Source: Hyaloraphidium curvatum SAG 235-1 (Eukaryota > Fungi > Monoblepharomycota). From it: a stretch of DNA of 64,000 bases. Under the pieces are notes generated by a model. That model searched no databases, was not told where the DNA came from, and saw only the letters and a program-made list of their open reading frames with translations. The stretch spans positions 1,178,001 through 1,242,000 of the forward strand of contig JAIVFI010000002.1 in the NCBI GenBank assembly GCA_025558095.1, in the 5' to 3' direction. This document shows positions 1 through 64,000 of the stretch, in pieces. A program made the position numbers and the translations under genes. Every line of letters starts with the position of its first letter. Position 1 is the stretch's first letter.

Positions 1-18
1 TGTTTGTGTACGGCAGCC

Positions 19-1103
19 TCACATCTCGAGAAAGGCAATCCCGTTGCTGATCACCTTGACCTTGCGCTCCGGCACAGAGGTCTCGAACGCGACCACCCTC
101 CGCCCGCTCTCCGCGTCCTTTCCCAGGTCCCACATCTCGGTCCGCAGCGATTCGCCCGGGTAGACGGGGCTGGAGAACCTGCAGCGGATCACGCGCAGCC
201 TGCCGGGCACGTTGGAGCACCAGCTCGAGAGCACGGCGCGGGAGGCGAAGCCAAAGGTGCAGAGGCCGTGCAAGATGGGGTTGGGGAACTGCTTGCGGGC
301 GTACTCGGGGCTGATGTGCAGGGGGTTCGTATCGCCCGAGAGTCGATCTGGCCGCAAAACAGTCAAAGAAGGTACTGAGGAACTCGCGACGACGAGACCC
401 ACAAACGATGGCCTGATCCGGCGTCGTCCGCTCCTCCACCACCTTGTCCGCCGGCCGCTGCGGCACTCTCCACTTTTCCGCCAGTTCGTCCCGAGGCCTC
501 TTCTTGCCGCCGAACCCGCCCGCGCCGATCACGAACTGCGTCGAGATCCATCGAGCCACTGGCTTCCCGAAACCCCGCTCGGCCAGTAGGTACTCCAACT
601 CCTGGATCATCCCCTTGCCGGCGTCGTACAGGCCGATGATAGAGGTGCGCATCTCGAAGCCGTCGCCCGAGTCGGGAGGAATGCCGTCGGGCGAAAGGAG
701 CTCAAAATGCTGCTCGCCGTGGACGCCCATGCCGTCCTTGGCCCCGGGGACAACCACCCTGGTCTTTGCGGTGCGGTCGAAGAAGGGGATCACGTCGAAT
801 GAGTCGCCTTTGTGCTAGCACGAGGGTTTAGCGACGCAGAACTCCAGGGTGGAGGCAAACACGAACCCGAAGCACGCATGGATAAGTTGGGAGAACAGAG
901 AAGCCCGGCGAGAGCTCATAGGTGAATCGCAGATCCGTTTCCCCGATGCCGACTCTGGTGAGAGGTTCGGGAACGAATCAGGTTGCGGTGGGGGCAGATG
1001 ACGCTCGGCAGACCACCCACGCGTACAGAATAACATCTCTTCGGTTCCACTTCACGGGCTCAACCCGCGGAGGGATCTTGCTGATGTCCGGAACGAGCGA
1101 CAT
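19..1103 (-). CDS. Peroxisomal-type enoyl-CoA hydratase 2 (double hot-dog/MaoC dehydratase), spliced
   Basis: Spliced translation gives WNRRDVILYA-VGIGETDLRFTYE...PTYP, VHGEQHF, and the hydratase-2 motif Y-RLSGDTNPLHISP...PILHGLCTFG, then FSSPVYPGE. At least 3 GT-AG introns. Ends FLEM*. Confidence 0.9.
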
Positions 1104-1358
1104 TGGTGGGAACGCGTCGCGGGAGACAAAGCGGGGACCACGATTGAACAGTCCCCGGCTGTCCGATCCGCCGGAAAGCGCGCAGAACCAAACGTTCTGT
1201 AGAGATTCGTAATCGCACGGCACTAGTTTGGCCGCGATGCGCCAAAGTGTCCGCCCCGGGGAGACGGCCGATCCCACAGCGCTGCGCCGCTTGCCGCTGA
1301 TCGGCGCCAGAACTTTCGTTGACAAACACCGAGCCCTCCCGCGCCGCTCCTCTGCTCC

Positions 1359-2531
1359 ATGCCGCCGGCGTCTGCCGCCGGACCCCCGGCCCGGCTCTCG
1401 CCGTTCGGCGAGGCGGTCGCCGGCGCCGCTGCAGCGGCGTTTGCGAACCTCCTGGTTCGTCCCCGACACGGGTGCGCTGCCCGGACCTGCTGACCGCCCC
1501 GTCTTGCCAGGTCTATCCGCTGGACGTGGTCTCGACGCGCATGCAGGTGCAGTCGAGGCGCCGCGAGGCTCAGGGGAACCTGCCCGACGGGAAACCGGGG
1601 CTGGATCACCACGCTTCGGTCGGGTACGCCTCGACGCTGGACGGCCTGGTCAAGATCTTTGAGCAGGAGGGCGTTACCGGACTATATGCCGGGTTGCAGA
1701 CGTCTATGGCTGCCACATTGTGGGTTCTTGGCCCGGCATGTGCTTCTTTCGCGCCCGTGACCCTTGCTGCCGCCGTCAGGCTGAACAACTTCTCCTATTT
1801 CTACGCGTATTCCATAATCCGCCGGGCATACATCCGCGCGAATCCCGAACCCCCTTCTACCATCGTCGAGCTCCTCCTGGGCATGCTGGCGGGCGCCTGC
1901 GCCCGAATCTGCACGACCCCGGTCAACGTCGTCACCACACGGTATGTTGCCCTCAACTGCGACCGCATTGGCCGTTTCTCACATTCGGACAATCAGGCAA
2001 CAAGCCCGCCCCGCCCTGACGTCCCTCGATATCCTCCGCGACATCCTCGACCGCGACGGGCCGAAAGGCCTGTATGCTGGGCTTCCCGCCGCCCTGGTGC
2101 TCACCGTCAACCCCGCAATCACATACGGACTCAACGAGCGGATGAAGACGCTCGGCTGGCCCAAGGGAGCGTTCGCCAGGGGCGCCCTGGGGAAGGCCGT
2201 GGCGACGATTGTCACATACCCGTACATTCTGGCCAAGGTGAAGCTGCAGTTCGGTGGCGGGGGAAGAAAATACTCTTCTGCGATGGAGGTACTTACGTCG
2301 ACGGTGGGAGATGAGGGTTTCTTTGCACTTTACAAGGTGGGCTCGGTTCGGCGTGCTTCATTTCCACATGTACTGAAACGACCCTCTCTTCAGGGGCTGG
2401 ATGCCCAGCTGTCGAAATCTGTGCTGACCCAGGCCATCCTGCTGGTGGCAAAGGACTGGATTGAAGCCCGCGTGCTCGCCGTCGTCGTGTGGCACTGGAT
2501 GCACCGCAATGGCCCTGCCAAGGTCGTGTGA
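1359..2531 (+). CDS. SLC25 carrier, peroxisomal adenine nucleotide/cofactor transporter (Ant1/PMP47/SLC25A17-like), spliced
   Basis: Starts MPPASAAGPPARLSPFGEAVAGAAAAAFANLL. Three carrier repeats: YPLDVVSTRMQ, TPVNVVTTRQQ, YPYILAKVKLQ. NFSYFYAYS and LVLTVNPAITY are typical of the Ant1/PMP34 subfamily. Confidence 0.85.
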
Positions 2532-2664
2532 AAAGTCTTGATTCGAACCCTTTGACCCTCGCTGCTCTCCGTTCGATAACCTTCTGCAATGTGTACATAA
2601 CACCCAAAGATGAAGTAGATACGATCTTGACTTGAACGCCTTCCATCCTCCTCCGCTGATTTTG

Positions 2665-3940
2665 CTAGCAGCAACCGTCGCCCTTGATGACCACAACGTC
2701 CCTCTCCCCTTCCGTTCCGCAGAGCGGCAGCTTGGTCACCTCGCTGTCGCCGACGACCGCCGTGTACGCCCATCCCTCGAACCGGGCCCACCCCAGCGCC
2801 GCCTCCCCGACAGCCACCCCCAGCATGGCGGCCACGAAGACCCAGATGTTGTATGACATGACGACGAGCATCACCACGTACGCCGCCGAGATGGACGGGA
2901 GGGTGCCCGCGAAGCGCAGCAGGGCGGCATCCAGCCGGGCACGGGGGGTGCGGATGCGGTCGCGCCGGCGGGCCAAGGTCGCGAGAAGGTCGCTGGTTGA
3001 AAATCAGCAATGGCAGTGCGACCAGTGCTGGAAACCGTACCGGACGATGGTGAGGAAGACGCTGCCGACGGCGATGGCGAAGATGGCGATGAGCGATGCG
3101 ACGAACTGGCCGTTGTCTGGATGCGGATGCGGCGGGGTAAACTACAGCTTGGTCACGGGGCCATGCATGCCGTAACCCACTGTTTGCAACCCATGTGTAG
3201 GAGAGGAGGTAGTCCCGGAAGCCGGCGTGGAAATACATGAGCATGTTGGGCGGAGGAAACCCGTCGCTGTTGGCAGTGCAGAGGGTGGTCGAGGCGAGCG
3301 GGCCGGAAGACGAGCACATGGAAGCATGGATGATGCACTGGCTCATCGTCGGCATCGCATTGCAGAGGTCCGAGTAGACGGCCTGCATCGAAAAGTTGTT
3401 GAGACGGGGGCGAAAGCGATGACTGCAGCGACCCACTAGCAAATCGCAGTTGGCGTAGGTGACGCCGCCAACGTAGGAGCATTTCTCGCATCCGGTCATC
3501 GTCATTTCGGTGCAGATGCTCTTCACGGCCGCGTTCACCGCGTCCGTTGTCGGGAGGCCCGGCAGAGCGGGGTTCGCGGCGCACTGCGCCACCACCGACA
3601 CGTTGCTGCACATCGAGACGTAGTTGCGGCATCCTCCCATCATAGACATTCCCGCGTCGGAGACGCAAGTGTCCGCTACGAGGCTCATGGGCGTGCAGAA
3701 GCCACCTGCATGCAGCGCCTGTGCGTTGTCCCCGCTCGAAGCGCACATGGCGGCAGCCGAGCAGCCTGTCATGAAGGGCATCGAAGTGCAGAGGGATGTG
3801 AGGTCGGCAGTGGCATTTGCGTCGGGGTATATGAACGAAGCGCAGGTGGCCGTGGTGGGGTCGGCTACGCAGGGTGCCGCCGCGGTGGCGCGGGCCCCGA
3901 GCAGCAGGAGGCCGGCCAGGAGACTGACGAGGGCGAACAT
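2665..3940 (-). CDS. Ctr (SLC31) copper transporter with signal peptide and Cys/Met-repeat ectodomain, spliced
   Basis: Signal peptide MFALVSLLAGLLLLGARATA. Repeats LCTSMPFMTGC, GMSMMGGC, ICTEMTMTGC, LCNAMPTMSQC. MLMYFH precedes TM1 (GQFVASLIAIFAIAVGSVFL). MxxxM motif MLVVMSYN, GxxxG (GVAVG) and C-terminal CC. Confidence 0.9.
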
Positions 3941-4183
3941 ATCTTCGGCACCGAACCGAGTAGGGGCACTTGGGATGAGAATCTGCTTTGTGGCGGCGCA
4001 GAGGGGGCGGAAGAAGGTTGTTGGCCGGTCGGCTCAGCTCGCCGGCCACAGGTCTTCCGGTTCGCTCCGAGGACTGCGGATCGGCGGCACAATGCGCACT
4101 CCGCAAGCCTGGCAGTGACCGGATCATTTTCTCGAGGTATATTTAATGCATCTGCGCTTTTCCTGCTGCGAGGTAAGGCATTC

Positions 4184-4237
4184 GGAGCGGCTGAAAGTTG
4201 GGACCGCTCCCTGGAGCGAAAATCGCTCATCGAGCTC
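4184..4237. promoter_or_regulatory. Cluster of inverted GCTC-core motifs in the Ctr divergent promoter (candidate copper-response elements)
   Basis: GGAGCGG(4184)/CCGCTCC(4204), CGCTCC-CT-GGAGCG (4205-4218) and GAGCGA-AAA-TCGCTC (4214-4228), with an AT-rich TATATTTAAT at about 4138. Confidence 0.3.
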
Positions 4238-4442
4238 CATTCGTGACCCGGGGTTCCGTCCGCAGCCGTGACGGTCGGTAATGAATGCCAGAATCGCGGA
4301 CATGATCATTCGGCGGGAACGAGGGCGGATGGAGGGGGTCAAAGAATGCCTGACTAAAGCAAGCTTCCGGTTGCGGCCGACGACCGCGAGCTGGAGCAAG
4401 CGGGGCGGTGCTCCGATTCCGAGCCCCATCCACACACGCAGA

Positions 4443-5549
4443 ATGGCGCTCACGGCCGTCCTCTTCGTCCTCACACTCGCGCTGGCCGCGATCTCAGCCG
4501 TAGCAGCTCAGCATGGCGGCATGCCTTCCATGAACAACACCGGCGGCGTCTTGCTGTCGGACCAGTGCGTCGTGACGCCCTCCACTACAGGATCCGTTCA
4601 TGGTCTCGCGTCTGCGGATCCCCTCGCTAATCTCGCTTCCGATTCTGCAAGTTGCGAGTACTACCAGCTGCCGCACCACACCTCCGTTGCCGACCTCGAC
4701 AACCTCTGCACTATGATGCCCTTCATGTCCGCGTGCTCCGTGCGCGACCTGTGCGCCGCGGGGGCGGTGCCGTACCTCAACGCGTCGGGATGGTGCAAGC
4801 CGTTTTCCCTTCTCGCTCATGTGTGCTCCGTGGACGAGGGGATGTCGAAGATGAAAGGCTGCGTGAACTACAACAGGTGGGCTCTGCCGTCTCTGCCTGC
4901 TCCAAATCTTCCTTGCAACTCACTCATTAGACTTCTTACGTGCATCCTACTGTGTAATGTCACTGCCGGCATGGTTGTCATCCAGTGCAAGGCCATCGTG
5001 CCCCTGCCCAACCTGCCTTCGACGATGCCACTCAACGCCGTGGTGAAGAGCATCTGCGAAGAAATGCCTTACATAAGCGGATGCGAAAAGGTGAACATCG
5101 ACTGCACATGGCCTTTTGAAGGTTGTTAACGGTTCACTAGTGCTCGTACGCCGGGAATGTCACCTTCGCCAACTGCGACCTGCTCGTAAGTCCCATCCAC
5201 TGCTCACGCTCGCCATAGCCACCAGCTCGGTGCATGCATCCCTTTTCAGAGCGTCTACAGCCAACTCTGCCGCTCGATGCCCACGCACACGCAGTGCTTC
5301 ATGATGAACACAATCTGCGCCGGCCCCACAGGTAATACCACCTTAGGCCAAGGGTGGAGCTACACGGCGTACCAAGGACAGACCTCGCCGCTTTCGATCG
5401 TTACTTCGACCAACGGGGTGGTTCCCAGCCCTACTCGGAGCATGACCACGGTCACGTCGACGAGCAGGCCGAGCGGTGGCAGGAGAGTGCACGCGGGGAA
5501 GCTGTGGCTCGCGGTAGCTGTCTTTGCCCTTCCTGTGTTCTTGAAGTAA
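4443..5549 (+). CDS. Secreted, probably GPI-anchored Cys/Met-rich copper-binding protein; paralog of the neighbouring Ctr ectodomain, spliced
   Basis: Signal peptide MALTAVLFVLTLALAAISAVAA. Repeats LCTMMPFMSAC, GMSKMKGC, ICEEMPYISGC, LCRSMPTHTQC are colinear with the Ctr ectodomain. Ser/Thr-rich stalk and hydrophobic tail KLWLAVAVFALPVFLK*. No Ctr TM domain. Confidence 0.8.
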
Positions 5550-5699
5550 GAGCTGGCCGAGTTGTTGCGTCGCAGATGACGCGATCTGCCACGTGTGGCA
5601 AAGTTCCAATCTCGCCATTCTCCCCCGACTTCCGCGTCTCCCGCACCCGCAGCCTCGTCACGAGACCAGCAAGGGACCTACCGTAGCACTCTGCGTGCC

Positions 5700-6917
5700 A
5701 TGTCAGCCGCAGCGCTTGACTCCGTTGCGCGCGGCGACGCTCCTTTCGCCTTTGAGCCGTTCGGTCTGCCCGCCAGCAACCAGCGGGCTCTCGGCGCGCC
5801 GCACTCCCCGGGCACCGTGTTGCCGCTTGCGCTGCGCCCTGCCGGCACGGACGGCGCCGATCTCGGTGCCGCGATCGCGGAAGTGCGCCGCCTGCAGGCC
5901 ACCGGAGAGCTCACCACCGCGCTCGCCAAGAACGGCGCGCTGCTCTTCCGCGGCCTGCCTATTCGTACTGCGAAAGATTTCTCCGAGTTTGCCCACGCCT
6001 TCGGCTTTGCCCCGCATGAAATCATCGGCATCGTCGTCGAGCGGCCCGAGCTCGCGCCCAACGTCGCCCCCGCCAACGAGTCTTCCAAGGAAGTGCTTAT
6101 ATATAACCACAACGAATCGCCCCAGGTGCCGCATGCGCCCGAGTACGTCATGTTTAACGCGCACCACATCGCTGCCGGCCTGGAAGGCGGCGAAACTCCC
6201 ATCAGCTCTAGCCTGGAGCTGTTCGAATTGGCCAGGCGCGAGATCCCCGAGTTCGTCGCCGAGCTGGCCGAGAAGGGCATACTCTCCCGCATTACGTACA
6301 CTGCGGAACCGCAGTACAAGGGCGGCTCCACGCTGCGGCAGGCGTTCGGCAAACACGTGCTGGAATCGGACCCGCCCCAAGTGCGAAGGGCAAAGATGGA
6401 GGTGCAGCTCGCTCGGTACGCGAGGGGCAAGCACACGACCTGGGAGTGGCAGGACGGTGGAGACACGCTTATCGTGACGCACCGCCTTCCCGCCATCCGC
6501 ACTCAGCCCGGGACCGGACTGGGGACGCTCTTCACCGGGCTGGCTGCGTACTGGAAGAATGCGCAGCAGCAGGCGCAGCAGGGTGCCGCCAGCGCGACGC
6601 AGGCGGCCCGAAAGAAGGTGACCGTCCAGACGTTCGGCGACGGCACCCCCATCCCCGATCGGTACCTCGCCAAGTTGGCCGAGATCACCGATCGGATCCG
6701 CATCCTCCACAAGTGGCAGGTCGGGGACGTACTCGTGTTCGACAACGTGATCGCGCAGCACGGACGTGAGCCGTGGAAGGGCGAGCAGAGCGATCGCGTG
6801 GTTCTGGCGAGCCTGTGGGACGGCCAAGTGCCTGGCGCGTACACCGACGCGGACTGGGCTCGGGTGGTGCAGGCGCTGGAGGATGTGGGATTTGAGGGCA
6901 AGCCCGCAAAGCTGTGA
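5700..6917 (+). CDS. TauD/clavaminate-synthase-like Fe(II)/2OG dioxygenase with PTS1 (AKL), intronless
   Basis: GALLFRG, HNE (HxE), GGETP, WQVGDVLVFDN...HGR. Ends GKPAKL*. Confidence 0.9.
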   Translation: MSAAALDSVARGDAPFAFEPFGLPASNQRALGAPHSPGTVLPLALRPAGTDGADLGAAIAEVRRLQATGELTTALAKNGALLFRGLPIRTAKDFSEFAHAFGFAPHEIIGIVVERPELAPNVAPANESSKEVLIYNHNESPQVPHAPEYVMFNAHHIAAGLEGGETPISSSLELFELARREIPEFVAELAEKGILSRITYTAEPQYKGGSTLRQAFGKHVLESDPPQVRRAKMEVQLARYARGKHTTWEWQDGGDTLIVTHRLPAIRTQPGTGLGTLFTGLAAYWKNAQQQAQQGAASATQAARKKVTVQTFGDGTPIPDRYLAKLAEITDRIRILHKWQVGDVLVFDNVIAQHGREPWKGEQSDRVVLASLWDGQVPGAYTDADWARVVQALEDVGFEGKPAKL

Positions 6918-7136
6918 AGTTGGAAGTGCAGTTGTATTGGCATCGTCTTGTGACCAAAGTTGTTGAACGTCGAAGAGGGGCGGGCGGCTACGAACGCCTC
7001 GGTCGGGTGGTGTCGGCTCCGGAGCGTCGCGCCATCGGTCAACATTCCGCACCCAGAGGTCCGACTCAAGACCCTCGGTCCGGACCATATCCCGCTCTGC
7101 TGCTCAGCGGACAGCGCTTTCGCTCCCGGCGCTGCG

Positions 7137-9315
7137 ATGGTCCTCTACCGCTCGCCGTACCCGGACCTGACCATTCCGAAGTCGGTTGCCGTTCCTTGCC
7201 TCCGTCGGCCTCGCACCGACGCATCTCTTTTTCCATAGGGTCAGCGTTTACGATCTTCTCTTCTCGTCGCCGAAGCCGGCTTCCTCGTCGCCGCTCACGG
7301 ACGTCACCGCTTCGGAGTCGGGACCTGTCGACAGTGCTTCGTGGGAGACGCGGGACCTCTTTATTGACGCCGGCAACGGCACGGCGTACACGTGGCGGGA
7401 CGCCAAGAAGAGGATAGAGGAGCTCGCGCGCGCGCTGCGGAACGTCGGGAGGGACTCGAGGATCCCCTGGTCGCTGCGGGAAGACGAGGTCGTGGGCACT
7501 TTTAGCCCCAACCAGTGAGGCCGTCGCTGTTGGCGCTCATTGCGGTCTTCTCATCCTCAACTTCCTCCAGCATTGACTTCCCGATCGTCGTCTGGGGCAC
7601 TCTGCGGGCCGGCATGGTCATGACGGCCGCGAACCCGGCGTATACTGTCGGCGAACTGGAACACCAGCTGTCCGACTCCAAGACCCGCATCCTGGTCACT
7701 TCCCCCGCCAACCTGCCGTTGGCCGCCGAGACCGCCGCACGGGTCGGCATCCCCGTCGCCAACATCGTGCTCATGGACTCGCGCACCGAGGACGAGCGCA
7801 AGAAGGGCGGGGTGGACCGGCACTACGCGGATTTCCAGGGCACGCGGCTGTGGACGGTCGAAGGGCTCGTTCACGTCGGGCGATCGCTGGCCCCGCTGCC
7901 CGCGATCACGTACGGGAACGAGATTGTCAACAAAACCTGCTACCTCATGTACTCCTCCGGGACTACCGGACGCAGCAAGGTGGGCTGCGCCACGCAGCGA
8001 CAAAGCTGTAGGCTCACGGCTGTTTTCTTTTCTTCCAAGGGGGTTGAGCAGACCAACGGCAACATCGTGGCCAACTGCCTTCAGATTCAGGCTTCGGTGG
8101 GTTCGGTTGCATTTCTCCGCTTCCAACCAGACTCATTTGTCGCACGAAACAGGAGAAGTATTTCATTCCCGTCGGCAAGCGGATGCTGGCCGTTCTCCCT
8201 ATGTACCATTGCTATTCCTTGACGTGGTGTGTCCACTTTTCCGTGTTCCAAGGCGCACCATTGGTCGTCATGCCTGGGTATGTCGTTGATCGGGTTGCGC
8301 TTTCTGGTTTTCCTCACCCGTGGAACCACCAGGTTCAACCTCGCCGCGCTCCTTCATACCCTCTCGCACTACCAGATCCACTTTGCCCACCTCGTCCCCC
8401 CGATCATGGTGCAGCTCGCCAAGATGCCCCTGGAGGAGCTCCGCAAGTACGACCTCACCCACCTCCGCTGGATCGCCTCTGGCGCCGCGCCCATGGGCGC
8501 CGAGACCGGCGACGAGGTCATGCGGAGACTGCCGCGGGCGAGGATCAAACAGGGATACGGGATGACGGAGCTGGCCCCCGTGTCGATCGTGGAGCGGTAC
8601 GGGCCGCCAGAAGACGACGGGACCGGGTGCATCGGGGTGCTGCTCCCGAACCAGGTCGCGAGGCTGGTGGATTTGGAGGGCAAGGACGTGGGGCCCGGCG
8701 AGGAGGGGGAGCTGCTCATCAAGGGACCGGTAGGTTGACTTGAAGCTTCGCGGCAGGGAGATCGGCTCATCTCGAGGTGCCAGAACGTGATGAAGGGCTA
8801 CCTCAATCGCCCAGATGCTACTGCCGAGACTTTCGACGGCGACTTCCTCAAGACCGGCGATCTGGCGGTCGTCGACGAGCAGGGGCGGTTCTTCATCCGG
8901 GACCGGCTCAAGGAGCTCATCAAGGTCAAGGGCTTCCAGGTCCCGCCCGCGGAGCTCGAGGCGCTCCTCCTTACCCACCCCGTCGTCGCGGACTGCGCCG
9001 TGATCAGCATCCCGGACGTGGACGGGACGGCGGGCGAGCTGCCCAAGGCCTTCGTGGTGCTGAGAGAGAACGTCGCGGACCAGGGGAAGATGGCGGCCGA
9101 GATCCAAGCATTCGTCGCGGGAAAGGTGGCGCACTACAAGCGGCTCACCGGCGGCGTGGACTTTGTCGACGTTATCCCGAAGAGCGCGAGGTAAGTTGGC
9201 GCCTCCGGATCTGTTGGTCGTCCTGATCGCCTCTCGTTCCAGCGGCAAAATCTTGAGGAGGATCTTGAAGGACAATGACGCTGCCAAGCGGCAAAGCAGC
9301 AAGGCGAAGCTGTAG
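7137..9315 (+). CDS. 4-coumarate-CoA-ligase-like acyl-CoA synthetase with PTS1 (AKL), spliced
   Basis: YSSGTTGRSK-GV, QGYGMTE, GELLIKGP, FLKTGD, DRLKELIKVKGFQVPPAELE, IPKSAS-GKILRR. Last exon ends RQSSKAKL*. Confidence 0.93.
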
Positions 9316-9452
9316 ATGAGGGGTGTACGTTCTCAATTAATTGCCGAATTGGACAAGCAATTGTCGAGCACGTTCGCATCTTGAACGGAGCGATGGTTGG
9401 CGCGGCGCGGCAGATTGTTTCGCCGCCACCGACTCCCACGACAATCTGACCG

Positions 9453-10743
9453 ATGGCCAGCGCCTCCGCGCCGTCAAGAGCACCCAGCGGCGCAACGCCG
9501 GACGGCTCCAGTAGGAATGTCTTCCCAGACTTGCCACTATCCGTGCTTGTCAAGGATTTCCTGGTTACGCCCGACGATGCCCGCGTTTTCCCGGCGACCG
9601 GCATGACGGCCCCCGACGACCGGATCCGGCTTTCCGTCCGTATGTTCGCGGACTCGGACGTCGAGGACGGCCTGGACATCCTGCTCATGCACGCGACGGG
9701 GGTGCCCAAGGTGCGGTTCCTGCCTGCAGCACATGACGTGCCGGAGCTGACTCCCGTGCCTCAAACGACACTAGGCCTGTTACTACCCTCTTGTGCCGAT
9801 GCTGTTCCACGGTCTGCCGAACGTCCGCTCGGTGATCACCTACGACGCCCGGAACCACACCGATTCCGCGCTGCTCAACTCCCCCGCGCTCCTCGCCAAG
9901 GAGAAGGACGGGTTCTGGGCGTGGGGCGTGGACGCTCCCGCGGACTGCTGGGGCGTCGTCCGCGCCTTTGGTCTGGACAAGAAGGGGCACGGGGTGGTCG
10001 GCGTCGGGCACTCTTTCGGCGCGGCGGTGCTGGCATTGACGGAAATCCAGCACCCGGGGACGTTCGAGCACCTCGTGCTAGTGGAGCCGGTGCTGTTTCC
10101 CGCGACGATGGCGAGGAGCGGGCCGCCAAAGGTCGTGGGCAGCGAGCCGCCCCCGAAGCCCAAGGAGGAGGCGGGGCGTCCGCCGGACCGGATCGCGCTG
10201 GCTGCGCGGCGGCGCGCCGTCTTTCCCACCCTCCAGTTCGCCATGGAGTCCTTTGGTTCCAAAGCTTTCTTCAAGACCTGGGACAAGACCATGTTCGGGC
10301 TGTACATGGAGCACGCGTTTTCGAACCTGCCTTCGGGGGAGGTGAAGCTCAAGACGTCGCCGCAGCAGGAGGCCATGAGCTTCGCGGGCGGGCACACGAT
10401 GATGTGGTGCTGGCCGAGGCTGAAGGAGATACGCGCGCGGACGCTGGTCGTTTCGGGACGGACGTCGGACCACCTGCTGATGAAGGTCGAGGGGAAGGAC
10501 GGCGTCATCATGTGAGCTTCCAATGGTCGAAGGGTGGATTACTTTGCTGACGTGCTCGTTCACGGCAGGTCCAAGGATCTGGCGGTGGTTTCGCTGATTC
10601 CCGGCTGCCAACATGTGTTCCTGGATTGCGGACATATGGTCGTTCAGGAGAGGCCGCACGAGGTCGGCGAGGTGATCTGCAGGTTCCTCGGCGGTGCCGA
10701 GTACGGACAGCCAAAGCTGGACGCCGCGGCCGCCAGGCTCTGA
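9453..10743 (+). CDS. Alpha/beta hydrolase (Lpx1-like) with PTS1 (ARL), spliced
   Basis: LLMHATGVPK, DARNHTDS, nucleophile elbow VGHSFG, LVEPVL, catalytic His in CGHMVVQERP. Ends DAAAARL*. Confidence 0.88.
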
Positions 10744-11034
10744 ACACGGACAGCCAATCTGGACGCGGCGATGGCCTGCCCTCACTACTTTCAGCTGATA
10801 GAGTAGATGGATGACTAGATCGACCTTAGAATCGTCGCGCCAACAGTGATCGACCCGAAGTCCGAGCTCCGGTGCCTTCGAACTCTACGATTCGTGTTCG
10901 CAGCAAGCTCCCGGTTTTAGCCGTTTCTCTTGTCGAGTGCCAGGGCCTTGGAGGAGACACGCTTTCACATGTTTTCCAGCCGCGACGCACCGCCATCAGA
11001 CCCCTTCCTCCACTCCCCGTTCTAGCTCGCAACG

Positions 11035-13814
11035 ATGAGCCTGCCCGCCGGGTTCCCCGCCGCCGCGCCGCCGCTGCCCGGGTCGGGCGACCTGCTCGCG
11101 TCGCTGCCGGTGGCCGAGCGCCGCAAGGCGCTGGAGAACCAGTCCAACTTCTCGCCCACGCGGCGCGACGGCGAGTCGCACATCCTCCGCCACCGCTCGG
11201 TGCCGTTCGACGTGCCGCTGCCGGAGCGGCCCGACCCGCTGACCGTGAGCCGCGCGCGCGCACGAGCTCGCCCGCCCTGACACGCCCGCAGCGCAACGTG
11301 TTCGACATCTTCGGCAACGGCCTCAGGTGCGTGTCGTCGCAGCGATAGCGGGCGCTCGGGGCCCCGTTTCCGCGCATGCGGCGTCTTGGAACGGGTTACC
11401 ACCGTCGCTTGGCCAGGAGCGGGTCGTGGAGGCCCGTTTCCGGGTGTGGGACCCCGCGGCGGAGTGTCTCCGCGAATGACTCCGCACCGGAGTGGCAGCC
11501 CGATCGGCCTTCGGTATGCCGCTATCGGCACCTGGCCCGATTGAAAGACGGCGCTGGCCGCGGGATTCGGCGTGCCGGTCGCTGATTCCGCGTTCCCGTC
11601 CTCCAGGAAGGTCCCGGACTTCCCGTGCCTGGGATGGCGGAAGCAGGAGGGCGGCCCGTACATGTGGAAGACCTACAAGGAGGTCAGTACCCGTGCTCGA
11701 TTGTTTCAAGGTACCTTTGCTGACCGGCCGGATAGGTCTACGAGGACGTCGAGGTCGTCGGCTCGGCCCTGATCAACGCCTGCGGCATGAAGCCCGGCGA
11801 GGAGGCCTTTGTCGGCCTCTATGCCAACAACTGCCCCGAGTGGACCATTGTCGACATTGCGTGCGCGGCGTACAGCCTGATCACGGCGACCATGTGGGCA
11901 GCGCCGGTCAAGGTGCCTGTGATCCCGTCTGACTCCGTCTGCCGCCGCCAGGTACCCGACCTTTGACGACGAGGCCATCGGCTACATCGTCAACCTCTGC
12001 GACATCTCCACCGTCTTTGTCCAGCGCGTCAACGTCGCCCGGCTGTTCGGCCTCGGGTCCAAGCTGCCTTCGATGAAGCACGTGATCGTCATGGACGACG
12101 AGCTCTCGGGCGCGGACCGCGACAAGGCCGGCCAGCTCGGCTGGAACATCATGAGCTGGAAGGAGTTCACGGCCAAGGGGCAGCAGGCGCGCGTGCCCGT
12201 GTGCCCGCCTTCGAACCCCAAGGCGATGTACTCGCTCTGCTTCACGGTGGGTCATTGCTGTGGGCACTTTGCTTTCAACATGTCTGACTTCGCCTGCTGG
12301 TGACAGTCCGGCACCACCGGCACGCCCAAGGGCGCGATCCTGACCCACGTCGGGATGACGGCGATGGTAGGTTGACTTCGTTCGGTCAGCTTGGCCGGCC
12401 CAACATGCCGCTCCTTCCAGATCACCGTCCTCCGCACCGTGTTCCCCAGCACTTTCTACACCCCCGGCGAGGACATCCACATCTCCTACCTCCCCCTGGC
12501 CCACATCTTCGAGCGCACCGCCATCCTGGCCATGTTCTACGGCGGCGTCGCCGTGGGCTACTTCCGCGGCGACAACCTCAAGCTGCTCGAGGACATCCAG
12601 GAGCTCAAGCCCACCTTCTTCAACGCCGTGCCCCGCGTCATCGGCCGCATCGTCGACACGGTACAGAACACGGTGGACGCGAGCGCGGTGGTCAAGTTCC
12701 TCTTCAACCGCGCCTACAACTCGAAGCTCTCCACGCTCGAGAACCAGGGCCTCGTGACCAAGGACACCCTGTTCGACCGCCTGCTCTTCAAGAAGATCCA
12801 GGCCGTCACGGGCGGCCGCGTCAAGTCCATGATCTCGGGCGCCGCGCCCATCTCGGCCAAGTCGCTCGAGTTCCTCCGCGTCGTCTTCGGGACCAACGTC
12901 TGCGAGGGCTACGGACAGACCGAGTCGCACGCGGCCATCACCATCACCTCGTTCGGCGACGTCTGGCTGCCATACGGGAACCACATCGGCCCCCCGGTGC
13001 CGTGTGTCGAGGTCAAGCTCGTGGACGTGCCGGAGATGAAGTACCTGGCGACGGACAAGCCGCACCCGCGCGGCGAGATCTGCTTCCGCGGGCCCAACGC
13101 CATGCTCGGTCGGTCCAAGTGGCACCCTTCGCCTGCTTCCATTCTGATCCCATCTTCTGACAGGCTACTACAAGGAGCCCGCCAAGACGGCCGAGACCAT
13201 TGATTCCGAGGGCTGGGTCCACACCGGCGACGTCGGCATGATCCTGCCCAACGGCTGCGTCAAGATCGTCGACCGCGTCAAGCACATCGTGCGTCGCGAC
13301 GTTGCCTCGATCCTTCGGCGCCTCTCACGCGTTTCCGTTTCCAGTTCAAGCTCCAGCAGGGCGAGTACGTCGCCCCCGAAAAGGTCGAGACCGTCTACGT
13401 GCGGTCCAAGTACGTCGCCCAGGCCTTCGTCTACGGCGACTCGCTCCAGCGCTTCCTCGTCGGCGTCATCGTCCCCGACGCGGAGCAGCTGCTCATCTGG
13501 GCCAAGGCCAACGGGCTGGGTGGCAAGACGCTGGAGCAGCTGTGCAAGGACAAGAAGGTGGAGGAGATGATCCTGAAGGACCTCCAGGCCGTCGCCAAGG
13601 CCAACCAGATCCCCGGGTTCGAGCAGTGCAAGGTCGGTCCGCGCCCTCGCGGCCCGTTTGGTCGCCTTTCTGACCCCCCGCGCAGTACATCCACCTCTCG
13701 CCCGACATGTTCACGGTCGAGAACGGCCTGCTCACCCCGACCATGAAGTCCAAGCGCAACGAGCTCAAGAAGTACTTCCAGAAGCAGCTAGACGAGATGT
13801 ATGCCCGCCTCTGA
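11035..13814 (+). CDS. Long-chain fatty acyl-CoA synthetase (ACSL/Faa2-like) with PTS1 (ARL), spliced
   Basis: FT-SGTTGTPKG, SYLPLAHIFER, EGYGQTE, PRGEICFRG, GWVHTGDVG, FKLQQGEYVAPEKVE, ENGLLTPTMKSKR. Ends LDEMYARL*. Confidence 0.93.
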
Positions 13815-13914
13815 GCCGGCTATGTGCTCCTATGTGCAATGATTGACAGCTGATTAATTGAAAAAGCGTCACATTGAAGAAGTTGCCGTCGGGCACATCG
13901 ACCGTCCCGCCGAT

Positions 13915-15165
13915 CTACAAGCGGGCTTTCGGCGCGTTGTCACCCTCGTAGATGCGGAACTGCATCCCATGCCTCTCTGCCATGTTCTTCTCCCACTCGC
14001 GGATCGCCGGCGTGATCTTCTGCCCCCTGAATCCTCCCCTCAATGCCGGCGTCTCGACGTCCTTGTACGCGGGTTTCCAGGCGTCGGGCAACATCGGCGC
14101 GTCCGGGCAGGCCAGCCAGAGCCTCAGGAGGTGCCGCTTCCTCTCGAACTCGGCGTGGTCCTCGTACCCGGTCCGCGAGTGCAGCACGATGTGGTTGTTC
14201 ATGAACATCATGTCGCCGGGGAGCATGTGGCTGCGGTAGCACATGTCCTCACGGGCAAGGATGGCGTCGAAGTAGTCCAGAGCCTCGAGCTGCTTGGGCG
14301 TGAGCCGGGGGACGTCGGGGAAGGAAATCTGCGCCGTGCGGATGTGGTTGCGGATGTGGCGGCACGCCCAGCTGCCGTCGGGACTGCGGCCCATGATCGG
14401 AGCGAGGTAGTGCGGAGGTTCCTGAGAAAGGACAAGGAGGGTCGGTCACGGCTCGGAGCGACCGATTTCCCGCGCTCGACATACCTCTGGCGCCTCCTCT
14501 CCCTGGCGACCGAACGTCATTGGCTGATAGAGCTCCTGGAGCAGGTCCGGCCGCTCCGCCAGCATCACGTTATGGGCCCGGATCGAGGACGAAGCGATGC
14601 TCTCGCCACCGCTGATCGCCACCTTCAAGCAGAACAGTCCTGCCACGTCGGAGCCGTCCGAGTGGAAATCGAGCGCGGACCGCGAAGTGTAGCCGCGGCC
14701 AGAACTGCCCCTGTAGTCGACACCCACATCCCTGACGTTCGTCAGGAACAGAGATTCCTTCCCCTGCGGTCGGGCGACGCCAAGGTAGAGGCCAATTCCC
14801 CAGAAGATGAGCTCGAGATCCTCGGTGGAGTGCTCCGCAACGGGAAACCCGCGGAGGTTGATGATCCCGTTGCCCTCTTGGAGCTCGTCCCGAATGGCCT
14901 CCAGCACGGGGAGGAACGCGTCCAGCGGGAAGTCTTCCGGCAGCACCGAGAACAGATTGACCGGTGAGGGGTGTTTGCTCTTCAGGTGGGCCAGCGCCGC
15001 ACGGAGGTCGGCGATTTCCTCGGGGTACACCTGGCGGTAGAGCTTCCCCGGTTCCGCCGCCTGGCGCTCCAGGTCCGCCCGTGTCCAGCCTCCATTAGGC
15101 CAGGAGATTTCGCGGATCGGGACCTCGACGTTAAACCTGGAGGGTTCCGGCCAGAGGGGAGGCAT
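13915..15165 (-). CDS. TauD/TfdA-family Fe(II)/2OG dioxygenase with PTS1 (ARL), one intron
   Basis: GNGIINLRGFP, LDFHSDGSDVAGLFCL (HxD), GGES, PGDMMFMNN...LHSRT, RHLLRLWL. Ends NAPKARL*. Confidence 0.9.
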
Positions 15166-15610
15166 CGTCCGTCCGTCGGTTGCGCCACTGGGTGGCAAGA
15201 CTCGACGATGGCTTCTGGGAACGGAAATCAGGTTAGTGTGTGTTTGGGTTGCCGGAGCGCCGCCGCCGCCGAGAGACCAGCAACCGGGTCTGCCGACGCG
15301 ACGACGGTACGTGGGAGTTTGCGGACCTCCTATCGGGCGCGTTGCCCGGGGCCTGCGCCTGCTTAATGGCGCGGCCTCGTTCGCCTTAGGGTGCGCTGTT
15401 CCAGCGTACGCGGACGAGCAGCGACTGCACAAGACTCACTCCATCACCGCAAGAGCACTTCCCACTCTGAAGGCGCCAAGGAGCTTGTCGTCTCATTGTT
15501 CTTCTCATTCGACACAGATTTACAAGGTATTGTACTCTCCTCTGGGGATAGCTGGTTTCGTCGCTCTCCACCGTGCACCGAGACGCCTCGATCAAGTTCG
15601 CATGCGAGCG

Positions 15611-17121
15611 CTAGAGCGTCTTTGTCCCCGCCCGCGGCACGGTGCCCCTCCTCCGGAGCAGCGCCTCGGGCAGGCAGTCGTACTTCACCCTCGCGAGTTT
15701 CCAAATGTTCGCCGCGCACCCCGAAGACCCGAAGGCCCGGTCGCCGACCATCCCTTCGCACGAGGTGTAACCATCGCACGGCTTGAACTTTGCTGTCCGA
15801 AGGCCTCCGCATGTCCGCGAGCTGATGAAGGGCGATCCGGGCGCCTTGCATCCGCCGGAGAAGCCGGCTGTGCGGCCGACGACGTCGCGGCCATAGAAGC
15901 CCGAAGTGATGCTGAGGTACGTGCCCGGATATGATCGGCACGATGGCCGGATCATGGCGCCCTGGCAAGCGCCCGCGACGAGGCCGTAGCGGGCGGTGGG
16001 GGCCGGAGTCCGCTTGACCGTGGTGGTCCTGCGGCGGGTGGTGGTCCTCCGCGGCGCCGGGATCGTGGTAGTTGAGGCGGGAGGGTCGATCCGGGCATCG
16101 ATCGGGGTCCAGATGAAGCCCATGGTGTCGCCCTCCCCCGACATGATGCCGCCGGCGCCGTAGGCGATCTTGAAGTGGCCGCCGTTGCCCCACCAGGTTC
16201 CCCAGCTGTTCTTGCAGCTGAGGACGCCCTTGCTCGTCGCGGTCAACCCGCCGTTGGGCGCGTCGTCGTCGAAGCCATAGCACATAACCGCGTGGCCGCC
16301 GAGCACCTTGGCGCCCTTCCTGGGCCCGGGATAGACATAACTGGAGTTGAAGGAGGCCGAGACGTTTCCGAACCCCGGGAAATCGTCGTAGACAGTATAG
16401 CCCGTCAGGACGGCACCGTGGTTAAAGATGTGTGTCCGTACTGCCTCCCAGCTGTTCAGGGTGACGCTTTGCAGCGATCCAGTTCCGTTCCGAATCAGGT
16501 TCGACGCTGCAGGGCACTTCAAGACTCCACAACCCGGGCCTTCTGCTTCGGGAAGGCACTGTTCGGCAAAGACTCCCTGCTGGGCCGCCACATTCGCAGC
16601 CTCGTCGACGAACCAGCCCGAGTCACACTTGTTCTGCCCGAGGCAGTAGTAGAGGTGCCGCTCGGCAAGGTCCGGCTCCCCGGCAAAGTCTGGCGGGATG
16701 TGGGTTCGGCCGCGGTACGAGACCGTGGCCTCGAGGGCAGCGATGGCAGCGTAGGCCACGCATGAGCCGCAGGAGCCCTGGCTCTTCACGGAAGTGACTG
16801 CGTCGGGGAAGAATCAGTCGTTGGGGAGAGGGCTCGAAGACATGGGATCCTACCGTAGTTGTTGCCGTTGAGGGCCGAAAGGTCCCATCGCCGAATCCCG
16901 TTTATCCTCCCAGCGGAGCGATGGTCCTCGAACTCGGCGGCGAGCAGCGCTGCCCGGGCAGCCCGCTTGGAGCCGTCGGGGTCGCCGCGCGGGAAGTTGT
17001 TTTTCCCCAGGTTGGGCGGGGTCCACTGCGAAGGCTCGTCGGCCGCCGCGCCGCGGGCCAGGAAGGCCGCAAAGCCCAGAATGGTATAAAGTGAGAGTTG
17101 TTTCATTTCTCGCGGTTTCAT
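15611..17121 (-). CDS. Secreted papain-like (C1A) cysteine protease with C-terminal SUEL/Gal-lectin domain, one intron
   Basis: Signal peptide. QGSCGSCVAY (catalytic Cys), GGHAVMCYG (His), KNSWGTWWG (Asn). Thr/Arg-rich linker, then ACQG...C...ITSGFYGR...C...C-DG...C...FG..C...K...V.YDC. Confidence 0.85.
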
Positions 17122-17304
17122 GTTGAGGTGAATGGGTTTTCTTGAGGGTGAATCGTTGTGAGTCGCCGAGGGCCCGCCGCATTGCGTCCCTGTCCCTTAC
17201 ATTTGTCATGCGGAGTCAGGATGCGCCACACCAACCGCGCCAAAACGCCGCAACACCGCCAAAACGCCAACGCGGGAGTATTCTCGCTCATAGATATTCG
17301 CCCG

Positions 17305-19945
17305 TCACTCCAAAGGCACCCTGACGAACTCGGCCTCGCCGCTGACCCATCCCTGCTCGACGCCGACGAGCCTCAGCCTCGCCTTCCACTCCCACCGCCC
17401 CTGCTCCGGCAGCCCCGCGAGCGGCACCTGCGCCGCGCCGCACAGATCGTCCTGCGTACCGCGGTCCCAGTCCATGACCTGCACGGTGAGCCAGCCCCGG
17501 GCGAGGTCGCGGAGGAGCGCGGCCGGAGTCGGGTGGCTCGCCGTGGTTTGCCGAAGGCGAAGCGTGGGCAGATCCGACGCCGGCCAGACGGGGTTGAGTG
17601 TGCGCATGATCTTGCCCGACTTCGCGGCGGAAACAAGGTTCTCGCCCGTGAAGATCACATCTGCGGTAGTAGTATGAGTCATAAGGATGGCGGCGAGCAA
17701 TCGAACGCCAACACCCACAGGGATCGCTCGTCCCTCCGATGTCCTTGGGCGCGATATTTCCCCCCCGCATCGAAACGATCCGGATCGCCCAGCGTTCCGG
17801 CCTGCCGGGCACGGGCGGGGGCGTCGGGCTGGAGTTCTTGCCCCCGAGTCCTACCAAGCTCCCTGCGGCAGAGCCCATCGCCCCCACGAACCCGCTCACG
17901 GCAGCCACTCCGTCCGACATGTTCCCCGGCAGCCCGACCGCCTTGGCCACCCCGTCACCGGCCTTGACGATGCCTTCTCCGACCGCCTTCACCCCGTCCC
18001 CGACCGCCACCGCGGTTCCGACCACCACCCCGTGAGCAGGTCCGCCCACGTCCCCCGCCTTTGGCGTCGGCGCACCCACCGCCCCCGCCCTCCTCCTCGC
18101 CTCCGCCGCCCCGATCAGCCCCGCGATCCACCCCGTGGGCACCCTGATCCTGAACCTCGCCGCAACGGGCTTGTGGTCGCTCGACCCCACGTCCTCGCGG
18201 GACCAGTACCCCCTGCCCTCGACGGTCCCGGGCATGCCGTGGAACAGCACGCGGTCGCACCACGCGGGGAGCCGCTTGGTCTCGTACATGGGCGGCGCGG
18301 TCGAGCGGGTGCGCTTGAAGGTCGGGGGGAAGGTGATGGGCTGCTCGTGGAAGAGGGCAAAAGAGAGGCCAGAGCGGCGGTCGGCTGCGAGCTCGTCGCG
18401 GTCCAGGAGGGACTTGTACGGGGACTCCGCCTTGGTCGGCGGCGAGTCGGGCCCGGGCGGGGGGTTTGCGGCGAGGATGTGGTCGACGGTCGAGGCAATA
18501 TGCTCCCACAGCGTGCGGTCGGCCTCGGGGTCGTCGTCCTCGGGGGTGTCCTCGCGCTTCTCGGGGACGACGGGGAACGTCTCGCTGCGGACCAGGCCCG
18601 AGGGGCGGACGGCGTTCGAGGCGGCGCTGGCATCGGAGGAGAGGGAAGAGCTCGACGAGGTGGGCGACGAGAGGTTTAGGGAGGCGGTGGAGCTGCTTGA
18701 CGACTTGCGGCCCAGGCTGCCGATACGGCCAAAGAGCCCCTTCTTCTTGTCCTTGGGCGGCTCCTTGAACTCCTTCTTCTCCTCGCCGAACTCGAGGCGG
18801 TAGTTGAAGTCGCCGGCCCAGAAGACGGCGCCACTCTCGTGGAGGAAGTCGCGGTTCAGCTTGCTCACTATGCCGCGTACCGACTCGCGGTAGTCGGAGC
18901 GGCGCGCAGAGACGTGGCCCTCATGCGCGGCGAGGTGCGAGGAGAGGAAGCTGAGGGGGAAGCCGTAGTGGCGGAGGTGGAGGAGGATCGTGCCCTTGTT
19001 CTGGAGACGGGGAGCGAGATGCGATCAGAAAAGATTGCGGCGCCTCGCAAGGTCAGGAACACCCACGGGCCAAACGCCGACGAGTCCCGTGGCTTCGCTC
19101 TCCGCCCCGTCGCACTCCCACCCGGTGGCGCCAGCCTTGACGAACGCCGCGATCCGCATCTCGCCCAGCCCCTTCTGCCTGAGCAGCCTGTACCCCTTGG
19201 CGGTCATGTGCGCCGCCAGAAGCCCGTAAAAGGCGTCGCTGGTGGGCGCGCCGCCAGCCGACGAAGGCGGGTCCTCGTGCTTCTCCTTGTCCCACGAGCT
19301 CTCCTGCACGCCGACCACGACGAGCTCTTCCGCGAGGGATCCAAGCCACTTTTCGAAAGCGTCGTGAGAAGGGCGGGCGTTGCCGACGTTCCAGGTGCCG
19401 AAAACGGCGTCGAACTCGCGGAACGCGTCGTCGATAGGGACGAGTGACAGCGCGAGGGTGAGGTGGCCATCGGGGGGCATGTGGATGTGCTGCACGCCCG
19501 GCGTGGGGTTCAGCAGGCTCAGAGGGAGCTCGGCGGCGGCGATGGGGACCGAGCCGTCCGAGACTGTGAGTTTCATGGTCGAGGAGGAATCCAGTACGGC
19601 GATTTCCAGGGCCTGGAAGAACGGATAGACCGCGCCGGCGTCGGCGGCCGTTCCTGAGGGCGCAAGCACCGTTTCCGCGGCCAGGCTGCCCAGCTGCGCT
19701 TTTTCCAGGCCGGCCCGGAGCGCGGCGGCCGCGTCCACCAGCGCGACGCCCTTTGCTGCCTCCGACACCGCCGAAGCCCCGCCGGCCGCGATGGACACGA
19801 CAGCTTTCTCCGGCTTGTTTTGGAGCACGGCGGCGACGATTTGGGCGCGCAGCAGGAACCGCGGCGGCGCGGCGGGCGCGACGTCGGCCGGCAGGGCGAG
19901 CCCGGGCAGCAGCGTAGTCGGGGTGGCGGGCTCCGCGTCGGCCAT
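17305..19945 (-). CDS. Inositol polyphosphate 5-phosphatase with C-terminal C2 domain (and possibly an N-terminal C2-like region), spliced
   Basis: GTWNVG, VGVQE, FWAGDFNYR, PAWCDRVL, SSDHKPV. C2 motifs KDIGGTSDP, RTLNPVW, VMDWDRGTQDDLCG. Confidence 0.88.
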
Positions 19946-20246
19946 CGTGGAAACGGCGTGGAAATGTGTCCGATTGATGGGAAAGCGGCGATTGGCAGGC
20001 CTTCGCGGCCAACGGCCCTCCGGAGTCGGTCGGTCGTCCGACGGGCCCTGATCTGATCGATCCCGGTCGCGGGCATCGGCCTTGCTCGCTTCTGCTCATG
20101 CATCGCATCTCATGTGGCCGGAACGGCGGTTGACTTGCAAGAAAAGAGCAATTGGGACACCTGGAGGCGCCTGGAGCCGCAGAACTCGGTGAATCGACCT
20201 GTCGCCCGCCTCAGCTTTCTGGTCCACGTCAGCCCTTCCAGCGCCG

Positions 20247-20877
20247 ATGGCTGTCCCGCAGGAGGACAAACCTACACCAACGGCCCCCCTGTCGACGACC
20301 ACACATGCAAATGATGCTCCCGCCTACCCACCGCCTGCCTACGCCCCGCCGCTCGACTCGTTCGCCGACCGGGTGCAGCCGCCGCCGCCGCCGCCGCCGC
20401 CAGGCAACTACGCTGCCCCCGCGGAGCCCCGAAGTTGGTCAGACCACGCTCCACCAGGGGCACAGGAGGCCCCGGTGACGTACGCTCAGGCGGCGTGGGC
20501 GGCGGACATGGACAACTACCCGCCGCCGAAAAGGAGTTCCGCTTCGATCGGTCGGTATTCTCCTTCCCGCCATGGAACCTATTCAGCTGACTCTTCGGCG
20601 GTAACAGTGTGCACGGGACTCTTGCGGATGGTGCTGCTGCTCCTGCTATCGAGGTGGATCTTTGGTTGGGGGTGGGCATCCTCTCCTTCCTTCGAGCACC
20701 CATTTCCGCGGACACTGACACGCAGACATCGATCTTCTCCACAATGTCCGCAGGTACTGGTGGACCGGAATCGCCACCGTTGCCGCGGCCGGGTTCCTGC
20801 TGGCCGCATTTGTGCTCCTCGATCGCGCCAGGCGGAGGCGCAAGCGGTCCCGGATGGCGACGGTGGAGATGGGCTGA
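20247..20877 (+). CDS. Small Pro-rich membrane protein with PY motif, two introns
   Basis: Introns 20551-20607 and about 20653-20753 give ...SASIVCTGLLRMVLLLLLSRYWWTGIATVAAAGFLLAAFVLLDRARRRRKRS...*. N-terminus contains YPPPAY and a poly-Pro run from a CCG repeat. Confidence 0.6.
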
Positions 20878-21244
20878 TTTGCTTGGGGGGAGCGAAGCCT
20901 TGCATTTTTCTCAGCTGTCACACGGCGCAAGAGATATCGGTTCTTGAGACGGGAATTGCCGTCTGGCCGTCCGGCCCTTACTTCCGCCGCGGGGCCAACG
21001 ACCACGCCATGATTCCCCCCGCCAGTCACATCCCACCGTTCGTTGACTTCAGGATACTCTGAAAGCACAAACGGGCATTGGCGAACCCCGTCGACGCCTG
21101 GCGGGACGCCCCGGGTCTCTCGCCGGGTGCGGGCTGGTCTCGGTTCGTCAGCGCATGCGAACCCGCGCAGCTTTGTCAGCGAATCCGAGTCACGGCCGGG
21201 CGGGACGCTCGCCTCCGGCCTCCCGTCCAGACGATTCTCCAAGC

Positions 21245-23896
21245 ATGGCAGACATTCCGAGCGACCTGGACGTGCTCCAGCACACCGAGACCGCGCCGAA
21301 GCGGGACCTCTACGCGACCTTCCGGGCCGCAGCGTCCCGCAATAGACAGCCCACCGCGCTCGGCCCGCGCAGACTCTCGGCGGCGGCCGAGCTCCGGCGT
21401 GAGCGGCAAAAGGCCGAGAGGAAGCAGGCAGTGAAGAGCTACTTCCTCGGCCTGTTCCCGCCGGTGGGTGGCACTCGTCGCGGGTTTTGGGGCCCGTCTG
21501 ACGGCGCCCGCAGCTGCAATGGATCCCGCTGTACTTTGCATCGGCAAAGAAGGCCGACGTCGAATCCGGGGCGGCCCAGAAACCGAAGGTTCAGAACGCC
21601 TTTCCCCTGGAAAGCTGGAAGAAGCTGCTGCAGAACGACGTGCTGGCCGGCATCCAGGTGGCGCTCATGGTCGTGCCGCAGGGCATGGCGTATGCGACGC
21701 TGGCCCAGCTGCCGCCCGTCTACGGGCTCTATTCGACGCTCTTTGGCATGTGCGTGCTCGGTCGTCGCGCTCGGTCTCGGCGGAAGCTGATCTGCCACCG
21801 CCTCCAGGTTCATCTACCCGCTCTTCGGCACCTCCCGCGAGCTGTCCGTGGCTCCGGTGGCCGTCAACGCCCTCCTCATGGCCTCGACACTCTCGGGCTT
21901 CGCCAACCCTACCTCCCAGGCCGACCTCTACCTCCAGTACGTCCTGGTGACCACCTTCCTCATCGGTGTCTTTTCGCTGGGCTTCGGCCTGCTCAACCTC
22001 GGCTACGCCGTGACGTTTGTGAGCCCCGCGGTGATCACGGGGTTCACCTCGGGTTCGGCGCTCGTGATCATGGTGTCCCAGCTAGAGACGCTGTTTGGGT
22101 TCTCGACCGAGAAGTCGGTCCGTAGTTACGTGCCCCGCAAGGGAAGGACAGAAGCTCATCAATGATGTTTCTTTTCCAGGACTATGCGCTGGTCACGCTG
22201 TACCGCTTCTTCGCCAACATCGCCAAGACCAAGTGGGTCGCGCTTCTGATTGGTCTCGTCTCCCTTGCGTGAGTGCATTGCTTGCTTGCCATTGACGCAT
22301 GCAGCTGATTTAATCGTCGCATCCAGGATCATGGAGGTCCTCAAGCGCATCAAAAAGGCCCGCCTCGTGCCGCGCCCCCTCGTCGTCGTCGTCATCTCCA
22401 CCATCATGGCCTACCTCTTCCAGCGGTTCGCCCCGCAGTTCCCCCTCCCCATCGTCGGCGAGGTGCCGCGCGGATTGCCACCGGTCACGGTGCCGCCCCT
22501 GGGCAATTCGGAGATCATGCTCAACTCGGTCATGCCCGCCTTCCTCCTCACCATCATCGGGTTCCTGCAGTCGATCGCCGTCACCCTCCGCTTCTCCGAA
22601 AAGCGCGGTTACGCCGTGCGCCCCTCACAGGAACTCAACGCCCTCGGCCTTGTTCACATCGTCTCCTCCTTCTTCTCGTGCTTCGACTCGACCGGCGGCT
22701 TCTCCCGCACCGCCGTCTCGGTCTCGGTCGGCACCTACTCGCAGCTCTCCTCCATCGTCACGGGCATCGGCCTGATCCTCGCCCTCCTCGTCCTGACCCC
22801 GCTCTTCTACTACATGCCCAAGAGCGCGCTGGCGGCCATCATCATCTCGGCCGTGATCCCGCTGGTGGACCCGGACGCGTACAAGCGGCTCTGGCGCATC
22901 GGCCAGCGGATCGATTTCTTCGTCGCCCTGGGGACGGCGATCGTAACGTTCGCCGTGACGGCGCAGGTCGGCATCGGCGTGGGCGTCGGCGTCAGCTTGC
23001 TCGGGGTGCTCTACAACATCTCGCGGCCGCATTCGACGGTCATGGGCAGGATCGTGCTCAGGACGAGCGACGAGAAGGAGGAGGTCGGCGAGGAGGAGGA
23101 AGAAGAGGAGGCGGACGCGAAGCACGAGGATGAGGCGCCGCTGCCTCCGATCAAGGAGGACGAGTGGGTCGGGGAGGCGCTGGCGAGGCGCGTTTCGAAG
23201 GCGGATGCAGGCGCATCTCCGGCATCGGCGGAGGTCGCCGAGGCCGCCTCGGCTGAGGTGCTTCTCCCGGGCGCCCCCGAACTGCCCAAGACCAAGCCTG
23301 CCGTTTCCGTCGCCGCGCAGGCCGACTCATCCGGCACCATGAACCAGCCGGGTAGCATCACCGTCTGGCGCAACGTGCGGCGCTATGCGACCGAGCAGAT
23401 CCCCGGCATCGTCATCTTCCGCTTCGACGCCAACCTGTGGTTTGCCAACGCCAACTACTTCCGCGAGCGGTGCCTCGCCGTCGTGCGACATCCCGACGAC
23501 TTTGGATACCGCGTCACCGGGCAGCAGCTGCCGGCTACGCCGGCCAACGCCGTGGCCTCGGATGCCTCCGGCGGGACGGAGCTGCGGGACCTTCCGGCAC
23601 CGCTGCCGACGCTTGCGATCGCGCCGCCGCCTGTCAAGTTCCTGGTGATCGACGCCACCCCGATGAACTCGATCGACGACGCCGGGTTCCAGTCCCTCGT
23701 CTCGCTGCGGGCGACGCTCAAGGACACGGCGGGCTGCAGGCTTCTGATGGCGGGCGTCAAGGGCCCATGCCGGGACGTGATCTGGCGCAGCACCAAGGGG
23801 TTCACGGAGAAGGGGAGCCTGGGGGACGACATGTTCTTCCGGGACGTGGATGCGGCCGTGGAGCACGCCGAGGCGGAGATGGCGGCGGGAGTCTGA
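21245..23896 (+). CDS. SulP/SLC26 sulfate/anion transporter with STAS domain, spliced
   Basis: DVLAGIQVALMVVPQGMAYATLAQLPPVYGLYS, FGTSRELSVAPVA, SQELNALG, GGFSRTAV. STAS region FRFDANLWFAN...IDATPMNSIDDAG. Confidence 0.93.
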
Positions 23897-24725
23897 GTGG
23901 CATATATGGGTGGAATGGCACCAGCATAGAGCTCTTTGTCCCTAGATACAAAAAAATGGCCGATGCGGGTCCTCGGAAGCCATCCAACCGACTAGCTACG
24001 GAGCCCGCTGTCCCTGCGGCCAAGAGCCCGACCGGCGGCCGGGCGGACGAAGTGCCGCTTAGGGTCTGGTGGCAAACCACCACAAGGCGCCGCCCGGAAG
24101 CGGCGCTGCCTGCCCTTGCGGACCGCCGGGACGAAAACTGTTTGAACACGCCCCTGCGACTTTCCCGCAAGGAGCGCGGGGATCGGAGCACGATCGAGCG
24201 AGCTGGAGGCGGCCGAACGCCGGTGCCCGAAACGGCGGAGAATGGCTGGGCTGCGGAGGAGGGATCCGACACGGCCGCCGTTGCGGATGCAGGAATGCAT
24301 CGAGCTGATCTCTCTCCTGTCGGGAAGATTGAACAAAAGAGGTGTGTGGCAGACCCGGGTCCGCATTCGTTGGCGTCTCGGTCGACGTCCGGAGGTTCGG
24401 TTGGCTTCCGTACGGTCCTCCCCCAGTCCTTCAAAGGGGCAGCAGCAAAGACGGTTTGCCCACAAGCAGTGGGTGTCACAGCGCTGCCTTAATGAATCAG
24501 GACGCTGAGCATCCCTGGAGGAAGGTCCAGGCGCAAGAAGAAGGCCGACCGAGGCCAGGCTCCGTTTTTCCGGCGGCGGCCGCCGGCCGCAAGGGCAGTT
24601 GTTTTCGCCATCGCGCGGCCAAAGCAGACATGGAAAGCAGAGAAAAGACGACGGCAGCTGTCGTAGGCAGGAACATATTCACCTGATCCGCTGTGCGACG
24701 GCCGATCACTCCGCGCCGTGGGTGA

Positions 24726-27003
24726 ATGCATCGGTTCGGAAGGGATCTCCTCGCACTCACGCGCTCCAGACCGATTCCGCCCCCCCACGATGGGCGTGCC
24801 TCCGCGCTAGCGCCGGCGTCCGAGGCCGCGATGGACCGCGAGCGGCGCGCGGCCATCGACCACGGCCGCGCGCGGCGGCGCGACTTCCGCACCGTGCGCG
24901 TTCTCGGCATCGGCTCGAAGGCGGCGGTGAAGCTCGCCGTGCGGCTGTCGGACGGCCGCGAGCTCGCGCTCAAGTCGATCCGCAAGCCGGGCCGCCACGC
25001 CGACGGCGACTCGGCGGCCTCGGGCTCGCCGCAGCGGCCGGCGCACGCGGGCCCGCACGGTGGCGCGTCCGACTCGGCGGGCGACTACGCCGCGCTGGAA
25101 CGCGAGTGGCGCACCGAGGTCCGCGCCCTCGAGATCGTCGGGCAGCACGAAAACATGCCGGAGCTCATCGAGGCGTTCGAGACCTCGAGCAAGTGGTACA
25201 TCGCCCTCGAGTTCCAGCGCGGCGGCGACCTCTTCTCGCGGCTGGCCGTGATGGGCCAGTTCACGGAACTGCACGCCAGCGCCGTCATCGCGACAATCGT
25301 CAACGCCGTGCACTTTTTGCACGCCCACGGGATCGCCCACAGGGACCTGAAGTGGGCTCGAAAGGCTTGCCGACCGTCGCGAATATTGACCGGCGCCCAA
25401 AATTCCCCAGACCCGCCAACTTACTTATGAAGGACGAGTCTGAAAACTCCAACCTCTGCCTGGTCGATTTCGGCGCCGGGTTTGTCATGGACCGTGGCAT
25501 AACCGAGCAGGCCGCGACGAACAGACCCCTATCCTCCGCCGTCACCCGCCCGAGCGCCTCGCGGTCGACATCGGACCTCCATCGCCAGTCCATGAAGACA
25601 ATCACGGGTGGGCCACTCCGCCCGAATGTTGCCTGGATTCTTCGCGGCCTCTCACACGTGCTTTCTTGCCAGGAACGCCCTTCTACCTCGCGCCCGAGAT
25701 TGTCGTCGGGATGAGCTACACCACCAAAGTGGACATGTGGAGCCTGGGCTGTATTGCGTACCAGCTGCTTGTCGGCGTGACGCCCTTCCAATCCTCGGTC
25801 AGCTTCGAGCAGCTGTACCACCGGATCGTGACGGCCGACTACGCCTTCCCCGACGACATCCCGCTGTCGGACCTGGCGAAGGACTTTGTCAGCTCGCTCC
25901 TCGTTGCGGACCCCAACCGCCGCTTTTCCGCCGGGCAGGCGATGCGGCATCCGTGGATCCGCCAGGGCGTGCCGCCCTCGTACCTCCTCCTCCTCCTCGA
26001 ATTCAACCACGAGGCCAACCCGGACCTCTTTTCTGCCCCCTCTCTCGAGATACTCAACGACACTTCCCCGAATTCCGACTCATGGGGCCTCCGCAGCCTC
26101 CCGCGCCAGTCCGCGGGCGGCGCACCCTCACTCTCCGTGCCGGGCTCCCTGCCCGACGCCCTGCCCGGCGCGCTCCCCCTTTCCAAACAGCCCAGCGACG
26201 AGACCCTCGGCCGCTCCATCCGCTCGCGGTGGGAGCAGCAGGGTCGGCCCGGCGTCCTGCAGATCCCGAGCACCTCGTACCCGGGCCCGGCCGACGCCGC
26301 GAGCCCGCTCAGCGACGGCGACGTGGCCATGCAGGACGGTTTCCAGAGCGGCAACCTGAACCTGCCGGACCTCCTGCAGCCCATCCGCCGCGCCATCTCG
26401 GGTATGCCCGTATGGGCGTCGCCCTCGGGGCACCTGCAGGTCGGGGAGGACGACGACGGCGACGGCGGCGGGCCCGAGGTGGAAATCACCGCGGCCTCGG
26501 GCCCGCCCGAACCCACGCCATGGTTCTCCGGCCCCGCGACGGCCGGCGACGCGGACGGCCACCAGGCGGGCCCCCAGGCGGACGGGATGGCGGGGCAGTA
26601 CGCGTACGGGACCGTGTTTTCCGGGGGTTTCCCGGCCACGGGCGCGTTCCTGTGGGACTCGGTGGCGCCGGACGGGGAGGCGGACAACGACGAGGCGCCG
26701 ACGGAGCTGGAACCGGCGCCGCCGGCGGGCTCCTTCGGGCAGCCGGCGGGTTACCCCGCGGGCTACCAGGCGGGGCAGCACCAGCAGGGGGGACACGCGC
26801 CGTACGGACAGTTCGGGCAGTACGCGGGGTACTGGGCGCCGCAGGGGCCGCAGGTCCCCTTTGCCGGACGGAGGGGGTCGGCGGGGCTGGCGGAGCCGTA
26901 CCAGGGCGCGGCCGAGGGCGAGGGGAACCGGAGCGGCGAGATCGCGAGGGTCAGGGGGCTGGTGTCGGATCTCGCGGGGTTCGGGTTCGGGAGGTCGGGG
27001 TAG
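24726..27003 (+). CDS. CAMK-group Ser/Thr protein kinase with long disordered C-tail, spliced (start uncertain)
   Basis: LGIGSKAAV, ALKSI, HRDLK-PANLL, DFG, GTPFYLAPE, DMWSLG, HPW. Confidence 0.9.
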
Positions 27004-27164
27004 CCGGGCATGGTGGTAGTGTGCGCCGGGGATGGGGCGATGCCAGAATCGAAGCCGATCTAGCCGGGCGACGTTGGACATTTCCTCGTCCTCACAGAGG
27101 CTTATGCTTCTGCAGTTCGTGCGAGTTCATTTCGGATCAAATGGCATCCACCGTCCATCGAATG

Positions 27165-29747
27165 CTACCTGACTACGGTCAAGGTCTTCCTCGCTGTGGC
27201 CTGCAGCAGCGTGGTGGTGCCGAGGAAGCGCGCGGTGACGGTTGTCCTCCCCAGGGCAGCCCTCGCCGGCACCAAGTAGTTGGCCGACGCCGTTCCTGCG
27301 GCGTTGGTTGTCCCGTTGACCTTGGCCCCGGAGCCGACCTGGAATTGGATGACTAGCTTTGACACCGGCTTTCCCGCAGAGTTCAGAGCTCTCGCGGAGA
27401 TCGCCACCCTTCTCCCACGACGGGCGCTCGCCGGCGCCGAGACCGACAGCCTCACGGCACCTTTCGCCCTGCAGGATTTCCCGTTGCCATAGAATGCGGC
27501 CTTGCAGGTGCAAACAACTGCGGTGCCGTCTGGCCTGATGGAGCATGTTGCGTTGGCGGAGCATCCGCCGTTCGGCCTGGTGAGGCACTTCGACCTGCAC
27601 TGATAATAGTGTCCGTCGAGAGTGTAGCCGGATTCATAGCCACCGACGCAGACGCATTCGGGGTACCCGTGGATGCTGTTTATTGCGCACTTGGCATGCG
27701 CGTCGCAAACCGGATAGTCGGGCCTGCATTTGCAAGTCCGGGAAGATGGGCCGGTGCGGACGCACAGCGCGTATTCTGTGCATCCGCCATTGTTGAAGCA
27801 CGGGTCGGGCAAGCAGTTTCGGCCGTCGCCCAGGTAGCCTTCCCAGCAGGTGCAGACGGGCCCGCTGGCCGAGGGGGCGCAAGTCGCTTGCGGCGAGCAG
27901 CCGCCGTTGTTGTTCACGCACGGGTCCGCCGTGCAGGTCAAGCCGTCCCCGAAGAAGCCGTCATTGCACAGGCAGAAGGAGGAGCCGCCGTAGCGGACGC
28001 ATGAGGCCGACGGCGAGCAAGCGCCGTTGCACGGCGCGCGGATCTCTTGCGGGGCGCAATCCGAGACGCCTGTGCCCCAGGGCAGCACCGCTGCCGCGGC
28101 CCGGGCGCACCATCCGGTCATCTGGTCGTCCACGCTGCACACGTATCCGACCTCGCCCGAAGGGTGCGGTTCCGGCTCCCCCGGCGCGAGGGAAGTGCAA
28201 GCCGAGTCTCGGTAAAAGGAGCAGCGCCCCGCATCGGAGCCCCTGCACTGCACGCCGCCTCCGGTGCCGTGGTACCTGGCGAGGACGCGATCGCCGTTCT
28301 CGCCGCAGAGCTGCACGCATTTCCACGCGCCGCGAGGTGTTGGAATCGGAGGGTCAGGCGGGGTGCCCCCTGGAAGAGGGCGTGCGGGGTCCATTCCCAG
28401 ACGATACAGGATTTCCGTGTCGTTGTAGGCCTTGTCCGATCGGTCCAGGATCTTCCAGAATATGTCTGCCGGGACGGTGCGAGCCAGGTTGGCGGCGCAG
28501 GCGGGGTCCGTGATGGAAGGGTAGTTATAGTCGTCGAAGCACCTGGCGGAGTACGTCTTGGAGCCCGCGCAAGCTATCGATCCATTGCCGGTGCGTCGAA
28601 GGATGCGGTAAGTGTACGTGCGCTTCGAGTACTCGGAATCGTAGGTGCTCGGCGTCCGTCTCACGACCGTCCACGGCCCAGCGCTGGGATCCGGCTCGGA
28701 CTGCGTATAGTTCTCGTTCTGGTTCGTGCGAACGGGCGTGAACGTGCAGTTGTGCCCCAGCATGGCGTTGAAACTCGTCATGCCCGTCGTTGCAGCCAGC
28801 GCACGGGGGCACCAGGCGGCACCCGCAGGGCAGGGCACAGTCGGCCACGAGGTAGGCGGCCCCCTGTCCGCGGCAGCGGTGACCGCCCACGACTGGTTCC
28901 GCCCGAGGACGCTGCAGCACGATCCGGGAAGAACCATGCACGATCCCGAGCCATCGGTGAGGCAGGCCGCACGGCCAAAGGAGTCGCGCTTCACCAGCAG
29001 GCCCTCCATGAAGGCGTCGTCGTTGGGGATGCAGGCAAAGTAGGTGCCCCCATAGTCCACTTCAGGGCCGGAGCTGAACAAACCACCGAAGGCTGGGCAC
29101 GCCATGGCGGCCCTACAGGCCTGCTTGCCGCTGACGGAGGCGGAGCCATCATTGGGATTGGCAATGAGGTGCGTCGCTGCAAGGACCCAAGACGACGGCC
29201 CCGCTTTCGAGCTTCCTTTCCTCAAAGCATTGAGCGAGTCCCAGCGGCATGGTGCGGTCGAGTTGCAGCGCAGGCTGAAGTCGTAGCTCCTGGAGTAGGG
29301 AGGACCGCGGTAGACGCCGTCGGCGGCCTTGAAGAAGCATTTGCCGGCATCCTCGCCGACGGTCATGTTTGCGCTCCACGAGGATGTCGTCAGACTGTTG
29401 GTTGCAATGCCGCAGGTGACCCTGGTGTCGTTGGCATACGATTGGCAGGTCATCGGCCTCCTGTTGGCCGGGTCCCCGCACCCCTCGGGGCAGTACCAAG
29501 ACCCGTAGGCGCACGTGTCATAGCTCGAGGTGTAGTAGCACTGGTTGTCGACGGTGACCCTGCAGGCCGGTGTGCCCATGGCGGGTTCCGTGAAGTTCTG
29601 GTAGTAGTAGGAGCTGCAGGACGGCGACGTCCTCGGGCGGATCCCGTGCGGGTCCGGCGCCGCGGCGGCGCCGGCGAGCAGCGCCGCCGCGATCGCCGCC
29701 CACAATGCGAATGTGCTGGTGCGGAGTGTCCTTTGTGACTTAATCAT
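27165..29747 (-). CDS. Secreted Cys-rich protein with EGF-like repeats and C-terminal basic Ig-like domain (copy 1), intronless
   Basis: 860-aa ORF with signal peptide. EGF_3-type repeats (CLCNDGFFGDGLTC, NNGGCSPQATC, CTCWEGYLGDG). C-terminus resembles a bacterial-type Ig domain (GKPVSKLVIQF...TTNAAGTA...VTARFLG). Confidence 0.85.
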   Translation of the reverse strand: MIKSQRTLRTSTFALWAAIAAALLAGAAAAPDPHGIRPRTSPSCSSYYYQNFTEPAMGTPACRVTVDNQCYYTSSYDTCAYGSWYCPEGCGDPANRRPMTCQSYANDTRVTCGIATNSLTTSSWSANMTVGEDAGKCFFKAADGVYRGPPYSRSYDFSLRCNSTAPCRWDSLNALRKGSSKAGPSSWVLAATHLIANPNDGSASVSGKQACRAAMACPAFGGLFSSGPEVDYGGTYFACIPNDDAFMEGLLVKRDSFGRAACLTDGSGSCMVLPGSCCSVLGRNQSWAVTAAADRGPPTSWPTVPCPAGAAWCPRALAATTGMTSFNAMLGHNCTFTPVRTNQNENYTQSEPDPSAGPWTVVRRTPSTYDSEYSKRTYTYRILRRTGNGSIACAGSKTYSARCFDDYNYPSITDPACAANLARTVPADIFWKILDRSDKAYNDTEILYRLGMDPARPLPGGTPPDPPIPTPRGAWKCVQLCGENGDRVLARYHGTGGGVQCRGSDAGRCSFYRDSACTSLAPGEPEPHPSGEVGYVCSVDDQMTGWCARAAAAVLPWGTGVSDCAPQEIRAPCNGACSPSASCVRYGGSSFCLCNDGFFGDGLTCTADPCVNNNGGCSPQATCAPSASGPVCTCWEGYLGDGRNCLPDPCFNNGGCTEYALCVRTGPSSRTCKCRPDYPVCDAHAKCAINSIHGYPECVCVGGYESGYTLDGHYYQCRSKCLTRPNGGCSANATCSIRPDGTAVVCTCKAAFYGNGKSCRAKGAVRLSVSAPASARRGRRVAISARALNSAGKPVSKLVIQFQVGSGAKVNGTTNAAGTASANYLVPARAALGRTTVTARFLGTTTLLQATARKTLTVVR

Positions 29748-29953
29748 TTGGTTTGGCTGCGTGTGGCGAAGCAGGGAGCGAGGTTGCAGTCATCCTTGGC
29801 TAGCCCTGGTCGGGACCCTGAAGCCTGAAGCCATGCGACCCTGCAGATCGATTCGCAAGCCGACCTGTCGAACGGACTCTGGCCGTCGTCTGCATTTGCA
29901 TCCCCGTAACGAGGCTCCACCCTGCCGCATAGTAAACGCGCCACCCATCACCA

Positions 29954-31618
29954 TCAAGACACCTCGCACGGCTCGCCCCCGGGTTCCCCATCTCCGGCCG
30001 CCCCGCCCGCCGTGTAAACCACGCTCTCTTGCCCCAGCAACCCCACCACATCCTGCAGCTCCGCCTCCCTCCTCCCCTCGGGCCTCGCCGCCGCCCTCCC
30101 CGCCGCATCCGCCACCCTCGCGACCCTCTCGATCGCCTTGCCCACGCCGAACCCGTCGTCCCCGTCCAGCCCGACCGTTGAGCCCGCCAGCGTCCTGCCC
30201 AGCTCCCCCGCGGCACTCGCCAGCTCCCTCACCATCCCGCGGAGGAGCGCGACCTCCCTCTCCAGCGCCGCGATCCGCCCGTCCCACGGCGGGCGGAGAA
30301 GGTACCTCTTCATCCCCTCGAGCTCCTCCCTCGCACCCGAGGGCAGGTCCTCCCGCGCCAGCAGCACCCTGGCGGGGTGGTCCAGGGTGCCGCCCAGCTG
30401 CAGCGCATCTTTGAGGGTCCACGAGCCCTCGGGCGGGGAGCCGGCGGATGCTTCGAGCGCCGCGCGGAGGGCGGCGAGCGAGGACGGGGTGGAGAGGGAG
30501 AGCAGGGCGTGCAGGACGGATTGCAGCGCCCTGAGCGCCGGGACGCGGCCGGGGGCGGTGCGCTGCAGGGTGGAGAGGTGCGACGCCTGCTTGCTCGCGA
30601 GGAGGGCGAGGAGGGCGGTGCCGGCCGCGGAGTCGGAGGGCAGCACGCCGCGGGAGGTGGGAGGGAGGGTGGCGAGTGCGAAGAGCGCGGCGACCAGCGC
30701 TTCGGGCCCGGATTGGGCGGCGAGAAGTGCGGTCACGGCCACGGGATCGGCCTTGGCAAGCAAGGCTTGCGTGGCGACGAGGAAGGCCCTCTGCGGGGGG
30801 GATCCCCTTGCGGTGCCCGTGGCCGTCGTTTCCGCGAGGAGCATGCGCAGATCGGAGGATATGGCGAGCCGTGCCGCGACGGCCGCAAGCTCCTCGAGAG
30901 CGCCTGGGACGAACTCGGCCGGAACCCTTGCAGGCAACCGCAGCACCAGCTCCATCGTCTCGCGACGGACCCTCTCCTCCGTTTCCTGCGACGCAATCGT
31001 CTTCAGCGCGAGCTCCACATCCGCCAGCGTCATCGAAAAGTCGGGAACCTTGGAGCGCCGCAGCAGCCTCTCGCTCTCGGGCAGCGCGGCCGCCGCCTCC
31101 GCCGACGGCGCGACGGTGATGTCCGTGGGGCCTGCTACCAGCGTGTATGGAGGCAGCTCGTCGCCCCTGGGTTCGGGGAACGCGTCCGCGGGCGCCGGTT
31201 GCGGTGCGGGGGACGCGTTCCGAGGCCTGGCGAGCGACGACGCCCGCGGCGGGGCCACCGGCGCGTCCCCCGCCATCCCAGCGAGCCCGATCCCGCCATC
31301 CTGCCCGCCGCTCCCCGGTCCCAGCAGCCCCAGCCTCTCCAGATCGCCCCTCGTCACGCGTTCCGTGATGGTCCCCGCGGCGTGCCAGGAGGGCAGCAGC
31401 GCCGTGATCTCGTCCTGCGACGCGTCCTCGCCGAAGCTCTCGATCACGCCGTCGCAGAACTTGAGCAGCCGCTCGTCCGGGGGCGGCGCGGCGTCGAGGC
31501 CGTTGCGGATGGCGAAGCGCTGCGCGATGAGGGAGGCGAGGCGGAAGGAGCCCTCGTGGTGCACGGGGGCGGTACCGGCGGGGCCAGCGGCCGGTTTGGA
31601 CTTGGTATTGGAGCCCAT
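29954..31618 (-). CDS. Hypothetical helical/coiled-coil protein
   Basis: Long Ala/Leu-rich ORF from MGSNTKSK, with an LPPY motif and a C-terminal heptad segment RIAALEREVALLRGMVREL. No family recognised. Confidence 0.6.
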   Translation of the reverse strand: MGSNTKSKPAAGPAGTAPVHHEGSFRLASLIAQRFAIRNGLDAAPPPDERLLKFCDGVIESFGEDASQDEITALLPSWHAAGTITERVTRGDLERLGLLGPGSGGQDGGIGLAGMAGDAPVAPPRASSLARPRNASPAPQPAPADAFPEPRGDELPPYTLVAGPTDITVAPSAEAAAALPESERLLRRSKVPDFSMTLADVELALKTIASQETEERVRRETMELVLRLPARVPAEFVPGALEELAAVAARLAISSDLRMLLAETTATGTARGSPPQRAFLVATQALLAKADPVAVTALLAAQSGPEALVAALFALATLPPTSRGVLPSDSAAGTALLALLASKQASHLSTLQRTAPGRVPALRALQSVLHALLSLSTPSSLAALRAALEASAGSPPEGSWTLKDALQLGGTLDHPARVLLAREDLPSGAREELEGMKRYLLRPPWDGRIAALEREVALLRGMVRELASAAGELGRTLAGSTVGLDGDDGFGVGKAIERVARVADAAGRAAARPEGRREAELQDVVGLLGQESVVYTAGGAAGDGEPGGEPCEVS

Positions 31619-31821
31619 GGAGGCGGGATGCGGGTCGGAGGGCGGGTATCGACGAAACCTATTGGTCGGTTCTTCCGCCGGCAATCCCTTCCAGAACCCG
31701 TTGAGGTCCGCCGAAACGGCAATCCGGACCGATCGATGCGCACCGTCTCGACCGCGAAGCGCGACATCTTGGTATATTGTAATCGTTCTCGGAGCTACAT
31801 CGGCTGTATCCATCTGCTGCT

Positions 31822-33295
31822 TCACTGCTTCTTGAAAACCAGCATGTACGCCTCCTTCGCGTCGACGCCGTGTTCCAACAGAAGCTGAAAGTGCCTGTCC
31901 TGGCGGGCCTTGTCCTTGCGCCTCTCCTCGCGATCGAGCTCGGCGGTCCTCGTCTTGCACCGCTTCCTGGGATCTGCGTCTGATTCAACGGCGCTGCTGG
32001 AGCCGTCGTCGTCGCTGGAGGAGCGCTTGCGGCTTCCGGACTGCTGCTTCTGCTTCTGGAGCACGGTGCCGGTTTGCTTAAACTCGTTGTCCTCGGCCCA
32101 GATCTGCATGTCTCCCACCCGGCTCGCGGTCCCGGTCGAGCAGTCCAGCGTCTCCATGGTTTCAAAGGACGCGCCGCGCTTGTGGATGACGTGGGCGACC
32201 ACCCAGTGCAGCTTCTCGAGCGGACCGGTCGCCTTGATCTGCTCCTGCTCGGCCTTGAACACCTTCTCGCAGAACTTGTCGAGGTCGAACTCCTCGCACG
32301 ACCTCTCCCTCATTGTGTTGGACCGCTGGACGACCCCTATGAACCATTTCTCGATGCTCCTTGGTTTGCATCCTTCCCTTGTAAGGAACTGGAAATCATG
32401 GGGTAAGGGCTAGTTCACAACTGAATTAGAGTGCCGCACTCACCTGAAACAGAACCTTGGTCTTGTCGCTGGCGTGCTGCTTCCTTCGGTCTTCAATCTT
32501 GATCGAGATGCCGATCTTGCCGTTGCCTTTCTTTGTCAGCCCCAAATAGACGTAGCCCCGCTGGGCCTCCTCCGCGTCCGTGGTTTCTCCCTCCTTACCA
32601 GAGGAGACCTCGATCGGAGCGAAGGTGAGCCTAGCTTGCTCGATCATTCTCAAGCTTGTGCGGGTGCTGGAAATCTTCCGCGCAGCCAACGAGTTTCCCA
32701 GGTCAGCTGAGCGCACGTAAGCCTCGAGCGCCTGGTACTTGTACCCGGCATGCAGCAAAACATCTCCGATGAAGCCCAGCAGTTCCGCATCGTTGGCTCC
32801 GACGCGCTTGACCAGCGAGAACCACTTGCGTGCCTCATTGGCGTTCGTGACCGTGTAGCGTCTTCCCAAGATTCGACACGTCAAGTTGGCGGCGCCCCAC
32901 CCGTCTTCCATCTCGGCGGCGCGTCGGAAGCGCTCTTCCGCTGTGGCAAGGTCCGTGGGCGGCGCGCCGGGCTTCAACCCATACGCACAACCGACTAGGT
33001 TGTGCACAGATGCTTCGTTCGAGCCGATGGCTTCAGCCTTGGAGAGCCAATGCATACCATCTTCCAGGCTCTTGGGTACCCCCTCCCCCATGAAGTAGGC
33101 GCAAGCGAGGTGGCCGCAACCGTTCGGGTCTCCGAGGTCGGCGGCGCGCCGGTAGAGCGCAGATCCCCTCACGTCGTCTTGCGCCTTGCCTTTGCCTTCC
33201 CTGTAGCAGACACCAAGTCTGTCGAGCGCCGCGGCGTTCCCGGCCTCGGCGGCGCTCTGGACCACGGCGGCGTTCAGGGCGAGGGAGTAGGACAT
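31822..33295 (-). CDS. Sel1-like repeat protein fused to a GIY-YIG-like (T5orf172/MUG113-type) domain, one 34-nt intron
   Basis: Sel1 repeats (AAEAGNAAALDRLGVCYREGKG; AADLGDPNGCGHLACAYFMGEGV), then GYVYLG...KIGIS...DRRKQH. Intron 32410-32443 joins the two ORFs in frame. Confidence 0.75.
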
Positions 33296-34195
33296 GCTGC
33301 TGGTCGCGGCGCGGGGCAGGTGCAGGGGACGACGTTCTACCGTCTACGGTCGGGTGTACAACGCGTTTCTCTGTGAGCGGCGGCGCGGTGCGTACCAGAC
33401 GGGAGGGCAACGACCGGGCAGGCAGTGATGAGAAGCGGCGCGCTGGTGCGGCCCCGCCCTTTTGATCCACGCCGCATGGCTGAGCGTCGGGCACTTCCGA
33501 GACCGGCCGACCTTGCGGCGTCGGGCCTTTTCGGGACCTTGCGGAACGCATCCATGCGAATCCGAATCCGCGCGCGCGGCAAGAATGCGTAGGCCAGCGA
33601 TCGCCGGCCCTGCCTGCGGTGCCCGCTCCGCGCGGCCGTGGCGCATGCAAGCCGTCCCTCCCGCCCATTCACACCGCGCCCTGACGGCCTCGGAAGAGCA
33701 CCTCGCCCTCACCCTGCATTCATCCCGATCCGACGCTCCTCATTCCCCTGGCGCCCCGCGGCGGGTCCCATCCGTCGGGCAAGCGGCCCGCCCGCCGGGC
33801 CTGGAACCAGGGACGCCGCGGCCGCCGCCCGCCTCCCCGACGCCTGGCCCGGCGGCGACCGGGCGGGCGGGAGGGCGGTGATAATCGGTCGGAGTGGCGG
33901 GGCTCGATGGGGACGGGGCGGTACTGGCGGGCGGGCGGGCGAATGGCGTGGGCGTGGGGTGCAGTCAAGAACGGGATCGTGTTTGCCTCCGGGTTCAGAG
34001 TGGGCCTGGCCGCGTATACGACGGCGGTCCGACGCCCCGGTATCCAATGCACCGCGATGGATGCGCCATACGCACCGCTGCCGCTCCCCCCCCCTCGCCG
34101 TCGCTCCTTGCCGGCTTCCAGCTCCACACGTCCTCGCGCTGCACACCAACGGCCCCGCATGCGACGTCCCCGATCGCAATTGCCCCGACCGGGGC

Positions 34196-35302
34196 TCACG
34201 ACGGGCCCCACCGCGGCGGGGGCGGCCATCCCTGCCCGCCCAGCTGGTACGCCGCCGGATCCGTGGAAAAGGCCGGCCTCGCCTGGGCCCCCGGCGAGCC
34301 CTGCCCCTGCCCCTGCCCCGCCGCGTACGGGTACGGATAGGGTGCCGGGTACCGCGTCGGCGGCGGCCAGCTCGCATGCGGGCCCTCCGTTGCCGAGCCC
34401 GGGTGCGCGTAGGGAGCGGGGGTGGCGCCGGGGTAGGATGCGTGCCGCGCGTACGAAGGGTGCGGCGGAGGGAAGCCACCCATCGGGGGGAAGGATGCGC
34501 CGGGCATCTGGGGGGCAGGGTAGGGGATGCCGGCGAGGATGGAAGAGGGCGGGGGGAGGGCGGGGCGGGGGGGTTGGTAGGGAGGGGCGTTCCAGCGGTG
34601 CGGCTGTTGCGGCGTGCGGTAGTCCGTTGTTGCGGGGATCCAGGGCGAGTCGGGGGGTGGCGGGAAGGCGGGGAATGCCTGCGGCGGGTAGGGTTGCGGG
34701 GGCTGTTGGGGATGGACGGGGTGCAGGGCGGGGAAGATGGGGAGCTGGGGCGGGGGCAGCGGCGAGGCGGCGGCGGGATGCAGCGCAGCCTCGCCCACTG
34801 CGGGCGACCCCTCCGCGGCCTCCGACGTGCCCTGCGACCCGGGATCCGACCCGCGGGCCCGCGACGCCCTCGGCGACCTCGCGCCTGCGCCTGCCCTCCT
34901 CGCCTGCGCGTGCTTGTGCGCCCACGGCCCGCGCGGGCCCCGCTTCCGCGGCGCGAGGAACTCGCAGGGGAATCCCAGCCGCAGGCACCGCGCGCACGGC
35001 TGCGGCGGGCCGGGCGTCTGGCAGCGCTTCCTGAGGGCGGGGGTGAGTGCGCGGGTTGCCACCTGCCGCCGCCGCGCCCACCTGGCCGCCGTGCACGCCT
35101 CGCACGAGTTCCGCAGCGCCGGCTTGCTGTCGTCGGCGGCCGCCTTCGCGGAGGGCGAGGCGGGGCCAGCCGGGGACGCCGGGGGCGCCGGTGGGCTTCC
35201 CTGCCCGCCCCCAGGCGTCGGCCGCTCCTCCCCCCTCTCCCTGCCCTCCACGGCGGGCGGCCCCCCGTCGCCCGACTCTCCGCGGTCTGTTTTCGCCGCC
35301 AT
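34196..35302 (-). CDS. Zn(II)2Cys6 transcription factor with Pro/Tyr-rich activation-like region (3' end uncertain)
   Basis: Removing the 51-nt intron 35031-35081 gives CEAC-TAARKR-C-QTPGPPQP-CARC-LRLGFP-C (canonical spacing), followed by PRKRGP. Confidence 0.8.
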   Translation of the reverse strand: MAAKTDRGESGDGGPPAVEGRERGEERPTPGGGQGSPPAPPASPAGPASPSAKAAADDSKPALRNSCEACTAARWARRRQVATRALTPALRKRCQTPGPPQPCARCLRLGFPCEFLAPRKRGPRGPWAHKHAQARRAGAGARSPRASRARGSDPGSQGTSEAAEGSPAVGEAALHPAAASPLPPPQLPIFPALHPVHPQQPPQPYPPQAFPAFPPPPDSPWIPATTDYRTPQQPHRWNAPPYQPPRPALPPPSSILAGIPYPAPQMPGASFPPMGGFPPPHPSYARHASYPGATPAPYAHPGSATEGPHASWPPPTRYPAPYPYPYAAGQGQGQGSPGAQARPAFSTDPAAYQLGGQGWPPPPRWGPS

Positions 35303-35636
35303 CGCTCCGGCGGGCTCCGCTGGCGGCCGTGGGCGGGGCTCCGAGGGAGCGTCCCAAGTGGTTCTGGATTGGGGGCCCGGATTCATTCGCGGGTGCGTCC
35401 TTGCCCCCGCCGCCCCGACCGACCGGAGGGGATCGAACAAAACGCCCCGCTCACATTGTCGGGAAACTGCACCGCACACCGCACCGTCGCAACTGTCCGC
35501 CCGAGGCGGCTTTACTCCGCCCGCCCGCCTTTTCGCGCCCAGCCCCGCTCCCCCGCCCGACGGCTCCGATTGCCGCCTTGCCGCCGCCTGCCGCATCCCA
35601 GCCAGGCGGCCGAGCGGCCGCCGCCAGCCGCCCCGC

Positions 35637-37215
35637 TCAAATCGACAGGTCCTCGAGGTTGTAGTCGTGCATGTCTGCCCTCGCCGCGTCGTCCCACCGG
35701 TACCGCTCCCCGTTTTCGGCGTGCGGCGCGTACACGTACGCCTCCTCGTCGGGGTACTTCTGCCTCCGCGCGTCGATCGCGTAGCCGATCACCCGCGACC
35801 GCCGGCGGATCCTCTCCGCGTCGTACTTGGCCGGCGCGTTGTGCACGCCGCCCGCGTAGACGTCGAGCACAGAGGACCGCCGGTGGAACCCGTAGTTGAG
35901 CGTCACCCGCCACTCGGTGCTGGTGTTTGCGAACGACCCTATTCGGGGGGGGGGCGGGAACCGCGTCAGCCCTCCGTGGGGAATTCCGCACGCTCCCCCC
36001 GGGAAACCGAGGGGCGGGCGGCCGAGGGAGCTCACCGTGCACGGCCTGCCGGTTGGTCACCGCCACCCCCCCCGGCCCGCAGACGATCGGCACGGCGTCG
36101 GGCAGCCGCTCGGTGCCGGCGCGGTCGATCCAGGCCTTGATGTCGACCTTGCCGAGCTTGTGCGAGCCGGGGACGACCCAGACCGCGTTGGCTGTTCCGA
36201 AAAGGGGGGACGGCGCGGGAACGGCGAAAGCGCGGGCGGCGCGGGAAGGCGGGATCAGCCGGGCCCGCGGCAGCGCAGGACAACGGGCATGGAAACCCAC
36301 AGGCGTTGCAGCCGTACAGCTGCGCCATGCAGTTGAACCCGTGCGTGTCCTGGTCCCACCCCGGCGCGCCCCAGTGCGTCACGCCGTCCTGGTGCCACGC
36401 CGTCGACGCGCCCTTGCCCGGTTCCTTTTCCGGGCGGGGCGGGGTCAGCCTCCTCCGCCGGGAGCGGACGGGCGCAAGCCGGCTCGGAGGGGACGCACCT
36501 TGATCCACAGCGCCTCGTTGAACGGCGCAAAGTCCTTCCCGTTCACCGCCTCCACGAACTTCAGGATGCCCGGGTGCGCGTACGCGCGCAGCTGCGCCTC
36601 GAAGAACTGCAGGCTGCCCAGGACCAGCACGCACACCTCCTCGTCGCCCTGGCCCGACGGCGGCTCGTACATCTTGACCGGGTACCGCCCGTTGGCCGCC
36701 TGCGTGCCGCCGTTGGGGTCCGACAGCGGCTTGGCCCAGAAGGTCGTCGGCGCGGTGCAGCCCACGCCGATGGCCTTGCGGCCCCGCGAGTCGACCTCGG
36801 CGCCCTTCTTCACCGGGAGCCGCGACAGGAAGTCCTTGAACCCGGCCTCGATGTCCTCCAGCTCGGCCTTGGAGAGCACGTCCTCGAAGACGTAGAACCC
36901 GCACCGCGAATAGGCCTCGAGGATGTCCGGGTGGATGTCGCCGGAGGGGGTGAACCGGAGCGGGCCGCGGTTGCCCAGCGCCATGGCGCGCGCGGTGCCG
37001 TCTGCCCGCCGCCCCGCCGACCCGCAAGCAACGACCGGCGCGGCGGAAGCGGGCCCGTCAGCCGTCCCGCGCCGCGCCCCGGCCCGGGAAAGGCACCCAC
37101 CGGCGACGTACTTGCGCATCTCCGCCTCCTCCCGCCCGTACCCCGCCCCCAGCGTCTCCGGGAGCGCGGGGGGGTGCAGGTGCGACGCGAGCTGCGCGAG
37201 GCGGGGCGCGGACAT
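35637..37215 (-). CDS. Phytanoyl-CoA dioxygenase (PhyH)-family protein with N-terminal PTS2, spliced
   Basis: GFYVFEDVLS, WHQDG (HxD), VWVVPGSHK, HGSFANTS...RVTL. N-terminus MSAPRLAQLASHL matches RLx5HL. Confidence 0.88.
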
Positions 37216-37676
37216 CCTTGCGTGGGGGGGGTGTTTGGGCGGTTGGGGGTGGTGTGGGAGACGGGTGGCGAAGGGGCGCCGTGCGGAGGCCACCGGGGCT
37301 GTGGAGGCGCGCGGGCTGCACCTTCCGATCCGGGGTCGGGGCGCGGATCCGGGGAACTTCGCGGTGGTGGGCGGCTGCCGGTGGTTCCGGGGTCACGCGG
37401 GGGCCGGCACGGAGGCGTCGGCGGAGGTCGGCGGCGGCCCGCGGGGAACCGCGCACCCGAGACCTTCCGCCCGCGCTGCTGTGGAAAGGAACGTCGTTCC
37501 GGCCGTCTTTTGGGGCCCCTTTGTCGGTGCTCCGTTGCTCGTTCGCCGGGGATCAGGGCAGGGCTCGTTCACCGATGAACTACTGGCTTTTACAAATCTT
37601 GCTCATCTCTATTGTAGTGAGCGGGCTTCTGGTTATGGCAAGTCGTTCTCGATTGTTTCTGAACTTGCTCTTTGCC

Positions 37677-38591
37677 TTACATCCTTGCGCTCTGGATGCT
37701 GCGGTCCGTCCCACTCCCGGACCCGAACCCGCCGATCCCGATCCGCGACCCCCGCAGGCGCCCGCCGACCACCATCTCCCTCAGCTCGGCATCCTCGACC
37801 TCGTTCCGATCCGCCTCCCGCCTTGCCCGCGCCGCATCCCTCGCCTTCCACCCCCTCGGCGCCCTGCCCATCTTCACCCTCCAGAACTCCTCCGACTGCG
37901 CGCGGTAGTGGTTCAGCCGCACCCCCTCGGGGCAGCCCGCCGGAACGCCGCGGCGGAGGAGGTGCCGGTGCACGCCGAACCGCGCCAGATGGGGGAGGCG
38001 GGCGGCGGATTTGTCCCCCGCGTGCTCGCGCGCGGCGCGGCGGACGAAGGATTCGCGCACCGAGGCGGGCTGCGAGGGAAGGCCGGAGGAGCCGAACATC
38101 CGCCACTTGCACGACACCTGCCCGACGGAGGGGTCGGCGAACGCGCGGCGCAGTTCGGAGGCGAGGGGGAGGGGGGTGGAGGAGTACATGAACTCGTCGA
38201 GGTCCACGACGAGGACGAGGTCGGCGCCGCGGGAGGCCAGCAGGGGGCGGGCCGAATCGTAGTGCCGCGGCTGCATGCCGCGGCCTTCTGCCGGCAAAAC
38301 GACGAGGTCCGCGCTGCGGTTCATTTTCGCCGCCGCCATTCGGGCCGTTTCCGGGGTGCCGTCCGTCGAGCCGTTGTCGAGCAGCACGACGAGGTCGGCC
38401 CCCTCGGCAAAATAGTGGGCGAGCCACTCGGCGACGATGTGCGACTCGTTCAGCGCGACGGCGAGCACGGCGAGGCTGCCCGGCGCGGGCACGTCGGAAA
38501 AGTCGTCGGGCGGGCGGCGGCCGGCCGTGAGCGAGAACAGGAGCGCGGCGGCGGCGAGGGACGCGAGCAGCGCGCGCCACCGCCGGCGCAT
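37677..38591 (-). CDS. Type II membrane GT-A glycosyltransferase (GT2_4/GT92-like), intronless
   Basis: N-terminal anchor. NESHIVAEWLAHY, LDNGSTDGT, VDLDEF (DxD), LNHY. Confidence 0.8.
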   Translation of the reverse strand: MRRRWRALLASLAAAALLFSLTAGRRPPDDFSDVPAPGSLAVLAVALNESHIVAEWLAHYFAEGADLVVLLDNGSTDGTPETARMAAAKMNRSADLVVLPAEGRGMQPRHYDSARPLLASRGADLVLVVDLDEFMYSSTPLPLASELRRAFADPSVGQVSCKWRMFGSSGLPSQPASVRESFVRRAAREHAGDKSAARLPHLARFGVHRHLLRRGVPAGCPEGVRLNHYRAQSEEFWRVKMGRAPRGWKARDAARARREADRNEVEDAELREMVVGGRLRGSRIGIGGFGSGSGTDRSIQSARM

Positions 38592-38738
38592 TTATCCATC
38601 GCGTCGAATGACGCGTTCTTCCGGCTCCGCTGATCCGTGGGCGGGCCTAGGAGGCGTTGGAGAGGGGTCTCGCGAGCGATAGACAAGTGTCGCGCGCCCC
38701 CCTGCTCCGGCGCACGTCCTCCCAACGCATGGTCGCCG

Positions 38739-39884
38739 ATGCGCCTCCGCCGCAATGTCCTGCCCGTTGCAATTTCTCTGCTCGCCGCGGCGGCCGCGCT
38801 GACGTGGCTCTCGCGCCCGCCCCACGCGCCGCCCGCGCCGCTGCGCTTCGCCGCCCTCAGCGCGGACCGGCCGTCGCGGCCGCCCCTCCGGCCCGATCCG
38901 GCGTGCCCGCGCGTGCTCGTGCTTTCCTCGGCACCGGCAGGACTCGGCCACCGCGTTACGGCGCTGGCCATCGGCGCGGCGATGGCGGGATCGGCAAACG
39001 CCGCACTGGCCGTGCCGCGGGACTACTGGTCGAAAGTCAGCCGCGAGCACCGTCGCGGGTTTGCCGGGGCCGGGGAGGTGCTCGGGCTGGACGCGTTCGC
39101 GGCCCCGGAGGACATGAACGTTGCCCGCCTGCGGACCGTTGCAAATGGGCTGCCATGCCAAGCAGTGCTGGACGAGATCGAAAGACACTGCAACGTCTCC
39201 GCCATCCTACCGGCAGGCAACATCGGCGGCTGCCTCTCCGCAACCGGCAGGCGGACATCGTGCTTCGCCGTCTCCCCCGGCGCCCTGCGCGCAGCCAAAC
39301 CCCTCCTCTCTGCACTCTTTGCCCGCGCCCGGCCCTCCGAACCCCGGACATGCCGCACCGCGCGCGCGCTGACGGTCGCCTGGCACGTCCGCAACGGCGA
39401 CCAGCGCATCGCCCTGCCGCCCGCCTTCTTCCTCTCCCTCCAACGCGCCATCCTCTCCGCCGCGCGGCCGCTCGGCCTGGCCGCCGCGCACCTCGTGTTC
39501 TCCGCCCGCCCCCTTTCTACCGACCCCTCGCTATCCTACATCCCCCCGCTCTTTCCCAACGGCACCGGCTACCAGAAGGGGGGCGACCCCGTCACCAGCC
39601 TCGCCTCCCTCGCGCGCGCGGACGTGCTCGTGGGGACCGGCTCATCCTTCGCCGCCGCCGCCGCGATGCTGGCACCCGCGGGGAGCGTGTGGATCCACGC
39701 GGCACCGAAGGAGGCGAGGATCGCGGGTGCGGGGGGGTGGGAGGGGACCTACGCGCTGGATGGGATCGAAGTGGACGATGGGGGGGGGTTGGGCGGAGCG
39801 GGGCAGGGAAGGTTGGCGGATGCGCTGGCTGGGCTGTGCGGTGCTGGGAGACAGGAGGCCGGTTCGGGCACGCAAGGGCGGTAG
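38739..39884 (+). CDS. Type II membrane fucosyltransferase-like (GT11/GT23-like) protein, intronless
   Basis: N-terminal anchor. GLGHR, VAWHVRNGD (HxRxGD GDP-fucose motif), ADVLVGTGSSF. Confidence 0.7.
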   Translation: MRLRRNVLPVAISLLAAAAALTWLSRPPHAPPAPLRFAALSADRPSRPPLRPDPACPRVLVLSSAPAGLGHRVTALAIGAAMAGSANAALAVPRDYWSKVSREHRRGFAGAGEVLGLDAFAAPEDMNVARLRTVANGLPCQAVLDEIERHCNVSAILPAGNIGGCLSATGRRTSCFAVSPGALRAAKPLLSALFARARPSEPRTCRTARALTVAWHVRNGDQRIALPPAFFLSLQRAILSAARPLGLAAAHLVFSARPLSTDPSLSYIPPLFPNGTGYQKGGDPVTSLASLARADVLVGTGSSFAAAAAMLAPAGSVWIHAAPKEARIAGAGGWEGTYALDGIEVDDGGGLGGAGQGRLADALAGLCGAGRQEAGSGTQGR

Positions 39885-40012
39885 AAGCGCGCCCTGGCAG
39901 GCCGCGCCGGAGAAGCAAATGTCCGGAGCCGAACCTCGTGGATCTCCGCGCCGCCATCGGCGAGGCCATCGAAGGCAACTCGGATTCACTACTCGCGGAT
40001 TTTCGGGCCGGG

Positions 40013-40090
40013 CTCGTCTTCCGATTCCGGGTCGGATCGGGGGCCAAGGTCAACGGGACGACCAACGCGGCGGGGACGGCGTCGGCCAGC
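40013..40090 (+). pseudogene. 78-bp relic of the Ig-like domain of the EGF/Ig gene family
   Basis: LVFRFRVGSGAKVNGTTNAAGTASAS closely matches LVIQFQ(V/L)GSG(A/S)KVNGTTNAAGTASA in both full paralogs. Confidence 0.85.
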
Positions 40091-40689
40091 CGCTCGCCGC
40101 CCGCGCAGACGAGATCCGCAGCGAGGTGTGGGATCCGTTCCGCGCGCGGTTCGCCAGCCTCAACGGCAGCAACACGGACCTGCACTACGCAGAGACCGAC
40201 ACCGCGCTGGACTGGCTCCTCGGCAGGGCAAACGAGCGCGACCCGGGCTGCGGCCACGTGATCGTCACCAACGGGGACAACCTTCTACGCGACCGACTTT
40301 GCCGCCCTCCTCCTCCCCTTCCTCGCCGCGCCGACGTCCTGGCGTTCGACTTTGTCTCGCACTACGACCAGCAGCACTGGACCCCCGCGCAGGACGGCGT
40401 GGTCGGCGTGGGGCCGTACCGCCCGATGGCGTCGCGCCTCCTGTTCGGCGCCGTCGACCTGGGCGCCACCGCCTTCCGCGCCTCGTTCCTGCGCGCGCAG
40501 CGCGTGCACCGCAACGGCTCCGGCGCGCCGCTGAGGTACGCAAACAACTACTGCGCGCGGTTCGAGGAAACCCGGCGGGACAAGGTGGAGCCGCGGCTGG
40601 CGGACGGGTACATGGCGCAGGAGCTGGCGGAGAGGGCGGGGGAGGGCAGGAAGGCCGTGGTGCGGAGGACGCTCATGTTCCACCAGTAG
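40091..40689 (+). pseudogene. 5'-truncated GT-A glycosyltransferase-like fragment
   Basis: VIVTNGDNL, DVLAFDF, VDLGA, ADG, LMFHQ*. No start codon or anchor; abuts the Ig relic; apparent compensated frameshift at about 40285-40330. Confidence 0.55.
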
Positions 40690-40969
40690 GAGAGTGGTAC
40701 GGGTCGGTTCCTCGCGCTCAATGCTGTCACTGAGATTGCCCCCGCCGCGTTCGTGCGAGACTCCATCTCGTGCGGTGGGGCGCGTCGGAGGTTGGACTGC
40801 GACGCGCAGGCGGCAGCCATCTTGCCAACAAGACCATAGGAATCACTGCAATCCGGACGTCCGAAGAATGCCTTTAGATCAATTTTCGTCGGGGACCCGT
40901 GGCTCGCAGGATTCCCCGACAAGGGATGCCAAGATGACACCAACGTCCCCGGCTTAGCCACACAACAGA

Positions 40970-43588
40970 ATGATTCACGAGCACAGAACACCCCGCTGCG
41001 GCCGCAACGGCCGCACGAATCCAATCTCATTGTGGACGGCGCTCGCGGCGGCGCTGCTCGCGGGCGCCGCCGCGGCGCCGGAACCGCACGGCGCGCCGGA
41101 GGGCAGGGGCGGCCCTGTCTGCCGCCCGCTGTTCTACCGCAACTTCACGGAGCCCGCCACGGGCGCCCCGGCCTGCAGAATCTCGGAAAACAGCTCGCCG
41201 TGTTCTCCCCCGTACATGGGCCTGACGTGCGGCCGCGAGTCGTGGTACTGCCCCGAGGATTGCGGCGACCCGGCGAGGAGGAAGCCGACGACGTGCGACA
41301 ACCCCGGCGGCAGCCCGGCGTGCCGCATCGCAACGAACGGCCTGACGACTTCCTCGTGGACCGCCAACATGACGGTGGGCGAGGAAGGCGGGGCGTGCTA
41401 CTTCGTGGCCGCGGCCGGGCTCTACAAGGGCCCGCCCTACTCGCGGAGCGTCGACTTTGGCCTGTTCTGCAACTCGACCGCCCCTTGCCGCTGGGACCTT
41501 TTGGCAGCCCTGAGGAAGGGGAGCTCGAAAGCGGGGCCGTCGGCGTGGGTAATCCAAGCGGGCCACATCCTTGTGGACCCGAAGGACCGCTCCGCCGACG
41601 TCGGCGGACAGGAGGCCTGCAGGGCCGCCATGTCGTGCCCGCCCCTGGGCGCCCTCCTGTCTTCGGGGCCGGAGGTTGATTACGGCGGCACCCAGTTCGT
41701 CTGCATCCCCAACGACGACGCCTTCAGGGAGGGGCTGCTGGTCCGGCGCGACGGCCTCGGCCGGGCAGCGTGCCTCACCGACGGCTCCGGATCCTGCATG
41801 ACGCTCCCCGGATCATGCTGCGGCGTCCTGGGGCGGTTGACCGCCGCCCGGAACGGCCTCTCGTCGACCACGTGGCCGGCAATCGCCTGCCCGCCGGGCG
41901 AGCCCTGGTGCGCCCGCGCGCTCGCCGCCACGGCCGGCATGCGGGGACCGGACCTCGCGATGGGGTACAACTGCACGTTCCGCCCCGTCGGTGGGATGAA
42001 CTACACGCAGGACGCGCCCGATCCCGGGGCCGGCCCGTGGACGGTGGTGCGGCGGACGCCGGGGTCGTACGATCCGGAGACGCCCGGCCCGACCTACGGG
42101 TACCGCATCCTCCGCCGGACGGGCAACGGCTCCATCGCCTGCATGGGGTACAAGCTGCGCGGGCTGTTCGAATGGCAGGGGACGTGCCTGCTCGAGTACC
42201 TCAACAGCCCCGAGGTCACGGACGCCGGGTGCGCCGTCAACCTCGCGCGCACGGCCCCGGCGGACGTCTACTGGAAGGTCATGGACCGGCGGTGGGACCG
42301 CGCATACACCGACCCGGACATCCTCTGGCGACTGGGCATGGACCCCGCGCGGCCCCTCCCCGGAAGCGCTCCGCCCGATCCGCCGCGCCCGCCGGCCCGG
42401 GGGGCGTGGACGTGCGTGCAGCTCTGCGGCGAGAGCGGGGACCGCATCCTCGCCAGGTACCACGGCACCGGCGGCGGCGTGCAGTGCAAGGGCCCGGATG
42501 CGGGGCGCTGCTCATTCTACCGAGACTCGGCGTGCACGTTGCGGGCGCCGGGGGAGCCGGAGCCGCATCCCTCGGGCGAAGTCGGATACGTGTGCAGCTT
42601 GGACGACCAGGAAGCCGGATGGTGCGCCCGTGCAGCGGCGGCGGTGGTACCGTGGGGAACCGGGGTCGCGGACTGTGCCCCTCAAGAGATTCGGGCACCG
42701 TGCAACGGGACGTGCTCGCCGTCGGGCTCATGCGTACGCTACGGCGGCTCCTCCTTCTGCCTGTGCAACGACGGCTTCTTCGGCGACGGCGTGACGTGCA
42801 GGGCAGACCCGTGCGCGAACAACAACGGAGGTTGCTCGCCGCAGGCAACCTGCGCTCCTTCCGCGGGCGGGCCCGTCTGCACCTGCTGGGAAGGCTACCT
42901 GGGCGACGGCAGCACCTGCCTCCCCGACCCGTGCTTCCACAACGGCGGGTGCGACAGCCGCGCTCGCTGCACCCGCACCGGCCCCTCCTCCCGAACCTGC
43001 ACTTGCACGACGGGCTTCGTCGGCAACGGTACCTACTGCGAGGATGCGTGCCTCAGCTACCCCTGCGCGGCCAATGCCGCATGCTTCTACAGCACCTACA
43101 CCAACGGCCCCAGGTGCCAGTGCCTGGGCGGCTACACGGGCGACGGACGCGTGCGGTGCAAATCAAAGTGCCTGACCCGGAACGGCGGATGCTCCGCCAA
43201 CGCCACGTGCTCCGTCGTCCCGGGAGGGGGCAACGTGGCGTGCGCGTGCAAGCCCGCGTTCTACGGCAACGGATTTACGTGCAGGGCCAAAGGAGTGGTG
43301 AGGCTGTCGGTCTCGGGGCCGGCGAGCGCCCGCCGCGGGAGGAGGGTGGCGATCTCCGCGAAGGCGCTGAACGCGGCTGGCAGGCCGGTGGCCAAGCTCG
43401 TCATCCAATTCCAGCTCGGATCGGGGTCCAAGGTCAACGGGACGACCAACGCGGCAGGAACCGCGTCGGCCAGCTATTTGGTGCCCGCGAAGGCGGCCCT
43501 GGGCAAGGCGACGGTCGTCGCGCGCTTCCTGGGCACCACCACGCTGCTGGCAACCTCTGCGAGGAGGACGTTGACCGTAGTCAGGTGA
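40970..43588 (+). CDS. Secreted Cys-rich EGF-repeat/Ig-like protein (copy 2), intronless
   Basis: 872-aa ORF, colinear with and highly similar to 27165-29747 over its whole length. Confidence 0.85.
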   Translation: MIHEHRTPRCGRNGRTNPISLWTALAAALLAGAAAAPEPHGAPEGRGGPVCRPLFYRNFTEPATGAPACRISENSSPCSPPYMGLTCGRESWYCPEDCGDPARRKPTTCDNPGGSPACRIATNGLTTSSWTANMTVGEEGGACYFVAAAGLYKGPPYSRSVDFGLFCNSTAPCRWDLLAALRKGSSKAGPSAWVIQAGHILVDPKDRSADVGGQEACRAAMSCPPLGALLSSGPEVDYGGTQFVCIPNDDAFREGLLVRRDGLGRAACLTDGSGSCMTLPGSCCGVLGRLTAARNGLSSTTWPAIACPPGEPWCARALAATAGMRGPDLAMGYNCTFRPVGGMNYTQDAPDPGAGPWTVVRRTPGSYDPETPGPTYGYRILRRTGNGSIACMGYKLRGLFEWQGTCLLEYLNSPEVTDAGCAVNLARTAPADVYWKVMDRRWDRAYTDPDILWRLGMDPARPLPGSAPPDPPRPPARGAWTCVQLCGESGDRILARYHGTGGGVQCKGPDAGRCSFYRDSACTLRAPGEPEPHPSGEVGYVCSLDDQEAGWCARAAAAVVPWGTGVADCAPQEIRAPCNGTCSPSGSCVRYGGSSFCLCNDGFFGDGVTCRADPCANNNGGCSPQATCAPSAGGPVCTCWEGYLGDGSTCLPDPCFHNGGCDSRARCTRTGPSSRTCTCTTGFVGNGTYCEDACLSYPCAANAACFYSTYTNGPRCQCLGGYTGDGRVRCKSKCLTRNGGCSANATCSVVPGGGNVACACKPAFYGNGFTCRAKGVVRLSVSGPASARRGRRVAISAKALNAAGRPVAKLVIQFQLGSGSKVNGTTNAAGTASASYLVPAKAALGKATVVARFLGTTTLLATSARRTLTVVR

Positions 43589-43743
43589 CCACCTGGCTGC
43601 CCTGAAGAAGGCGGCGGGCGAGCACGGGCCGGTGGCGGGACCGGTAGAGGAGTGCATGAGTGGTGGACATGTATGTGCATGCAGAGATTGCAAAAGCCTG
43701 TGCACTGCCCGCAACCCCGCGCGCAAGCACCGCCACCGCCTAG

Positions 43744-44748
43744 TCAACCGAGCTGCTCCTCCGGCCTGCAGTTCGGCTTGTGCGAGGGCCAGTCGGCCTT
43801 CTGGCACTGGGCCGAGCAGTAGAAGGCAGCCTTGCACCGCGAGCACCGCTTGGTGGACCCGGAACCGGGCCCGGTCGTCGACGACTTTTCGCAGCGGCGG
43901 CAGATTGCCCTCGGTTTGCCGAGCCCTTCCACGTCTCGCATGTGCCTGATCATGAGCTTCTCGTTTGCCTGCACGCATGTTGGGTCCGTGCAAGCAACCC
44001 ATACGTCGATGATGTAGGTGCTCCGCGGCGGGTCGAAGCGGGCGAGCCGGAGGTGCTTGCAGTTCACCCCAATCTTCAGGCCGCCCTTCCCACAGGTGAG
44101 GCACGCAAAGGTCCGGCACGACATGTGTAGGAGTATCCAGCTCTCCGCCTGAGCATCCAGGATGTGCTGTGTGCGTTCGACGGCTCCGAGCTTCCCGGCC
44201 GGGTCTTTATCCGAGGGAAAGTTGAACAGGCCCCTTTCCGCCTTGACGGCGATCGATTCTTCGGTGGCCGTCAGCTCTCCGCCGGCGTCCCGTGCGATGA
44301 AGCGCAGCACGACCGTCGCTATTTCCACCCGCGCCGCGGGGGCCGGCGGCAGCTTCTCCCACCTGTCCCGACCCGGGAGCCGCCCCCTGTTGACCTCCAA
44401 ATTCATTTGGAGCTCCTGGAAGCACTCCAGTGCGCCACAACGAGGAAAGTCCCACGCGAGCAGCACAGTCACCGGTTCGTCAGCCTCCGTATCCGTGCCG
44501 ACGACGACGCGGCGCAGGATCGGTCGGCCCTCCATCACGGCCGGTTCGCCGCAAACCGTGCAGCTCCATTTCCGGGACCCGAGCATCTGGTGCTCCCACT
44601 GCAGCGACACGGTGCCGAGCCCGCCCTCCTCCAGCACCGCGGCTCCGGGCGCCAGCAGCGCCCTCCGCACCGGAATAACGCGTTGGTAGCTGACGTACGC
44701 GCCGGGCACTCGGTCAAAGACATCTAAGCGAAAGATGACCTCCTCCAT
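43744..44748 (-). CDS. MYND zinc-finger protein with duplicated N-terminal CxxC...Cx4C module, intronless
   Basis: CRRC...KRCSRCKAAFYCSAQCQKADWPSHKPNC. Upstream CTVC...CGALEC and CLTC...CTDPTC. Confidence 0.85.
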   Translation of the reverse strand: MEEVIFRLDVFDRVPGAYVSYQRVIPVRRALLAPGAAVLEEGGLGTVSLQWEHQMLGSRKWSCTVCGEPAVMEGRPILRRVVVGTDTEADEPVTVLLAWDFPRCGALECFQELQMNLEVNRGRLPGRDRWEKLPPAPAARVEIATVVLRFIARDAGGELTATEESIAVKAERGLFNFPSDKDPAGKLGAVERTQHILDAQAESWILLHMSCRTFACLTCGKGGLKIGVNCKHLRLARFDPPRSTYIIDVWVACTDPTCVQANEKLMIRHMRDVEGLGKPRAICRRCEKSSTTGPGSGSTKRCSRCKAAFYCSAQCQKADWPSHKPNCRPEEQLG

Positions 44749-45269
44749 GTCGCTCGTGTTGGGGTTTGCGCGGGCAGTTGTGTAGTGAGTCACTGAGGCG
44801 CGTTTGACGAGTCAAGCACTTCACCCGCTCCAGACGAAACGAACCTGTGGTCGTGGATAGAGATTGCGCCTCAAGCTTTCGACAATCGCTTCATTCTTCG
44901 TTTGCGGATGGGATGGATCAACTCGACGCCTTCGCGGGTTCTCGGGCTTCCAACGCTTGACGACTCCGCGACCGCAACGACCGCAACAGACCTCCTACCA
45001 CACCCCGCCCCGCGATGCCGCGCATCGTCATCGACTGCGGCGTCTACGATGGCGCCACGGCCACCAGCGCCATCGCCCCTCGCCGCACCGTCGACGTCGC
45101 CGCCGCTCTACTCCTTCCCGGCGCCCTGGCGGGGCCGGACGGCGATCTGGCGGCCCTCCTGCTGCCGTAGATGCCGAACCTATCCAGAGATTGCAAGAAG
45201 CTTGTACACCCCCCCGTAACGAACCGCGCGCGAGCAACACCTCCCCCACCCCCCCGACTCTAGCCGCCT

Positions 45270-47270
45270 CTAGACCATCCCCCCCCCGAACCCCTCCATC
45301 AGCTCCCCCCCGAACGCCCCGAACCCCGTGCTCCCCATCCCGTCCATCACCCCCTCCCCCATCCCCGCGCCCTGCCCCGCCCGCCCGTACCGCTCGCGCG
45401 GGTACCTGAACTCGACGCTGAACCTGCTCGTCCCCGGCACCCTCCTCCCCACCCGCACGCGCACGCGCTCCCCGCACACCGACGCCATCCGCATGCAGAA
45501 GGCGCCGTAGAGCACGCGGAGGTACTCCTTGTAGTCCATGCGCGCGGGGTCGTGCGGCGAGGCGATGTGCCACCGCACCACGTGGGAAGCGGAGCGCTCC
45601 ACGCGGAAGCGGGTGGTGGGCTCGTTGGGGAGGGGCATGCGGGGGAAGAGGTCGAGGAGGGAGCAGAGGCCGTCGGGGGTGGAGAACTGGTGCAGGGAGG
45701 AGGCGGTGAAGGAGATCTGGGCGGAACCGGGACGCGTGAGCTGGATTGCGAGGCGCGAAGCGGTCGGCTCACCTTCTGGAGGAGCCGGTACACCACCGGA
45801 CACTGCATCTCGAAAGCCTCCGAGGTCAGTTCCATGTCCTCGGGCACGACAAAGTCGCGGAAGCACGGCGAGTTGCAGACGTGGTAGATCTCGTTGGGGT
45901 TGAAGCCGCCGCCGGGGCTCTCGGGCGTCTCGCGCCGCTTGGCAAGCAGGATCATGTACTCGGCGTACACCCGGCCGAGGGGCTGCTCGTCGAGGTGCTG
46001 GCACAAGCTGGATGGGGGAACGGTCAGCACGCAGGCACCTCGAGTCCGGCGACGGGCGGGCCCACAGGTTGACAAACGCCCCGCGGTGGCAGATTTCGTC
46101 GCAGTCGTCCGGCTTGGTGTCGGGCAGCAGGTCGTCCGGCGGCAGCAGCGGCCCGTAGTCCGCCTCGTCCTCCTCCTCCGGCGCGCCGGCCTCGTCCTTG
46201 ACCGTCGGCTGCAGCAGCGTCTGGTCCATGCCCCAGCTGGCGAGGCCGGGCGTCGCCTGCTGCTGCGGCTGGGAGAGCTGCACCTGCGGCGGGGTGTCGT
46301 ACATGGACGGGTAGACGCCCGCGCTCTGGCCGTAGGCCGCGAGGTAGTCCGGCGGCATGGGGGGGTTCATGGCGGGATAGCCGTTGGCGGTCGCGTCGTA
46401 CGACGGCCGCTGGGAGGGGACGGCGGGCTGCTGCGTGGCCTGCGCCTGCGCCTGGGCGTGGGCCTGCTGGAGGAGGTGCGCCTGCTGGGCCTGTGCCGCG
46501 GGCGGGTAGGACTGGTAGCCCTGCCCGCCCTGGTAGTAGGGCGACTGGAAGGGGTGGTGCTGGTGCTGCTGGCCGTGGTGCTGCTGCTGCTGGTAGTGGC
46601 CGGACAGGTTGGAGGCCGACTGCATTGGCGAGTTCTGCCACGACGCGTAGCTGGAGTCGTAGCTGGAGTCGTAGCTTGCGTCGTACGAGTACTCCTGGGC
46701 GCGAGCGGCGGTCGCAGCGGGCGCGCCGCCCCCCATCTTGCGCTCGGGCGAGTCGCGGGCGCGCTTGCGCGGCGGCAGCGAGCCCTCGCGCGAGTCAAAG
46801 TCGGCCGACTCGGACGCCGAGTCGTTGAAGCCCGCGCCGGCCAGCGGGCCGCCGCCGCGCTCCATCCAGTCCTTGTACACGCGGGTCATTGTCGTGCCCG
46901 ACACGCCCAGCGCCTTTGCCACGTGCGCCTTGCCGCCGTGCAGGTTGCCGTTGTGGGCCTTTGCGTACTCGTCCAGCAGCTCGAAGGCGCGGAACCGCTC
47001 GGCCTCGGTGAGGTGCGCCGACTGGCTCCGCACGGCGAGCGATTTCCCCGGCTTGTGCGACTTGGGGCTCTTCATCTTGGGCGGCGGCAGGCCGGCCAGC
47101 CCGGGCGGGAGGTCGTACGCCACCGCCTCGCCGTCGCCGTCGTCCTCCTCCTTTACTAGCCCCGGCCCGCGCACGCGGCGCTGAGACCCGCGCCGCGCGG
47201 AGCCCGGCGAGCCCGACAGCGCCGACGGCGGCGAGGGCTCCGAGAACGCCGTGGCGTCGTCGCCCTTCAT
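45270..47270 (-). CDS. Putative transcription regulator: HTH-like domain, Gln-rich region and unknown C-terminal domain, spliced
   Basis: HLTEAERFRAFELL...KAHVAKALGVSGTTMTRVYK. NLS-like PRKRAR, SYDS repeats, Q/H-rich tract. Confidence 0.6.
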   Translation of the reverse strand: MKGDDATAFSEPSPPSALSGSPGSARRGSQRRVRGPGLVKEEDDGDGEAVAYDLPPGLAGLPPPKMKSPKSHKPGKSLAVRSQSAHLTEAERFRAFELLDEYAKAHNGNLHGGKAHVAKALGVSGTTMTRVYKDWMERGGGPLAGAGFNDSASESADFDSREGSLPPRKRARDSPERKMGGGAPAATAARAQEYSYDASYDSSYDSSYASWQNSPMQSASNLSGHYQQQQHHGQQHQHHPFQSPYYQGGQGYQSYPPAAQAQQAHLLQQAHAQAQAQATQQPAVPSQRPSYDATANGYPAMNPPMPPDYLAAYGQSAGVYPSMYDTPPQVQLSQPQQQATPGLASWGMDQTLLQPTVKDEAGAPEEEDEADYGPLLPPDDLLPDTKPDDCDEICHRGAFVNLWARPSPDSRCLRADRSPIQLVPAPRRAAPRPGVRRVHDPACQAARDAREPRRRLQPQRDLPRLQLAVLPRLCRARGHGTDLGGFRDAVSGGVPAPPEGEPTASRLAIQLTRPGSAQISFTASSLHQFSTPDGLCSLLDLFPRMPLPNEPTTRFRVERSASHVVRWHIASPHDPARMDYKEYLRVLYGAFCMRMASVCGERVRVRVGRRVPGTSRFSVEFRYPRERYGRAGQGAGMGEGVMDGMGSTGFGAFGGELMEGFGGGMV

Positions 47271-47596
47271 GGCCGCGCGCCCCGGATGGCCGCCGTCCGG
47301 CGCGCCCAACCACGCTCCTATAATAAAGCAGTTCCGCCCCTCGGCGCTGGCGCGAGCGGCCTCCGCGGAATGGGCCCCGTCGGACCGCGGAATGTTCTCC
47401 GGGCGTGCTAGAATTTGCCGCCGTGCGCCTGATAGCAACAATTTAGGCTTAGAAGCGTCGGAATCCCTGGGGCGCAAAACAGGGCCGACAGTGCCGGAAA
47501 AATGAATCTGTGCTGCTCTGAGGCCCGACTGGGCGTGTACGGAGCCCGCAATCCCGGTTGAGTGCCCTCCCAGTCTCGCGGACGCGTCGGACAGAC

Positions 47597-48727
47597 ATGT
47601 CACCCACGCCATCGCCGCCGGTGGCCATGTCGGCCACGTACGCGGAGCAATCGGCCCCGCAGCGCTTGCAGGCAATGCCTTTGCTCGATCTGTTCAAAAG
47701 GCACGTGCTTCCGCTCCATATCGGGCCAGCCGAATACGCGCTCGCGGACTTTGGCGCAGCCGAAGGCGCCACGTCGGCGATCCTATTTGCCGGGGTGCTC
47801 GGGATGCTCCTGGAATCAAGATTCCGAGGAAATGGAAGTCGACGCGATGCTGAGGAGGGCGTGACGAGCCCATCGGGCGCCCCAACGGCCCCGAAGAAAT
47901 CTCCGCTTACAGCCACTACGATCTACAACGACCTCCCCGGCGCCCCGCTCCCGTCCTCCATCCCACCTTCCCTCCAGGCTTTCCTCACCGAGCACCAGGA
48001 TACACTCACCATCGCCCACCTCGCGAACTCCGCCTCCTTCCACGGCCCGTGCCTCCCACCATCCTCAGTCGACCTCGCCCTAACCAACTCGGCCCTGCAC
48101 TGGCTCTCCTCCCCCGCCCCCGCCGCGGACCTCGCCTCCCGCGCCGCATCGGACTGGCACGCCTTCTGGCTCGCCCGCCGGGACGAGCTTAAACCGGGGG
48201 GCTTCCTCCTCGCCTCCCTCGCATGCCTCCCGCACCCCTCGCCCCCCCCTGACACCCTCGACCGGATAGCCAGCTTCCCCTGGATCCCGCGCCTCGCCCT
48301 CCGCGTAACGCACCTTGCCCTCTCCCGCAACCTCATACGCCCCCCTCCCGGCCTCGGGCCCGCGGACCTCCCCTGGCCGCTGTACCCCCGCACCCCCGCG
48401 GAATGCCTCGCCCCCTTCACCGACCACCCCTCGGCGATCCCGGGGCTGCGCCTGCGCCACCACGAGGTCCGCGCCGCGCCGCACCCGATCTTCGCTTCCT
48501 TCCTCGCGCACGGGGACCCGGCGCGCTACGCGCGGGAGCAGGCCGCGCAGAGCAGGGGGTTCTTTGGTCCTTCGGTGCGGGTTCTGTGGGCTGATTGGGA
48601 CGTAAAGGGGGATGATGCGGAGGGGGTTTTCTGGGGGCTCGCGGAGGAGGTGTTGAGGGAGGAGGAGGGGGCGAGGTACAGCGAGTTTGGGAGGATGTTC
48701 ATGGTCGTGGAGCGGGTTGCCCAATGA
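47597..48727 (+). CDS. SABATH-family (Methyltransf_7) SAM-dependent carboxyl methyltransferase, intronless
   Basis: LADFGAAEG, IYNDLP, SFHGPCLPPSSVDL...SALHWLS, DW..F..AR..ELKPGG. Confidence 0.85.
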   Translation: MSPTPSPPVAMSATYAEQSAPQRLQAMPLLDLFKRHVLPLHIGPAEYALADFGAAEGATSAILFAGVLGMLLESRFRGNGSRRDAEEGVTSPSGAPTAPKKSPLTATTIYNDLPGAPLPSSIPPSLQAFLTEHQDTLTIAHLANSASFHGPCLPPSSVDLALTNSALHWLSSPAPAADLASRAASDWHAFWLARRDELKPGGFLLASLACLPHPSPPPDTLDRIASFPWIPRLALRVTHLALSRNLIRPPPGLGPADLPWPLYPRTPAECLAPFTDHPSAIPGLRLRHHEVRAAPHPIFASFLAHGDPARYAREQAAQSRGFFGPSVRVLWADWDVKGDDAEGVFWGLAEEVLREEEGARYSEFGRMFMVVERVAQ

Positions 48728-48982
48728 TGGACTGGATCGCGGTTCATTCGGGTGGAACTCTTCGTGTCTACATAGCACCGACCGGAGAATCGGAGGACGC
48801 CTCGGGAAAAGTGAGGATGATGGGTCGCGGGAACGCCGTCCGCGAGGGATGTTAGGGCGTGGATGGACCACGCCGAGTGGATCAATAATGCGATCCGATT
48901 GCTGCAGAAGAGTTCCGGCCGGAATCGCGGAATCAAGCGATCCGGTGAGGCGCGCTTCTGGGACGACCATAAACACCGACCA

Positions 48983-49666
48983 ATGTCTCCCGCCTCGCTA
49001 TCCTGCCGCTGCGGCAAGGTCCGGCTCCTCCTCGCCGATGAGCGCATGCGCGCGCGCACCGAGTGCTTCTGCGCCGACTGCCGGCAGCGCGGGCTCATCT
49101 CGGCCGCGCGGTCGCCGGCCAACGCGGTGCCCCCCGAAGTGGCGAGCTTCGACCGCGGCGTCGACCTCTACTACTTCTCCAACGCGCTGATCGTCGACGA
49201 GAAGACGCGGGAGCTGATCCGGTTCTCCAAGCTGCGCCCGGACGCAAACAACACGACGTGCATGTCGGCGTGCTGCGGGACCCTGCTCTGCGGGATCCAC
49301 CCCGTCTACGGCGGCACGACCATCTCGGTCAACGCCGACAGCTGCCGCGTGTCGGTGCCCTCGGTGCTCCCGAACCAGCTCGTGATCTTCGGCTGCGACG
49401 CGCCGGCGGACAAGTGGGCGGCGAGGACGGCCCGCGCCGACGTGCCGATGGTGCACTCGTCGCCCGAGGGTGCGGCCGCGGCGGCGATGCAGGCGTTTTT
49501 GGCGGCGGTGACGACGCCGGTCGAGGAGCGGCACAAGGGGCCGGGGGTGGCGACGTTCGAGGAGCTCTGCGGGGGCAGGTTCATCCTGGACAACTCCTTC
49601 TACGACGAAAGCCGGGCGGCGGTGCCCCGTCCGGCGAATACGTCGACGGAAAAGGCGAGGATGTGA
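48983..49666 (+). CDS. GFA/CENP-V/Mss4-like zinc-binding protein, intronless
   Basis: LSCRCGKV...ECFCADCRQ...ACCGTLL. Confidence 0.65.
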   Translation: MSPASLSCRCGKVRLLLADERMRARTECFCADCRQRGLISAARSPANAVPPEVASFDRGVDLYYFSNALIVDEKTRELIRFSKLRPDANNTTCMSACCGTLLCGIHPVYGGTTISVNADSCRVSVPSVLPNQLVIFGCDAPADKWAARTARADVPMVHSSPEGAAAAAMQAFLAAVTTPVEERHKGPGVATFEELCGGRFILDNSFYDESRAAVPRPANTSTEKARM

Positions 49667-49772
49667 CCGGGGATGCGGTAGCTGTGGGAGAAATGGGCCT
49701 CGATGAATCAAGCGTCCATGTTTGGAGAGCGAAGTACATGCGGTGCTACAGGCGGCAGTCATGCGGTTCAGC

Positions 49773-51553
49773 TCACAGGTGCGTCGTGTCCGGGTCCTCG
49801 GCCGCGATCAGCTTCTCCACCTCGTCAATGGCCGCGGGCACGAACGGCGCCGTCAGATTCTCCATCCCCGTCTCGGTGACCACAATGTCGTCCTCGATCC
49901 GCACGCCGCCGACCTTGCGGTAGCGCTCCAGCGTGGGTGCATCGATGAACTTGGAGATCTCGGGGTCCGCTGGACGGGCAGCGGACGGTCAGTTCGGACC
50001 CGCAGAAGGGCGGTGCGAGGGAACACCCACCGAGCGCGGGCTCCAGGAACGCGTCGATAAAGTAGATCCCCGGCTCGACGGTGAGCACCATGCCCGGGAT
50101 CAGCTTCCGGCGCATGCGAAGGTATCGTAGTCCGGGCTCGTCGATCCGGTCCACGCCCTTGGGGTAACCGCCGACGTCGTGCACGTCGAGCCTGGGACGC
50201 CGTCAGCTCGATCGCGCCTGCCGACGGAGCGGACCTACCCGAGGAGGTGGCCCAGCCCGTGCGGCATGAAGATCCCCCCGACGCTCTTCTTGAGCATCTC
50301 ATCCACGTCGCCCTTGAGGATGCCGAGCTTCTTGAGACCCTCGACGTGCACCCGGTCCGCGAGCCGGTGGATGTCTTCCCAGTTGACGCCGGGCTTGATG
50401 GCGTCGAAGCAGGCCAGCTGCGCGTCGTAGACGACCTGGTAGATGTCCCGCCACTCGCTGTACGGCAAGGAGGGGCTGGTGAGGAGAGCTCCAGGTGGTG
50501 CGCGCACGGGACGACGCACTCGAGGTACTTGCCCCCCACGGGCCACGTCCGGGTGATGTCCGACGCGTAGCAGAAGTACTCGCACCCCGCGTCGATCAGC
50601 ACGAGGTTCCTGTCGTCGGGCGGGAACGGCCCCCTGTTCTTGACGTAGTGCAGCGCGGCCGCGTGGCACCCCGACGCGCAGATGGGGTGGTACGCCTGGT
50701 GGAACGAGCCCCGCTTGGTCGTCTCGTACATGAACAGCGCGTACAGCTCGTGCTCCGTCGTGTGGGTCTTGCGCTTGGCGGCGCGCATGAGCTTGATGTG
50801 GGCCAGGGAGGAGAGGCGGTTGGCCTCGCGGAGGATGCCGATCTCGCCCTCGGACTTGACCACGCGGGTCTCGAAGAGGGGCCAGTCGATCTTGCCCTTG
50901 GAGACCAGCGGGCGGAACTTGGCGGGGAGGGAGGCCGACACGGCGTCGGCGTTGTACTCGAGGGTGTTTAGGGCCGAGGGCTTGAGCGCCTCGAGGGCCT
51001 TTTCGAGGTCCGCGTCGTAGATGACCTCGTCAAAGTCGTAGGTCTTCTTGAGCACGGGATTCGGGTCGGGCTCGCCGGACCACATGGTGACCGAGACGGG
51101 GTAGTGCGGCGCGACGAGGGTGGAGCGTCCCGAGGGCAGCTCGATGAGGAGCGAAAAGTCGGGCAGGTTGACGCCGGAGAGGTAGCTGGACCGCGATATC
51201 AGGTTGAGAGAGTCGGAAACTGGTAAGAAGAGGCAGTGGAGGAGGCGGAAACGTGTCACCCACAAGAAGTTCGACTCCTGCCGGAAGGCCAGCTCGACGT
51301 CCGTGTTGTAGCGGTACACCACCTCGCCCCCGCGCAGCACCACGGCGCCGTCGGCGATGCCTCCGATCTTCTGCAGGTTCTCCACGAAGCGCTTCCGGTT
51401 GTCGCGCGCGACGGGCGCGAACGTCGCGGGGTCGATGGAGCCCGGGCCGTCGTCGAGCCGCGCGTGGAACGAGAAGGCGCCGCCGCCGGCGATCGACGCC
51501 GCGCCGTCCGACGCGTGCGCGTGGCCGTCGGCGTGCACGTGCGAGTGTGCCAT
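49773..51553 (-). CDS. Xaa-Pro dipeptidase (prolidase, M24B), spliced
   Basis: [61 protein letters not shown]. His-rich N-terminus [13 protein letters not shown]. Confidence 0.93.
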
Positions 51554-51810
51554 TGCTCCTCGGGGGGGAGAAGTGAGTGGAGACAACGGCGACTCGTTCA
51601 GGGCCTGCTGGTGGTCCCTTGCCACTGCCGGGAGCGATCGTCGTCGCCCGTACCCCCGGCCGCGCGCGTCAAAGGTGCATTTGATCAGCGCAAGCAATCG
51701 GACAATGAGCTCAAGTTGATGATGAAACTCTTGGGTGTGAAAAGAGCTTCGCGAGCTACAATAAAGCCTTACAGTCTCTGTCATGTTCACGACACGCCTC
51801 CCGCATAGCT

Positions 51811-53028
51811 TCAATCTTCTCGATACGACAGATCACCAGCGGCCTCAAGGGCTTCCAGCCCCTCGACTTGCGTCCCTTCCGGAACCCCCGTCCCGACCAG
51901 CTCGCGCAGCTTGCTCAAGCTCTGCTGCGCCTGAAACCGTCTCGGCCTGCCCTCGATGACGCAGCTCAGACATTGAATAGAGAGGCGCAAGCCTGACGGG
52001 TCCGACAATGAGCGCAGCAGCCGGTCGAGGTTGTCGGGCTCGTCCAACGGCGTATGCCATTTGAGGACTTTAACGGAGAGGGATCGAAGCGTAGGCGGAA
52101 GCAGGCGTGCGAGCACGCGCACTTCCAGAATTTCGACGCAGCTGAGAGAGGCGAGGGCGGGGAGGAGGAGGAAGTCGGAAACTGGGGTGTGCACCCCGAT
52201 GTACTGGTGGACGTGCAGCTCCTCGATGCTCTGCACATGAAGAAGCAGCATCCTGAGATTTTCGAGGGTGGTATGGTCAATGTGATCGCCGTTGCGAAGC
52301 ACCCTCGGGCGGAGCGCACTCGTGGTCCGTATGGAAGCAAGCTGGTCGGGGTAAGCGGTCAATGACGTGATCTTGGCAAGAATGTGGCCCGGGATCAGAT
52401 GCCAATTGTCCTCGACGTCGGCAAGCTTGGCACGGAGGTCAATCTGTTCCAGCTTGGGACACCGCTTCGCCAGCACGAACAGGAATCGCCACGGGACATC
52501 GCCCCCAAGCTCCAGGCGCTCCAGACTGGGCAGCACAGGGAAACCGCTCAAAGAGGCGGGGTTATAGCCGGATTCAAACTCGCCGATTCTGATCTTCAGG
52601 CACTTCAAGTGGGGAAGCCTGGCCCGCACGAGATGACGGACGCCAAGGTCAACACTAATATCCGCGGATAGCGCCTCGAGAATGCGGGTTCCAAGAAGCA
52701 CGCGCATTTTCGCACGGTCGGAAATCGCGGCGACGAGGTCCAGGTGCCTGATGTGGGCCAGGGCGCCGCGCCCTTCGAGTCTCCAGACAAGCCACTCCGC
52801 GCGGCGTCCCGTCCCGAGCCGCGCGAGCGAAAAGCGCTCCTTGAGCCTCGGCAGCAGCAGCTCGAAGTACGATTTGCACGCGAGGGCCATTTCCAGGAGG
52901 CTGCGAGAGCCGGGTTGGAAGTGCGACGCGACGGCGAGGAGAAGCTCGGGAGGGAGGAGTGGTTCGGAAGGGTCGCCCATCCCCGCCGCTCCCGCGTCTC
53001 CTGCATCTGCCGAACATTTTGCCTCCAT
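51811..53028 (-). CDS. F-box-like/LRR (RNI-like) protein, intronless
   Basis: LLPPELLLAVASHF...LLEMALACKS, followed by LxxLxL repeats (LPHLKCLKI, LPSLERLEL, CPKLEQIDL). Confidence 0.7.
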   Translation of the reverse strand: MEAKCSADAGDAGAAGMGDPSEPLLPPELLLAVASHFQPGSRSLLEMALACKSYFELLLPRLKERFSLARLGTGRRAEWLVWRLEGRGALAHIRHLDLVAAISDRAKMRVLLGTRILEALSADISVDLGVRHLVRARLPHLKCLKIRIGEFESGYNPASLSGFPVLPSLERLELGGDVPWRFLFVLAKRCPKLEQIDLRAKLADVEDNWHLIPGHILAKITSLTAYPDQLASIRTTSALRPRVLRNGDHIDHTTLENLRMLLLHVQSIEELHVHQYIGVHTPVSDFLLLPALASLSCVEILEVRVLARLLPPTLRSLSVKVLKWHTPLDEPDNLDRLLRSLSDPSGLRLSIQCLSCVIEGRPRRFQAQQSLSKLRELVGTGVPEGTQVEGLEALEAAGDLSYRED

Positions 53029-53127
53029 TCGGAGGCACCGATGGGGCCCGCGAAGGTTCCTTCGCTGTTGTCCCTCTCAAGCTGATCGATCCCTTGCGGA
53101 ACGAAACGGCATTGCAGCGCGGGGTCG

Positions 53128-54255
53128 ATGCCTGCCCTTCCGAGGCGATGGGTCGCGCTTTCGGCCGTCGCCTTCGTGTTTTCGTACCTCGGCTTCCTCG
53201 CCGGGACGCGGCACCGCTCCGCTTTTCACGTGGAACACGAGAACGAGCTCGGCGACCTCTGCGCCGGCTTCCGCCCCTTGCCGCCCGCGGACGCGCCCGA
53301 TCGCGCCGATCCCGCGCTGCATGGCGCCTCGGAATCTTCGGACGCCGTGCGCGACGCGTTCACGGGCATCTACGCGAACCGCAGCTGGGACTCGGACCTC
53401 GCCGGGGGCGGCTCCGGCCCGGGCAGCGCGCCCGGAAACACGGCCGCCACGCGCAGGCTGCTCGAGCTGTTCTTCTACAAACGGCACGTGACGAGCATCC
53501 TGGACGCGCCGTGCGGGTCGTCGGCGTGGTGGCCGCCGCTGTGGACCGCGGTGCGGCGCGCAATCCCGTGCTTCCGCTACGTGGGCGTGGACGTCGTCGC
53601 CAGTGTGGTGGCAAACAGCTCGGCACGGCACGCCGGCGACCCGCTCACGACTTTCCGGACCGCCGACGTGGCGGCGGACCCGCTGCCCCGGGGCTTCGAC
53701 GCGATCCTGTCGCGCGACGCGCTGCAGCACCTGCCCATCGCGACCGCCATCAGCGCCCTGGAGAACTACGCCAGGGCGGACCCGCGGTACCTGCTCGTCG
53801 GATCGTACGCGCCGGGCGAGTACACGGCCAACTGGGCCGTCCAGATCGGGGGCTTCTTCAGAATCGACCTGCTTGCTCCGCCCTTCTCGTTGCCTGAGCC
53901 GCTAGAGGTGCTGGAGGAGGGGTACGAGGACAAGATGCTGCTGGTGTACGCGCGGCGGCAGCTGCGGGGGCTGGACTTTGCCGCCATGCGGAAGAGGGCG
54001 AAGGGCATGACCGATAGGAAGGAGCTGGATCCGCCTTCGTGGACGGTGCCGTACGTGGACGACGGTTGGGTACCAACGGCCGAGGTCGGCGAGACGGTCG
54101 TGGCCGAGGGTGATCCGCCGCAAGGGGAGGACGCGCCGGTGGACGGGGAGGACGCGCCGGTGGACGGGGAGGACGCCCCCGTGGACGCCGCTGGGGACAT
54201 CGAACCCCGGTCAGGTGCTTCCGGGCCGCGAAATCAGACAAAAAGCTCAGATTGA
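53128..54255 (+). CDS. Membrane-anchored class I SAM-dependent methyltransferase-like protein, intronless
   Basis: N-terminal anchor. FTGIY...W...SGPGS, SILDAPCG, YVGVDVV, DAILSRDALQHLP. Confidence 0.75.
   Translation: MPALPRRWVALSAVAFVFSYLGFLAGTRHRSAFHVEHENELGDLCAGFRPLPPADAPDRADPALHGASESSDAVRDAFTGIYANRSWDSDLAGGGSGPGSAPGNTAATRRLLELFFYKRHVTSILDAPCGSSAWWPPLWTAVRRAIPCFRYVGVDVVASVVANSSARHAGDPLTTFRTADVAADPLPRGFDAILSRDALQHLPIATAISALENYARADPRYLLVGSYAPGEYTANWAVQIGGFFRIDLLAPPFSLPEPLEVLEEGYEDKMLLVYARRQLRGLDFAAMRKRAKGMTDRKELDPPSWTVPYVDDGWVPTAEVGETVVAEGDPPQGEDAPVDGEDAPVDGEDAPVDAAGDIEPRSGASGPRNQTKSSD
54124..54186 (+). repeat. 21-bp coding tandem repeat x3 (GEDAPVD)
   Basis: GGGGAGGACGCGCCGGTGGAC three times, the last copy slightly diverged. 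Confidence 0.95.
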
Positions 54256-54354
54256 AGACGAATGAACAAGAATGACCCGATATCGATGACACAGTGTCCG
54301 ACGAAAAGTCAATCGACCTTTCGAAAGACCAAGTGAACCCCGTCCACTCCCTCT

Positions 54355-55465
54355 TCAGGCCTTGTAGAGCGCCGCCAGCAGCTCCTCCTGCGTGCCAAAG
54401 ACCTCCCGCTCTTTCCTCTCCTCCTCCAGCTCCCCCTCGGTGGCCGTGCCCTCCCTCGCCTGCCACTTGCGCCTCACCCGCGGGTGCACCTCGCCCACCA
54501 CGCCGTCGACCCAACGCCTCGTTTCGCCCGGGAGCACCGCCGGCACCAGGGGCGCCGACGACTCGAGCCCGACGAACAGCACCGCCGACAGCCGCCTCGC
54601 CTCCGTGCCTTGCGCCGCCTCCCCCGAGACCACGCGGTGCTCGGCGGGCAGCACGCGGTCGTTGCTCCTCCACCCCGCGCAGATACCGAACAGCAGCACG
54701 GTGCGGCCGGCGGGCACGGGCACCCATTCCCCGGCGACGTTGACCTCGAGCCCGCCGGTGCCGTCCTGCCAGATGACGGTGAAGGGGCCGAAGTCGCGGT
54801 GCTTGCCGCAGCGCGGGGCCGGGGAGTCGGAGGGGCGGATGAAGTAGTCGGCCATGCGGTAGTTGAAGCGGAGCTCGGCGGGGTCGTAGGCGGCGCCGGA
54901 CGCCAGAGCGAGCGCGGCGACGAGCTTGGGCGCGGCGTCCTTCGACGCCTTCTCAAAGAAGGCCAGGGACTCGCCCAGGCAGGGCCCGATCTCGGCCTCC
55001 AGCCCCGGGTCGGTCTCGGCTATTTGGGCAAGGCGGGCGGGGCTGAGGTCGATGGCGCGCTTCTCGTCGACGTCGGCGGACGACGTGCCCCGCAAGCGCG
55101 GGTCCTTGACGACCGGATGCACGTCGTAGGCCTTGTTGGCCCGCTCGCCGAGGGTCGGGTCGGCATCGAGGCGGGCGAACAGCTGCTCGATGGCGCGGAA
55201 CGGGGCGGGGCCCGCGTTGCTCAGCAGCAGGGCGCCGCCCGCGTTGGACTTGATCACCGCTGCGATCTGATCGATGCCGGCTGAGAGGTCGACCATCGGG
55301 AAGGCGTATTTTCCATCCTGCGATGGCGCATGGGACGTCAGACCCGGTCCTTGACAGGTCGCGGGGAGCGTCGCCCCGGGACGGACCCACCGCGGGGACG
55401 TTCTTGGCGCCATCGATGATCGATCCGCGATCGGGAAGGGTCGTGATGACCGAAACTGAGGCCAT
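54355..55465 (-). CDS. 2OG-Fe(II) oxygenase (IPNS/DIOX-like), one intron
   Basis: FPMVDLS, CGKHRDFGPFT (HxD), GGLEV, HRVV, RLSAVLF (RxS). Confidence 0.88.
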
Positions 55466-56142
55466 GGTTTGAGAGGGGAGACAGCTCGTCGTCACGTGCC
55501 GGAGCGAACTCATCGGAAAACGCGACCAACGTGAACATTCAGTGCCTCGATGGACGCGATAAAGGTCGACGTCGACGACGGCTTGGAACTCCGGAGCTCG
55601 CCGAACGCGATTCTGACGCCGGCGGATTGGCTGCTGCTCCTCCCGTCGCCTCCCAAGAACGAGGACGGACTGGTGTCGCGCAGCTTCCCGGACCCGGCTC
55701 TGGAGCTCCGCAAAACCTTCCCGCTGAACTTTGACGCCTTTGTGGGCGCCCTGGCCTCCCGCTCCGCCATTCTCGCTGGATCTGTACAGACACAGGTTGG
55801 AACCACTGTTTGGTCATCGCGTTGCCGTCGTAACCCTTCTTTTTCTGGCCGGTATGCCTCTATTGGCCGTCGCATGGGTCTTCAACGACGGTGCTTTTGG
55901 CACCAGGCAGCTGGTGGTTGGTACGGTCTGCCTCGTGGTGACCTGGGCGTTGCCGACCGTTTTTCCGGTTCTGTATGGGCGAATCTACGCCGCGTCGCTC
56001 AACGTTTCTCGTTCCGCCGGCCCTTCGATCAAGACGGTACCGACGAGCCGCGATTTTGCTGCCCACGGCGCCGCGGGGTTCGCTCGATGGGCGCAAGCCG
56101 TTTCGGGCCTGCTTGGGGAGAGCAGACTCCTGCAACACGACG

Positions 56143-56262
56143 GAGTCTGGCCTCGCTGATTCCAGGTCGCGCGGCGAATCCCCGAGTCTGGCCTCGCTGA
56201 TTCCAAGTCGCGCGGCGAATCCCCGAGTCTGGCCTCGCTGATTCCAGGTCGCGGGGCGAATC
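56143..56262 (+). repeat. 41-bp tandem repeat x about 2.9
   Basis: GAGTCTGGCCTCGCTGATTCCAGGTCGCGCGGCGAATCCCC starts at 56143, 56184 and 56225. Confidence 0.95.
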
Positions 56263-56295
56263 AATTGGTCGCTCTCCCGCCGCTACCTGCCTGCA

Positions 56296-56450
56296 AGCTT
56301 TGCCGCGGAGCGGCCCCGCGAGCGCCAGCGAGCCCCGCGCCAGCGGGCACGTGCCCCGCCGCCTCAGGCACGCACGTTCCCCGCCGCTCCCTGCACGTCC
56401 CCCGCCGCCACTTACCTTCTAGCTTTGCCGCGGAGCGGCCCCGCGAGCGC
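56296..56450 (+). repeat. 30-bp exact direct repeat (56296-56325 and 56421-56450) in a possible non-autonomous element
   Basis: AGCTTTGCCGCGGAGCGGCCCCGCGAGCGC occurs twice, 125 bp apart. Confidence 0.85.
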
Positions 56451-57260
56451 AGCGAGCGGTCTGGGCGAGGGGCGAAGCCCCGAGCTACAGGGCAGCAGGC
56501 GTATATGACTTTTCGCGCCCAGTTCTTTCCCCCGTGGACGGCCGCCGGCGGCGCGCTGGAAACGGACGTTGAGATGCATACGCACGCTTTTCATGCAATA
56601 AAACCCGTGGGGAAATGCATGGGTAGTGGGATCCCCTCCGGGGGGGCTTCCGGGCCGGTGGTGGCCGGACTTATGGTGCCGCCGTTGACCAGGGATCTTG
56701 GACGCCCGCGGCCGGACGCGATCTCTACACGGACCTGCACCGCACCTTCGCAGCCAAATGGCGGCGCCGTGTGGTCACCTCGAGTCCGACGACCATCCTG
56801 GTTCCCACGATGCTCGTCCTGGTCGTGCTCGTCGTCATCAACGCCGCGGCCTGCTCGTGCATCCCTGCCGGCTACCTCATCTACAGTGCAAACGTCCTGA
56901 GCATGATCCTCATCGACCTCGTCAACGTCAGCGCTGGCAACGCGCAGGTGACTGACATCCGATCAATGTACCTGGATGCCGCGACGGAGCTCGCGGAACT
57001 CCGGCGCCGGGCCTTGCGGATCGGCTCGGCCGACCCCGCGATGCTGGCCGCGCTCGACGCGGACGAGCGGATTCTGCGGTCGTACCTAGACGTGGATCGG
57101 TACCGGGCCACCGTGCTCGGGTTCGTGGTGACGTACGGCGTGGTGAGGACCATCCTCGTGACCCTGCTGACAATCATGGGGCGGCTGGTGGTAATCGGGG
57201 ACCATCACGACGGGATAGCCTCGCAGCGAGGGCCAGCGAGCGCCAGTCAGGAGCCACATA

Positions 57261-57781
57261 ATGCGTGCCGCCCTTCTCGTCGTTCTGGCGGTGCTTTTCT
57301 CCGCCACCGCGGCTCCCGCGGCGCCGGTGGGCGAAGCCGGAAGTGGTCCCTCAAACGGGGTCCCCGCAGTCTTCAAGCGCTCCTGCGGCGAGTGCCTGGA
57401 GACCGAGCTTTGGTGGGTCCTGCTCCAAACTTACCCTGGCCGAGACCCGCGCTGATTCCCGGTCCTCGCAGCGAGTACGCCTTCCCCGGCGCCCCAGATG
57501 GAAGCGTCGCCTGCGTGGCCTACCCGAGGGACCGCGGCGCCCTCCTATATCGCCGCTACTTCTCCGACACATGTCCCCTCCTCGTGAAAGGAAACTGCGA
57601 AAACGGCCCTGACGACTTTTTTGAGAACCAGGCCTCCGTAGAGGCGTGCTACGGCTCGTTTTCCTCTACGACACCAACAACGGGGACTGCAGCTGCTACA
57701 CTTCGACCTGCGTGGCTCCGGCGGCGTTCCCAGGCGGCACTACCTATGTCTACAAGTGTAACGCTTGAGGGCGTGAGCTAG
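57261..57781 (+). CDS. Small secreted Cys-rich protein, one intron (3' end uncertain)
   Basis: Signal peptide MRAALLVVLAVLFSATAA, then a KR site and SCGECLETELC|EYAF...C...C...C...C via an intron at about 57413-57471. Confidence 0.55.
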
Positions 57782-57998
57782 GGTATGAAGGCGCGGAAGT
57801 TCAGTGTGCCATGGATCCTTCAATCTTTGGACGCCCTCCTTGAGGACCATCTGCTCGGGCTCGAGCTCTCACTTCGCCGCCTGATGAAGGCAATTTTCCG
57901 AAAGGAAAGGAGATAGCAGCGTCTGTAACGCGCTTCGGGAAATGGAGCTCGATTTTCGCGGCTTTCATTGCCAGACAGGCGGAATCTGGTGCTTTCAG

Positions 57999-59172
57999 CT
58001 ACATTTTCGGCCTCTCTGCCCTGCCTGAGACCGCAACAACCACTTTCCCCCTCGTCCGCTTCCCCTCCACGTGCGCGTGTGCCTGGGCCGCGTCCGCGTA
58101 CCCATACACCGCGTCGATATGCGGCCTTATACGGTGCTCCGACACGATGCGCGCCAGCTTCTCCAGCTCGGGTCCCGACACGTTGACCACCACGACCTTG
58201 GACGAGGCGGAGCCGAACCAGCCAGTGAGGAGGTACGCGTTGGCGAACTCAGTGACGGAGGGAACGGTGGTGATATCTGTCGAGCCCGATCGGCATTGAG
58301 TCAGCATGCTTTGCCAGCTCAGAACTTGAAGCCTACAAGTTCCTCCGGGCCGCAGCTGGTTCCGGATCTCGGAGAAGGAGCGGTTGCCGAAGCAGTCGAA
58401 CCAGACGTCGAATCTCCCGTCTTCGGTCGCCTCGGGGTCCGCGTCCCGGCTTTTCTCGTGCTCGTGCCCGCGCATGCCGTCCGCGCGGTAGTCCAGGCAC
58501 ACATCGGCCCCCAGTCCCTTCACAAACTCAAAGTTGGGCTCGGAGCACAGCGCCGTGACGTGTGCTCCGAATGCGCGCCGCGCGATCTGCACGGCAAAGT
58601 GTCCGACGCCGCCCGAAGCGCCGTTGACGAGCACCCGCGGCTTGCCCCCCGCAGACGTACGCGCCTGAAGCCCGTAATCCCGGAGGGCTTGCAGCGCGGT
58701 GAGCGCGGCTACGGGGAAGGCGGAGGCCTCCTCGTCAGAGAGCTCGGGGGGAGCGGGCGACACCTGGACCGCGGGGATGGCGATGAACTCAGCCAGGGTA
58801 CCGAGGGCGAAGCCTGCACCGCATATCAGCCCGAATCCGGAGAGGGAGTCCGCGGAACGAACCATTCAGCCCGCCCCACACTCGCGTCTCCTCCTTCACC
58901 CCCTCCACCCCGGCCCCGACCGCCTCCACGACCCCGCAGAAATCAGTTCCCGTCCCCATCGGAAACTTCCTCCCGCTCATGAACGCGTACCGGCCCTTGC
59001 GCACGAACGTGTCCTTGGGGTTCACTGAGGCCGCCCGAACGCGGACAAGCACCTCGCCTGCCCCCGGGGACGGGAGCGGGAGGGGCGCGGACGGAGCGAG
59101 GAGAGTGGACGGGCCGAAGCGGGGGTACTCGATGCGGGTGTAGGTGGCGGGGAGGGAGCCGGACGGTGCCAT
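57999..59172 (-). CDS. MDR-superfamily NAD(P)H quinone oxidoreductase (RTN4IP1/Zn-free ADH-like), spliced
   Basis: EVLVRVRAASVNPKD, GTDFCGVV, VLVNGASGGVGHFAVQIA, RTRGKVVV. Ends RPKM*. Confidence 0.9.
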
Positions 59173-59637
59173 GGTTGCGTTTCGAGTTGCGGGGGAACCG
59201 GCGATCTTCCGTGTCGGTAACGCGGCCGCGACGCTTCTCTGAGACGTGTCCAAAAAATGTGCAATTCCGGGCGCATCGGCCCGGATTCGGGTCCGATTGT
59301 GGCGCTAACACATAATCTATGAAGCCCGTCCGCGAATTTTGGGATTCTCGGGCGGCAGCGGGCGGTGTAGGGGTCCTCAGCGGTGCTGTGCCGGGCCGAT
59401 CCTGGTGGGGAAGCACGAGATCAAAAGGGGCCGAGCGTTCGACAGTACCGTGCCTCAATCCGCCCCTGACGTTGAAACCGACGACGATGGACCGGACAGC
59501 CCAGCATCGACCGAATCGCCGCCGCGCCCCTCCCTCGCCGGGTCCCATGGGCACCCACGGGGTCGAAAACGGCAACGACGGGCAGGAGGAGGAGAGTGGG
59601 CTATCAGGCGGTCGCAACTGTTTTAGTGCAGCCTGCT

Positions 59638-60681
59638 ATGGGCCACAACGTGGACGCGAGGCGCATCGTTGCCGCCCGCTGTGCGCGTGACGGGACCACC
59701 ATCCGAATCCTCGCGGGCCACAAGGCCGGGTTCATGCACCGCACCTCCACCGGCGTTACCGTCTCTACCGCAACCCTGCACGCTGCCCGCGGCATCCTCG
59801 CCGCCTGCCCCGCTGCCTTCCGCATCCTCCGCACCCCGAACGCCGGAGGTGATTCGGTATTCTCCGAGGCCGCGGCGTACGAGGTTCTTCACCGGATGTT
59901 CGGAGCCCGCCTCGTGGCGCAAGAGATGGAGGTGCCCTATCGCGCCCGTGGCGGACCCATGGTCGACTTCCTTGCCTCGGTGCGGGGCGCGCCGTGGGCC
60001 GTCTCCGTGACTCGGTGCTTCCACGGCGCGCCAGAGATGCGGCTGCCGCCGGGAAAGAAGGCGCTCGCGAACCGGGACGCAAGGTTGTTAACGCGGCGTT
60101 CTGTGGCCGGGCTGATGGCGCGGAAGATTGCCGGGCTGGCGCTCGCGGCGGACGCGATCGAGGTGCCGGGCTGCGGGAAGGTGCTGCTGGTCTGGGTGAG
60201 GTCGGGAAGGATGGCCAGGGGCGTGCGGCGCGGGGTCAGGACTGCGGCCCGGGCGCTCGGTGCCGACGCCTCCGGGATCAAGGTCCTCGTGCTTGTCACG
60301 GACCTCGAGCCCGTGTTTGCCCGCGGCTCCCCAAGGCAAGCTGCGGCCTTGGTCAGCCACCCCGCTCGGACGGCGCGGCCGACGGAGGTGCCCCAGGGTC
60401 GAAGTCGCCGGGCACCCCTTCGGCAACCTGGCGTCGCGTCGGCCCGTGACCAAGCACCCCGCTGGACCTGCTTGCGTTCCGTCCCTCGCTCCTGGTTGCC
60501 GAACCCCAAGACCACCATGCTCCACGGCAAGCCGCAAGACACGTTCCGCGCAGACTTCTGTGGAGGTATGACCTGCTTTGCAGAACCCGGCAAAAGACGG
60601 GCCCGTTCGTGGCCCAGTCGTCGGGCAGATGCTTCGTCCACAGCATATCTATTGTATCGTTACTTTGCACGGCTTGACTGA
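59638..60681 (+). CDS. AAC4-like protein (uncharacterised family); start and 3' end uncertain
   Basis: PNAGGDSVFSE...EVL...GARL...EMEVPY...GPMVDF...AVSVTR matches, from memory, the motif order of Dictyostelium AAC4-like proteins. Confidence 0.6.
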   Translation: MGHNVDARRIVAARCARDGTTIRILAGHKAGFMHRTSTGVTVSTATLHAARGILAACPAAFRILRTPNAGGDSVFSEAAAYEVLHRMFGARLVAQEMEVPYRARGGPMVDFLASVRGAPWAVSVTRCFHGAPEMRLPPGKKALANRDARLLTRRSVAGLMARKIAGLALAADAIEVPGCGKVLLVWVRSGRMARGVRRGVRTAARALGADASGIKVLVLVTDLEPVFARGSPRQAAALVSHPARTARPTEVPQGRSRRAPLRQPGVASARDQAPRWTCLRSVPRSWLPNPKTTMLHGKPQDTFRADFCGGMTCFAEPGKRRARSWPSRRADASSTAYLLYRYFARLD

Positions 60682-60888
60682 AGCGGTGAATATAATAGAG
60701 CCGATTTCAGTCTTTGTGCCCCACGGCGAGCGCCACTAGCTTGTCCAGCCATAGAAGTTTTGGTCATTCGGAATGCCCCAAGACTGTCCAGATCAGAGGG
60801 AACCAAGATCAGAGAGAACTCGGCCGGACGTTGGCACAGCACAAGACAAGATCAGACGAGAAAATGCTATTCATCAGTCAGAGAGACA

Positions 60889-63800
60889 TCAGGAAATGAT
60901 GGCGAGCGCTTGTTTCGAGAAAGATGAGCACTGCGAGGCGCAAGTGCCAAGGCCGGTGGCTTGGGCAGCTTGCGCTTGCGCTTTCTCCGCGTAGCCCCAA
61001 ATCTCCACCTGCACGCCCCAGACCGCCGACCAGTCCCACGAGGCCACCATGTTGGGATCGCCCGAGATGCGGAAGTTGCCGTAGGCGCCCGGCACGTAGA
61101 ACTTGGCCGCGGCGTCGTCGGTCAGGGAGCCGGGCACGTCGACCTTCCAGTTGTTGGTCGGCTCGACGACCATCGAGAAGCCGAATGGCACGGCCAGGAA
61201 GCGCTCGACGAAGCGGTTGCCCGAGCGGTCCGTGAAGGTGTTGCTGAAGTCGCCCGTGGGGGTGATGTCGAGGGCCAGGGTGGGCGTGACGCCGGGGATG
61301 GCGGTGCCGTTGAAGCGGATGCCGTAGGGCTTCACGTTGATCTGCAGCATGTGGACATTGTCGAGAGCGCCGAAGTAGTTGCGCAGCGCGGGCTTGGAGG
61401 GGTCGCGCAGGTCCAGGTAGCCGACGCCGGTCGAAGACAGGTTGCCGATAAAGACCGGGTCCATCTCGATCCAGCTCGAGTTGCAGACGCACTGCGAGAA
61501 GGTTTTCTGGTTGTCGAGACCGGCCAGGGCGTCGTTGATCGCCGAAGCGAAATCGGCTGCCGAGGTCGAAGGGTCGGGCAGGCCGTTGGGCATGGCGAAG
61601 GTGGCAGTCTGCGCGTAGCCGAATGCGATGCCCGTCTGGTAGACCAGGTCCAGCGCGCGCATCTTGCGCTCCAGCAGGTTCAGGGCCAGCTCCGAGGTCG
61701 CGGCGCCGACGGCCGCCTCGGATCCCTGGGCGCTCGCGATCAAGGCGCCGATGCGCTGCTGCGCAGCCTGGGCCGACTGCAGCTTCGCCGCCGACTGGAC
61801 CGCCTTGATCTGGGCCGACAGCAGCTGGGTCTGCAGGCCGACCAGGTCGATGCCGGCGTTTGCCACCATCTGCAGGGCGAGTGCGTAGTCCGAGGAGCCG
61901 TCGATCCCCGACGAGATGGCGGGGTTCAGGTAGATGGTCGCCTTGTCCTTCAGGTCCTGGAAGTTGAGCAGGGCCATGCTCAGCGAGGCTAGCGTCGAGT
62001 TGTCCCCGAAGGCGCTCGCGAAGTCGACGTCGATGACCGGCGCCGTAGGCATGTCCTCGATCTTGGCCACGATGCTCATGATGGTGCCGGCCAGCTTGCC
62101 GGTCCCGTCGAAGATCTTGCCCAGGTTCTCCAGCAAGGGCACCAGCTTGTCCAGCTGGTCGACGACCTTCACGAGGGCGGATACGCCGCCGCTCGACGTC
62201 ACCAGCTCCTCCAGTCCACCCGCGCCGGCGCCATCAGTGGCGATCGCGCTGCCAATGTCGAACAGGAACTGGATCACGAGCTCGGCGATGGCGGCGGCCT
62301 CGGACTTCTTGACGCCGGCCGCGAACTCCTCCCGTTTGCCGTCCAAGTCCGCAAGCCTGTCCTGGTACGTCGAGTTGATGGTGTCAAAGGCCGACTGCAG
62401 CATCTGCACGTGCGAGAGGTCCCCCTGCAGCTCGATCAACGCGGAGTCGACGGTCGCCTGCATGGTCGCATTGGCGGCCTGGAGCATGGCCAAGGCGGCG
62501 GCGCCGGTGGTCCCCTGGCTTGCCAGGGCGGTCAGGTTGGCCTCCAGGTTGACCATGGCCTGCAGCTCGCGCTGCACGCCCTGCTCAATGGTGGCGGCGG
62601 AGAGGAAGGGCACCGCGTGCACCGCGGGCGAGCTCCGGGCGGTGCGGAGGTCCGAGATGACGGTGAAGGCACGGGCGACCGCTGCACTCTGGGATCCAGC
62701 GAGCGAGGGGGCGGCGTCGGCGAGGAAGGCCTGGGCGTCCGAGAAACGGCCGGCGGAGACCATCTCATCCGCGCAGCCGGCCACGATGCGGGCAAAGTCG
62801 TCCTCGGGCTGGCCGTACGAGTCCGCGGAGGCCGTTGCGGGCGTGTAGGTGATGTTGCCCGCGCCCCCCCAGGCCAGGTAGGCGTCGGGGATGTAGCTGT
62901 CCTTGTAGCTGGGGCACGACGCCCACATGACCATCTGGTCGAAGGTGCCCTGCGTGTACGTGAAGTTGCCGTCCATGAACTGCATCAGGCCCAGGTATGG
63001 TGCGGGGTACGGCTGCGGGAGGGGCCAGTCCCAGTTGTACCGATCATGCTGCGACCAGACGGCGGCGGCCGGGTGGCGATCCATGCTGATGGTGACTGTG
63101 CGGCGGGGCCGTTAGCATCCTCCGACAGGCAGCAGCGGATCAGGCTCACAATCGGCGGTGCTCAGGATGCCCGAAACGTCGCTATCAAATGACGACTGCG
63201 CCGGCGCCGCCGTGCCGTCCCGGGAAAAGAAGGCGGCGACCTGGGCGGCGCTTGTGCCGTACGCGGCGGTTTTGCCCCCTGCTCGCGTCGTGTAGGGCGG
63301 GATGACGAAGCGGTCGGTCTGGAAGGTGGAGAAGGAGAGGCCGTCCGTTTGGGGCTTGGTCCACAGCGCGGAGCCGTAGTAGTTTTGCAAGTTCCAGTTG
63401 ATAGAGGTCCTGTCGCACCGCGTGATTCCTCCGTCGTTGTTCCCGCTGGTGCACGTCGTCGAGGTCGCACACAGGGGTTGGAACCTGTTCGACCCGGCGC
63501 AGTTGAAGGCCTCTTGCACCTTGGCGTTGATGTCCACGCCCATGGCGCAGGAGGTGAAACTCAAGCGCCACCAGCCGTTCTCCTCGGGACCGGCTCCAGC
63601 GGTGGACACAAGGGAATCTGCATCCGTTGTCAGCGTCCGTCGTCGCTCGAGGCGGCGTGAAACCCACAATAGCCCTGCCGGGTCTTGGTCGACACGAGCG
63701 GGTGGCCGGCGGTCAGCCCGTTCTGCATAATGCGGACCTGCCCAAAAACGTTGCGCGCGCGGACGACCACGTCGGGCCCGAACCGGCCCGAGGCGTCCGG

Positions 63801-64000
63801 ACCCTGCGAGCGGACGTCGATGGCGCCACCGCCGCTGCTGACGATGTTGACGGCGCTGATGCGGAGCTTGGTGAAGCCCGTGTTCGATGCGGCGACGACG
63901 ATGGTGCTGTTGTCCATGACGAAGTTGAAGGCCGTGACGTTGAGCTCAGAGACGGTGGCGAGCGAGTAGGCGCCGTTGGTCGCCTTGCGCACCGCGGCGT
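60889..64000 (-). CDS. Large coiled-coil protein with internal hydrophobic hairpin, putative alpha-pore-forming-toxin-like; 5' end beyond window
   Basis: Three ORFs join in frame through two GT-AG introns (GYY|SLV; ADF|TISMDRHP), giving about 1000 aa or more. Long amphipathic helices flank IAELVIQFLFDIGSAIATDGAGAGG; C-terminus is beta-rich. Confidence 0.65.

Follow-up and report, generated by a model that had tools for sequence, protein, structure and literature searches.

Among dikaryotic fungi, a few pathways for toxins, siderophores, and glycolipids are encoded by gene clusters whose products share an organelle address. The closest precedent for the locus described here is provided by the AK-toxin (EDA) genes AKT1, AKT2, and AKT3 of Alternaria alternata – clustered genes whose products are a 4CL-like enzyme that activates carboxyl groups, a hydrolase of the alpha/beta type, and a hydratase, all bearing a PTS1-type tripeptide on which their localization depends (PMC9134587). 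In siderophore synthesis, the SidI/SidH/SidF system includes peroxisomal steps in which an acyl-CoA ligase activates an intermediate and CoA-ester chemistry follows (PMC3709128), while in mycophenolic acid maturation peroxisomal PbACL ligases are accompanied by a dedicated hydrolase, MpaH', that frees the product from CoA (PMC12591190). These two pathways, both from Ascomycota, have known substrates, products, and enzymes, include no 2-oxoglutarate dioxygenases, and are encoded by partly clustered genes. Mammalian peroxisomal alpha-oxidation proceeds through an acyl-CoA synthetase, phytanoyl-CoA 2-hydroxylase (PHYH), and 2-hydroxyacyl-CoA lyase.

We analyzed a 64,000-nt stretch of contig C2 from the zoosporic fungus Hyaloraphidium curvatum (hereafter, the window) and found a block of five consecutive genes that probably represents a peroxisomal metabolic gene cluster. 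As in the AKT cluster, the block includes a 4CL-like ligase and an alpha/beta hydrolase with PTS1-type ends, the comparison with AKT1 and AKT2 being drawn at the level of enzyme class. The AKT cluster, which comes from a dikaryon, differs in having a PKS, an HMG-CoA synthase, and a P450 associated with it, and in lacking TauD dioxygenases and a long-chain acyl-CoA synthetase (ACSL). Its hydratase is an enoyl-CoA hydratase with a PTS1, whereas the H. curvatum hydratase is MaoC-type, ends in FLEM, and carries no signal. With mammalian alpha-oxidation the block would share CoA activation followed by Fe(II)/2-oxoglutarate-dependent hydroxylation in the peroxisome; however, PHYH belongs to Pfam PhyH rather than TauD and carries a PTS2, the mammalian genes are unclustered, and the H. 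curvatum window contains no lyase gene.

Five consecutive genes end in PTS1-type tripeptides

We defined PTS1 as an extreme C-terminal (S/A/C)(K/R/H)(L/M) in the reading frame of the mature transcript. Transcript evidence came from spliced contigs of a public H. curvatum run (X1), the contig depths of which are unfit for ranking genes by expression. Homology searches of multi-exon genes were conducted exon by exon, by reference. The block consists of the following genes:

5700..6917, plus strand: TauD1, single-exon Fe(II)/2-oxoglutarate dioxygenase of the At3g21360 / AN2698 type; ends in VVQALEDVGFEGKPAKL; PTS1 AKL 6906-6914
7137..9315, plus strand: multi-exon 4CL/luciferase-type acyl-CoA ligase; last intron 9191-9242; ends in SGKILRRILKDNDAAKRQSSKAKL; stop 9313-9315; PTS1 AKL 9304-9312
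9453..10743, plus strand: alpha/beta hydrolase (ABH) of the Abhydrolase_6 type with a GHSFG nucleophile elbow; exons 9453-9710, 9775-10511, 10569-10743; ends in KLDAAAARL; PTS1 ARL 10732-10740
11035..13814, plus strand: ACSL, ten exons; last intron 13633-13685; ends in LTPTMKSKRNELKKYFQKQLDEMYARL; stop 13812-13814; PTS1 ARL 13803-13811
13915..15165, minus strand: TauD2, Fe(II)/2-oxoglutarate dioxygenase of a mainly bacterial subfamily; exons 15165-14485, 14421-13915; ends in RIYEGDNAPKARL; PTS1 ARL 13918-13926

The C-terminal tripeptides of TauD1, the 4CL-like ligase, ABH, ACSL, and TauD2 are AKL, AKL, ARL, ARL, and ARL, all matching the PTS1 cargo pattern. The first-pass annotation had reported five adjacent ends of this type, two of them (4CL-like and ACSL) dependent on splicing, and all five are present in the sequence where it placed them. 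X1 contigs reach through the last exon of four genes (4CL-like, ABH, ACSL, and TauD2) and carry the listed introns of the block, confirming four of the five C-termini and bearing out both that need splicing. These contigs contain 4CL-like introns 8729-8782 and 9191-9242, both ABH introns (9711-9774 and 10512-10568) in one contig, all nine ACSL introns in another single contig, and TauD2 intron 14422-14484 (contig splice at 14423). Reads did not reach the TauD1 end, which is given by one open frame closing in FEGKPAKL. The ABH stop lies at 10741-10743, the ACSL tail reads QLDEMYARL, and TauD2 closes in DNAPKARL with its stop at 13915-13917. Deposited NCBI models for ABH (P0241, which lacks exon 1) and TauD2 (P0121) terminate in AAARL and PKARL.

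Domain searches assigned the five proteins to four enzyme families, so that the block holds at least three adjacent non-homologous enzyme genes. TauD1 matched Pfam TauD (5e-32) and PDB 1y0z (4e-23); TauD2 matched Pfam TauD, PDB 7n7v (2e-23), and FrbJ (3e-18); and both exceeded the PF02668 threshold, at 112 bits for TauD1 and 55 bits for TauD2 exon 1. Consistent with assignment to TauD/TfdA, the family's His-x-Asp/Glu and distal His can be read in the sequences as HNE..H in TauD1 and HSD..H in TauD2 (P0121). The 4CL-like ligase contains AMP-binding and AMP-binding_C across three exons and has 4-coumarate-CoA ligase 3a9u as its best PDB match (6e-22), ACSL matched AMP-binding (2.5e-38), and ABH matched Abhydrolase_6 (2e-8). 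A PDB search with ABH returned zero matches, and its database relatives number only six, the nearest at 34% identity, and no orthologue is known. The block shows no recent duplication among its five genes: the similarity of TauD1 to TauD2 is not significant, and the 4CL-like ligase and ACSL share 28% identity over 92 residues.

The run of PTS1-type ends exceeds chance

We sampled 294 kb of the H. curvatum genome with a crude codon-usage caller of coding-like termini and found PTS1-like ends outside the block at 3 of 201 termini (1.5%, upper 95% limit 4.3%); among internal tripeptides, the pattern occurs at 0.33%. At the 1.5% background rate, the expected number of runs of five per ~11,000 genes is 8e-6, or about 1e-5 per genome, and at the upper limit it is 1.6e-3. 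A frequency comparison of the kind that the first-pass annotation had called for, made on this 294-kb sample, places the run of five far beyond chance, and on this basis the block is probably a peroxisomal metabolic gene cluster. The genome also encodes three Pex2/10/12-type peroxins and Pex14. An earlier statement that none of the roughly 25 later genes carries a canonical PTS1 needs amending, since ARM, a match to the pattern, closes two later coding-like frames of the window:

stop 37677-37679, minus strand: GT2-like coding-like frame ending in ARM
stop 49664-49666, plus strand: coding-like frame with a weak GFA match ending in ARM

Among peroxisomal proteins, 4CL-like ligases, ACSLs, and alpha/beta hydrolases with a PTS1 are commonplace, and finding them side by side does not in itself imply a common pathway. 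It is possible that the block holds five peroxisomal proteins acting as separate housekeeping enzymes – a Faa2-like ACSL of beta-oxidation, a Pcs60-like ligase, an Lpx1-like hydrolase, and two unrelated dioxygenases – whose adjacency stems from inherited regional synteny, from genes being rearranged locally within a compact genome, or, at the most, from a shared expression domain. Stand-alone peroxisomal members are known for each family, and the spacing of 100-300 bases between genes everywhere makes adjacency cheap. We also searched 7-mers and 8-mers of the upstream regions for a shared promoter motif and recovered only GC-rich words, all of them common across the window as a whole. The improbability of the run itself weighs against independent housekeeping enzymes.

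Alternatively, some of the tripeptides may be masked or weakened by their upstream context. The proteins concerned – most plausibly the hydrolase or at least one of the TauD enzymes – would then be cytosolic, and the block a pathway cluster or a coincidence, but not an organelle cluster. Import is predicted from sequence, acidic residues stand just before the ACSL tail (DEMYARL), and similar tripeptides occur on about 1.5% of other coding-like ends. We nevertheless consider non-functional signals unlikely: all five ends are canonical AKL or ARL, and paralogues of ABH and TauD2 carry such ends too (ABH paralogues on C11 and C23 end in AQAKL and GGAKI, and a TauD2 paralogue on C9 ends in SKM).

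Neighboring genes and the extent of the probable cluster

Four further genes lie between the left edge of the window and the block:

19..1103, minus strand: stand-alone hydratase 2 (MaoC); Pfam MaoC_dehydratas 8e-25; ends in GIAFLEM
1359..2531, plus strand: mitochondrial-carrier-family gene, possibly of Ant1/PMP34 (SLC25A17) type; Pfam Mito_carr on two pieces; head-to-head with the hydratase
2665-3940, minus strand: Ctr copper transporter; Pfam Ctr 7e-10 on 2668-2976
4281-5549, plus strand: Cys/Met-rich ectodomain paralogue of Ctr (ORF)

The first-pass annotation had joined the carrier and the hydratase to the five PTS1 genes as one unit that might continue leftward. We found that the two copper-transporter genes, which are non-peroxisomal, stand between the carrier and the block, and that the hydratase is set apart from it by three genes. 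Neither a PTS1 nor a PTS2-like N-terminus was found in the hydratase, and its orthologue in a relative (ending in GIAYVAV) likewise lacks a signal, so its membership is not supported. Thus, of the three enzyme classes that all carry a PTS1 in the AKT cluster, the ligase and hydrolase do so in H. curvatum and the hydratase does not. The 30 kb to the left of the window, which include a cyclase-family gene (ending in PVAIF), a large unnamed gene, and others, contain no PTS1 ends.

Membership of the carrier in the block is uncertain. An ESM Atlas search, like Pfam, placed it at the family level ('Mito_carr') only. The possible Ant1/PMP34 identity comes only from the automatic names of its best named relatives at 38-46% identity – 'Mitochondrial substrate carrier family protein Q' (Neolecta) and 'ADP/ATP carrier protein' (chytrids, Allomyces) – names that derive from the Dictyostelium SLC25A17 homologue or ANT1. 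The head-to-head pair of carrier and hydratase also occurs in a relative (L050).

Adjacency to the Ctr transporter and its ectodomain paralogue raises the idea that the block and the copper-uptake genes together make a copper-binding metabolite. This is highly improbable: a chelator-type backbone enzyme is absent, the Ctr genes are missing from the ACSL/TauD2 and carrier regions of relatives, and the enzyme families give no hint of metal ligands. More broadly, we found no PKS-, NRPS-, or terpene-type backbone synthase within 19-15165 or the adjoining 10 kb leftward.

Partial conservation of the locus in relatives

ACSL and TauD2 are arranged tail-to-tail with 100 bases between their stops, and we found this pair kept in all three relatives examined (eukaryotic contigs). 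The ACSL signal is retained as SKL, ARL, and SRL, which argues for functional signals; the TauD2 orthologues end in AKL, GKL, and SVL, the latter two non-canonical, which argues the other way. In one relative only (L009) a 4CL orthologue ending in ASKAKL lies 6 kb from the pair, with a non-PTS1 gene between 4CL and TauD2. Neither TauD1 nor ABH turned up close to the pair in these relatives.

The linkage that the first-pass annotation proposed to check is seen for ACSL/TauD2 and, in one relative, for 4CL nearby, but unrelated neighbors are syntenic too. The whole region is loosely syntenic with a relative, in reshuffled order and orientation, and non-peroxisomal genes are also kept nearby, among them a large unnamed gene and genes for a kinase, an inositol phosphatase, and a sulfate transporter. 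Because the linkage sits within general regional synteny it need not reflect selection, and the 100-base convergent spacer presents so small a breakpoint target that conservation may be neutral. The reshuffled synteny, the intervening gene, and the absence of TauD1 and ABH from the vicinity of the pair all agree with separate housekeeping enzymes. Against them, TauD2-family genes adjoin acyl-CoA synthetase genes twice in the H. curvatum genome, with differing partners and orientations: the C9 paralogue is head-to-head with a FATP2-like AMP-binding gene.

Origins of the two dioxygenases

All 120 ascomycete TauD1 orthologues that we compared (64-69% identity) end at about VVQALDG, none with a PTS1. 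The H. curvatum frame ends only 10 codons past this conserved C-terminal block, so its last 10 residues represent an extension, the only obvious feature of which is the AKL end; such a dedicated tail also speaks against a non-functional signal. In ascomycete synteny, the orthologues pair with an MFS transporter rather than with ligases or hydrolases.

In a phylogenetic tree, eukaryotic TauD2 sequences form a clade nested among bacterial homologues, and the bacterial sequences lack a PTS1. Members of the subfamily with 50-55% identity occur in GntR-TctC-TauD-PEP_mutase/ICL operons on Burkholderiales-type contigs (L010-L012), a context that implies hydroxylation of an imported carboxylate and then C-C cleavage. 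Unlike H. curvatum TauD2, these genes have no introns and no acyl-CoA synthetase neighbor. Co-transfer of the operon partner was considered and rejected: the H. curvatum PEP-mutase/ICL homologue (C19, 55% identity) is unlinked and ends in AEAK without a PTS1, giving no support to a transferred two-step peroxisomal pathway. The secondary gain of a PTS1 by two members of the block suggests recruitment to a common place, which again counts against separate enzymes.

A candidate peroxisomal pathway and its assembly

Our favored reading, at a probability of roughly 0.5, is that five genes for peroxisome-matrix enzymes form a lineage-specific cluster, with an older ACSL/TauD2 pair as its core. Clustering by organelle or pathway, as first proposed, draws on the adjacency of four families with PTS1 ends beyond chance, the presence of peroxins, and the partial linkage in relatives; membership of the hydratase is not supported, the copper-transporter genes break up the supposed unit, and the cluster does not extend leftward. 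Following predicted import into peroxisomes, ACSL and the 4CL-like ligase would form CoA thioesters from fatty acids or other carboxylic acids inside the organelle, TauD1 and TauD2 would hydroxylate those acids or CoA esters, and the serine hydrolase would cut an ester or thioester to free the product, with ATP or CoA perhaps provided by the nearby carrier. Such a common pathway could be catabolic – an alpha-oxidation-like hydroxylation – or biosynthetic. It would have been assembled from parts of different origin, each gaining a Pex5 signal: a bacterial-type TauD2, a TauD1 with a 10-residue AKL tail, and a member of a near-orphan hydrolase family.

A more specific and rather doubtful scenario is that monoblepharid-type fungi took up a bacterial carboxylate hydroxylase (TauD2), gave it a PTS1, and coupled its action to that of peroxisomal acyl-CoA synthetases, with an ACSL as the partner in four taxa and a FATP-like ligase as that of the paralogue. 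The result would be a peroxisomal route of fatty or dicarboxylic acid hydroxylation distinct from PHYH-based alpha-oxidation, which in H. curvatum may have grown to five genes by recruiting TauD1 with its tail and the lineage-specific hydrolase. Literature searches on fungal TauD proteins with a peroxisomal signal, PDB 7N7V, and Monoblepharidomycetes peroxisomes returned nothing relevant and, like the first-pass annotation, we know of no description of such a cluster in zoosporic fungi, nor of one that combines these enzymes.

Should the five proteins work together, the locus would be a compact case of assembling a peroxisomal pathway: a bacterial enzyme gained horizontally, three-residue signals added (visible in the TauD1 tail), and the genes brought into a cluster. 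It would also offer a testable function for two uncharacterized TauD subfamilies, of which the AN2698 type is widespread in ascomycetes.

Five adjacent genes encode proteins with predicted peroxisomal targeting signals

The Hyaloraphidium curvatum assembly spans 31.9 Mb at a GC content of about 65%. The window covers bases 1178001-1242000 of its contig C2, and the locus considered here has the following layout, in window coordinates:

19-1103, minus strand, MaoC hydratase 2
1359-2531, plus strand, mitochondrial-carrier-family gene
2665-3940, minus strand, Ctr copper transporter
4281-5549, plus strand, Cys/Met-rich paralogue of the Ctr ectodomain
5700-6917, plus strand, TauD1, protein end KPAKL
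7137-9315, plus strand, 4CL-like ligase, protein end SKAKL
9453-10743, plus strand, alpha/beta hydrolase (ABH), protein end AAARL
11035-13814, plus strand, ACSL, protein end MYARL
15165-13915, minus strand, TauD2, protein end PKARL

The last five genes, packed into 9.5 kb, encode two acyl-CoA ligases (one of the 4CL/luciferase clade and an ACSL with the full set of usual motifs), two Fe(II)/2-oxoglutarate dioxygenases and one serine hydrolase (nucleophile elbow GHSFG), each with a canonical Pex5 signal – a C-terminal tripeptide of the PTS1 pattern (S/A/C)(K/R/H)(L/M). Our reading of the five C-termini agrees with that of the first-pass annotation, and those of the 4CL-like ligase, ABH, ACSL and TauD2 are borne out by spliced contigs from a public H. 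curvatum RNA run (X1). In these contigs, the 4CL intron 9191-9242 (GT..AG), the ABH introns 9711-9774 and 10512-10568 (GT..AG) and all nine ACSL introns, 13633-13685 among them, are spliced out, and the TauD2 last exon is covered as far as the splice site at 14423. Family motifs pin the splice-dependent ends (SGKILRR in the ligase, LTPTMKSKR in ACSL), and the deposited models of ABH and TauD2 (the latter P0121) have the same terminal residues as read here. The TauD1 tail was read from the genomic frame, where it lies in the same ORF, 10 codons past the family's conserved C-terminal block.

The transcripts also bear on gene structure. For ABH, position 9775 is joined to a preceding exon that is covered from 9535 onwards and whose last base is 9710, and translation from the in-frame ATG at 9453 gives 389 residues; the deposited model (P0241, 295 aa) begins inside exon 2 and lacks this transcript-supported exon 1, which bears a ..LLMHATG.. 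stretch. The ACSL and TauD2 stops lie 100 bases apart on opposite strands (13812-13917), and a single X1 contig spans both 3' ends, so the two transcripts probably overlap. Contig word depth was 11,000-33,000 in the 4CL-like gene (8600-9387) versus about 800-1,400 for ABH, ACSL and TauD2; expression of the ligase may be very strong, though contig depth is a poor measure.

Runs of five PTS1-like ends are not expected by chance

A background rate was obtained by calling coding-like, stop-terminated frames, using a codon-usage score trained on confirmed exons, in 294 kb, less than 1% of the genome: the whole window, 30 kb on its left-hand side and another 200 kb of contig C2. The terminus caller is crude: exon ends read through to a stop in the intron are counted too, and very short terminal exons escape it. 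In this sample, 3 of 201 termini outside the block were PTS1-like (1.5%, upper 95% limit 4.3%), and within coding frames 0.33% of positions match the tripeptide pattern. With about 11,000 genes, a number estimated from gene density, the expected count of runs of five per genome is 8e-6, or 1.6e-3 at the upper 95% limit. The block genes are not recent duplicates of each other: there is no significant similarity between TauD1 and TauD2, and identity between the 4CL-like ligase and ACSL is 28% over 92 residues.

The first-pass annotation had held that no later gene in the window carries a canonical PTS1. Two later coding-like frames do end in ARM, which is what the background rate predicts:

37677-38588, minus strand, GT2-like glycosyltransferase frame, stop at 37677-37679
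48824-49666, plus strand, weakly GFA-like frame, stop at 49664-49666

TauD2 adjoins genes for fatty-acid-activating enzymes

We identified three eukaryotic TauD2 orthologues (60-65% identity), on contigs of relatives (L009, L033 and L035; GC about 55%) that come from public runs and metagenomes. On all three, TauD2 lies tail-to-tail with an ACSL orthologue, the same arrangement as in the window. The ACSL orthologues end in SKL, ARL and SRL, and the TauD2 orthologues in AKL, GKL and SVL. L009 additionally encodes a 4CL orthologue (ending ..ASKAKL) 6 kb from TauD2, with a large gene between them whose H. curvatum counterpart sits just left of the window. Neither TauD1 nor ABH was found near the ACSL/TauD2 pair on any of the three contigs.

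Another contig from the same sample as L009 carries the hydratase and carrier genes head-to-head, as in H. curvatum (L050:7735-10711), followed by an inositol phosphatase gene that sits at 17.3-19.5 kb in H. curvatum; the two genomes also share a kinase and a sulfate transporter as neighbours. By this comparison the whole region is loosely syntenic with reshuffling, and conserved linkage counts for less as a sign of selection. H. curvatum has its PTS1 genes packed side by side, and the relative has them interspersed or elsewhere; the cluster may have been tightened in H. curvatum or loosened in the relative. The five genes might encode peroxisomal enzymes that are co-located but work separately, a reading with a substantial minority share of the probability to which this looseness lends weight and against which a second TauD2-subfamily arrangement in the same genome can be set.

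That arrangement lies on another H. curvatum contig, C9 (G000:C9:618166-622864; L037, L048), where an AMP-binding gene stands head-to-head with a paralogue of TauD2 that shares 39% identity with it and has the end ..TKSKM. The best solved relative of the AMP-binding protein is FATP2, a very-long-chain acyl-CoA synthetase. TauD2-subfamily genes thus adjoin genes for fatty-acid-activating enzymes twice in the genome, with different partners and orientations, and this repeated adjacency, more than any other observation, hints at a functional link. An ArsH-like FMN reductase gene lies downstream of the C9 pair.

Three other TauD2 paralogues in the genome lack a PTS1-like end. One ABH paralogue on contig C11 ends in ..AQAKL and one on contig C23 in ..GGAKI (C11:366316-373256 and C23:367350-368198; L044, L046, L047); C11 has two copies, 6.6 kb apart.

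The block proteins have different histories

Homology searches with multi-exon genes were run on single exons rather than joined spliced proteins. ABH is a near-orphan, with six database relatives, the closest 34% identical. TauD1 belongs to the At3g21360/Aspergillus nidulans AN2698 subfamily. Its best 120 relatives are nearly all from Pezizomycotina (64-69% identity) and end around ..WAQVVQALDG, and none of the 120 carries a PTS1. H. curvatum TauD1 runs on beyond this point as ..VVQALEDVGFEGKPAKL, which places its PTS1 on a 10-residue extension. A TauD1 paralogue on contig C34 has no PTS1-like end, and the orthologue of A. nidulans, like that of a xylarialean fungus, neighbours an MFS transporter gene rather than ligase genes.

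That some of the PTS1 signals are not functional is a reading we consider unlikely. The genome encodes three Pex2/10/12-type peroxins and Pex14.

The identity of TauD1 to Pezizomycotina proteins is unusually high for a protein of the monoblepharid lineage and could reflect either strong constraint or fungus-to-fungus transfer. Its own deposited model was absent among the matches listed in the TauD1 search; the gene may be missing from, or modelled otherwise in, the public annotation.

The remaining TauD2 relatives lie on bacterial-type contigs (about 50-55% identity) or carry bacterial labels, such as Burkholderiales and Rubrivivax. Maximum-likelihood analysis placed the three eukaryotic proteins in one clade (SH-aLRT 100), nested several nodes deep among these sequences. 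Contamination was ruled out, because the TauD2 intron is spliceosomal and transcript-confirmed and the gene lies within a 1.3 Mb eukaryotic contig. The C-terminal residues of the bacterial homologues are unrelated to the TauD2 end. TauD2 is best read as an ancient acquisition of a bacterial gene that later gained the intron and the PTS1.

Both bacterial contexts examined are GntR-TctC-TauD-PEP_mutase/ICL operons, and this setting, in which the dioxygenase is accompanied by a carboxylate-binding protein and by a C-C lyase, suggests a carboxylate hydroxylase. H. curvatum encodes a PEP-mutase/ICL-family homologue 55% identical to the operon partner (G000:C19:693282-694124; L052), a single open frame ending ..ADAEAK. 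This gene is unlinked to TauD2 and lacks a PTS1, so the bacterial two-step logic was not simply transplanted.

The hydratase and carrier form a separate pair

The first-pass annotation had counted the hydratase and carrier into a candidate peroxisomal cluster. The hydratase ends in ..FLEM in H. curvatum and ..YVAV in the relative and has no PTS2-like N-terminus; nothing in these sequences supports its peroxisomal placement. Among named proteins, those nearest to the carrier (38-46% identity) go by 'Mitochondrial substrate carrier family protein Q' or 'ADP/ATP carrier protein', names that we take to derive from the SLC25A17/Ant1 group; the labels are automatic, and an SLC25A17/Ant1-type carrier is plausible.

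The two genes are head-to-head, 255 bases apart (19-2531), and the pair, also present in the relative, is conserved in its own right, apart from the PTS1 block. Two copper-uptake genes separate it from that block. They prompt the idea of a copper chelator, which we regard as very improbable.

A candidate peroxisomal pathway

The nearest precedent is the Alternaria set of AKT1 (carboxyl-activating), AKT2 (alpha/beta hydrolase) and AKT3 (enoyl-CoA hydratase), which are clustered and peroxisomal via a C-terminal tripeptide (PMC9134587). The ligase and hydrolase part of this set is matched by the window, whereas the hydratase part is not, and unlike the AKT system the window has no PKS. Ligase-initiated peroxisomal chemistry is also found in the biosynthesis of siderophores (PMC3709128) and of mycophenolic acid, where a dedicated CoA-ester hydrolase acts last (PMC12591190). 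Mammalian alpha-oxidation follows analogous logic but uses a dioxygenase of another family. In our literature search, neither fungal TauD enzymes of peroxisomes nor clusters of this kind in zoosporic fungi turned up.

We put the probability that the five genes act in a single pathway at roughly one half. In such a pathway, the five proteins would be imported into peroxisomes, where the ligases would convert fatty or other carboxylic acids to CoA esters, the dioxygenases would hydroxylate these esters or the free acids, and the hydrolase would set a product free.
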